A program made the position numbers and the translations under genes. Shown piece by piece: positions 1 to 64,000 of a DNA stretch of 64,000 nt (position 1 is the first letter of the stretch; each line of letters starts with the position of its first letter). Source of the DNA: Hyaloraphidium curvatum SAG 235-1 (taxonomy: Eukaryota; Fungi; Monoblepharomycota); contig JAIVFI010000033.1 in NCBI GenBank assembly GCA_025558095.1, positions 434,001-498,000 of the forward strand, written 5' to 3'. The notes beneath the pieces were generated by a model. The model was not told the DNA's origin, ran no database searches, and worked only from the letters and a program-made list of their open reading frames with translations.

Positions 1-417
1 TCGAGCGTCTATTCGTACATTACCGAAACCGAGACCTTCAATGCGCCCCCGGTCACGACGACGATCACGTCGGTCTCCGTCTCCAACGCGCCTCCCGTGA
101 CGTCGACGGTCACCTCCGTCTCGGTCTCCAACGCTCCGCCGGTCACTCTCACGACGACGACCTCCCTCGCCGCCGTGACGGTCTTCAGCACGAGCACCGT
201 GTCGGTTCCGACCACGGTCGTCAAGACGCAGACCAGCGTCGTCACGAGCGTCTCGGTGTCCTCGTTCCAGGTGCCCGTGACGACCACCAAGGTCTCGACC
301 TCGACCAAGACAGTCGGAAAGGTTACCCTGACGCGCACGGCCACGTTGAAGACGACGAAAACCGTCAAGGTGACGTCGTTTAAGACCATCACGGTCAAGG
401 CAAAGAGGCGGAGGTGA
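1..417 (+). CDS. 3' part of a Thr/Val/Ser-rich repetitive protein, probably secreted or cell-surface (5' end outside window)
   Basis: Frame 1 is open from base 1 to TGA at 415-417. It has repeats of (SVSVS)NAPPVT, a long T/V-rich tract and a basic KAKRRR end. Confidence 0.7.
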   Translation, partial: SSVYSYITETETFNAPPVTTTITSVSVSNAPPVTSTVTSVSVSNAPPVTLTTTTSLAAVTVFSTSTVSVPTTVVKTQTSVVTSVSVSSFQVPVTTTKVSTSTKTVGKVTLTRTATLKTTKTVKVTSFKTITVKAKRRR

Positions 418-697
418 AGGGGGAGTTCGGAAAGCTGAGGGGGGGAAAAATGGGGAGGACCGCCGGTCCAGGAAGCAAACTTTGAGAAGCCTTTGGATTT
501 CGCAAAGATCGTAGGAACACCATGTTGTAGTCCAGCACTTTCTTAGGTAGTTGAGTCTGAGTAGTCAGCAAACCTCTCGAGAAGAGGCACCCACGTCCTC
601 CGGCTTGCTTCCCGTACTTTCCAGCGGGCCGGCAGTCCTTTGCCCGCCGCTTTTGCCCACGATGTGCCCCGTGCCCCGACCGCCGCGACCGAGGGCT

Positions 698-1552
698 TCA
701 GTGCGCCGCGCCGTGCTCCCTGAACTCCCCGCTCATCTCTATCGTCCCGTCCTCCAGCATCACCCCGCACTTGCCTCCCCCGTACTCGACCCCGCCGATC
801 CCCGCCACGGTCCCGTCGAAACGATAGGCGGGGTGGTAGTACTTCGCCACGATCTCGGCGTCGCCCTCGACGTAGTGCGCGATCAGGCACCTCCGGAACC
901 TGTCCGCAGTCGCGTTGCGGTACGAGCCGTGGATGAGGTTCCCGTGGAAGAGGAGCACGTCGCCCGGCGCCATGTCGAGGACGATCGCCTCCATGCCGTC
1001 GGGCACCTTAAGCGTGTCCTTGGTCCAGCTTTCCTCGGCGTCCGACGGGCCGGGACACAGCACTGGCAAGGCATGGCTCCCCGGCACCACCGCCATCGCC
1101 CCGTTCCCGGCATCGCAGGAGTCCAGCGCGAGCCATACGCCGTGGCATGTGCCCGGATCGGCTCTCAGGTATCTGTTGTCCTGGTGCAGCGCCTGGCCGC
1201 GAGCTCCAGGGGGTTTGAAATACGCCATCGTCTGCACGGCAAGGGGTTCGGCGCCGAGGATGGCGACGAGGCACGTCCGAAGGCGGGCGTCCAGCATGAA
1301 GTCCATCGCGACGGGGTCGCGGCGGTGCGGCTGGAGGAGCCGCGGGTACCGCTTGAGCGGATCGGGGTGCGAAGGGTCGGGTTTCTCCTCGGCGGAAGCG
1401 TCGCCGGTTTCGACGGCGGAGGTGAAATGGTCGCGGAGCGAAGCGGCCTCGGCCGGGGAAAACAGCCCGCGGGCGATGCAGAAGCCGTCGGCGGCGTACT
1501 GCCCGGCTAGCTGCGATAGCAGGGCCGGCGGAATGACTGCACCGGTGGCCAT
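698..1552 (-). CDS. Phytanoyl-CoA dioxygenase (PhyH) family Fe(II)/2-oxoglutarate dioxygenase
   Basis: Intronless. Motifs YFKPPGARGQALHQD (HxD), VVPGSH, GDVLLFHGNLIHGS and the 2OG-binding Arg in RFRR. ATG at 1552. Confidence 0.9.
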   Translation of the reverse strand: MATGAVIPPALLSQLAGQYAADGFCIARGLFSPAEAASLRDHFTSAVETGDASAEEKPDPSHPDPLKRYPRLLQPHRRDPVAMDFMLDARLRTCLVAILGAEPLAVQTMAYFKPPGARGQALHQDNRYLRADPGTCHGVWLALDSCDAGNGAMAVVPGSHALPVLCPGPSDAEESWTKDTLKVPDGMEAIVLDMAPGDVLLFHGNLIHGSYRNATADRFRRCLIAHYVEGDAEIVAKYYHPAYRFDGTVAGIGGVEYGGGKCGVMLEDGTIEMSGEFREHGAAH

Positions 1553-1704
1553 TGTTTGGACGGAGTGGTACGGTATCTGGGTAGGTAGGGCGCAGAATCT
1601 GAAGGGATTTTGTCTCCCGCCAACATGCACACTCTTCATCTCCTGCCTTTCTTCGGATTGCAGATTAGGGACGTTGAGTGAAGGAAGCAATTTTGGAGGG
1701 CGCG

Positions 1705-3337
1705 ATGGCGGGGGAAAGCTCCGGCGACGCGTTTCCCGCCGTCTCCACCTCGCTTCCGGACGCGGTCTTCTCGCCTCCCGAGTGGCTGGCCCTCTTCCCT
1801 TCCGCACTACCGCCGCCGACCCGGATCTCGTCTCCCAGCTGGCGCTTGACTCCAGCAAACGATCCAGCAGCGGACCTGCGCGAGGCGCGGCCCCTGACCG
1901 CCGCGGCCATGCTGGGGGCTTTCGCACCGTATGCGGGTCTGCACGCCGTCGTCAAGTGGTTCTTTCTCCTTCTTCCGGTCACTTCGCACCGGGCGCCGTG
2001 GCCATTTGTTGCTGCTGAAACTGGCCTTGTCGTGCTCGCCGTCGCGCTGTGCCTCTTCGGCGCCGGGGAGTTCACCGCGGCGAGCCTGGCCGTCGGAATC
2101 CTACCTGTTGTCTCGTCTTGGGCCATCATGATCTACCGTTTCGTGCGAAGCCGTTATACCATGGTCAGCCCGAAGCGCGGCGGCCGCTCCGCTGACTTTT
2201 CGTCCCACCCGTTTGCCGGCATGGCGAGATGGCTGCAGCTTGTCCGCCCTGCCGAGGGCGAACTGGACGGGCGAGAGGTTGTTGGGACTGCGCCGGACGT
2301 CGCAGCTGTTGGCGCTAGCAACGGCACCAAAGGAGCTGTCTTGCACATCGGACTCGTCTCCCACGTCGACGGGGACCCGCATTGCCCGTGCGTTGTTTGC
2401 GCAGAGGATCTACCAGGCCTTGCAGGGCACCTGCGGATCTTAGAGCATGTCGCGAGGAGCATCATGAACTTTGCGTACGCCCTCTTTATGCTCCCGGCCC
2501 TCTTCAGCTTCCCAACCAGGGTTTGGACGACGTGGTGGACCGCCGTGGCCGCCGCGCTTGGGATCATCGGCTTCGCCACGGGCTGCATCATCTACATCGG
2601 GGTAAGAATACCCATCAACGTCGCCGCTCTCGAGCTCGAAGGGCGGCTTCATCGGCGCGCCCTCCGCATCGCTCTGCGGGACCTGCTCGACTGGTACGCC
2701 GCTGCGCTGAACAGTCCCGTTGACGGCACCGAGATGCGCATCAAGCCAGCGGCGGAAGAAGTCTACGTGATCCTGTATTCCATGCTCGTCGCGGGTTGGC
2801 GGAATCGCTTCCCTTCCTTGCTTACCGGCATTGGCTTCCTCGGGCTGAACATGGTCCTGCCCATCGTCGCCGCCATCGCCACCATGGTTGGTATTTGGGA
2901 CGCCACGCTGTTTCCGTCCGCCGGTCCTGACCCCGTTGCCCCAGATCGCTGGTTCCTGCGTCCCGATCTGGATCATCGTGATCCTCGTCACCTGCTTCAT
3001 GCTTCTCCTCATCGACCTCGTCAACCATGCGGCATCCAACGCCCAGATCGCGGCCTCCACGGAGCTCCTTCGGCTCGCCCGGGCAGAAGTTCACCGGCTC
3101 CTCGTCTCCTCCCCCGCAGGGCATCCCGCCCGCCCGGCGCTGGAACAGCACGCGGGTCTGATGGCCGCGTTCGGCGACGCGGCGGGGCTCGGAGCAAGGT
3201 TCGGAGGCGTAGTGATCGACTACGGCGTCGTGAGGACGGTCGGGGCAACTGTGTTCACCGTCGGGCTGGGGCTGTGGAGCTTGCTTAGGGGCGCATCCAT
3301 CTTCTTCGAGGTTGGCGTGGCTTGCCCGGCGCGCTGA
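1705..3337 (+). CDS. Multi-pass membrane protein, candidate 7TM ion-channel/gustatory-receptor-like; paralogue of 53980-55551
   Basis: Two exons with intron 2887-2944 (GTTGGT...CCAG) and about 7 hydrophobic segments. Shares HVxGDPxCPC, GSCVP, AAxNAxI and ARFxGxxxxYG motifs with the 54-55 kb gene. Confidence 0.75.
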
Positions 3338-3475
3338 GGCATCGCCGCAGTAACTGCAGCATAGGATTGAGGTCTTGAGCAATGGAAAAGCGGTCCATCC
3401 ACGGAATGAATCACCCTGCATCCCTCACTCAGCACTCGTCCGCACAGCAAAAACACGTCCGCCCACCAGACAACC

Positions 3476-4460
3476 ATGGCCCTCCGTGGACCCGCCGTTG
3501 TCGTTCTGCTCGTGCTCGCTCTCGTCCCGCTCGGCGCCCTCGCGCAGCAGACCGCCGGGACGGGCACCACCGGCACGGGCACCACCTTTGCCCCGACCTT
3601 CTCCACTCCGACCACCACTACGGCGGACACCGGCACACTCGTCCGCGTGTCCGCGTCGGCCACCGCCACAGCGCGTCCGGACAGAGTGCGAAGGGCGTAC
3701 GACCCGCAGAAGGCGCCCGCTGACTCACCGTTCCGCAGGCCATTCTCCTGATCGAGGTTTCCACCACCAACCGCACCGCCCAGGTGGGCTGGAATTGCTT
3801 TCTCATCGTCATGATATGTGAACTCCCCATGCCGACGATCAGGACGCCTCGAACACGAACGCCGCGCTCTCCTCCCGCGTCTCGGCCTCGGTCAACTCCA
3901 CCCTCTCCTCCCTAGCACCCGGCTCCACCCTCGAGACCCTCTCTATCTCCCTCTCTCCCGTGTACAACTACTCCAACACCCCGCCGGTCCTCGTCGGTTT
4001 CCAAGCATCGCAGATCTTCAAGACAACATTCGACGCCTCCCCTGCCGACCTCGGTCGCGCCGTCGGCGCTGCGATCGACGCGGCGGTGAGCTCTGGCGCC
4101 ACGGGACTGCGAGGGATCCTCTTCACTGTGCGTGATCCGGCTGCGCTGGAGGCAACGGCGCTGGCGCTCGCGGCCAGGAGGGCGGCCACGGAGGCCGATG
4201 TGCTGGCCGGGGCGCTCGGGAGGTCCGTAAAGAGGATCATCTCGGTCGACGAAACCGGAGGGGGAGGGGCGACGCCGGTGCCGACGGAAGTTGCTGCGGC
4301 GTCGCCTGGGGCGGGAGGGACAGGGGCGGGGGGCACGCAAGTGGTTCCGAGGTGGGTGATGGGCAGCGACCAAGCTGTGGTGCGATGCTGAACCCTGAGG
4401 ACGACGCCCAGGGCCGTGGAGGCCGTCTCGAGCGTCTCTCTGGAGGCGGAGGTCTCGTAG
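3476..4460 (+). CDS. Secreted SIMPL/DUF541 (YggE-like) domain protein
   Basis: Signal peptide, then VRVSASATATARPD, ISLSPVYNY...LVGFQAS, AIDAAVSSGA and AxxLAGALG. Three short introns; the last exon AVEAVSSVSLEAEVS ends at TAG 4458-4460. Confidence 0.8.
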
Positions 4461-4737
4461 TCCGGGAAGAAATGGCGCTCTTTGCTTGTTGTTGAGGGGG
4501 TGGGCGGTTCAAGATCTTCTCGCCGTGTGGAGGTTTCAAGAACTCTGCACCATGTTGCAAAAGCATGAATCGATCTGCTGTTTGCTTAGTGTCCTTCCTC
4601 AAGCATTATCCATTCGATGGGTGTCGTCTCGGAAGTCGAATGATGGGGTCGACTTCGGTCGCACGAGAAGTCAAAGCGTTCCCTCGCGCGACAGCCCTTT
4701 CACCGGACTCTCCCGCGTCTTCGTGCCCTCGGATAAC

Positions 4738-6396
4738 ATGGGCAACTTGCAATCATCCACGAAGGACGCCACGATGGCCGTTGACACGCCCCCGCGCCCG
4801 GCGCAGCCGCGCTTGACGGAGTTCTTTCCCGCGGTCCCCGGACGCGACCCGCGGTGGAACCGGACGCAGCTTCGGAGCAAACTCCCGGTAGAGATCGTGA
4901 AGAAGATCGTGGAGTGGGTGGGAGGGGCTCTGCCCCCCTTGGCCTCCGCTGATCTCTCACGTTTCTCAAGCTTCGCGCTGGGACCACCGTGCCGCTGCGA
5001 GACGGGGGACTACTACCGCATCGCGGCGCACCATCGCACGTGCGCGTGTTTCTCGTGTCTCTGCACCTGCTACCAGACGACGACGACGGCGTCCAAGCTC
5101 GAGCGCGTCTCGTTCGTGTTCCGACAGCTCACCGAGGGGCGCTCGTGGTGCTACAAGGATATCGAGGGCTACCAGCTTGAAAGACTCGGCAAGCTCCTTG
5201 CGTATCTCGGCGACCATCGCGGGCGCGAACCTGCGACGCTCGCCCGCGTCCGGAGGTGCGACGTGAACACGCAGTACGGCGCGGAAGATGATCCCGCAAG
5301 CGGGATCCGACTCCTTGCCGAGGCCCTGGAGAGGATGAAGGGACTCCATGCTCTGCAGATCTCAACCTACGGTGTGCCATGGGATGCCACCAAGTCGGTG
5401 GTTGCCGCATCGACGTGCGCCGATCTGCGCAGCCTGAGGCTTCGCGGCATTTCCCTCTCCGGTGCCAGCCTAAGTGCTTGCTTGAGAGCTGCACGACATC
5501 TGAAAACGCTGGAGCTCGGCGGGCCGTGCACGGTGGATGAAGGGGTCATGGAGGCGCTGGCCGGATCCGTGGCGCCGACGCTCGAGTGCCTGACAGTAAA
5601 CAGAGGCTCCTACACCAACGATGACACCGCGAGCGAGACACGAACAGCTTTGAGGGATCGTCACTTGCTGCGGATTGTGGAAACGGTCCGAAGCCTCATG
5701 CTCCTCGATCTGGACGATTGCGCGGAGCTCACGGACGACTCGCTCGGCGCGGCCTTCGAAAAGTTCCGGGAGCTCGCATTTGTCCGGCTTCGCTCATGTC
5801 CTAGGGTGACGGATTCATCGCTGGCGAGGCTGGGCAGCTCTTGCCTGAGGGAGCTGGTCTTGGATTCCTCCGAAGACGTGGGCGATGTGTCCATCGTTCC
5901 GATCCTGCATCGAAACAGCGGCATCGAATGGCTCAGCCTGAAGAAGACACGAGTGACCGTAAGTGTCGAGGGATCTTCTGCCTTCCCATTTGCCTGACAG
6001 TACCGCACCCAGGACGCTATCGTTCCGCACCTGCTGGCGTCCCGCTTGACAATTAACGACCTGAGCCTCTCCTACACGCTTGTCACCTGGACCGGCTTGC
6101 AGCCCTTGATCGAGTCGGAACCGCCTCAGCTCTATTACCTCGGGATCAGCTCCGTTGCCGGGGTGGACGACGCCTCGGTTCGGTGCATCCGCGAGCACCT
6201 GCCGGGCCTCCAGACACTGAAGCTGGCCGGATGCGCGGGCATCACGCGGCCCGAAACGTTGCTGTACACCGTGTTCAAGAGGCAGGGAACGCTGGATAAC
6301 TTGTCCCTCTCGGGGATCCCGATCGCGGACGCCGACCTGATCGCGGCGCTGGAGAGGATCGCGGGGGACGAGCTGTACTTTTCCGACGACGACTAA
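4738..6396 (+). CDS. F-box-like/RNI-type leucine-rich-repeat protein with N-myristoylation motif (copy 1)
   Basis: MGNLQSS start, SKLPVEIVKKIVE F-box-like start, Cys cluster and AMN1-type LRRs (LDLDDCAELTD, LRSCPRVTD, LKLAGCAGIT). Intron near 5959-6012. Confidence 0.8.
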
Positions 6397-6560
6397 ACCC
6401 GGCGAAAGCTCTTTTTGAGTGTACTTTGTTTCCCTATGCTTTCTTGTCCGACGTCGACGTCGACGGGAGTGTGATCGGTCGCACGAGAACGCGTCCATAC
6501 GACGCGACTCTCGGTTCGCGTTATCAAGCTCACGGCTCGCCACCGTCTCCTGCGACGACC

Positions 6561-8679
6561 ATGGGCAGCGTGCAGTCGTCCGCGAAGGGTGACGCGATGG
6601 ACGTGGACGCGCCGCGTCGGTCTGCCCAGGGGCGAATGACCTCTCTCTTCCCCGCCGTTCCCGGACGCGACACGCGGTGGAACCGCACCCAACTGAGGAG
6701 CAAGCTGCCGGTGGAGATCCTCGGAAAGATTGTCGAGTGGGTCCCGAGCGACCACCGCGAGGCTGACCGCTGATCTGGTCTGGGCCTCCGCAGATTCGCC
6801 CTCTGGCGCACCGTGCCGCTACGAGGCCGAGGTCGTGTTCCACGACCCGCCGTGCGGGTGTTCCGTGTGCGACTGCGACTATACCGAGACGAAGGACCTC
6901 GCGTGGACGCTCAGCAGGGTCTCGTTCGTCTTCCGGGAGCTGGTCGGTGGGCGGCAGTGGCATTGTCGCCATTTCGGCGGGTGGGCTCCTACCCAAGCGC
7001 TGTGCGACATCATCGATGCCTTCGGAGGAAGCAACGGCCTCGTGGAGAGTGTCCTGGATCGGGTCAGGATCTGCCGGCTGTCGCCTCCCAACGAGCGCGA
7101 GGACGGGAAGCCCCGACCAGGTTACCCTTGGGAAGACCGGTTCGCGGAAGGCCTGCGGCACATGCGGGGCCTCGAGAGGCTCATGCTATATGCTTATGGG
7201 GACTCTTCTGACGTTGCCAAGTTCCTGGAAGCCGCTGCTGTGTGCGTGGGGCTCCGGTCGTTGAGGCTCGACAGTGTCGGCTTCTCGGCGGACAGCCTCC
7301 GCGTATGTCTCGGCGCGACACGGAACCTGGCGATCCTGTGCGTGGCCGGGAAGATCGTGCTCGAGGACGCCTCGATCTTCGACGCGCTGGCCGAATCCGT
7401 CCCTGCGAGTCTCGAGAGCCTGACGATCTCCCAGCTGTGCGAGAACGACTTTCTGGAGGAGCTCTCTGAGGACGGCCCGCCTACGATGATGCTCGACCGA
7501 CACCTCCTCCGGATCGTGGAAGCCGCGAACGACCTCAAGGTGCTGGACCTCAGCGGCAGTGCCAAGCTCACGGACGCCTCGGTAGCGCCCGCGCTGGCCA
7601 ACCACGCCGGCCTGCGCAGGGTGTGCTTCAATGGCTGCGCGGGGATCACGGACGCGTCCCTTTCCGTGCTGGTGGCCAGTAGGCTGCGGGAGCTCTCTCT
7701 GGATTCCACGGGCGTCTCGGACGCCTCCGTCGTCCTGGCCCTTCAGCGCAACGCGGACCTTCGCACGGTCAACCTGAGGAACAGTGCAGTGCGCCAACCG
7801 GTCTGCGCGGGCTGAAACAGTCCGCCCCAACAGCAGACGGTGCCACGCCGTTACGCCGGCGTCGACTGGGGGGAGATCCGCAAACTCCCAGGAGCAGGGG
7901 AACGTACCGGCGCGCCTCGGCAGCCCGACCTCGGCGGCGGCGACCCCAAAGACCAAGACCCCAGACCCGGAGCACGCGAGAGGGTACCAACCTGTTGAGC
8001 GTTGCCGTTGTTCATGATTGACGCGGCGGAGGATGTCGACGAGAGCGGGGGAAGGGAGGAAACGGGTGAGTGGGGTGTCGACGGCGTGGTGGGGGTCGGC
8101 GGGGCCGCTGCAGCCGAGAGGTCGGGTCTCGCGGGCGTGTTCTTGACGACGGCAAGCGGGCCGACACCGGCAGGCTGCTGGGTGGGGGGAAGTATGCAGT
8201 AGGCGAGCGGGAGATAGGAACACCAACGTCACCGTGAGAGATTCTGCGCCCCACTAGCCGTCCCTGGGACCCGCTGATCCCGCGTCTGTTTTCAGGACGC
8301 CATCGTCCCGCATCTCACCCCGCTTCTCCCAACCCTCTGGGACCTCAGCGTCTCCGGCACTGCCGTCACCTGGCCCGCCCTCCGTCCGCTTATCCTCGCC
8401 AAGCCCCCCAAGCTCAAGCACCTGGCCATCAGCCGCATCCGGGGCGTCGACGACGATGCCGTCCGCTGCATCCGCGACAACCTCGGGTCGCTGGAGTCTC
8501 TGAGGATGGGGGGATGCGCCGGGATCACGAGGGCCGAGGTGCTGCTGTACATGAGGTTCAAGCTGCAGGACACGCTCGGCGTAATCTGCCTCGAGGGGGT
8601 ACCGGTCGCGGACGGGGACCTCGTGGACGCGATGGAGAGGATCAAAGGAGACGGGCTGTTTTACACCTCGCGGGACTGA
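6561..8679 (+). pseudogene. Tandem F-box/LRR paralogue (copy 2), interrupted by a 432-bp insertion
   Basis: MGSVQSS start, same RWNRTQLRSKLPVEI motif and exon layout as copy 1. The coding sequence NLRN|TNVT is split at 7783/8223 and the last exon (about 8296-8679) is intact. Confidence 0.75.
7784..8215. mobile_element. Non-autonomous insertion without terminal inverted repeats, flanked by 7-bp target-site duplication AGGAACA
   Basis: AGGAACA at 7777-7783 and 8216-8222. Removing the insert plus one copy restores the LRNTNVT reading (paralogue has LKKTRVT). A second copy lies at about 23132-23439. Confidence 0.85.
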
Positions 8680-8728
8680 TAGATTCGCTTACTGAGCACA
8701 CACTGGCAAATTGTCTCGGCCCCGCCAT

Positions 8729-9625
8729 TTACTTCGAACCCAGCACCTTCTTGACGAACCGCGCTATCTCCTCCCCGACCTGCTCCGGCGCTTCCAAAGC
8801 CGACGAGTGCCCCGTCCCCTCGATCTCCACCACCGCGCCCATCCCCGGCTTTCCCATCTCCGCCCGCATCCGCGCTGCCGCACCCCACCTGGCCCTCAGG
8901 TTGTCCACCGAGTACATGGCGTCCTCGGTTCCGAGCACCACCAGCGCCGGCACCTCCACTCGCCCGATTGCATGGGAAAGGTCCTCCCGCCGCTGCAGCA
9001 CCGCCTCCGCGGCCCTCTGCGCGTCGCTCCCCCGGACGGCAGCCATCGAGCCCGACAGTGTGGCCTTGATCTCCCCCGCCCGGGAGCCGGCGAGTGAGGT
9101 GCGCCCGATCAAGCTGCCCGAAGCGCCCGCGACGAACGCCCACGTCGGCAGGCGGGCGGTCAGGGGGATGAATCTGGCGCCGCCGGTGTTGGAGCCGCCG
9201 GCGATGGGGGTGTTGACGGGCACAATCCCCTTCATGACCGGCTTCCCGGCCGCGGGGGCGGCGGCGCAGGAACAAGCGGCGGCGATGGCAGCGCAGCCGC
9301 CCCACGAGGTGCCCCCCAGGAAGTACGGCATGCCTGCTGGCACCACGGTACCTGCGACCTTGAGGAACGCCGAACCGCACTCGTCCATTCGGAGTTCCGC
9401 GCCCTCCGCCAAGGTCGATCCGCCGAACCCCGGCGGGTCCACCAGCGCCGTGCCGATCCCCCTGCTTGCCAGATGGCGGGCGAGGGGAAGATGCTGCGAG
9501 GAATCGAAGAAGAGGCCGGACCACAGGAGCAGCGTGGGGGGCTGGGGGCCGACGAGGTGCACGGCGAGGGTGCCGAGAGGGGTTTCGACCGTGACCGGGG
9601 AAGCGGCGTGTATGGGTTGATCCAT
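8729..9625 (-). CDS. Alpha/beta-fold hydrolase (enol-lactonase-like)
   Basis: Intronless. DPPGFGGS, nucleophile elbow GTSWGG, VVLGTED (Asp) and GTGHSSALEAP (His). Confidence 0.88.
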   Translation of the reverse strand: MDQPIHAASPVTVETPLGTLAVHLVGPQPPTLLLWSGLFFDSSQHLPLARHLASRGIGTALVDPPGFGGSTLAEGAELRMDECGSAFLKVAGTVVPAGMPYFLGGTSWGGCAAIAAACSCAAAPAAGKPVMKGIVPVNTPIAGGSNTGGARFIPLTARLPTWAFVAGASGSLIGRTSLAGSRAGEIKATLSGSMAAVRGSDAQRAAEAVLQRREDLSHAIGRVEVPALVVLGTEDAMYSVDNLRARWGAAARMRAEMGKPGMGAVVEIEGTGHSSALEAPEQVGEEIARFVKKVLGSK

Positions 9626-10334
9626 GTCGGAGGGCCGATGATGAGATGTCACTGAGGCCGGCTGTTGGGGAAGCGGCGTTTTTCTGCGGTGATTTTTGAA
9701 GGCAACGACTCGGCGGTTCGGCGATTCGCGAAATCCCGGGACGGTGGCTGTGCGATCGGCGTAAGCCCCATTCGCCGGGTGACCTCCCGGCGCTTCGAAA
9801 TCCTAGTTGCCGTTCAGCTCGAACGCCGAACCAGATAATTTTGCAATTGATTTCGTGCCGTGGTATCAACGGCGTGGTCGGCACCGAGCTGCTTCGATCT
9901 GGACGACGGCCGCTCGATCGAGGGGTGCGTCCCGAGAAGAACCCGGCACGTATCCCGGCCCAATCTCCCTCCTGCAGCATCTTTCCACTCAATCCAACAA
10001 CTGAAATCCGCGGCTCGATATTCTTGCATCTGGTTCTCGAGCCAGACCCCGCCAGATTGGACCAATTCTCGGGCCAGAGGCCACGGAAAGCCGAGTTGTA
10101 GTTTGCCCCGCCCATGCGCCCGCATTGTCTATGGAACAAATTGAGGCATTTGCCAGAGGTTCTTGGGCGGCGCTCGGTTGATTTGTCCCGGACGGGCGCA
10201 GGCTTCCGGCGCACGGCGCGTGTGACACGGAAGAAAGTGGTGTGCCATCCAGCCCGAGCTCTTTCCCACGGAGTCTCCGCGTCAATGTATTGCTCCTCCG
10301 TGCGGGAATCGATCTGCACGCATCCGGTTTCCCG

Positions 10335-11048
10335 TCAGGCGCCCCAGCCCCTACCGGCGACCTTATCCCTCCTCGCGACCCTGCGCCGCATATCTTTCTC
10401 CCTCTTGGGCTTCTCCCTCTCGTGCATCTTCCGCGCCCTGTTCCGCGTGCACACAGGGCACGGGTACTTCCGCCCCAGCGCAGGGATCCGCGGGTCGACG
10501 ATCCAGACGTCGCAGGGTTCCGGCCCGCGGTCCCGGTCGCATTCGAACCGGTGCAGCAGCGCACGGTCCGCGACGAGGAACAGGCACCGCGGGGCGTCGC
10601 GTTTCTCGGACCAGCGGAACAGCGGGGCGTCGAAGAGGTCCGCGGGGAGCGGGCGGCCCGTGTCAAACCCGCGACACGCAGGCGGCAGGGCGCGGACGGT
10701 AACTGCGAGCCCCGGCGGCAGGTCGCGGCCCCACATGCGCTCCACGGCGAAGCGAGGGGTGAAGTGCGGTTCGAGCCGCGAGACCACGACGGAGACGGCG
10801 GGAACGATCCAGGGGTCGTCGGTCTGCCACTCGCCGTCGTCGTGGGGAGCCGAAGGGGCGCCAATGTAGCACACCCACACCGGCGGCGAGAGCGGGAAGC
10901 GGGGCCTCGGCAGGATGATGTCCGCATCGCGCGTTGCCCAGCGGACAAACGCCGCGAGGGGCGACTCGCAGTCGGCGCGGGAGTCGGCGTCCGCGCACCA
11001 CGAAGCGTAGGCCTCACGGAAGGCGAGGGAGGCGAGGGATTCCACCAT
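10335..11048 (-). CDS. Hypothetical protein
   Basis: 237-aa ORF with protein-like composition and GC-rich third positions. CPVC motif and basic C-terminus. No family recognised. Confidence 0.5.
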   Translation of the reverse strand: MVESLASLAFREAYASWCADADSRADCESPLAAFVRWATRDADIILPRPRFPLSPPVWVCYIGAPSAPHDDGEWQTDDPWIVPAVSVVVSRLEPHFTPRFAVERMWGRDLPPGLAVTVRALPPACRGFDTGRPLPADLFDAPLFRWSEKRDAPRCLFLVADRALLHRFECDRDRGPEPCDVWIVDPRIPALGRKYPCPVCTRNRARKMHEREKPKREKDMRRRVARRDKVAGRGWGA

Positions 11049-11559
11049 CGTTGGAACGACGGTTTGTTGACTGGCGTGCCTTATCTGGTTGCTGTGGCAC
11101 GGCTCACTCGCCAAGAGACTCAGCTGTCTCAGAGGGGGCTGTGGTGGTTCGCCCCACCCGAGCGCCCCGAGCCGCATCGCCGCCTTCGCAACGATTGCCA
11201 TGTTATCCAAGGGCAAGGTGGTCAGGCCGTTGGTGCAGGGTCAGAGCGGCGCACCCCGCTGGGCCCCGTCTGCCCCCAGGGGTGCTGGCCGCGCGTGCTG
11301 AGCGGAGATTCAGGGAACATGCGGCTGATAGAAGATCGGTCGAGAATAGCTCCGATCGGACATGCCGTTCACAAGGAACAAAGTGCTCGGAGGGAATCAG
11401 CTTGGGGATTTTGGGAGGACACCAGCCCACGTTCGTCAGTCATCGGCTCCGGCCTGACTGACTGACTTGACTGACGACGGATTGCCATTTGCTGGCGCTC
11501 TAACGGCGATTCGGAGCCACTCAGAGGCCGGAATGGGCCGCGATTCGGCTCGTCGCACG

Positions 11560-12884
11560 ATGCGGCCGCGCCCCGCCGGGATCCTCGGGACGCTCGCCCT
11601 CGCCGAGCTGGTGAGGCGGCCCGCCGCGCCTACCCGAGCTACGTAAAGACGATAACGGACATCGGTGCCTACCTGTTCCTCGCGAGAGGCTACCAGACCT
11701 TCGAACAGTCGACGTATCCCTCAACGGTTACGGCGGGGAACACCTTGACCATCGGGGACATCATGGTCGAGAACGTCGGGACCCAAACCGTCGGTTCAAT
11801 CGAGCTCGACTGGTATCTCTCGAGGGACCTGCAGATGGGCAACTCCGACTACTTCCTCGGGACGACGGTGATTTCCGGCCTGACCAGGTTCCAATACTTC
11901 ACCCCCTTCACCGTGAACGTGCGCGTGCCTGCGACGGTCCCGGCGGGCAACTACTATCTCGTCATTGCCCACGTCGACGGGCCCGTCGTGCCCTTCCAGC
12001 CCGTGGGGACCTTTCCGGCGGACAACAACTTTGCTTGGACGCAGCGCAAGATCACCGTGTTTGCCGCGCCGCCGGGAAACCCCTGCCTGACAAACAACGG
12101 GGGCTGCCACTCGGCGGCGACGTGCACCAACAACAATGGCGTGGCCAGCTGCACCTGTCCAAGCGGGTGGAGCGGCAACGGGTTCTCGTGCACGCCGCCG
12201 CCTCCGAACCCGTGCCTGACCAACAACGGAGGCTGCCACTCGTCGGGAACGTGCATCAACAACAACGGCGTGGCCAGCTGCACCTGTCCCAGCGGGTGGA
12301 GCGGCAACGGGTTCTCCTGCACGCCCCCGCCGTCGAACCCCTGCGCGACAAACAACGGCGGCTGCGACGCGTCGGCGACGTGCATCAACAACAACGGCGT
12401 GGCCGGGTGCACCTGCCCCGCCGGATGGGAAGGCAACGGGCTGTGGTGCTCGCCACCTTCGGAGGACCCCTGCGCGGACAACAACGGCGGATGCCACGCG
12501 CAGGCCACGTGCACCGATAACGACGGCGAGGCCTGGTGCACCTGCAAGAGCGGGTGGACCGGCGACGGGTGGTCCTGCCAGCGGGTCAAGGCCAACGTCC
12601 GCATCCGCGTCACGGCGGCGTCGGTCCGCCGCGGCTCGCGGGTCACCCTCCGGGCCACCGTGACCCGCGCGGACAACGGGCGGGCCGTGTCGGGGCTGCA
12701 GGTCGTGTTCAGGATCGGCCGGACGGACGTCGGCAGGGGCACGACCAACTGGCAGGGCGTGGCGACGTTCAGCTACGCGTCGCCGAGGAACCTCGGGAAG
12801 GGGCGGCAGACCATCACCGTGCGGTACGGCGGCAGCACGACCTTCAACTCCGCGTCGGCGACGGGGACGCTGACCGTCAGCTGA
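11560..12884 (+). CDS. Secreted protein: CARDB-like domain, four EGF-like repeats and bacterial Ig-like domain (5' structure uncertain, possibly internally deleted)
   Basis: VENVGTQ..WYLSRD..DYFLG..VPATVPAGNYYL (CARDB), 4x NPCxxNNGGCxxxATC...CTCxxGWxGxG, and C-terminal VTLRATVTR...GVATF...ITVRYGG...ATGTLTV. A short hydrophobic leader at 11560 joins in frame only through a putative intron 11611-11696. Confidence 0.75.
12077..12580 (+). repeat. Tandem ~129-bp coding repeat (EGF-like units, 4 copies)
   Basis: Near-identical units AACCCCTGC...AACAACGG.GGCTGC...TGCACCTG...GGGTGG. Confidence 0.9.
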
Positions 12885-13302
12885 GCACCGGGCGGTGGCA
12901 CTTTGACTTTCGAGTGGGTTACCGCTTGGGCTTGCGCCTTCAAGCCCGGTCACTGACCCTGTGGGCACTCCAGACTAAACAATCAGCTCTATAGAGGGAT
13001 CGCGTTGCTCCTGTGTCGTCGCCGGGGGCAAATGGAGGCACGGATCCCGTCGTCTGCATGCGTCGTCGACATCGACATGCTGTGAGCGGACCGCATTGGA
13101 CCGCTTATTGATAGGAGTTGGACTCGAAGACTTGCATTGCAAATAGATCGCCGTTCCCTCGCTTGATTTGGCCGGCTCGAGCCCGGAACCGTGATGGGCC
13201 GCTGCCGACAGCAGCTCGCCGATCGGGCTGTCGTCACACGTCCAACGTCTCCCACCCCGCCAATCCCCCTCCGACGCGTCAAACCGCGTCTTCCACACCG
13301 CG

Positions 13303-14427
13303 ATGCGCGTAACCGCGGTGGTGGCCCCCTCCCCCGGCGCCACCTTCTCCCTGCGCGAGCTGGACCTCCTCCCCCCTTCGGGGGACGAACTCCTCGTCCG
13401 CGTGCTCGCCAGCGGCGTCTGCGCGACCGATTCACACGCGCGCGACGCGTACTACGGCACGCCGTTCCCATCGGTTTTTGGGCACGAGGGCGTCGGCGTC
13501 GTCGAGTCCGTTGGGGACTGCGTGAAGGGGGTCAGGGTGGGGGACACGGTGGCGATGGTGGCGCCGTCGTGCGGGGGCTGCGGGGAGTGCGGGGCGGGAA
13601 GGGTCGGGACGTGCCAAAATGCGAGGAGGCTGAAGATGGGCGGCAAGCGGAGGGACGGGAGGGCGCCGTTCGCCGATCCGGCGACCGGGGACGCGGTGCA
13701 CGGCGCGTTCTTCCAGCAGTCGTCGTTCGCCACCCGCGCCGTGTGCACGGACCGCAACTTCGCCGTCATCACCTCCCCGATCCCGCCCGAGGTGCTGGCG
13801 GCGCTGCCGTGCGGGGCCAACAGCGGTGCCGGGGCGGTGGCCAACGTGCTCCGCCCCGGCGCGCCGGATTCGCTGGTGGTGTTCGGGTGCGGCCCCGTGG
13901 GGCTGGCGGGGATCATGGCGGCGCGGAGGATGGGCTGCAGGAGGATCGTGGCGGTGGATCCCAGGAGGGAGCGCCTGTCGGCGGCTGCGGACCTCGGTGC
14001 TTCCGACGTGCTGGCCACCGCCGGGGCAGAATCGCCGGAGGACCTCGTGGCGAGGATCCGCGGCGCGCTCCCCGGCGGCGCCTCGCGCTCCCTCGAGGCC
14101 GTCGGCGACCCCTCGGCCCTCCGCGCCGCGGTCGGCTGCCTCGGCGAGGGCGGCACCGCGTGCCTGGTCGGCTCGGCGCGGCCTGGCACCGATGCCCGGC
14201 TGGACATGTCGGTGCTGCAGGGCAGGTCGGTCGTGGGGTGCGTGCAGGGCGGCGGGGTGCCGGCCGAGTTCGTGCGTGAGATGGTTTCGTGGTGGGAGGC
14301 GGGAGAGTTTCCGGTCGACAGGCTGGTGAAGACGTACGCGTTCGAGGAGGTCAACGAGGCGGTGAGGGACGCGGCGGAGGGGCGGGCGATCAAGGCCGTG
14401 CTGCGGATCGGGGAGTACGGTGACTGA
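13303..14427 (+). CDS. Zn-dependent aryl/benzyl-alcohol dehydrogenase (MDR family)
   Basis: Intronless. GVCATD, GHEGVG, structural Zn CGGCGEC...C, FFQQSSFAT, GCGPVG and GEFPVDRLV. Confidence 0.92.
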   Translation: MRVTAVVAPSPGATFSLRELDLLPPSGDELLVRVLASGVCATDSHARDAYYGTPFPSVFGHEGVGVVESVGDCVKGVRVGDTVAMVAPSCGGCGECGAGRVGTCQNARRLKMGGKRRDGRAPFADPATGDAVHGAFFQQSSFATRAVCTDRNFAVITSPIPPEVLAALPCGANSGAGAVANVLRPGAPDSLVVFGCGPVGLAGIMAARRMGCRRIVAVDPRRERLSAAADLGASDVLATAGAESPEDLVARIRGALPGGASRSLEAVGDPSALRAAVGCLGEGGTACLVGSARPGTDARLDMSVLQGRSVVGCVQGGGVPAEFVREMVSWWEAGEFPVDRLVKTYAFEEVNEAVRDAAEGRAIKAVLRIGEYGD

Positions 14428-14742
14428 CGCCGGGCAGGTATGCAGGGCGGCACGCGTCCTGCCCCTCTAGCAAGCACGCGGTGCCATGCGTTTTGTAGGT
14501 AGCCGGCGAGACGCATTCGAGCTCTAGCGGTGCAACAGATCGAGGGGACGGTGCAAGGGACGGCGTGGGGCGGCATTCGCCACGCCCGAGCCTTGCCCCG
14601 TCCTTGGTCGGCCAGCAACGAGCATCCGCATCGGGGACGGGAATCCATCCAGTCCCGCTGGCGGATGCGTTGGGCGGCGTGGTGGGCCGGGCGGCGCAAC
14701 GAGTGACGCCACGCGGTTCTCCCGCCCCCGCCACCGCACACA

Positions 14743-15438
14743 ATGTCGGACGCCCCGCCCCCGTACTCCGCCGCGCCGCCCTTACCGCCGCCCCCCGCGG
14801 CCCGCGCGTCGCCGTACGCCGCGGTGCCGTACCCGCCGCGCCCCCCGCCGGTCCCGGGCGCGCCGCCCGGCACCCAACATGTCTTCGTGGTGCGCCCCGC
14901 GCCGCGCCCGCCGTCGCCCGAGCCGGACTGCTGCGGGTGCGGCGGGCCGCCTCCTCCCTCCTCGCGCACCTACAGCGCGTACGGGAACCCGTACAACGAC
15001 CCCGCGGCGTACTCGGCGCGGTACGGCGCCCCCGGTCCCGACCCGCTGGTCACAGGAATGGTGCTCGGCGCCATGGCAGGCAGTTCGCACCACCACCACC
15101 ACGGGCACCACCACCACGGCGGATACGGGGCAGGCGAGGTGTGGACGAACCCCGTGCCGCCCGGGGGGGATGCCGGAGGGGTGTGGACGAACCCCGATCC
15201 GCCCGGCGGCAGCGGAGGGGGGGTGTGGACCAATCCCGATCCTCCGGGGGACAGCGGAGGGGTGTGGACGAACCCCGACCCGCCGTCGGGGGGAGGGGGT
15301 TGGGATTCGGGGGGAGGGGGAGGGGGCTGGGATTCGGGCGGGGGAGGCGGGGGGTGGGATTCGGGCGGGGGAGGCGGGGGGTGGGATTCGGGGGGTGGGG
15401 GTGGGGGCGACTTCTCGGGAGGTGGAGGGGGGGATTGA
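14743..15438 (+). CDS. Low-complexity Pro/Gly-rich protein with PPxY, His tract, WTNPDPP and GGWDS repeats
   Basis: 231-aa ORF starting MSDAPPPY. 4x VWTNP(D/V)PP and 4x GGGWDS. Confidence 0.75.
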   Translation: MSDAPPPYSAAPPLPPPPAARASPYAAVPYPPRPPPVPGAPPGTQHVFVVRPAPRPPSPEPDCCGCGGPPPPSSRTYSAYGNPYNDPAAYSARYGAPGPDPLVTGMVLGAMAGSSHHHHHGHHHHGGYGAGEVWTNPVPPGGDAGGVWTNPDPPGGSGGGVWTNPDPPGDSGGVWTNPDPPSGGGGWDSGGGGGGWDSGGGGGGWDSGGGGGGWDSGGGGGGDFSGGGGGD

Positions 15439-15609
15439 TGGCAGGGGCGTTTCCTGCCCCCGGCCCACAGGATCCCGGGCGCGGTGCTGGCGGGGAAACC
15501 CAATCGAGGCATAGGGCAGCAATCGATCTCTTCGCCACCATCCACCCTCACTCCGTGTTCTGCCGTCACATCTCCCCTGCCGCCATCCGCAGCGCGGCCC
15601 TGGCCACGC

Positions 15610-16565
15610 TCACCCCCCGCTCGGATACCACCCGGCTCCCTCCATCGCCTTGCGCTGCGCCGCCTCCTCCGCGGGCCCGAACTTCCCGCCCAGCACCTCC
15701 CTCGCGAACGCGGCGCCGATGTCTGGGAATGGCGCCCCGCACGGTATCTCGGGGTGCCACTGCACCGTCATGCACCGGACCCCCCCGCCCGGCCCGCGCA
15801 GGCACGCGGCCTGGTGCTCCGCCAGCGCCGAGGAGCCCAGGTTCTCGAAGCCCGGTGCGAGGCGGAGCACCGCGTCCTGAGCGCGACAGGGGGGATCAGT
15901 CCCCGGGTGTGCGTGCGCGCAACCGTGCTGCAAAGGCCCACTCTGTGCATCTGCTGGCCCTGCAGGACGTCCCCGCGCACCCCCAACGGCGCAAACACCT
16001 CCTTCCCCGCGGGAGACAGCGCCACGTCCGTCAGCAGGCACTCCCACCCCCGCGGATTCTCCTCGACCCTCCCCCCGAGCGCTTGGTGGATGAGCTGGTT
16101 GCGCGGCGCACCGCCGTCAAGCCCCTCCCACCGTCACCCCCGGGCGGCGGCACCCACTGCCCGAAGCACACCCCGACCAGCGCCACGCCCCCCTCGCGAT
16201 GATCGCGGAACCACGCCCTCACCAGCTCCCCCTCCCTCTCCATCCATTCCGTCTCCTCGCCCACCATCCCCGCGCTCCCCGTCAGCAGCACCGCGCCGAA
16301 CCCCGCGAGCTCCTCCCCCGAGGGCAGCTCCCCCGCGAACGCCCTGTACCCTCGCACCTCGATCGTGCAGCCCTCGTCCTCGGCCGCGCGCGCCAGGAGC
16401 GCGGGGAACAGCTGCGCGTCCGGGTGCGGGTGCGGCGGGTGAGCGGCGGCAGGGATGCGGGCGCGGCGCGCGCACCCCGGCAAAGTCCGCCCCGGGGATC
16501 GAGGTGTACTCGGCGGCGGAGTGGTTCTCGTTGTGCAGGACGGCGATGCGGCGCGGGGCGGGCAT
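15610..16565 (-). CDS. Class I glutamine amidotransferase-like protein
   Basis: LLTGS, catalytic GVCFG, QLIHQALGG, GWE and QWHPE triad motif. About three short introns. Confidence 0.85.
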
Positions 16566-16888
16566 TTTCGGGGGGCAGGGGGCGGGGGGGGGGCGGCGGG
16601 CGGAGAAGTCGGCGGAAGCACCAGCCCGCCTCCCACCGCACCGCCGAGCCGCCCGAGATCGGGGTCACCTGGTAAGGCGATCTATTGGCATGCAGGTCCT
16701 GGGATGCGGGTCCAATGCGGTGCGATCCCCAGCAGGTCAACGACGCAGAGAATGACCTCCAAACCGACGACACAGACGACGATGCCTCCAAACGGCTCTT
16801 CGTGCAACCTGGGGTGCCTGTTCGCGGTCAGCTGCTGGTTTGTGCGGGCGAGTCGAAGCCGCAACCCACGCGAAAGTGCTCCCATCGC

Positions 16889-18250
16889 TCAGCTGACGGT
16901 CAGCGTCCCCGTCGCCGACGCCGAGTTGTAGCTCGAGCTGCCCGCGTACCGCACCGTGATGGTCTGCCGCCCCTTCCCGAGCGTCCCGGGCGCCGCGTAG
17001 CCGAACGTGGCGACACCCTGCCCGTTGGTCGCGGCCCTCCCCACGTCGGCGCCGCCGATCCTGAACGCGAGCTGCTGCCCCGCGATCGCGCGCCGGTTGT
17101 CGGCCCTCGTCAGGGTGGCCCTCAACGTTACGCGGGAGCCGCAGTTCACCGAGGCCGCCGAGACCTGGATGCGCGTGTCGGGATTGCGCGTGCAGGTCCG
17201 GCCGTTGCCGGTCCACCCGATCCTGCACGCGCACCGTGCGGCGCCGTTGCTGTTGGTGCAGTTTGCCTGCGCGTGGCAGCCCCCGTTGTTGGTCAGGCAG
17301 GGGTTGGGTGCGCAGCCGGCCGTCGTCGGGCAGTTCGAAGGTCCGGCAGCGCCAAAGAGGGTGCCGGGAGGAGCCGCGGTCCACCGGTTGTCCCCGCAGT
17401 TGGCGGCGAACATCCTGCACAGCGCGGTCGCGGGGTCGTAGCTGATGGTATAGCACGGCCCGGGACCCGCGCAGGTGGCGATGCAGTCGTCGATGGTGGC
17501 GTTGATCTTGGTCCGCCAGGGTGCCGAGCAGCACGTCCGGCCCGATCCGCAGTCGGAGTACGATCCCAGCGGAGGCTGGCAACCCCGACCCCATCCGTCT
17601 CCGGGTGCGGAGGCAGGGCTTCGCGGAGGAGTTTCGGGTCAACCGGTTTGAAGCAAGCCCGCCCGGGGTGCGGCGACCCACCAGGTGCACTCCACTTTCC
17701 CGGCAGGGGTCGAGCACGTTGCGAGGCTGGCGCATCCCCCGTTCTGCACCGTGCACGGATTCGCGGGAGCTGTGTCCGGGTCGGGGTAAATCTGGTATAT
17801 GAAATCCCAGACCCCCTTGGTGAGGACCTTTCCGCCGTTGAAGCCGGCATCGTTTTGGAAGTCGACGGTGCCGACGACGATGGCTGGGACCAGCAGCGGG
17901 TAAGGAGAATCGACCCGTCGCTTGGCAACGGGAACCCACATCTGCTGTCGTTGGTCTGCGCCCAGAACGGCGAACCCGATTGGCCGGGGAAGATGTCGCA
18001 GCTCATCCGGAAGACCTCGACGCTCGAGTCGAAGCTCTGCGTGTCCTCCTCCCCGCGGGCGCCCAACCCGGCTTGCTGCGCACCGAGACCGTTCCGTGCA
18101 CCGGAGTACGTCCGGCGCTATTCTCTTTTTACTTCCCTGAAGGTAGTTTCCCTCCCCAGTCCCAGAGCGCGTTCGGCTGGGCCCTCGGCGAAGTCTACGC
18201 GCTAACCCCGTCGGCATCGCCCTCCCCTCCACCGCTTCGATCTCTTGGAC
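16889..18250 (-). pseudogene. 5'-truncated trypsin-fold (V8/glutamyl-endopeptidase-like) serine protease with EGF, PAN-like, EGF and Ig-like domains
   Basis: CDIFPGQSGSPFW (catalytic Ser motif), NPCTVQNGGC, ATIDDCIATC...CYTISYD...C, NPCLTNNGGC and an Ig-like tail paralogous to 12590-12884. No His/Asp half or start codon found. Confidence 0.65.
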
Positions 18251-18257
18251 CAAACCC

Positions 18258-19136
18258 GTGCCGTCGTGCAGGGGGGGCTACTTCGTCCGCCTGCAAGCCT
18301 CGATCTCGGAGACCGCCTGCACAGTGATCGATGACTCGGAGCCGACCTCCACCTCCACGACCACTTCCTCACCCTCCACCCCCTGCGAGACCTCGGGCAC
18401 TCTACCCTTCACCTCGATCGGCACGACCACCTGGACCCCGCCCGCCTGCGCACCGACCCTGGCGATCGCGTGCGTCGGGGGAGGCGGTGGGGGCGACTAC
18501 GACGGGTCCACCTCGCATTACGGCGGAGGCGGCGCGCTGGCGTACTTCCACGGCGTGCAGCTCGTGCCGCTGCGGATCGTCGTCGGGGCAGGAGGCGCAC
18601 CGGCCTCGAACGGCGGCGGCAGCTCCGTCACGGTTGTGGGTGGGGCCGCGGTGATCGACGTCGGGGGCGGCGCGAGCGCCAGTTCCGGGACGGCGGCGGG
18701 GGGAACGGTCAATGTGCCGTCGAGCTTCGTTCCGGGGACGAGCGGGGGCGGGAACGGGGGCGCCGGGGCTCCGGCTCCCTTGAGCGGCGGCGGGGCAGGA
18801 GGCTACGCCGGCGACGGGGGCACGGGCGGTTTCGCTGCGGGCGACGGGACCCCCGCCGCCGGGTCGGGCGCGGGCGGTGGGGGCGGGGCCAATTGCGGCG
18901 GGGGCGGCAACGGGCTGGGGCCTTCGTCGGATGGGCAGGGCGGCGGAGGTCCCGTTCCGCAGGGCGGGTCCGGAGGAAGCGGTGGCGCGAATGGTGTGAC
19001 CGGCACCGACAGTCCCAGTGGGGGGACGTACGGCGGTGGGGCCGGAGCGGCCGCGTCGAGCTCGGGTCCGGGGTCGAGGGGCGGTCAGGGCGCCTGCAAG
19101 GCGATCTGGGGCGCCGGGGTCGGTTTTCCTCTGTAG
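18258..19136 (+). CDS. Glycine-rich-domain protein (phage/bacterial-type Gly-rich module); no ATG found, possibly 5'-truncated
   Basis: TTWTPP..IACVGGGGGG..GGGGALAY..IVVGAGG..NGGGSS...GGQGACKAIWG pattern, preceded by a Thr/Ser linker. Confidence 0.7.
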   Translation: MPSCRGGYFVRLQASISETACTVIDDSEPTSTSTTTSSPSTPCETSGTLPFTSIGTTTWTPPACAPTLAIACVGGGGGGDYDGSTSHYGGGGALAYFHGVQLVPLRIVVGAGGAPASNGGGSSVTVVGGAAVIDVGGGASASSGTAAGGTVNVPSSFVPGTSGGGNGGAGAPAPLSGGGAGGYAGDGGTGGFAAGDGTPAAGSGAGGGGGANCGGGGNGLGPSSDGQGGGGPVPQGGSGGSGGANGVTGTDSPSGGTYGGGAGAAASSSGPGSRGGQGACKAIWGAGVGFPL

Positions 19137-19593
19137 CAGGCCAAGTGGGGGAGCTCGTTTCTTTTGCGTTGCTTTGGGTCGTTCTTCGGGAAGCATGCTT
19201 GAAGTAGGATCGTTCGGTCGCGACACAGATTGGTTGGCGTGCTGATGGATGTCGAGGATGTGTCGAGCCTCGGAGCATGCCTTGGCCCGCTAGCTGGGGG
19301 ACTGACGGCGGTGGATGGATGGGGATGGAGCGTGCCGGAGCTGGCGGGCTTCGGGCGCGGAGGGGTGTTGGGGACGGCGGGAGCCTCCGTCGCCACGAGG
19401 CCGACGGGGTCCGCCTGCGCGCGTCGTGCTGACGACGCGCCTCTTGCAATCGTCCGCCGCCTACGCTCCCGCTCCCCCGGTGGGCGAGGGCGTCCCATCC
19501 CCAACACCGCTATCCTTCGAGATCCTTTTGGCTTGAGATTCATCCGTCTATTCGGTTCCCTCGAGGCACCAAGCCTCGCTCTTCCGGAGGTAT

Positions 19594-20465
19594 CTACCGG
19601 AACGCGGTCCGTTCGGGCACCCACTCGATCTCCCCCGCCAGTCGCCACGGCGGGTCCCATAGGCCGTCGCTGGTTGGGGCGCCACGCGCGGGCACTTCCT
19701 TCACGGACAAAGAAGATGCTGGAGGGTCCGATAAGTTGCGCGGCCCGGAAGTGCCGAAGCCATGTGGAGTCGGCCGGCGAGGTTGGGGCGTCCGCAGAGG
19801 GCACCGGGGTGCGCGCTGACGCCGCTGCCGACGCGGCGGACGAAGAAGAAGTGTCAAATAAGCTGGAACTCGAGCCACCCAAAGCGTCGGCGCGGGGAGT
19901 TTCGAAGGCTGCAGGGGAGGGTTCTGAGGCCTGCGCCGACGTGGCCGCCCTTCGCCGCTTCCGCTTCGAAGCCAGGTTGGCGCACCGCCGGTACGCGTTT
20001 AAGATCCTCTGGTGGTCGTCTCGCGTCCGCATCTGCAGCGCCGGGTTGAGCTTCAGCAGGGCAAAGAGCTGCGTGTTGAACTCGGTCTGCGGAACAGGCC
20101 CGCCGTGACTCTTCTGCCCGGGCGACCCCCGGCAAATGTCCCACCTCGAAGGTCCACCGGGTCCCTTTGTAGTCTCCGAATTGGCATTCGGCCCCCCTGT
20201 AGTAGGCCCATCGCTTCCTAAACTCGGCATCGAACCCCTGCGCCGCCGCGGCGCCAAAGTCGCAGTCGAGGTCCAGCAGCTCCCCCGCCGACGTCTGGCA
20301 CAGCAGTCTCGGGCGGCCTGCAGCGAGGTAGAGGCAGCTGTCATGGGCCGGGGTCTGCGGCCGGGGCTGTGCGGCCACGGTCGGCGGGGGAGGGAGGGGC
20401 GGCGACGGCGCGGGTGTTCCCGCCGCGATCCGGGGGTCCGCCGGGGGCGGCATCGCGGGGAACAT
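19594..20465 (-). CDS. Uncharacterised fungal domain protein (YKGxRW-E-N-LNP motif; DUF8032-like as recalled), copy A with early TAG
   Basis: LDLDCD...YYRGAEC..YKGTRWTFE|TEFN..LLKLNP..HQRILNAYR. One intron. Paralogue of 23984-24984. Confidence 0.7.
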
Positions 20466-21119
20466 GCCGGCCGACCGGGAGTCGCGGGCCGGCACTCGGT
20501 TCGGCGGCGGGCGTAATCGAAGGATACGTCCGCGCGGCGGGCACGCGCGGCGCCGAAGGGCCGCGAGCACTCCTCGGCTTCGGACGAGTCCGAGTGCGCC
20601 GCAGGGGTTTGGAGCCCGCCTCGTAGGGGATCCGGTCCGAGCAAGGGTGTGAATCAGTTGCGCAAAGGCAGGCGGCTCTGGCCGGTCCGGACCGGTCGGC
20701 CCAGCCTGCATGCGCCGCCGCATGGCGGATCGAGCCTCAAGGCGAACAACGTGCCAATGCCGGCCGAACCCCCGCGACCGCATAGCTCGCGAGCACCGGA
20801 TCTGGACTTCGGTTCAAAAGCCAACGCGACCAATGTCCGTCGATGGCCCGCGGCGCAACGAGGCACCTTTGCGGCCGACCACGGAGCTGGCTGAGGAAAG
20901 GGTCCGGGTGCTGCCTTCGAGCGGTGTGCTCCTGAACAGGACGCCGGCTCGCGATGGCTCGGATCCGATCCCTGCATCGCACCCAAGTTATTCCTGAATC
21001 CCCAAGAGCGGAGGATGGGCAGGTGGAGTGAGCGAAACGTCAGCCCAAGAACCATCGGGACCAGATTCCGCAACGGGCTTCTGAATTCGGGGCTGATCCC
21101 GCTGATCAGCCCGGCGATC

Positions 21120-22810
21120 CTACTTCCCCCCCGATTCGTCCTTCCCCCCGGCCCTCCGCCGCACCAGCAGCGGCAGCTTCCGGCCCTCGGGCACGATCAA
21201 GAACTCCTCCGCCGCGCGGATCTCGCCGCCGGTGCCGGCGAGGCGGAAGTCGTACCGCCGCAGGAAGTGCACCGTGAAGAGGCGGAGCTCCTGCAGCGCA
21301 AAGTTCTGCCCGGCCGCAGGCGCGCCCGTCAGCCAAGGATCCCGCCTCCCGCCTGCGGCGTGCTCACCTTGCCGATGCAGTCCCTCGACCCCGCCGAGAA
21401 GGGCAAAAACGCGTCCCGCCTGCACCTCCTCGGCCCCTCCCCCTTGATCTCCCCCTCTGCCTCGCTCGCCTCGCTCCCCTCGTCGCCGATCCACCTCTCG
21501 GGCCAGAACTCGTCCGCCCTTTCCCACAGCGCCGGGCTGCGGTGCATCGACCACGTGTGCACGATCACCTCGGTGCCCTCGGGGAGCGGGACCTTGCGGC
21601 CGCCGACGTCGAGCTCGTACCCCTCGGGGGGCACCTCCCGCGATGCGCCGCCGCCCCCCGCGGGCAAAAGGCGGAGGGCCTCGTTGATCACCGCGTTCAG
21701 CATGGGCAGGTTGCGCAGCTCGGCATGGGGGATGTGCTTCTCCCCCGCGGACGGCACCCCGGCCACCTCCCTCCGCACGGCGTCGGCGTGCCGCGGGTGC
21801 CGCGCGAGCAGGTACAGCACCCAGGTGAGCGTGGTTCCCGTCGTGTCGGCGCCGGCAAAGTGCACGGTGGTGCACTCGGCGACCACCTCCTCGGTGGTCA
21901 GGCGGATGCCGGACTCGGCGTCGTGCGCGCGGACGAGGTCCTCCAGGAGGTCCCGCGGCGCGGCGGCGGGGTCCTTCTTGGCGAGTGCGCGGCGTTCCTC
22001 GACGATCCGGGAGCCGGTGCCGCGCACGGTGTCGATGGCCTTTGCGACGGGGAGCAGCCGGTAAAAAGTGTAGCTGGCCGGGACGAGGTAGTAGTAGAGC
22101 ACGGCGTCGAATGCCTGGTTGAAGGCGGCGAGGAACGGGTCCTTGGCCGCCGAGCCGACGGTGCCAAAGTCCATACCGAAGGCGGCGCGGCCCATGACGT
22201 CCGAGGCGAAGTTGCACGACTCGCTGCAGGCGTCCACGGCGGCCTCGCCCTTTTCCGCGGCGGCGACGAGCCCGTCGACGTGCGCCTCGAACGCGTCCCA
22301 CACCGCCATCACCTGCGGCTCCCTGCCCGCGATGTGCTTCAGCCCGAACGAGGGGGCCAGCAGGCGCCGCCGCACGCGGTGGTACTCGCGGTCGCGCGCC
22401 GAGAACACGCTCGGCACCATGCTCGGCGGCACGAACATGTCGTACAGCCGCGCCTTGGGCAGGTCCACGGCGTGCAGGATGCGGAAGGCCTCCTTGGGGT
22501 CGATCACCGAGACCACCTTGGGCGCCAACCGCACGACGGGGCCCAGCCGGGCGTGGTCCGCCGCCAGCCGCTCGTGGCCGGTGCCGGCGACCATCGCCCA
22601 GAGGTCGGCAAAGGGCGTCCACGCGCGGCCGGGGATGTGCTTTGTGGGGGCAATGTACGCCGCGTACACGTGGGCCGCAAATGACCGCAAGAGGAGGAAG
22701 AGGGCGTAGGCGAGGGCGACGCCGGCGAGGAGCAGGCACGCCCGGCCGGCTGCGAGGAGAACCGCGGGCAGCGCCCCGGCCGCCGCGAAAAGCACTGCCA
22801 GGAGGCCCAT
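21120..22810 (-). CDS. Cytochrome P450
   Basis: N-terminal TM anchor, AGADTT (I-helix), EALR, PERW and FSAGSRDCIG heme motif. One intron near 21310-21367. Confidence 0.95.
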
Positions 22811-23131
22811 CGTCGGATTCGGGGGGCGGAGGCGGGTTGCCGAGCAGGCCGGGGTCGGCCTTTGTGGGGTGGCGGTGCGCTCCGCCGCAGCTGACGGTCC
22901 CCGGTCGGGTCGGGGCTTGCCTTCAATCGCCGAACCCGATTTCCCGGACTCAGCCCGACGGCTATATCAGAATATTCCAGGCTTCGTTGCTTCCAAAGAA
23001 AGTCAAAGGCCGGATGTCGCCGAAATGTTTCAGTCTGTTTGGTCATTTTCGGGTCCGGTCCGTAACACGGCGTGGACGCAGCTGCCGCCGCCAAATCGAG
23101 ATGTTTTCAATTTCAGCGCCCCGGGGCCTGG

Positions 23132-23439
23132 ACCGTGCGACAACCCCACTCACCTGTTTCCTCCTTTCCACTCCTTCCTCGTCGCCCTTCACCAACGCCG
23201 CGCCAACCATGAACAACGGCAACGCTCAACAGGTTAGTACCTCTCGCGTGGTCCGGGTCTAGGGTCTTGGTCTACGGGGTCGCCGCCGCCGAGGTCGGGC
23301 TGCCGAGGCGCGCCGGTACGTTCCCCTGCTCCTGGGAGTTTGCGGATCTCCCCCTAGTCGACGCCGGCGTAACGGCGTGGCACCGTCTGCTGTTGGGGCG
23401 GACTGTTTCAGCCCGCGCAGATCGGTTGGCGCACTGCAC
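23132..23439. repeat. Second, inverted copy of the 7784-8215 insertion element
   Basis: 23209-23439 is nearly identical to the reverse complement of 7784-8014 and ends at the same base (GCACTGCAC). Similarity decays toward about 23132. Confidence 0.9.
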
Positions 23440-23983
23440 GGAAACGCAAGATTGCTGCCATTCAACCTCGATCATGCGCAGCAGGGCTATGGGAGACTAG
23501 ACTTCGAAGAATTGTCAAAGAAGAACTTTAGTAGAGCGGGGGAGCGGGTTGGGAGACGATGCCGGGGGTGATGGGCGTCATCTGGAGCGCCCGCCTTGCC
23601 GACCAGGGTAACCCGATCCCGTCCAGCGCAGCGCGAGACGGAGAGTAGCCAAAAACGGGATCTTGGAAGCTTGCAGAGACACCGCCGTACTTTCTGCTAC
23701 CCCTGACATGCGAGCCGGGGGGCGAGCGGCTTCCCCACGTTGATCGCTCCCCGAACCCGCGGGCCTCGAACGCCCCTTCGAGCCCAAGCCCCGCAAGCGC
23801 GCGGGAACTTCCCCCACCTCGCGGGGCGCGTCCGCCGTGCGGAAAGAGCAGCCCCGACTCCGGCGGGCTCTGTGCAACTGCCGGCGCTGTCCCGCGCGCG
23901 GCCGCAGTCCGCCGACGCGCCCCGCCCGCCGCTCGGACGCCGCCCGCGGCATTCGTCCGGCCGCCCCGGCCGCCCCGCGCGCG

Positions 23984-24984
23984 ATGTGCCCCGCGGCGCA
24001 GGACGCGCGGCCCGCGCCGGGGGTGCCGCCGGGGGTGCCGCACGCGCAATTCCCGCGGGACTCGGGCCGCACAGCGGGACCTCCGGGGGCGCACCCCGGC
24101 AACGCCCCGCCCGACCCCCCGCAACTGCCCCCGCCCGGCCCCGCCCCGCCGCCCGCACCCCGCCCCGCCCACCGGAAGCGCGCCCCGGCAGCCCCGCACC
24201 CGAACTGCTCGCTGTACCTCAAGGCAGACCGCCCGCGGCTGCTGTACCAGGCCTCGTCGGGCGAGCTGCTGGACCTGGACTGCGACCTCGATGCCGCCGC
24301 CGCGGGGGGGTTCGATCCGGGGTTCAGGAGGAGGTGGGCCTATTACAGGGGGGCGGAGTGCGCGGCAGGGGAGTACAAGGGCACCCGGTGGACCTTCGAG
24401 GTAAACCCTCCCCTAAATCGCTGTGTACACGGGTCGGCTCACTCGTCCGTGCGGTGCAGACGCAGTTCAACGCGCAGCTCTTTGCCCTGATCAGGCTCAA
24501 CCCCCCCCTCGAGCAGCTCTCCCGCGCGGAGCACCAGCGCATCGTCAACGCGTACCGCGCCTGCGCCAACATGACCTCCAAGCGCACGCAGCGCAGGGCG
24601 TCCGCCGCCGCGGCAGCCGCGGCAAGGGGGGACGAGCCGGCGGCGGACGACGCCTCGACGTGCGGCAGCCCCGCTCCCACCCTCGTCAACGTCTTTTCCT
24701 CCACCCTCCGTTCGACCTCGTCGGGCTTCTCCTCCGCGACCTTGGACGCGCCACCGCCCCACGCTTCCCGGGACCCCCGGGCCCCCTTCCGCGCCCTCTC
24801 GGACCCGCTGGGCTTCTCCGCCCTCCCGTCCGCGGAAATCAGGCCGGCGCGATCGGACGACGGGATCGGCGACCCGCCGTGGCTGCTCGCGGGGGAGATC
24901 GAGTGGGTGCCGGGGGCGATGGCGTTCCGCTGGGTCCCGCCGGGGGAGCGGAGGGCGAGGGGGGAGAAGGGAGGGGGGGATTGA
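23984..24984 (+). CDS. Uncharacterised fungal domain protein (DUF8032-like as recalled), copy B
   Basis: LDLDCD...YYRGAEC..YKGTRWTFE|TQFN..LIRLNPPL..HQRIVNAYR..SKRTQRR. Intron 24401-24459. Confidence 0.75.
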
Positions 24985-25116
24985 TGGGCCGGGCGGTTCG
25001 GCGAGGCGACCGGGGTGGACGGAGCGGAGGGCCGGGGAAATGCGGCGCGGTGGCCTGCGGATCCATTGCCCTGTAGGATGCACGGGCTGCTAATGAACGA
25101 TCCTAAGTCCGGAAAA

Positions 25117-25999
25117 TCATCGAGGCCGAGGCTTCCCCCCCAGACCGATCGCAACCACGGAAACGAAAGCTAGCTCCCCAACTTGGCCCCGCTGTACCCC
25201 GCCCCACCACGCCGCATTCCACCACTCGCCGGTCTGCCCGTACGACGCCGGCAGGCCGCACTGGATCTCTGCGGCCGTCCACGTCTTGTCGAAGTTGGTG
25301 TTTGCCGCGTCGCCGCCCCCGCCAAAGCACCACACGGGAGACGGGCCCGTGTAGGTCAGGACTGCCGGAGATCGTGAGCGGGCACGTCCGCAACCGACCG
25401 GGGCAGAGGGCGGGAACGCTCACAGATCTGCGTGCACTTCGGGTCGTTGTCGCACTGGCCCTTGTAGAAACCGAGCGCATCGCCGACGGTCGGTGCCGTG
25501 CCCGGCACGCGGCGGAGGTAGAGGTAGTTGTAGGGCGCGCAGTAGTTGGCGTACGTTCGGACGGGGGTGTAGGTGCGCACGGGTGCCGTGCTCGTGGGGG
25601 TGGAGATCGGCGTGGTGGAGGTCTGCGTGGTTGTCGCGCTGGTCGTTGTGGTGGAAGCCGTCGAGTCGTAGCGCTCGTACAGGGCCTTTAGACCGCCGGC
25701 GTCGGTGACACAGGCGACGGATCCTTCGGGGGCGCCGGGGTAGGCGTACTCGCTGCATGTTTGGAGCGGAACCGGCGGGACGGGGGATCGTCAGCCGCCC
25801 GTGGCTTCCCCCTGCGGAGGGCACGCGCCGACCAAAAGGCGCTGTCCGCGCATTCGTCGCACCCGCGCTTGAAAACGACCCCGGCAAAAACGCCGGATTG
25901 CCGCCGATGACCTGCTCCGCCCCGCGGTCCGGCCCGGGCGACGACCGGGAAGAGCAGGACCAGCAAGGCCAGCGCCGGCAGCAGCACGGAGCCCCGCAT
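25117..25999 (-). CDS. Small secreted Cys-containing protein with Thr-rich linker
   Basis: Signal peptide MRGSVLLPALALLVLL, KR processing site, CDEC..C..C, TTTT linker and a Cys/Trp-rich C-terminal domain. At least two introns; 3' end approximate. Confidence 0.65.
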
Positions 26000-26361
26000 G
26001 ATGCGGCGGTCGATTGGAGGTCGGGAACGAAGGTTTTCGCTCGGCAATGCGGTCCGGAGGTGCGCAACGAGGATGGTTGGTGAATGGAGTGTCGGGGACG
26101 TCGTACGAATCGGTCGATCCTGTCCCACAAAAGGGTTCCGATCGCGTCCCACGATTCCGCGATCACGACAGGGATCTTCCTGTCCATGGGTGGATCTTCC
26201 TGTCCATGGAAGGTTTTGGCAGTCCGCGTTCCGAGGCCGAAAGCTCTTCACGAAGACCGTCCCCGCGAACAAGAGCTGCTTGAGGACAAACTACGAGACC
26301 GTCCGTAGCTCAATCACGTGCGAAAGAGACTGGAGCAATGTATTCCGACACCTTTGGTCCC

Positions 26362-27406
26362 TCACAATTTGAAGCCCTTCTCCGCGAGCACCTTCTCGCT
26401 CCACTCCCACAGCTTCTTCTGCAGCGCCGGATCCTGCGTCGGCTTCGAGCTCTCCGCCAGCTTCGCCATCGGGACAAAGTACTCGCCCCTGATCCCCTTC
26501 TCCCGCACCTCGGTCGCCGTCGCGAGGTAGGTCTGCGTCAGCGCCCCCTGCTCGGGCGTCATCAGGCCCCAGGCCATGATGCGGTTCATCCATTTGCCGA
26601 TCAGCTTGGCGTTGTTCCCCAGGTTGGTCGCGATCACGCCCGGATGGCACGCATTCACGTAGACGTGCGAATGCCCCGCCGCGAGCAGGCGGCGCTGCAG
26701 CTCCCTCGCGTGCATGACGTTGGCGGCCTTGGTCTCGCCGTACCACCTGTACTCGCTGCCCTTGTACTTTGACGGGTCATTGATCGCCTTGAGGTCATAG
26801 ATTGAGCCGTCGGTGTCCCCGGCATAGAGCTTGTGGCCCATCGAGCTGACGTTGACCACGCGGGCCTCGGGGGCGGCGACCAGCAGGGGGAGGAGGCGGG
26901 CGGTGAGGAGGAAGTGGGAGAAGTGGTTGGTGGCGAACTGCGACTCGATGCCGTCCTTGGAGAGGGCAAAGGGGACGGCCATGATGCCTGGAGGGCTGGA
27001 ACGTCAGGGTGGAAGAGGCGCGAGGGCGGGTACCTGACCAGCGTTGTTCACCAGCAGGTCGACTTTGTCGAACTGCCCCGCGACGGTCTTGGCGAACGCA
27101 TCCACCGACGCAAGATCCATCTGGTCCATACGCGCCGGCACCACCCGGCCCCTGCCCCCCGCTGCCGCGCGGATCTTGGCCGCAGCCTCCTCGGCGCGCT
27201 CCTGCGTGCGCCCGGGGACGACGACGGTGGCGCCCTTGGCGGCGAGCTTGGTGGCGGTCACGAGGCCGATGCCTGCCGGGAAAGGGAGGTGAGACATCCG
27301 CGACGGGAGACGGGGCGGGGAACCGACCGCCAGTGGCGCCGGTCACGACCGCGACCTTCCCGTCGAGGTCGGGCATCTCCGAGTAGTCCCACGAAGTATT
27401 GCCCAT
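26362..27406 (-). CDS. Short-chain dehydrogenase/reductase (retinol dehydrogenase/WWOX-like), copy A
   Basis: VTGATG|GIG, LVNNAG, TNHFSHFLLT, VNVSS, YGETK (YxxxK) and CHPG. Two introns. Ends GFKL. Confidence 0.93.
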
Positions 27407-27712
27407 AATTGCTGTTTGAAGGTTGTCTTGAGGACGGATTGGCCGCTTCGCAGGCCGCCCTTTTATCTGAATGGCGGGACCCTTTCTTGCGCGGCCAGTT
27501 TGGGGATCGCGCGGGCGGGATTGGGATCGCGCTATGCCACGCTCGGGCGCGATCGAAGAAACAGGCGCGCGATCAATATTCGGCCTCTACTGCAGCATAA
27601 TCACTGCGCTATCCTGGCCAATCCATGGTTACAAATCGGGTAGAAAGGCTCAGAATGCCTGCGCCCGAGGGCACGAACTTAGGCCGCCGGCCGACAGGTA
27701 CGGGGCTCCGCG

Positions 27713-28961
27713 CTACAGCTCGTCCCACGACCTCTTCCCCGCCCTCTTCCTCGCCCCCGCCGCCGACAGCTTCCGCGCCTCCTCCAGCGCCAGCCTCGCC
27801 GCCTTGGCCGCCTGGTAGCGCATCTTCCGGGTCCAGCCCTCGACCCATTCGTCCCAGTTGGTCCCGACGCACCCGCCGTAGAGGCAGGTGGCGTTGGCGA
27901 CGAAGGCGGAGCCGCTGGCGTTGAGGACCGCGGGGCCGGGGCCGATGATGAAGCTGTGCCTGTCGACGGGCTGGTACAAGCGTACGTAGTCGATCTGCCA
28001 GAAGGAGAGGGAGCGGAGGTCAGACAGGTGCATCTCGCGCGGTGCAGAGGCCCACCTCGGTGGCGGTCCAGGTGTCGGCGTCGAAGCCGAGCTCTTCGTA
28101 GGTCGGCTTGGTCCTGCCGTAGCCCGGGCCGAACATCCGCCCGCCGACCTTCGTGTCGAGGTTGATGTGGAACCCGTCCTGGAAGGGCCGCATCTCGTCC
28201 TCGTTGAGGTACTTGGCGTAGTTCCACTGGTACATGACCTTCTCGTCGATGGTCCAGATCAGGTGCGACGCGTTCCAATCCAGCCCGTAGACGAAGAAGC
28301 CCCCGTTGAGGTTCGACGTGTGGTTGTAGTTTTTGTAACGCTTCCCGTCTATCAGGCCGCCCGTGGCGTTGAGGCGGGGGTAGTGAACGACACAGGACCA
28401 AAATGCAGGCCACTTCCCCATCCCCTCCTGAATGTCAATCTCGCCGAAGTCCGTTATGGGGCCCCCGAGCGGCCAGTCGCGGAGCAGCCAGATGGCCGGC
28501 CAGACGTAGTAGCCCGTGGCCATCTTGGCCCTGATCCGCAGCTTCCCCTGGTTGAAGGCGAACTTGTGCCGGGTGGTGACCATGGCCCCCGTCGCGTCCA
28601 CGGGCACCTCGTTGCTCGGCTCGCAGCAGCACGGCGGGCGCCCGGTGCCGGGCCCGCACAGGCTGGCGTCGGGCTGCAGCCTGCCGTACACGGGGCGGAG
28701 GTGCAGCACGCCGTCTTCCAAATAGAGGTTGGAGGTGTTTGTCGTGAAGCACGCGCGGCCGTTGTTGCCCCAGCCGGAGCAGTCCCAGTCGGCGGTCCAC
28801 CGCGCGGGGTCGAGCGAGGGCGCGTCGAACTCCTCGGCAAAGACGAGGTCGTACTCGGGCCCGAAGGCGCCCGCGACGTCGGGGTACGCAAAGTCCGCGG
28901 CGGACGGGAGCAGCGACGCCAGCGCGCACGCCGCGGCAGCAGCAAACACGGCGCCGCGCAT
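27713..28961 (-). CDS. Glycoside hydrolase family 16 (laminarinase/beta-glucanase-like)
   Basis: Signal peptide, LVFAEEFD, WPAIWLL, catalytic GEIDIQE and IDYVRLYQ. One intron. Ends WDEL. Confidence 0.92.
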
Positions 28962-29122
28962 TTCGGGCCTGAATGTCGTGATCCGGGTCGGAATGCGAGG
29001 TTTGATTCGGCAAACAGCAACGGACAACAGGCAAGGGGTTGTTCCGCTTTCAACACGTGCCGAATCTTGGAGTCTAGGCCGCTAGGAAATCAAGGCGAGC
29101 CGCAGTGAGCGCCATTCACTGC

Positions 29123-30213
29123 CTAGAGTTTGGCCTTGCCACCGCCTGGGTGATCCGTGTTAGGTCAGGCGGCTCGGGATAGACGGAAAACCAACCTCCT
29201 ATCCGCTCGGCCTGCTTCGCGAACCTCTCGGTCACCGAGCTCCCCTCGACAATAAACGCCTCGGCCAGCTTGTCCATGGCTTCCTCAATTGCAGCCATCC
29301 TCCCCGCCCTCAGCGGGCCGGCCATGAGCTTCTTGCTCGTCAGGATCGCCGAGGGATCGTTGTGCTCCAGCTGCGAGGCCAGGTACGCCAGCACGTCGGG
29401 AAAGAAGCTTGCGGTAGGGAAGATGCGGTTGGCCACGCCCGCGGCCTTCATCTCGGCGGCGTCGAGCGTGGTGCCCAGGAGCACGGCCTCGGCGGCGCGG
29501 CGCACGCCGATGTGCTGGGGGAGGATGAAGCCGATGCCGGCTTCCGCGGGAATGCCGAGGGAGCTGAAGTTGATCCGCATGTAGGCGGAGTCGGAGATGT
29601 AGACGAGGTCGGCGAGTCCGAGGAACCAGGCTGCCCCGCCTCCGACCGCTGCGACGGCGAGATTCCGTGTCAGAACAAGAGAGCAAGTTCGTTAAGGAAA
29701 GGACGATGACCCACCTGGCCCGTTCACGGCCATTATCAGCACCTTCGAGTGGTCCAGCATGAGCCTGAGCAGGTCGACAGCCGGGGCCGTCGACACGGCC
29801 ATCGCCTCCTTCTTCTCCGAAAAGGTGGCTGCAGTCGGGCTGCGTGGCCGTCCGGCCGACTTGACGTCCGCCCCAGAGCAGAAACCGCGGCCTGCGACCA
29901 CGCAACCGCATCAGGCATGCCCGAGGCTCCTCCCGCCCGCTTTCCGCCCACCCTCGCCGGTCAGAACGGTGAAGACCACGCGCGGGTCGGCGTCGAATTT
30001 CCGCAGCGCATCCTTGACCTCCACGACCAGGCGGCCGCCGATGGAGTTGAGCGACCTTCCGCGGGCGAACCTGCCGTGCGCGGAACCGTCGCGGGGCGCG
30101 GAACCGGCCGTCAGCGCCGCGAAATGGGCAACATCGAGGCACTATAGGCACCGAATAACACCGATCCGGCCGTCGCCGTGTGTTTCGACCGCGATATCCG
30201 TGTAGGGAGCCAT
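29123..30213 (-). CDS. Peroxisomal enoyl-CoA delta-isomerase/crotonase-family protein
   Basis: SLNSI, GRGFCSGADV, AVNGP|AVGG and FSSLGIPAEAG. About four introns. The spliced last exon gives GGKAKL* (PTS1). Confidence 0.88.
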
Positions 30214-30344
30214 GGTTGGAGGAATGGGAGACACACACTGTTCGTGGCGAAGTTGGCCGACGAGATCCTTCCGCCTTCCCACAAAAGCCAGCTTGGATCG
30301 GTCGGCCTTTCGATCGAATGCAGCCGTCGAATACAGCCATCCAA

Positions 30345-32801
30345 CTACAGCTTGGCCGCGAACTCGCCCCCCAGCTGCTTCGCCGCCAGCTCCCCCACGA
30401 CCCCGCGCAGCTCCCGCTTGAGCACCTTGCCCGACGGCGTCGCCGGTAGCGCCTCGTCGACGAGGTGGATGAATGCTGGCACCTTGAACCGGGCGATCTT
30501 GTCGCCGCAGTGCTTGCGGAGCTCCTCCATGGTCGTCTTGCCGAACTTGCCGGGGACGAGGCGAACGCACGCGGCGACCTCCTCGCCGAGCACGCGCTGC
30601 GGGGCTCAAAGAGTCAGCGCGACTTTCCCCGCGAGCAAATTGACGGTGGACGCACATGAGGGATGCCGAAAACGGCGGCGTCCATGACGTCGGGGTGCGA
30701 AACGAGCGCGGCCTCGACTTCAGCGCAGTAGACGTTCTGCGGGGACTTCGCTTTAGATTACCGCGGCGCAAACACGGCGAGACATCTCACCTCTCCGCCC
30801 CTAATCAGCATGTCTAGGTTCGGAAACAGCTTCAGATCAAGGAGACGCCGCGGCCGAGCGTCGGCCCACCTTTGCTACGGTCCAAAAGGTAAAGGAACCC
30901 CTCGTCGTCGATCCTCCCCACGTCCCCGGTGTGGTACCACCCGCGCTGGAACGACGCCTCGGTAGCCTTGGGGTTGTTCCAGTACCCCTTGGCCACGCCG
31001 TTGGACTTGATCCAGATCTCGCCGATCGAGCCGGGGGGGAGCACCTTGCCCTCCGAGTCGCGGATCTCGACGCGGTGCACGGGGACGGGCTTGCCCACCG
31101 AGTCGGGCTTGGCGGCGTAGTCGGGGCCGGAGTTGGAGGCGCCGCCGAAGCACTCGGTCGCGCCATAGGTCTGTCCAACGCGCGACAAGATCAGCCACAT
31201 GATAAGCGCCACCGCCAGATCGGCCACCCACGTTGCTGGGCTCCCCCGCGCCGTCCTGCTTGAACGCCGCCTTTGCCCTCTCTCTCAGCGCCGCCGGCCC
31301 GGGCGCGCCACCGTAGCCGAGGGACATGAGCGTCTTGACCTTGTCCAGAGAGAAGTTGGGGCTCTCGAGGATCTGCAGCGACATGGTGGGCACGCCCATG
31401 AAGTGCGTGACCTTTTCGTCCTCGATGATGTCGATGCCCTCCTTCGCGTCCCCTGCGGAGGAAGTAGGGCGTCAGCATTCGCGCCCAAAAAGGCGGGGCC
31501 GGCGGGCGGCACCCACACTTGTAGACGTAGACGATCTTGCCGCCGCCGCAGGTCGACCCGAGCGAGAACGAGAGGCCTGTCAGGTGGAACAGGGGCACGG
31601 GGAGGAACCACGTGAAGGGCACGGGCAGCTCGCCCGGGCCCGGGATCGGCACGTCCATTCCCGTCCGCAGCGCGGCGCGGAGGCCGCCGTACCGGCCGCC
31701 GGCGATCTGGAGCTGGGTCCACTGCAGGTTCGAGTGGAGAACGCCCTGCGGTGGGCACGGTGGTCAGGGGGGTTCTACCACGCCTTCGTAGCGGGGAAGG
31801 ATTACCTTGGGGTGCCCGGTAGTTCCCGACGAGTAGAGGATCTGGAAGTCATCGAACGGCCCGATGTCCGCCGGCGGCAGGCTGTGCGGGATCGTCTCGT
31901 CCAGCAGGTGATGGAACGGCATGGCCTTGGCCCCAACACGGTCGATCCCCGCGACCACCGACGGCGGCACGCGGCAGCGGACCAGGACAAAGTGCGTCAC
32001 GGGGCCGTTGGGAGCCGCGGTGTCCGCCAAGCCGGTGCCGTCGGGGCCGCCGAGGCGGTCCAGGCGCTCCTGGTCGATGAGGAGGACCTTGGAGCCCGAG
32101 TCCTTGATGCACCACTCGAGCTCCGGCTTGGTGAGCCACGCGTTGAGGGGGACGACAACGGCACCGATGGTGGCACAGGCCCACCACGTCGGAATGTCTA
32201 GAGGGGGCACGTCCACCGTCAGGAGGAGGGATCACGAGCCGCGGCGCGAGCGGGGCCCACAAGGCGGGTAGTTCCTCATGGCGATCCCGACGCGGTCGCC
32301 CTTCTTGACGCCCATGGCGACGAGAGAGTGGGCAATCTGCTGTACCATCCGGGCGACCTGGCCGTAGGTCAGGCGGACGTTCTCCTTGGTGGCCTCGTCG
32401 CGGTAGATGACTGCCCGCCGCGAAACCCAGCGAATCCCGCGCATACCATGGCCGTCAGCGAAAGCAAGGGGAGAAACGCGTCGGGGACTCACTGTACTCG
32501 CGGTCCTTGGGGTTGTTTGCGTACGTGGCGACGATCCACTCCCAGAGCGCCCTCATGCTGGGCTGGGCCTCGGCGAAGATCTGCACTGTCGGGTCGTCGT
32601 CCGGCGGCTGGCGGTCTATCGCCCGGCGTCCGGCGTCAGCACTTCGTGGCTCGGGGAGCCGCCGGGACACCCACTCGACGGGCCGGACTGCGTCCACGGC
32701 AGCGTGATCCGCGTGGTCTTGAGCCCCATCTGCTCGCCCATCGGGCCGAGAAGCAGCTTGTCCGCTTCCGCGAGCGGCATGGGGCCGCCGAGGACGACCA
32801 T
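30345..32801 (-). CDS. Peroxisomal acyl-CoA synthetase (AMP-dependent ligase)
   Basis: YSSGTTGHPK, VPLFHLTG, YGATE, GWYHTGDVG and TPSGKVLK. Many introns. C-terminal AKL (PTS1). Confidence 0.92.
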
Positions 32802-33317
32802 CTTTGCGGTGGTCGGGAGACCGTGTGTGGGGGAAGTTGCTGGCCGGAGGTTTACCCGGCAAGCCGGGTGACACTTCGAGGCGACAACAAGGTACATAAT
32901 CAGGGGCATCAGCACGTCAGGACAGTAATGCCTGCTCTAGGTCCCACACTTCTCCCCACCAGTGCCGTGGGAGCAGTCGCGGTTCGCTCCCCGCCCACGC
33001 ACGTCGCTCCCGCTGCGGCGCCGACTTCCTTTCCATCCGCGCCAAGCCGGCTCCGAACGAGCCTCGGAATCCAACGGTAGCGCAGCGGCGTTCAATATCG
33101 TGAGCTGCGGCCCTCGCGGCGGTAGATTGGCGGAACATCGATCGCGCGCCTGCCTGACGATGGCGACCCGTGGCTAACATAGCGCGATCCCCAATTCCGG
33201 CGCGCCATCGCCCGATTGGCCGCGCAAGGAAGGGTCCAGCCGTCCACATAAAATGCTGCCGGGGAATCGGGCATTTTCACCACCGATACAACGGACGACA
33301 ACCAACGAAAGACAGAC

Positions 33318-34366
33318 ATGGGCAAAACGAGCTGGGACTACTCGGAGATGCCGGACCTCGAGGGGAAGGTCGCGGTCGTCACGGGCGCCACTGGCGGTCG
33401 GTCCCCCACCCCGTCTCCCATTTCGCGGCAGAATGCTCACCGCCCCATTCCTGCAGGCATCGGCCTCGTGACCGCCACCAAGCTCGCCGCCAAGGGCGCC
33501 ACCGTCGTCGTCCCCGGGCGCACGCAGGAACGCGCCGAGGAGGCTGCGGCCAAGATCCGCGCGGCAGCGGGGGGCAGGGGCCGGGTGGTGCCGGCGCGGA
33601 TGGACCAGATGGATCTGGCGTCGGTGGATGCGTTCGCCAAGACCGTCGGGGGTCAGTTCGACAAAGTCGACCTGCTGGTGAACAACGCTGGTCAGTAACC
33701 CACCCTCGCGCCTCTTCCACCCTGACGTTCCAGCCCTCCAGGCATCATGGCCGTCCCCTTTGCCCTCTCCAAGGACGGCATCGAGTCGCAGTTCGCCACC
33801 AACCACTTCTCCCACTTCCTCCTCACCGCCCGCCTCCTCCCCCTGCTCGTCGCCGCCCCCGAGGCCCGCGTGGTCAACGTCAGCTCGATTGGGCACAAAC
33901 TTTTCGCGGGGGAGACGGACGGCTCCATCTACGACCTCAAGGCGATCAACGATCCGGCAAAGTACAGTGGCAGCGAGTACCGCTGGTACGGCGAGACCAA
34001 GGCCGCCAACATCATGCACGCCCGCGAGCTGCAGCGGCGCCTACTCGCGGCGGGGCACTCCAACGTCTACGTGAACGCGTGCCACCCGGGCAACATCGCC
34101 ACGAACCTGGGGAACAACGCCAAGTTCATCGGGCGGTGGATGAACTGGTTGATGGCGTGGGGGATGCTGACGCCCGAGCAGGGGGCGCTGACGCAGACGT
34201 ACCTCGCGACGGCGCCCGAGGTGAAGGAGAAGGGGATCAGGGGGAGTACTTTGTCCCGATGGCAAAGCTGGCGGAGAGCTCGAAGCCCACTCAGGATCCG
34301 GCGCTGCAGAAGAAGCTGTGGGAGTGGAGCGAGAAGGTGCTCGCGGAGAAGGGCTTCAAGCTTTGA
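33318..34366 (+). CDS. SDR copy B (inverted duplicate of 26362-27406) with a 1-bp frameshift near the 3' end
   Basis: Near-identical exons and introns to copy A. ATCAGGGGGAGTAC at about 34236-34249 versus ATCAGGGGCGAGTAC in copy A. Confidence 0.88.
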
Positions 34367-34413
34367 CGAGCCATGTTTTCGCATAGATCGTTTCTGTTGT
34401 GCCGCAGTTTCCG

Positions 34414-35646
34414 TTAGGCTCCTTCCGAGATCGTCCTGCAGCTCTGGTTGTGGTCCTTCCACTCCGCGACCTGGCATTCCTTCGAGCAGTAACGCGCAAA
34501 ATGGCACCGTCCGCACTTCCGTAGCTCCCGTGTCGCGGACTCGTCCTCGTCGCAGTGGTCGCAGAAATCCGCGACCTTGAAATGCTGCCGGACATTGAAC
34601 CGCGCCAAGCCGGGCGTCTTGCGGTTGTAGAGAGCCGACCGCAGGTAGGATTGCGTCTCCGAGACCATCCTGGCGTTTGCATCCCCCATTGAGCGTCCGT
34701 AGCTGGACAGAAAAGCGGCCAGCTCGAATTCGAGCAGTGCGGCCGGGCACCGGGATGCACTGTCGAGCTGGCGCTCGATGTGGTCAAGGTACGGCTGCCT
34801 GTTCTCCATGGTGCTGCCAACGAACAGGTGCAAGGTCCAAGCCAAGTCCATAACGATGGATTTTGCCAGTTGCTGTGCGTCCGTCTCCGAGATGGTGCGA
34901 GTCTTGAGACGAGCGGAGCCGGGATGTTCAGTTGCAAACAGAGCCAGAATGTCCGGGAACACGACGTCGTCGCCCAGCCTCTTTCGGATCGGCAGGGCGA
35001 ACGCGCACATTTGCAAGATGTCGACGGCGACCTGCGCAGGTCCGTGGATGACGTTGCGGAAGGACCGAATCAGCGTCGCCCCCTCGTCCGTCAGCGCCGC
35101 ATAGAACTCCTGCGACTCGCTGGCACCGCCATCTGCGTATCCCCAAGCTTTCCGTCTCTCGCGATCGACACAATGCGCAACTATTCCCCGGAGGCAGGGC
35201 TAGGTGGCCTTAAAGATGCGGAGCCCGACCCGCGCAGTGAACCGCTCCGTGACCCTGGACTCCGGCACGGGGGTGCCGCGCGGCAGGTACTGTGCGAGCC
35301 AGGACTTTATCTCGCTGTCCCTGGCTTCCGCCGGCATGATCGTGAAGGCCATGAGGGCGTCTCGCGAGCTCTCGGGGCATCCGACGCCCGGCAGCGACGC
35401 GAGCAGCCGCAGCTCTTCGGGGCCCCGTCGCGGCGGCCTCATCGAGGCCTCCATCACGGGCGCGTACCGCACTGCTGCGTGGTCGAGGATTTGCGCAATG
35501 GTGTCGCGCTCGAAACGTTCCCCGTCAAACGCCGCCCACGGGTCGTCGGGCGGCAGCGGGGCCGCCCGCCGCGCCCGGGTGGCGCGGCGGCGCGCAGACG
35601 GCGTGTCCAAGCCGACAGGCTGGAAGTGATGCCCGCGGTCCGCCAT
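34414..35646 (-). CDS. MYND-type zinc-finger protein
   Basis: C-terminal CDHC...CGRC...YCSKECQVAEWKDH...C. One intron near 35150-35205. Confidence 0.8.
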
Positions 35647-35758
35647 GTCGGCGGGGGAGCAAGATGTTTGGTTTAGGATCGATGATGTGGTGAGGGCTTC
35701 TCAGCCGTCGATTCGCATTTCCCATATTCCATTCCTTCATTCCATCTAGACATCTTCC

Positions 35759-38700
35759 CTAGTCATCGCCCAGGTACACCTCCTCACCCAGCTGCGCGTA
35801 TTCGAGCAGCAGCCGGTACAGGTAGCACTCCATGTCCGCGATCCTCAGCCGTGCCGCAGCCACCTCGGCAGCTTTGCGCGCCATCCTTTCCGCCTCGGCG
35901 TCGTGCTTCATCGCCCACGCCAGCCGCGACTCGAGATCCGACAGCGTCACGTTGAGGTGGATGTAGTGCACGTCGGGGAGGATGTACTGGTCAAACCAGT
36001 TGGAGAAGAGGGACATGCGGAAGACGAGGGAGCCGCCCCAGAGGAAGGTCTCGAAGCCTGAAACAAGAACGTCGGCGAAACGCAGCAGACGTCGAGTACG
36101 ACAACCCACGTTGACTCCAGGTGTTGCCGTCCACGTCGAACAGGTACTTGTACCCCAGGCACTCGCCCGTGCCCATCCAGTTCCCGGTGCCGTAAAAGTT
36201 CTTGACCAGCGCGCACATGTTGACCCGCTTCTCGTTCTTGGCCTTGACCCGCTTGCGCGGCGGCGGCACCGGCGGCGGGGGGTGCCGCCTGAGCTGCGGG
36301 TTCAGAGCGGTGACGTTGGCGCGGAGGAGAGGGTGCGGTCGCTTCTTGAGCGGCGGGCCGTCGGCGGGTGCTTCGGGCTGCGAGGATCGCGAGGGAAGGC
36401 CGAAGCCGGGCCTAAAGCGCCCGAGCACGGGGCGCTGCGCCTCGTCGCCGCCCTCCGCTGCCGCGCCGTCGTTGGGTGGAGGCGGCCGACTGATCGGCTT
36501 CCGCGTTGCTGCGTCGCCCGGCGCAGCGCCGTCCGGCACGACACCCGGAGGCGATCCCTTGGCCGGCGGCCTGTCCGGCTTTCCTTTGCTCTGCCGGTCC
36601 TTCCTCGCCAGCGGCCCCAGCGGCGCCCCGTCCACGGGCCCTTCGTCCACCTGCCGCTTGTGCAGCCTGCGCCGCGCCGGCGGCGGTTCCTCGCCTTCCG
36701 GCTCGGGGGGGACGTCCCCCTCGCCCCCGGCATCGCCGTCGAACGGCTCCCCGCGGCCGTCCTCGGGCGGGAGCTCCCCCTCGGCCTCGCCGGGGGGCAT
36801 GTCCTCCTCAGCGCCTTCCATCCCCTCCCCTGCATCCTCCGGCTCGACGGGAACCTCCTCTCCTTCTCCTTTGCCCGCCTCGTTCGGCGGCTGCCCCTTG
36901 CCTTCCTTCCTCTCCCTCCTCAGCTTCTCCAGCGCCCCGCGCAGCCTCTCCCCCACCCTGTCCCGCTTCCACTCCTCCTCGTCCCTCCCGTCCGGCACGT
37001 CCGGATCGAACGCCGCGGTCCCGTTGGCCTTCTTCGGCCGCACCTGCGTGCCGCGCCGCTCCGCAGACAGCTCCTCCAGCAAATTCTCGAGCGCCTCCTC
37101 GTCCCCCTCCGCGCGGTAGTCAAAGTCGATGCGCTCGAAGTAACCGCCCCTCCCGCCGCGCCCGTCGTCGCACTGTATCACGTCCGTGAACTGCAGGTCC
37201 ACCAGGTCCTTCCCCTGCGCCATCAGCCGGTTGGACAGCTCTACCGCCCTCGGCCTTTGGAAGTCCCTCCACGGCGCCGACGCCGTCAGCTGGCCCCCCG
37301 TCGACCTGCCGCGCCAGATCATCTTGGGCTTGCGCTGGTTCCACGGCGGGGGGTTCATCCCCGGAGGCGTCTTTGTCCGCAGGCTGAGGTGGTTGGGCAG
37401 GATGATGTCCTGGAAGCACGACACGGCGTCCTCGTCGTGCGGGGATCCGCGCGCGCCGAGCCAGGGCTTGGTGGCGGTGAAGACGGGGATGAGGGTGTAC
37501 GCGGGCTTGAAGGAGGTGGGGGCGAGGAAGAAGCCGTGCAGGGACATGGCGCGCTCGGCCGCCGGGTGGGTGCGAAGCGGGGGGCACCGCTCGCGGAGGA
37601 GGGGTCGGATGTCCTTGGAGGCATAGTCGTGGAAGGGGATGGGTTTGCGCGGGTCGAAGGGGATGGGGTCGCCCGAGGGGTCGTCGGGAGGGGTGGGGGG
37701 GAACCGCGCGAGGTACGAGGCGTTGGGGAGTGGGGGCAGCTGGACGGTGCGGTCGTCGTGGAACATGCGCAGTCGCGAGACGTTGTAGAGCCAGTCGACG
37801 CGCGCCGAGAGGTCGTCCGCCTCGGTGTCGGTGAGCGCGCGCTGCGAGTCCTCCCAGGCGAGCACGCGCGGCTCGTCGAGCCAGTTGACGATCATGTCCA
37901 TGTCGGGCAGGGCCCAGGCGAACTTGGCGATGGGCACCTTGGTCACCTCTGCGCCTTCGCCCCACGTGAAGACGGACCCGTTGCGGATGCGGAGGTAGTG
38001 CTTTGCGTGCTCCTCCTGCTCCATCAGCGCGCCGACCACGCGCCGCAGCAGGTCCGCGCGGCCCTTGTACCGCACGCGGTACGGCTTCAGGTCGCGCTCG
38101 ATGGCGGGGTAGTGGTCCAGCTCGCAGCGGTGCTTGTCGGCCCACGAGACCCAGCCCTCGAAGCCGGGCGGCGGCAGGCGCGCGTGGAGGCGGACGTAGC
38201 GGCAGATTGTGCGCAGCGTCAGCCGCTCCAGGCGGTTACCCGACGGCGGTTCGTCGGGGTCGCCGTCCACGAAGCCTGAAAAGGGGGGGAAATGACGACG
38301 ATGAGGGGCAGTTGGCGACGTAGGGGGGGCGAGATTGAGAAATTGACCAGGGTCGCCCGGGACGCGTCCCGTGGTCAGAACCCCGAGAAATCCGGCAGAT
38401 GGCCCGATGGGGGGGAATTGCTCGTTAAGAAGAGTGATAGGCAGGAGGGCAGACGGCCCACCTTCGTCCTCGACGCCGTCGCAGTCCTCCATCAGGCGGC
38501 GCTTCCAGCGCGCCCTCAGCACCGGGTCGCCGGGCGGCCGCCACGCCTCGTCCGCCGCGCGCCGCCTCTTTGGCCTGGCCGGCTTGGCGGCATTCTCCTT
38601 CCGCGCCTTCGCGGCGAGGCGGCCGCGGCGGACGAACGGCGCGCGGCTCTCCGACGTCGGCGGGGCCGCGCGCTCCACGCCGGCCGGCCGCGGCCCGCCG

Positions 38701-38774
38701 AGCAGCGACAGCGCGCCGAGCAGCAGCGCGAGCGGCAGCAGCAGCCGCAGCGCCCGCACCACAAGCTTGTTCAT
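35759..38774 (-). CDS. Glycosyltransferase family 90 (CAP10/Cxt1-like xylosyltransferase)
   Basis: Type II anchor, PPPGFEGW, LPDMDMIVNWLDEPRV, WRGRSTGG, YKYLFDVDGNTWS|RF and WFDQYILPDVHYI. One intron near 36057-36115. Confidence 0.9.
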
Positions 38775-38797
38775 CGCGGCATGTCGGTGGTGGCAGA

Positions 38798-39080
38798 GAA
38801 CTCGAGAACGCGGGGAATTGCTGCGCCCGCCGCCCACCAGACCCCTGTCGGCACTGAACACGGGCGGACGCGCCGGGGTAAGGAAGAGCAGGCGGAACGA
38901 GAAACCCATGTCGTAACTGCTGGATGGACGACTCTCTGGTGTCTCGTCGTTTGATTGTTCTCAGCTTCTCACCCGCTTGGTCGACTCAGTGTGTCCCGGT
39001 CTTCGCAGTCGATCTCCATCAGATCATAGCCCAATCCATCAACCTCGGCAGCCAGCAACGCCGGAGGCTGAAAATGAAAT
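38798..39080 (+). repeat. Direct repeat copy A (duplicated divergent-promoter segment)
   Basis: GAACTCGAGAA..GGGGAATTGCTGCGCCCGCCGCCCACCAGACCCCTGTCG...CCCAATCCATCAACCTCGGCAGCCAGCAA matches 41228-41490. Confidence 0.9.
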
Positions 39081-39517
39081 GCCCAAGAGCTCGTAGGGAG
39101 GATCGAAGCGTAACACTTGGTGCTTCGCTCGGGACCGCGGGGTCTGTTTGACACGCCGGCCGCATCCTGTCCTGCTGTGGCCATCCACACCTTCCTCGCT
39201 CGGGTCCTCCGAGTATTCGACCTCGAGCTCGTCAATGAGGACGAGCTAGCCAATGATGTCGTCTGGAGCGAGGATCTCGCCAAGCGGGAGGCGCAATGTG
39301 GATTCCCTCGCGCTCCGTTCCATGCGAGGTCGCTTGACAGCTGGCTGGCAACAGACGACGTCGCCATCACACTCGGCTTAAAGCAGAGTGTCGAATTTTT
39401 GCTTGGATCTGCCATTTTTCGGATGTTTTTCCGTCAATTACGAACACTCGGATTACAAAATCGGATTTGGTTGCCAACGGCGCGCAAACTTTCTTCTGTC
39501 CATCGTGATAGCTACGT

Positions 39518-41053
39518 TTACGTCAGTAGCAAGAGAATGCCCATGCACGTCGATGCCGAGCCCAGAATCCCCCAATTAGACCGCCAAGACCCCGCTGCGG
39601 ATGGCTTCGTCGTGGATGACGACATCCCGGTGCTGGTAGCCGAAGTGGTAACAGCTGTCGACAGACCGCTGGTGTACGTGGTCGTCGCGCATTGCGCGCG
39701 CCAGAAATCGAAAGCCTCCCCACCGGAAGGACCTGGGCGGAGGAAAAGCGCGAATCAGACGCAGCGTCGGCCACAAAATGAGCGGCATGACCCACAGATC
39801 TGCTTCAGGGCGACATGAAAAGCCGACGCATTGGCGCATACGCAGGCCGCGTCCGGAAAAGGCAGGCTGTCATCAAGACACCCGATCTGCCTCGCAGCGC
39901 GAAACGTGCCGTTCGTGGAGCAAGGATCAGACCCTACGTCTGCTGCGATCGCCGAGGGGAGCGAGGAAACGATTGCGATTCTCGAAGTCGTAGTGGTTGC
40001 GTTTGGAGCAGAAAATGAGTCCGCAATCCCGTTCGTTCTCGGTGGACACGGGCAGCAAGTGAGCCTCACATTACGGCCAAAACCGTCCGGGTTGGTTTGT
40101 GCCATGTTTATCACCTGCAGCAGGGTGAGAAGCCCCCGGCTGCAATCTCCCGAGGAGCATACTGCAGAGTCAATCGCAGCCTGCGCAGCTTCTTGCCCGG
40201 TGCAGGGACAGCACTCCGGCTCACCGCACTCTCCCGGCTGGCACGTCAGGAGACACTTGCGGTGCGCGCAATTCGTCGGCACCACGCATTTCACCTGGCA
40301 ATCCAGGTCCTCGCACGCGGGTTTGCAGTTCAGCTTGTCGCCGGAACAAGCGCCGTTGTAAAAGAAGCCGCACTCGGGGGGTGGGCAGACGAGCTCGCAC
40401 TGTGGGCACGCGTCGCGGTTCGAGCAGCACTCTGTTTCCTCGGCTTTCGGGCATCTGATGTAGCAGTTCGGGCTTTTGCAGTCGGAAGTCATGGTAGCGC
40501 AGGTGGCCGGGCAGTCGACCTTGCAGACGGGACGCTCGCAGACGGGCTTGCAGTTGCCGGGGCAGGTTTCGTCGCACTCCCAACGGCACCGCGGCGCGTC
40601 GCACGTGGTCACGCACATCGGCTCGTCGCGGCACCTGCACTGGCCGATGTTTGGGGAGATGGCGCACTGGGGAGGCGCGCACACGACCTCGCACTGCGGG
40701 CAGACCTTCGAGTCCGGGCAGTAATCGGCGGGGCATCTGATCGAACATATCGGTTTCTCGCATTGCTTGGTGCAACCGACCGTTCCTTGGCACTCCTCCC
40801 CCTGAGGGTCGCAGCGCATTTCGCATTGAGGCCGAGAGCAAATCGGGTGGCACACGGGCGGGCACGTAAGGTCGTTGCAATTCCACTCGCACTTTGGTGC
40901 GCACTTCTCCGACGCGCCGCGGTGGACGCAAGCGAAGATGAGGAGCGCAAGCACGGCGGCGCGGAGGAGGGTGGTGGGCGTTTTCGCGCGCCGCGCTGGG
41001 CGTTCGAGAAGATGAGGAGCCCGAGCGACGGCGCCGAAGAGCGGGGAGGGCAT
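39518..41053 (-). CDS. Extremely Cys-rich secreted, probably GPI-anchored surface protein
   Basis: Hydrophobic leader and repeats of CxWxC..C...CxPxCxxPxC. Intron 39733-39795 joins in frame to an S/T-rich tail ending GILLLLT*. Confidence 0.8.
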
Positions 41054-41227
41054 TTTGGACGCGATTCGTGGGCGAACGCAACAATTGCTGTGCGGCGGGC
41101 GCAACAACTCCAACACAGCCCGATCATCCCCCGAACGGACTTTCAAAGCATCAGTTTATTCCTCGGTAATGTGTGTACGTACAGGTCAGGGTGCTCGTGT
41201 ATCGTGATTAGCAAGCTTAGCCTTCCT

Positions 41228-41490
41228 GAACTCGAGAAGGCGGGGGAATTGCTGCGCCCGCCGCCCACCAGACCCCTGTCGAACACGGGCGGACGGGCCT
41301 AAAGGGGGTTAAGGAAGAGCAGGCGGAAAGAGAAACCATCTCTTAGCTGCTAGATGGACGAGTCTCTTGTGTCTCGGTGTTTGATGGTTTTACCTACTGT
41401 CCCCGGTCTTCCCAGTCAGTCTCCGTCAGATCATCGCCCAATCCATCAACCTCGGCAGCCAGCAATGCCGGAAGCTGCAAAAAGTGAAGC
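41228..41490 (+). repeat. Direct repeat copy B, including the ATG of the downstream MYND gene
   Basis: Aligns with 38798-39080, with indels. Confidence 0.9.
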
Positions 41491-42254
41491 TCTGATCGTC
41501 GCTGATCCGATTGTGGACCGCGACCCCATCACCGCCGTCCTCCTGCGCGGCAGGGTCGTCATCTTCGACACCCGCAACTCGACCTTCGTCTCCCTCCCCG
41601 CCGAAGCCCTCGTCCCCCCGCACCCGCCGGGCTCCAGCGAGCACTACTACTACCGCGCCACGGACCTCTCCCACCGCGCCGCCGGCGAGGCGGGGCTGGG
41701 CTCGGACTGGCCGTGCCTCGGGTGCCGCGGGCGAGCGACCGGAGCGCGATGCTCAACTCGCACAGCATCCTCGGGTACCGCAGGACGGCGCACGTGGAGG
41801 TCCCCGAGGGGAGGGCGCCGTACAAGTGGGTGCAGTACCGCGTGCCGGTGTGCGCGGGAAAGGGCAGCGTGTGCTACGCCAAGGGCCTCGAGATCGCCGA
41901 GCTGGCGGCCGAGGAGAAGGGCAACGCGGGCAAGCCGCCCGAAGTCACGGGGAGGCACGGTCGGGAGCACCACAGAGGTGCACCACGCGCTTTTCTACGG
42001 GAGCGTTACCCGGTAGGGCGAACACCAAGGGCCTGGCTCAGTGTGCCACGGGGAGGCCGGCGTTCCGCGCGTGCAAGTACTGTTTGAAGACGAACTACGA
42101 GCTCGGGGTCGAGTTCAGGCGGTGCGGGAGGTGCAGGATGGCAGAGTACTGCGGGGAGGAGTGCCAGAGGAAGGATTGGAGGAAGGAGCACAGGGAGCAG
42201 TGCACGCCTAGGAGCGAGCTCAAGGCGGAGCTGAAGAAGAAGTGGGATTTCTGA
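41465..42254 (+). CDS. MYND-type zinc-finger protein
   Basis: CKYC...CGRC...YCGEECQRKDW..H...C at the C-terminus. Frame changes imply introns, with boundaries not fixed. Confidence 0.72.
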
Positions 42255-42514
42255 TTTATTCTAGGCTGTGTTTGGACAAGGGCCGGCGCAGCAGGGAGGA
42301 AGGCGCCGCGGTGACCGTGTAGGGAGGCTCGGGACGAGAAGAAGCAAGATTTTGCTGTGATGGAGCACGCGCAGCTGGACGAGCGATGTATCTGGATGAT
42401 ATTCACTGCTGATGGATGGGAGACACCGCGGTCCATGCCTGAAGTGGAGCAGCCGGCGGTGGCACGGCCGGCGACGAGACTAATCCACGCCGCACCACAA
42501 TTCCACGCGCCGCG

Positions 42515-43288
42515 ATGGGCTCCGCCGCGCCCGCGTACTCCTTCGGCACCACGCCGACCGCCGCCGACCGGCTGCTCGTCCTCGCGCGCGTCTTTGACGG
42601 TTCCATGGCCGCGGCGCTCTCGCTGCTCCCGCGCCGCCGCTTCCGCGCGCTGCTCGACCTCGGCTGCGGCCCGGGCTCGACGACGGAGCGGCTGCTCGCG
42701 CACGTCGACGCGGAAAGGGCGGTCGGCGTCGACGCGTCGGCCGAGTTCCTCGCGCTCGCGAGGGAGCGCTTCCCCGCCGCCGAGTTCGTCGCGGGCGACG
42801 TCCGCGAGAAGTTCCCCCTCGAGCGGCCGGACCTCGTCTACGCGCGGTACCTGCTCTCCCACCTCTCCGACCCGCTGGACGTCGTGCGCGGCTGGGCCTC
42901 GCAGCTCGCGCCGGACGGCTTCCTCGTCCTCGAGGAACCCGAAGGCATCCACAGCTCCGATCCCCTGGTGGAGGAATACCTCCGCCTGACCGAGGGCCTG
43001 ATCGCCGGTAGGGGTGCCGACCTCTACGTCGGGAAGAAGCTGCGCGACCTCGGCGGGGTGGCGAACAGGTGCCTGGAGGTGCCCGTGCCGATGCGCGACG
43101 CGGCGACGATGTTCTCGATGAACATCGCGACCATCAGGAACGATGGGTGGGTGAAAGCCAGGTACGATGAGGGGACGCTGGATCGGCTGGCGGTGGGATT
43201 GGAGAGACGCGCCACGGGCGAGGTGGGGTTGGGCGAGGCGGTGGTGTGGAGCCAGAGGCAGGTGGTAATCGCCGGTGGGGCACCGTAG
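42515..43288 (+). CDS. Class I SAM-dependent methyltransferase
   Basis: Intronless. LLDLGCGPG, GVDASAEFL, DLVYARYLLSHL and LAPDGFLVLEE. Confidence 0.9.
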   Translation: MGSAAPAYSFGTTPTAADRLLVLARVFDGSMAAALSLLPRRRFRALLDLGCGPGSTTERLLAHVDAERAVGVDASAEFLALARERFPAAEFVAGDVREKFPLERPDLVYARYLLSHLSDPLDVVRGWASQLAPDGFLVLEEPEGIHSSDPLVEEYLRLTEGLIAGRGADLYVGKKLRDLGGVANRCLEVPVPMRDAATMFSMNIATIRNDGWVKARYDEGTLDRLAVGLERRATGEVGLGEAVVWSQRQVVIAGGAP

Positions 43289-43568
43289 CTTTGCGATTGC
43301 CAAGAGAGAGGTAGCAATCCTGGATGCTTCTCATCGGTGCCCTCGAAGCCGCAACGGGGCACGTGCAGGGCGCGGATTCCCGAGGGATTTCCGCGTCTGG
43401 GGGACCAGGGCCCTTGCCCGAGATTGCGGCTGCCCAGGAGCGCAACCGGGCCTTGCTCCGCGCCGCTTCGAGCTCCATATCGGCGCCGACGAAGCGTTTT
43501 CTCCCAGCCGGGTCCAGGAGCCGCACACAAACCAGCGAGGCTCCGTCCCCCCGGGTCCCACTTCGGCG

Positions 43569-45137
43569 ATGGCTCCCGAACCGTTCGCCAACCCAGATTG
43601 GCCAAAAGACATCGTCGACGTGCAGCTCGGCTCGCAGATTTATCCGCACCTCTTCCTCGGCTCGGTCAACGCGGTCTGCGTGGACCCGGACCCGCTCGGC
43701 GCGGCCGAGTTCCTGCGCGCCAGGAGGGTGACCCACATTTTAACCGTGGCGGCGGAGCCGACGACGATGCCGGACGTCCCGGCGATCGAGAAGGCGCTGG
43801 GGAGACCGATAGGGTGGATGCACCTCCCCAAGGTGGGCGGACCGGGCCGTCGCGGGCCTCGAATGCCAGCTGACACTCCTGCCCACCGCACCTCGCGACA
43901 GGCCGCCGACAATCCGACCTACGCCATCATCGAGGACTTTGAGCTCGCCAACGAGTACATCGAGGGCGTGCTCAGGCCGTACTACGCTGCCGTGGCGCAA
44001 AAGTACCTCGACTCGAAGAAGAACGCGTCCAATCGCGCGCCGGTGCCCGCGACCAAGGGCAACGAGGACCCCGCGCCGGCCAAGGACGGTGGCGTGGTCG
44101 ACATCCCGTTGGTCCCGGGGCAGGCGCCCAGCCCCGCGCCCGAGGAGAAGAAGCGCCGCGGGTCGTTCAGCAAGGCCATCGGCGCCATCACCGGCACCGT
44201 CGGCCACGTCGCGGGGGCGGTGGGGTCGGCGGCCGGCTCGGCGGTCCGCGGGATCGACCACGCCGTCGGCGGACTGGCGAGGAAGCTGGTCCACCACGCG
44301 CCCGATTCCGTGGACAAGATCCTGCCCGCCGAGGTGCAGCCCTCGGAGGAGGTGGCCGCCGCCATCGCGCGGGGGATGTCGGGCATCCAGGCTTCGAGGC
44401 CAAAGTCGCCGCAGAGGAGCAACTCCCCCATCACCCTCGTCGCGGACCACGCCCTGGAGGACCTCCTCGAGCCCATCGACCCCGAGGAGCACGCCCTTGC
44501 CGCGGACGCCGACGGCGCTCCGGAGATCAGCGGGGAAGACACCGCGGCGCAGCATGCGCAGTGGGAAAAGGACTCGGCAGAGTACTTCCGCCGGCCATAC
44601 AAGGTGGCGGACCTCCCGGACCCGCTGGGGAAGGACGGCGAGAACTACCCGGTGCTGTTCATCCACTGCCAGATGGGGGTAAGTGGCGCGTTTAGCTCTT
44701 CCCGGTCGGCGGCATCTGACCATGCTACCTGTCCCCTGCGTCAGATCTCGCGCTCGGCGACCATCGCCACGCAGCATCTCATGAAGCTCGGCGCCGCCGC
44801 CCCCTATCTCATCCGCCTCCTCACCGGGCAGAAGCGAAAATTCGACTACCACGGCGCCCTCGAATACATCCACGCGCGCAGGCCCGTGGCGATGCCCAAC
44901 AGCGGGTTCCGGCTGCAGCTCCAGATCTGGGAGCGGATGGGGTCGCAGAAAGTGAGGAAGGACACGGACGCGTGGAGGTTCTACGAGACCAACAGGAAGT
45001 ACCTGCTGCACCGGATCGAGGTGGCCAAGGAGGCACTCGCGATGGAGGAGGCGGCGAGGAAGGAGCGGGAGACGACGGCGACGGAGGAGGACAAGGGGGC
45101 GAGCCAGGTCGCCCCGACAGCCGCGTTGAATCGGTGA
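43569..45137 (+). CDS. Dual-specificity protein phosphatase with large internal insertion
   Basis: HLFLGS, VTHILTV, P-loop HCQMG|ISRSAT split by an intron, and AMPNSGFRLQL. Confidence 0.9.
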   Translation: MAPEPFANPDWPKDIVDVQLGSQIYPHLFLGSVNAVCVDPDPLGAAEFLRARRVTHILTVAAEPTTMPDVPAIEKALGRPIGWMHLPKVGGPGRRGPRMPADTPAHRTSRQAADNPTYAIIEDFELANEYIEGVLRPYYAAVAQKYLDSKKNASNRAPVPATKGNEDPAPAKDGGVVDIPLVPGQAPSPAPEEKKRRGSFSKAIGAITGTVGHVAGAVGSAAGSAVRGIDHAVGGLARKLVHHAPDSVDKILPAEVQPSEEVAAAIARGMSGIQASRPKSPQRSNSPITLVADHALEDLLEPIDPEEHALAADADGAPEISGEDTAAQHAQWEKDSAEYFRRPYKVADLPDPLGKDGENYPVLFIHCQMGVSGAFSSSRSAASDHATCPLRQISRSATIATQHLMKLGAAAPYLIRLLTGQKRKFDYHGALEYIHARRPVAMPNSGFRLQLQIWERMGSQKVRKDTDAWRFYETNRKYLLHRIEVAKEALAMEEAARKERETTATEEDKGASQVAPTAALNR

Positions 45138-45387
45138 TTTACCTAACTTATGACTCGTCTACTTCGAATATGGCACTGCTGTTCCTTTTGCGGTCTCGCG
45201 AGTCATCTCTCACGTGTTGTTTGGGGCTGTGCGCGGCGGCGGCGGCGAGGCGGAGGGGGCCGGATGACTCCGGGCCCCAAGTGACTCGAACTTCTGGCCG
45301 ACCTCAACATTCGCTTCTCTCGGCCTCCTTGCTCTTCGCCGAGCCGTGCCGAACTTCCTATCCTTGATCCCATTCCCCTGCCCCGCG

Positions 45388-47136
45388 ATGGCCTCCCGCC
45401 TTGCGCTGGCCGCCGCGGCCGTCGCGCTCCTAGCAACGACCGCCAACGCCCAGGCCTACGCCCCCAACGTCGGCTTCGACGACCCCGACATGTCGTGGGC
45501 GGTGAGTAAAAGCGACCGCCGTGGCACCCAAGTGGTTCCCGGGCTTCGTTCCCGGTCGGCCGCGGGTCGCCCGCCGTTGAGGATCCCCGCTGACTCGCCG
45601 CGCGCCCAGTTCATCGGCTGCCGCGACCGCAACAACGACGTCGCCGCCGCGTGTCAGAAGACACTCGGCGCGCTCTACCAGCCTGGATACGGCATCGCCG
45701 AGTTCCAGGGCCTCCGTCCCGGTGAGTCGCCCGGTGCTGCCCAACATAACAGTGCTGACCGTCTGTTGTCCTCCTCCAATTCTTCTTGGGTTCCTGCTCG
45801 TCAGACGGGAAGAACAAGTGCGATACCCCTAATCCCTTCGCCACCTGGTGCGCCGTGAAGGTCCCCGGCTTCAGCGCCGGGCAGTGCCTGCTCTCTTGCG
45901 ACGACAACGGAGCCTACGTTATGGCTGGCAACTATTACGGCACCCAGGCCTGCCTGGGCTCCAGCGGCGACACCTGCACGTGGGTTTTGACGCCCAAGTG
46001 CCTCGATCCGAGCTCACCCCTTGGTGATCACCTAGCTGGTTCAAGGATCAGTCCTGCCAGGAGCTCCAGCCCTTGGCGCAGGACATCAAGCAGGTCGCCG
46101 GCACAATCCAGTGCCTCTACGGCGGTGCCGCTACCGGAGGGTGGTGTGCCGCTGCCTGGCAGGCCATCGGCATGCTCAACCCGCAGCTGAGCTGCGACGC
46201 GCCACCCCCTCCCCCTCCCCCGCCGCCGCCGTCGGACGACTGCAAGGCACCCACGGGGGGCCCTGACTATGGCGGCTCGGCATGGACCTGCGTCCAGGAC
46301 AAGATGGGCTCGATGAACTGGTGGGGGAGACACGACACTCTGTGATCTGCATTCCTGATTCGCCCGTGAAGGGTTCCGGTCAAGCTTACGGCGTGGGACA
46401 ACGCCTGCTGCATGTCCAAGAACTCCCGCGACTGCATCTGGGCCGACAAGGACTGCTGCTTCAAGCTGGCAAGCTCGGGCGACGGGTTGGTGGCACCTTT
46501 CGAACTGAACCGACCTCAGCGCTTATCCCTTGTTGCAGCACAACTCCCTATTTCGAGTGCGGACCGATCCACCAGTCCGTTTGGGGCTCGACGGGATATG
46601 AGGACCCGAACTCGGTACGTTGCACGCGCTCGACATCACGAGCCTTCGCTGATCACCGTTACCTTCTTGCCCAACAGTGGTGCAACTCGGCGATGGTCGA
46701 ACTCGGAGGCGTCCCTCCCCCGCCGAAGCCGACCGAGGCGACGCCGATGTGCACCAAGACCTTCGACGCCAAATGCATCGGCGGCAAGTACGTCTCCTCC
46801 GAGGAGGCTTCCCTCTTCTTCTGCGAGGACCAGTCCACCCCGGCGTCGTACCTGAAGTACGTCTACAAGGGCGAGGACGGCTGCGGCGCCTACGGCTCCA
46901 ACTACGACGTCACCTGCCAGGTCGTCACGGGGTGCGACTCGACCTACGACGTTGCCTTCACGACCGTGACCGTCCCCGACGCCACCGCGCCCTGCATGGC
47001 CGGGCCGAACCAGAGTGGGAGCGTGGCCGCGGCGTGCACGGCCGCGTGCGGGGTCAGTGTGGACGATGGCAAGGGGTGGGCCGGTTGGGAGTGCAAGGAC
47101 AACACTTTGTACTGCACATGCACGGGCAAGGTGTGA
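45388..47136 (+). CDS. Secreted multi-exon Cys-rich protein of unknown function
   Basis: Signal peptide MASRLALAAAAVALLATTANA, several Cys/Trp-rich modules separated by poly-Pro linkers, and several short introns. Confidence 0.7.
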
Positions 47137-47409
47137 GGCCGCGGCGTCGAATGGCATGAACTGCTTGCTCTGAGCACAGCCGAGTCCCGGCTTGATGTGC
47201 GTCGAACCAGTATGCACTCCTTGCATTCGCATCCCTGGCTGGACTCCGGTTAAGTGGTCCGGTCCTCGTAGCGAGGAAAGAGCTGAAGCTCTCGCCGCAT
47301 CAAATGCGAAAGACCTTCGTTGGTTTCGATCCTGCCGTTTTTGGACCCTGAGCACCGAAACTCCGGGCTTGGCTCTCAACAACGCCACCGAAGTTACTCA
47401 CCTTCCACC

Positions 47410-64000: not shown

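Follow-up and report, generated by a model that had tools for sequence, protein, structure and literature searches.

Paralogous genes from a large Hyaloraphidium curvatum family with a predicted 7TMIC fold and an invariant His/Cys loop

Structure and transcript of gene A and its relation to gene B

The window, which is the whole stretch of 64,000 nucleotides of Hyaloraphidium curvatum SAG 235-1 DNA analysed here, holds two divergent members of one membrane protein family, referred to as gene A and gene B (Table 1). Gene A consists of two exons (CDS 1705-2886 + 2945-3337), and 1705-3337 is bounded exactly by its start and stop codons. Residues 1-394 of the public protein P0055 match exon 1 of gene A with 100% identity. 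The 58-nt intron was first predicted from the frame shift and was then borne out by a 1722-nt RNA-derived contig (public run X1), which aligns to 1647-2885 and 2944-3402, omits 58 nt and has its first ATG at 1705. Gene A is expressed, and its splice is confirmed by this contig. The clean GT..AG splice in the RNA contig rules out that 2887-2944 reflects a frameshift or an error in sequencing.

The product of gene B would be 523 aa long if translation starts at Met22 (55551), which is the start favoured by most paralogues and the coordinate used in the initial annotation. The proteins of genes A and B are 25% identical and have a seven-TM architecture in common; by BLASTP, gene B matched exon 1 of gene A with 27% identity (E 1e-10) and exon 2 with 32% identity (E 4e-14). 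All the motifs quoted in the initial annotation (GSCVP, AASNAQI, ARFGGVVIDYG... and HVDGDPHCPCVVC) were found in the gene A translation, and every motif it listed as kept by gene B is indeed shared despite the low overall identity.

Table 1 Positions of the features of gene A and gene B in the window
Feature	Position	Strand	Basis
5' UTR, gene A	1647..1704	+	X1 contig begins at 1647; no ATG upstream of 1705
Gene A exon 1, residues 1-394 (predicted N-terminal cytosolic region, TM1-TM4, IL1 with His/Cys motif, TM4 cytosolic extension, most of TM5)	1705..2886	+	ORF, P0055 identity, profile match, AF2 model
His220-x6-Cys227-x-Cys229-x2-Cys232 of gene A, in predicted cytosolic IL1 directly before TM3	2362..2400	+	Alignment A2, codons checked
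Gene A intron, 58 nt, GT..AG	2887..2944	+	Frame change between ORFs; X1 contig omits 58 nt
Gene A exon 2, residues 395-524 and stop (predicted TM5 end, EL3 with GSCVP, TM6 and its cytosolic extension, TM7a, beta-hairpin, TM7b, C-terminal tail)	2945..3337	+	ORF, gene B BLASTP, profile match, AF2 model
Cys399 of gene A, in EL3 GSCVP	2957-2959	+	Exon 2
Predicted TM7a (457-476), beta-hairpin (479-484, RF-G-x-V-I-D-Y-G turn) and TM7b (487-510) of gene A	3131..3292	+	DSSP, conservation profile
Cys521 of gene A, C-terminal tail	3323-3325	+	Exon 2
3' UTR, gene A	3338..3402	+	X1 contig stops at 3402
Gene B, intronless paralogue, 544 aa	53980..55614	-	ORF, alignment A1, AF2 model, fold searches
His202/Cys209/Cys211/Cys216 motif of gene B	54967-55011	-	

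Size, distribution and annotation of the family

The 31.9-Mb H. curvatum genome gave 118 matches out of 654 first-look candidates, and a family profile search with HMMER against 1.84 billion representatives returned 453 matches at E<=1e-3, of which 299 were at E<=1e-30. All 20 sampled matches were H. curvatum proteins annotated as "hypothetical proteins"; the matches listed were the best 150 of 453, and relatives from other organisms would fall in the weak tail below these. The median pairwise identity among members is 27%. The family comprises several hundred genes, known to date from H. curvatum only among the sampled matches, and in its size and divergence it resembles a chemoreceptor repertoire. 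A transposon-borne or recently amplified repeat was ruled out by the median identity and the spliced transcript.

In Pfam hmmscan neither gene B nor either exon of gene A, the exons being searched separately, had a match at E<=1, and the 28 members of alignment A1 had no relevant family at E<=10, while the PDB sequence-profile search with the family returned only noise (E >=0.55). Accordingly, similarity to known seven-transmembrane ion channel (7TMIC) families, among them insect odorant and gustatory receptors (ORs and GRs), GRLs, DUF3537 and PHTF, was detected by sequence profile neither in Pfam (including 7tm_6, 7tm_7, DUF3537 and PHTF) nor in the PDB searches. A word-index protein search, with gene B and alignment A1 as queries, recovered a single paralogue, P0002; this blank says nothing on other taxa, because the family is Ala-rich and the exhaustive HMMER search found 453. 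The literature search yielded no paper pairing Hyaloraphidium with 7TMICs, and one supplement of Himmel et al. mentions neither Hyaloraphidium nor fungal taxa.

Predicted topology and structure

Where the initial annotation had counted about seven TM segments, the hydropathy profile averaged over the family shows seven hydrophobic segments, and each of the two AF2 models has seven TM helices. The two models were built independently, from 28 and 110 sequences, with alignments made of paralogues of one species, and reached pLDDT 86.3 and pTM 0.86 for gene B, and pLDDT 86.4 and pTM 0.88 for gene A. The input for gene A was P0055 residues 1-516 (exon 1 and exon 2 to residue 516), which excludes the last 8 residues and with them Cys521. 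Across the family, the N-terminal region has about 95 residues and IL1 a mean of 69.

Over 110 sequences, the N-terminal region, IL1, IL2 and IL3 together carry 29.6 Lys+Arg per protein versus 1.6 in EL1-EL3 and the C-terminal tail. By this positive-inside signal, the topology is predicted to be N-in/C-out, the reverse of GPCRs, and the N-terminus cytosolic as had been expected. GPCR-type receptors would also have seven TM segments and could form a large and divergent family, but besides the cytosolic N-terminus, GPCR chains appeared only at Foldseek rank >=35 with probability <=0.06, did not occur among the top 50 VIA rows and had no Pfam match. With the wrong topology and the wrong fold, GPCR identity was ruled out as a reading that is close to refuted and exceedingly improbable.

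In both models TM4-TM6 are long and extend into the cytosol (gene A: TM4 277-336, TM5 353-397 and TM6 402-449; gene B: TM4 265-325, TM5 362-411 and TM6 416-463), with lengths near those of S4-S6 in BmGr9 and MhOr5. Long TM4, TM5 and TM6 below the bundle make up the anchor domain, criterion ii of 7TMIC recognition (PMC9998090). In the gene B model, the S4, S5 and S6 helices measure 61, 50 and 48 residues, respectively, versus 52, 53 and 45 in BmGr9 and 54, 52 and 45 in MhOr5; S7a, the S7a-S7b linker and S7b measure 20, 12 and 24 versus 15, 14 and 21, and 15, 13 and 25 (PMC11100771).

The split TM7 that the initial annotation anticipated is present in both AF2 models with an intervening beta-hairpin, the strands lying at 479-480 and 483-484 in gene A (DSSP of the AF2 model; helices in Table 1) and, in gene B, at 498-499 and 502-503 between helices 474-493 and 506-529. 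A hairpin joining S7a to S7b is a described GR/OR feature (PMC12635824). The F-x-G-F-x-(I/L)D turn, put forward in the initial annotation as an established feature of GRs, ORs and DUF3537, was not found in the literature searched. A four-copy complex prediction for gene B residues 296-544 scored 0.00, with the fragment folded at low confidence and the family alignment unused, and speaks neither for nor against a tetramer.

Fold comparison with 7TMICs

When the models of both paralogues were compared with the PDB, insect ORs and GRs were the best matches. The same insect OR/GR proteins came top in Foldseek for both, with best E-values of 2e-3 (gene B) and 8.6e-3 (gene A); TM-scores against PDB chains were 0.20-0.41 and rmsd was high for these whole models, in which the N-terminal region and IL1 were unmasked; the benchmark for 7TMIC membership is a TM-score above 0.5 to a known member. 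In the VIA search, the top 7-8 of 48,161 chains were for both models insect OR/GR chains alone, with near-complete coverage, and the unrelated chains ranked beneath them aligned over just 134-226 residues of helical bundle. The best structure matches in the ESM Atlas were cnidarian and arthropod clusters, the cnidarian one having a TM-score of 0.47 by query and 0.61 by target. As a lead only, language-model features placed DUF3537 and 7tm_7 clusters among the nearest named clusters (scores 0.81-0.90), and the nearest one to gene A was TMEM39 (0.89), which lies outside the 7TMIC families.

The assignment to the 7TMIC fold is supported by the seven TM helices, the long cytosol-projecting TM4-TM6 and the TM7a/beta-hairpin/TM7b arrangement in both models. 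It is rather probable, from these models, that genes A and B are members of an H. curvatum family with the 7TMIC fold, which we propose to be tetrameric ligand-gated channels. The initial annotation had read them as a divergent ligand-gated chemosensory 7TMIC family; the predicted architecture and fold, together with the large divergent family, support this in part, and the channel and chemosensory function is what we infer for the family.

The models might instead mislead, the family being an unrelated, lineage-specific one whose 7TMIC likeness has arisen by convergence or is a by-product of predicting structures from paralogue-only alignments. Similarity to known families went undetected in the Pfam and PDB sequence searches, the Foldseek E-values are just 2e-3 to 9e-3, and TMEM39 is the nearest named cluster of gene A, all of which this reading would accommodate. 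We regard it as improbable, since two independent models of proteins that are only 25% identical agree, since insect OR/GR chains alone fill the top VIA ranks at near-complete coverage and the lower-ranked unrelated chains match just the helical bundle, and since specific traits are shared with the insect receptors, namely a hairpin within a split TM7, similar helix lengths, a TM5-TM6 loop that is very short, and an inverted topology.

Conserved residues of the family

Conservation peaks in TM7b and EL3, in the His/Cys motif, and in the C-terminal tail and hairpin, and is lowest in TM1-TM4, and the same pattern is found in published 7TMICs (10.1101/2023.08.30.555482). Of all helices in the family TM7b is the best conserved, and it is a candidate pore helix. 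It reads T(98%)-V/L-x-V-G-L-W-S/G-V/I-L-R, and the GR/GRL TM7b signature (T/S)Yhhhhh(Q/K/E)(F/L/M) is absent from it, only the Thr fitting. This GR motif has been described as 'diagnostic, but not definitive', and chytrid GRLs retain one of its four positions (PMC7746228). At the outer end of TM7b an Arg is conserved (88% Arg, 8% Lys), a residue that would be atypical of a cation pore.

The conserved His/Cys loop, first noticed between the two paralogues, proved to be a feature of the whole family: the His and three Cys columns are invariant across the 110 aligned members of alignment A2, and H-x(5-8)-C-x-C-x(1-6)-C occurs in 145 of the 151 retrieved family proteins. Conservation of this kind (His/Cys invariance, seven TM) is far above chance. 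The loop, His-x6-Cys-x-Cys-x2-4-Cys in the predicted cytosolic IL1, is probably a Cys3His zinc site, and the earlier reading of it as a metal or redox site is reasonable. In the literature searched, such an invariant loop is undescribed for the 7TMIC superfamily. A near-invariant Cys pair, with one Cys in EL3 (GSCVP) and one in the C-terminal tail, is predicted to be extracellular at both positions and may form a disulfide.

Comparison with known systems

Insect ORs and GRs (Orco, MhOr5, AgamOR28, AaegOR10, BmGr9, Gr43a, Gr64a) are tetrameric ligand-gated cation channels, and in the literature searched channel activity among 7TMICs is known from these receptors alone. The H. curvatum family resembles them in its seven TM, predicted cytosolic N-terminus, long S4-S6 anchor, S7a/beta-hairpin/S7b and very short S5-S6 loop, as well as in a conserved C-terminal half, a variable N-terminal half and a large, divergent gene family. 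It differs from them in lacking detectable sequence similarity and, except for the Thr, the TYhhhhhQF motif; in a much longer IL1 (~69 residues) with the invariant His/Cys3; in a conserved N-terminal region of ~95 residues; in the EL3/C-tail Cys pair; and in its fungal host.

Like the GRLs of unicellular eukaryotes and plant DUF3537, the family is a non-animal 7TMIC candidate known mainly from topology and fold, and as in chytrid GRLs, with one of four positions retained, its TM7 motif is largely degenerate (PMC7746228). A DUF3537 cluster is among its nearest language-model neighbours, yet no Pfam DUF3537 match was found. GRLs and DUF3537 occur as single genes or small families, each Spizellomyces species (S. 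punctatus, S. palustris) having 1 copy, Thecamonas 6, and higher plants 4-12 (Benton et al. 2020, PMC7746228), unlike the several hundred genes in H. curvatum, and the His/Cys loop is undescribed for them.

With the functionally uncharacterised PHTF-like Class-B 7TMICs, the family has in common a 7TMIC core in which the N-terminal region is long and IL1 is extended (Benton & Himmel 2023; Himmel et al. 2023). Z against insect receptors is comparable for the family and PHTF (PHTF versus Orco, 11.8-12.9). In contrast to the family, PHTF has an IL1 of >300 residues in a protein of ~760 residues and few copies per genome, and no sequence match to it was found in Pfam.

These likenesses bear on whether the 7TMIC fold might serve a non-chemosensory role here, with PHTF-like or otherwise uncharacterised proteins that might be channels of internal membranes, scaffolds, or sensors of metal or redox state via the IL1 His/Cys loop. 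The defining traits of Class-B (PHTF-like) proteins are a long IL1 and an N-terminus of ~100 residues, close to the ~95 residues of the family N-terminus and to be set beside its mean IL1 of 69; the conserved Arg at the outer end of TM7b agrees with this role as well, and so does a sensory repertoire in a non-motile organism without an obvious behavioural output. Against this, several hundred divergent paralogues suggest ligand diversification over housekeeping, whereas PHTF is a single conserved clade with 1 gene in D. melanogaster and 2 in human; variability is greatest in TM1-TM4 and conservation greatest in TM7b; and, for a PHTF-like identity in particular, the family IL1 is far below that of PHTF and a Pfam PHTF match is lacking. 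Weighing these points, we consider a non-chemosensory role rather unlikely, although it carries clearly more weight than an unrelated fold.

Proposed mechanism

If the family consists of ligand-gated 7TMICs, each subunit would begin with the cytosolic N-terminal region of ~95 residues, followed by the variable TM1-TM4, whose equivalents in insect receptors help to form the ligand pocket. The long cytosolic projections of TM4, TM5 and TM6 together with TM7a would build the 'anchor' bundle, and the beta-hairpin after TM7a would lead to the highly conserved TM7b and the extracellular C-terminal tail. By analogy to insect ORs and GRs, four subunits would be joined via their anchor domains, with a central pore lined by four TM7b helices, and ligand binding in the variable half would open the pore. 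Of 85 published 7TMIC tetramer models, 83 have C4 symmetry with TM7b at the axis and subunits in contact via TM7a and the TM4-TM6 extensions. The IL1 His/Cys loop would most likely bind a structural zinc that braces IL1, and perhaps an EL3-C-tail disulfide tethers TM7b at its outer end to TM5/TM6. The fullest version, in which H. curvatum has ~450 functional ligand-gated 7TMIC channels with the Cys3His loop and the EL3/C-tail Cys pair coupling metal or redox state to gating, is tentative and in our view possible but doubtful.

Significance for H. curvatum and the superfamily

H. curvatum, a planktonic fungus, is described as a non-motile and non-flagellate member of the Monoblepharidomycetes. 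The initial annotation spoke of a zoosporic fungus, which is right for the lineage and not for H. curvatum itself, and zoospore chemotaxis is an unlikely role because the organism is non-flagellate.

Outside animals and plants, the 7TMICs on record are single genes or belong to small families, and 'Fungi' in these reports stands for chytrids and blastoclads only. Several hundred divergent, transcribed members in one fungus would take a repertoire-scale expansion of the 7TMIC fold beyond animals, and ~450 channels, if true, would surpass every other chemoreceptor-type expansion of the superfamily outside animals in the literature searched. A metal/redox-gating module that acts through the Cys loop and the Cys pair would, if true, be new relative to insect ORs and GRs. 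Since H. curvatum is culturable and the genes are intronless or have one intron and ~1.6 kb, the family would offer a tractable non-animal system in which to ask if ancient 7TMICs are channels gated by ligands and what they respond to. Mutation of the His/Cys3 loop or of the extracellular Cys pair could show in what way the anchor domain and the pore helix are coupled.

Gene structure and transcript evidence

The initial annotation placed gene A exactly, with its ATG at position 1705 and its stop codon at 3335-3337 of the forward strand. The exon 1 ORF runs from this ATG to about 2886, and the C-terminal motifs lie on a second forward ORF, in the +1 frame, that ends at this stop; thus, an intron with a length of 1 modulo 3 is required. 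The only GT...AG pair fitting the frame change delimits 2887-2944 (58 nt). A 1722-nt contig from X1, a public 2018 sequencing run stored as contigs, starts with an adapter remnant and maps to 1647-2885 and 2944-3402 with zero mismatches, skipping 58 nt with GT..AG ends. Since this intron-less form must come from RNA, both the transcription of gene A and its predicted splice are confirmed. Its mRNA extends from about 1647 to about 3402, with 1705 as its first ATG, and the protein has 524 residues (1-394 from exon 1 and 395-524 from exon 2). In the public annotation, protein P0055 (788 aa) is identical to gene A residues 1-516 and then crosses into the downstream SIMPL/DUF541 gene. This fusion is probably an annotation artefact merging two genes, as the X1 transcript contig stops at 3402 without that splice.

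For the paralogue, gene B, the end first proposed (55551) corresponds to Met22, the usual start among paralogues, but the ORF itself continues beyond it. A local profile scan found only these two family members inside the window; they are 25% identical. Among the neighbours, the PhyH gene had no apparent functional tie to the 7TM family, and the ORF with weak lectin similarity may not be a real gene, because long ORFs overlap on both strands in this GC-rich sequence.

Genes and ORFs in the window (nucleotide positions), segments of gene B in its AlphaFold2 model (residue positions, marked aa), and segment lengths in residues compared with BmGr9 and MhOr5
Feature	Position	Strand	Gene B	BmGr9	MhOr5	Remark
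PhyH gene	698-1510	-				phytanoyl-CoA dioxygenase family, Pfam E 3e-32; immediately upstream of gene A, opposite strand
Gene A	1705-3337	+
P0055 splice after gene A residue 516 / downstream gene	3309-3480 and 3476-4400	+				downstream gene: signal peptide, Thr-rich, SIMPL/DUF541 domain, Pfam E 4e-33
Long ORF	51716-53212	-				weak SUEL-type lectin domain similarity, Pfam E 6e-4, under gathering score
Gene B	53980-55614	-				uninterrupted ORF, 544 aa
PARG_cat_microb gene	56029-56856	+				microbial-type poly(ADP-ribose) glycohydrolase catalytic domain, Pfam E 1e-45; adjoins gene B, divergent
N-terminal region helices	25-31, 52-63, 68-78, 80-93 aa
TM1	95-116 aa
TM2	130-157 aa
IL1 (TM2-TM3 loop)	motif 202-216 aa					contains His/Cys motif
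TM3	220-245 aa
TM4	265-289 aa					prolonged as cytosolic helix 294-325
TM4 extension-TM5 loop						variable, low confidence
TM5	362-411 aa					first ~30 residues cytosolic
EL3 (TM5-TM6)						four-residue loop G-S-C-V/I-P
TM6	416-463 aa					long cytosolic extension
TM7a	474-493 aa
Beta-hairpin	498-503 aa
TM7b	506-529 aa
C-terminal tail, short	strand 533-535 aa					paired with EL3 413-415
S4 length			61	52	54
S5 length			50	53	52
S5-S6 loop			4	5	2
S6 length			48	45	45
S7a length			20	15	15
S7a-S7b linker			12	14	13
S7b length			24	21	25

A large and divergent family in one genome

The assembly comprises 31.9 Mb in 55 contigs, the window being C33:434001-498000. A six-frame search of this genome with gene B gave at least 118 matches (654 first-look candidates, 80 scored), several of them in local clusters, e.g. 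on contigs C12, C15, C31, C41 and C5; 16 contained an in-frame stop, which is either an intron or a pseudogene. A HMMER profile built from an alignment of 28 full-length paralogues retrieved 453 proteins from 1.84 billion representatives at E<=1e-3; of these, 411 also passed E<=1e-10 and 299 passed E<=1e-30. All 20 hits sampled across the best 150 of the 453 were singleton H. curvatum proteins, and relatives in other organisms may stand among the weaker hits. NCBI lists family proteins under KAI90xxxxx accessions, each as 'hypothetical protein DFJ74DRAFT_... [Hyaloraphidium curvatum]'. Given these counts and a median pairwise identity of 27% among 110 aligned members, the family is old and divergent and numbers several hundred members within one genome.

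Members are partly clustered (C1:1506748-1521185, C12:252858-256702, C15:129103-138286, C41:309039-368211 and C5:783104-817884), and several fragments are C-terminal-only with in-frame stops, e.g. three within 15 kb on C1. Clusters and stop-bearing fragments suggest a birth-and-death mode of evolution that leaves pseudogenes behind, like that of animal chemoreceptor families.

No Pfam match was obtained at E<=1 for gene B or for either gene A exon, the exons being separate queries, and no relevant family appeared at E<=10 among the 28 aligned members. The family profile, searched against every PDB sequence, returned noise only. Language-model neighbours, taken as leads only, included DUF3537 (0.90 and 0.85), 7tm_7 clusters (0.81-0.82) and TMEM39 (0.89-0.93).

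Predicted topology and fold

Family-averaged hydropathy showed seven hydrophobic segments. AlphaFold2 models of gene B (28-sequence alignment) and gene A (P0055:1-516, 110-sequence alignment) were confident and concordant, with pLDDT of 86.3 and 86.4 and pTM of 0.86 and 0.88, respectively. Averaged over 110 sequences, Lys+Arg residues number 29.6 per protein (density 0.119) in the N-terminal region plus IL1, IL2 and IL3, versus 1.6 (density 0.033) in EL1, EL2, EL3 and the C-tail. This strong positive-inside signal predicts that the N-terminus is cytosolic and the C-terminus extracellular, the opposite of GPCRs.

Foldseek ranked insect receptors first (BmGr9, AgamOR28, Gr64a, MhOr5, Orco); the E-values were weak (best 2e-3 and 8.6e-3) and the TM-scores low (0.20-0.41). 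In a VIA-align search of 48,161 PDB representatives, independent of Foldseek, insect OR/GR chains alone filled the top 7-8 rows for both models; the rows after them (MSP1, Sso2, MukF, designed bundles) matched a helical bundle of 134-226 residues only. The best ESM Atlas structural matches were unnamed cnidarian and arthropod clusters (TM 0.47 by query, 0.61 by target).

One published study (PMC9998090) sets out three qualitative criteria for 7TMICs, namely the packing of the TM helices, an anchor formed by long TM4-TM6 helices, and a TM7 in two parts. DSSP strings of both models display the anchor-type TM4-TM6 and the anticipated TM7a/TM7b split, while packing was judged via alignment scores only. 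The helix lengths modelled for gene B match those of BmGr9 and MhOr5. The S7a-S7b beta-hairpin, a hallmark of GRs and ORs (PMC12635824), has its predicted counterpart in the 'ARFGGVVIDYG' turn pointed out initially.

Conservation and family-specific motifs

Conservation peaked in EL3 at 0.70, followed by TM7b at 0.61, the His/Cys motif at 0.58, the C-tail at 0.53 and the hairpin at 0.50, against 0.26-0.30 in TM1-TM4. Published 7TMICs show the same pattern, with conserved anchor, pore and TM5-TM6 and a divergent ligand-binding N-terminal half (10.1101/2023.08.30.555482).

In TM7b, the conserved residues are Arg510 (94%), Thr515 (79%), Thr518 (98%), Gly/Ala522, Trp524 (74%), Ser/Gly/Thr525, Leu527, Arg528 (88%) and Gly531 (97%). 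A small/hydroxyl stripe along one face (515, 518, 522, 525, 529) would suit either pore lining or tight helix packing. Beyond the Thr, nothing of the GR signature TYhhhhhQF is kept in TM7b; in chytrid GRLs, too, a single one of the four TM7 signature positions survives (PMC7746228). Arg stands at both the inner (510) and outer (528) ends of this putative pore helix in the 110-member alignment; the one on the extracellular side is contrary to the positive-inside trend and would be unusual for a cation-selective pore mouth.

The motif His-x6-Cys-x-Cys-x(2-4)-Cys is invariant in the 110 aligned sequences and occurs in 145 of the 151 proteins retrieved, the other six being mostly short. It lies in the predicted cytosolic IL1, four to eighteen residues ahead of TM3, and its simplest reading is a candidate Cys3His zinc site, with cysteine palmitoylation or a redox switch as alternatives. 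Cys413 of EL3 is kept in 100% of sequences, and Cys540 and Pro541 of the C-tail in 98% and 89%; both sites are predicted to be extracellular. As both cysteines lie in or beside the two strands paired in the models, a disulfide between EL3 and the C-tail, which would pin TM7b at its outer end to TM5/TM6, is suggested. Also conserved is the N-terminal region of ~95 residues, which is modelled with good confidence and has the motifs E-W/L-L-A-x-L/F-P and D-P-A-x3-R-x3-P-L-T.

Possible function and novelty

By analogy with the only structural relatives of known function, we infer a tetrameric ligand-binding channel, in which the ligand would bind in the variable TM1-TM6 pocket and TM7b would line the pore. 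The literature surveyed contained no demonstrated conductance for any non-insect 7TMIC. The main rival is that the fold was kept and the function was not, the proteins being PHTF-like or otherwise non-sensory. The family resembles, in a milder form, the Class-B 7TMICs, whose defining traits are an extended IL1 and N-terminus (Benton & Himmel 2023; Himmel et al. 2023).

In the literature searched, each Spizellomyces species is described as having one GRL (PMC7746228). The fungal 7TMICs reported there are confined to Chytridiomycota and Blastocladiomycota, zinc and cysteine motifs are not mentioned for them, and no paper pairs Hyaloraphidium with 7TMICs.

No flagellate stage is known in H. curvatum, and the zoospore-chemotaxis framing first given to these genes therefore does not apply directly. 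What is new here is a hugely expanded family of 7TMIC fold that is an orphan at the sequence level and has its own His/Cys3 loop and Cys pair.
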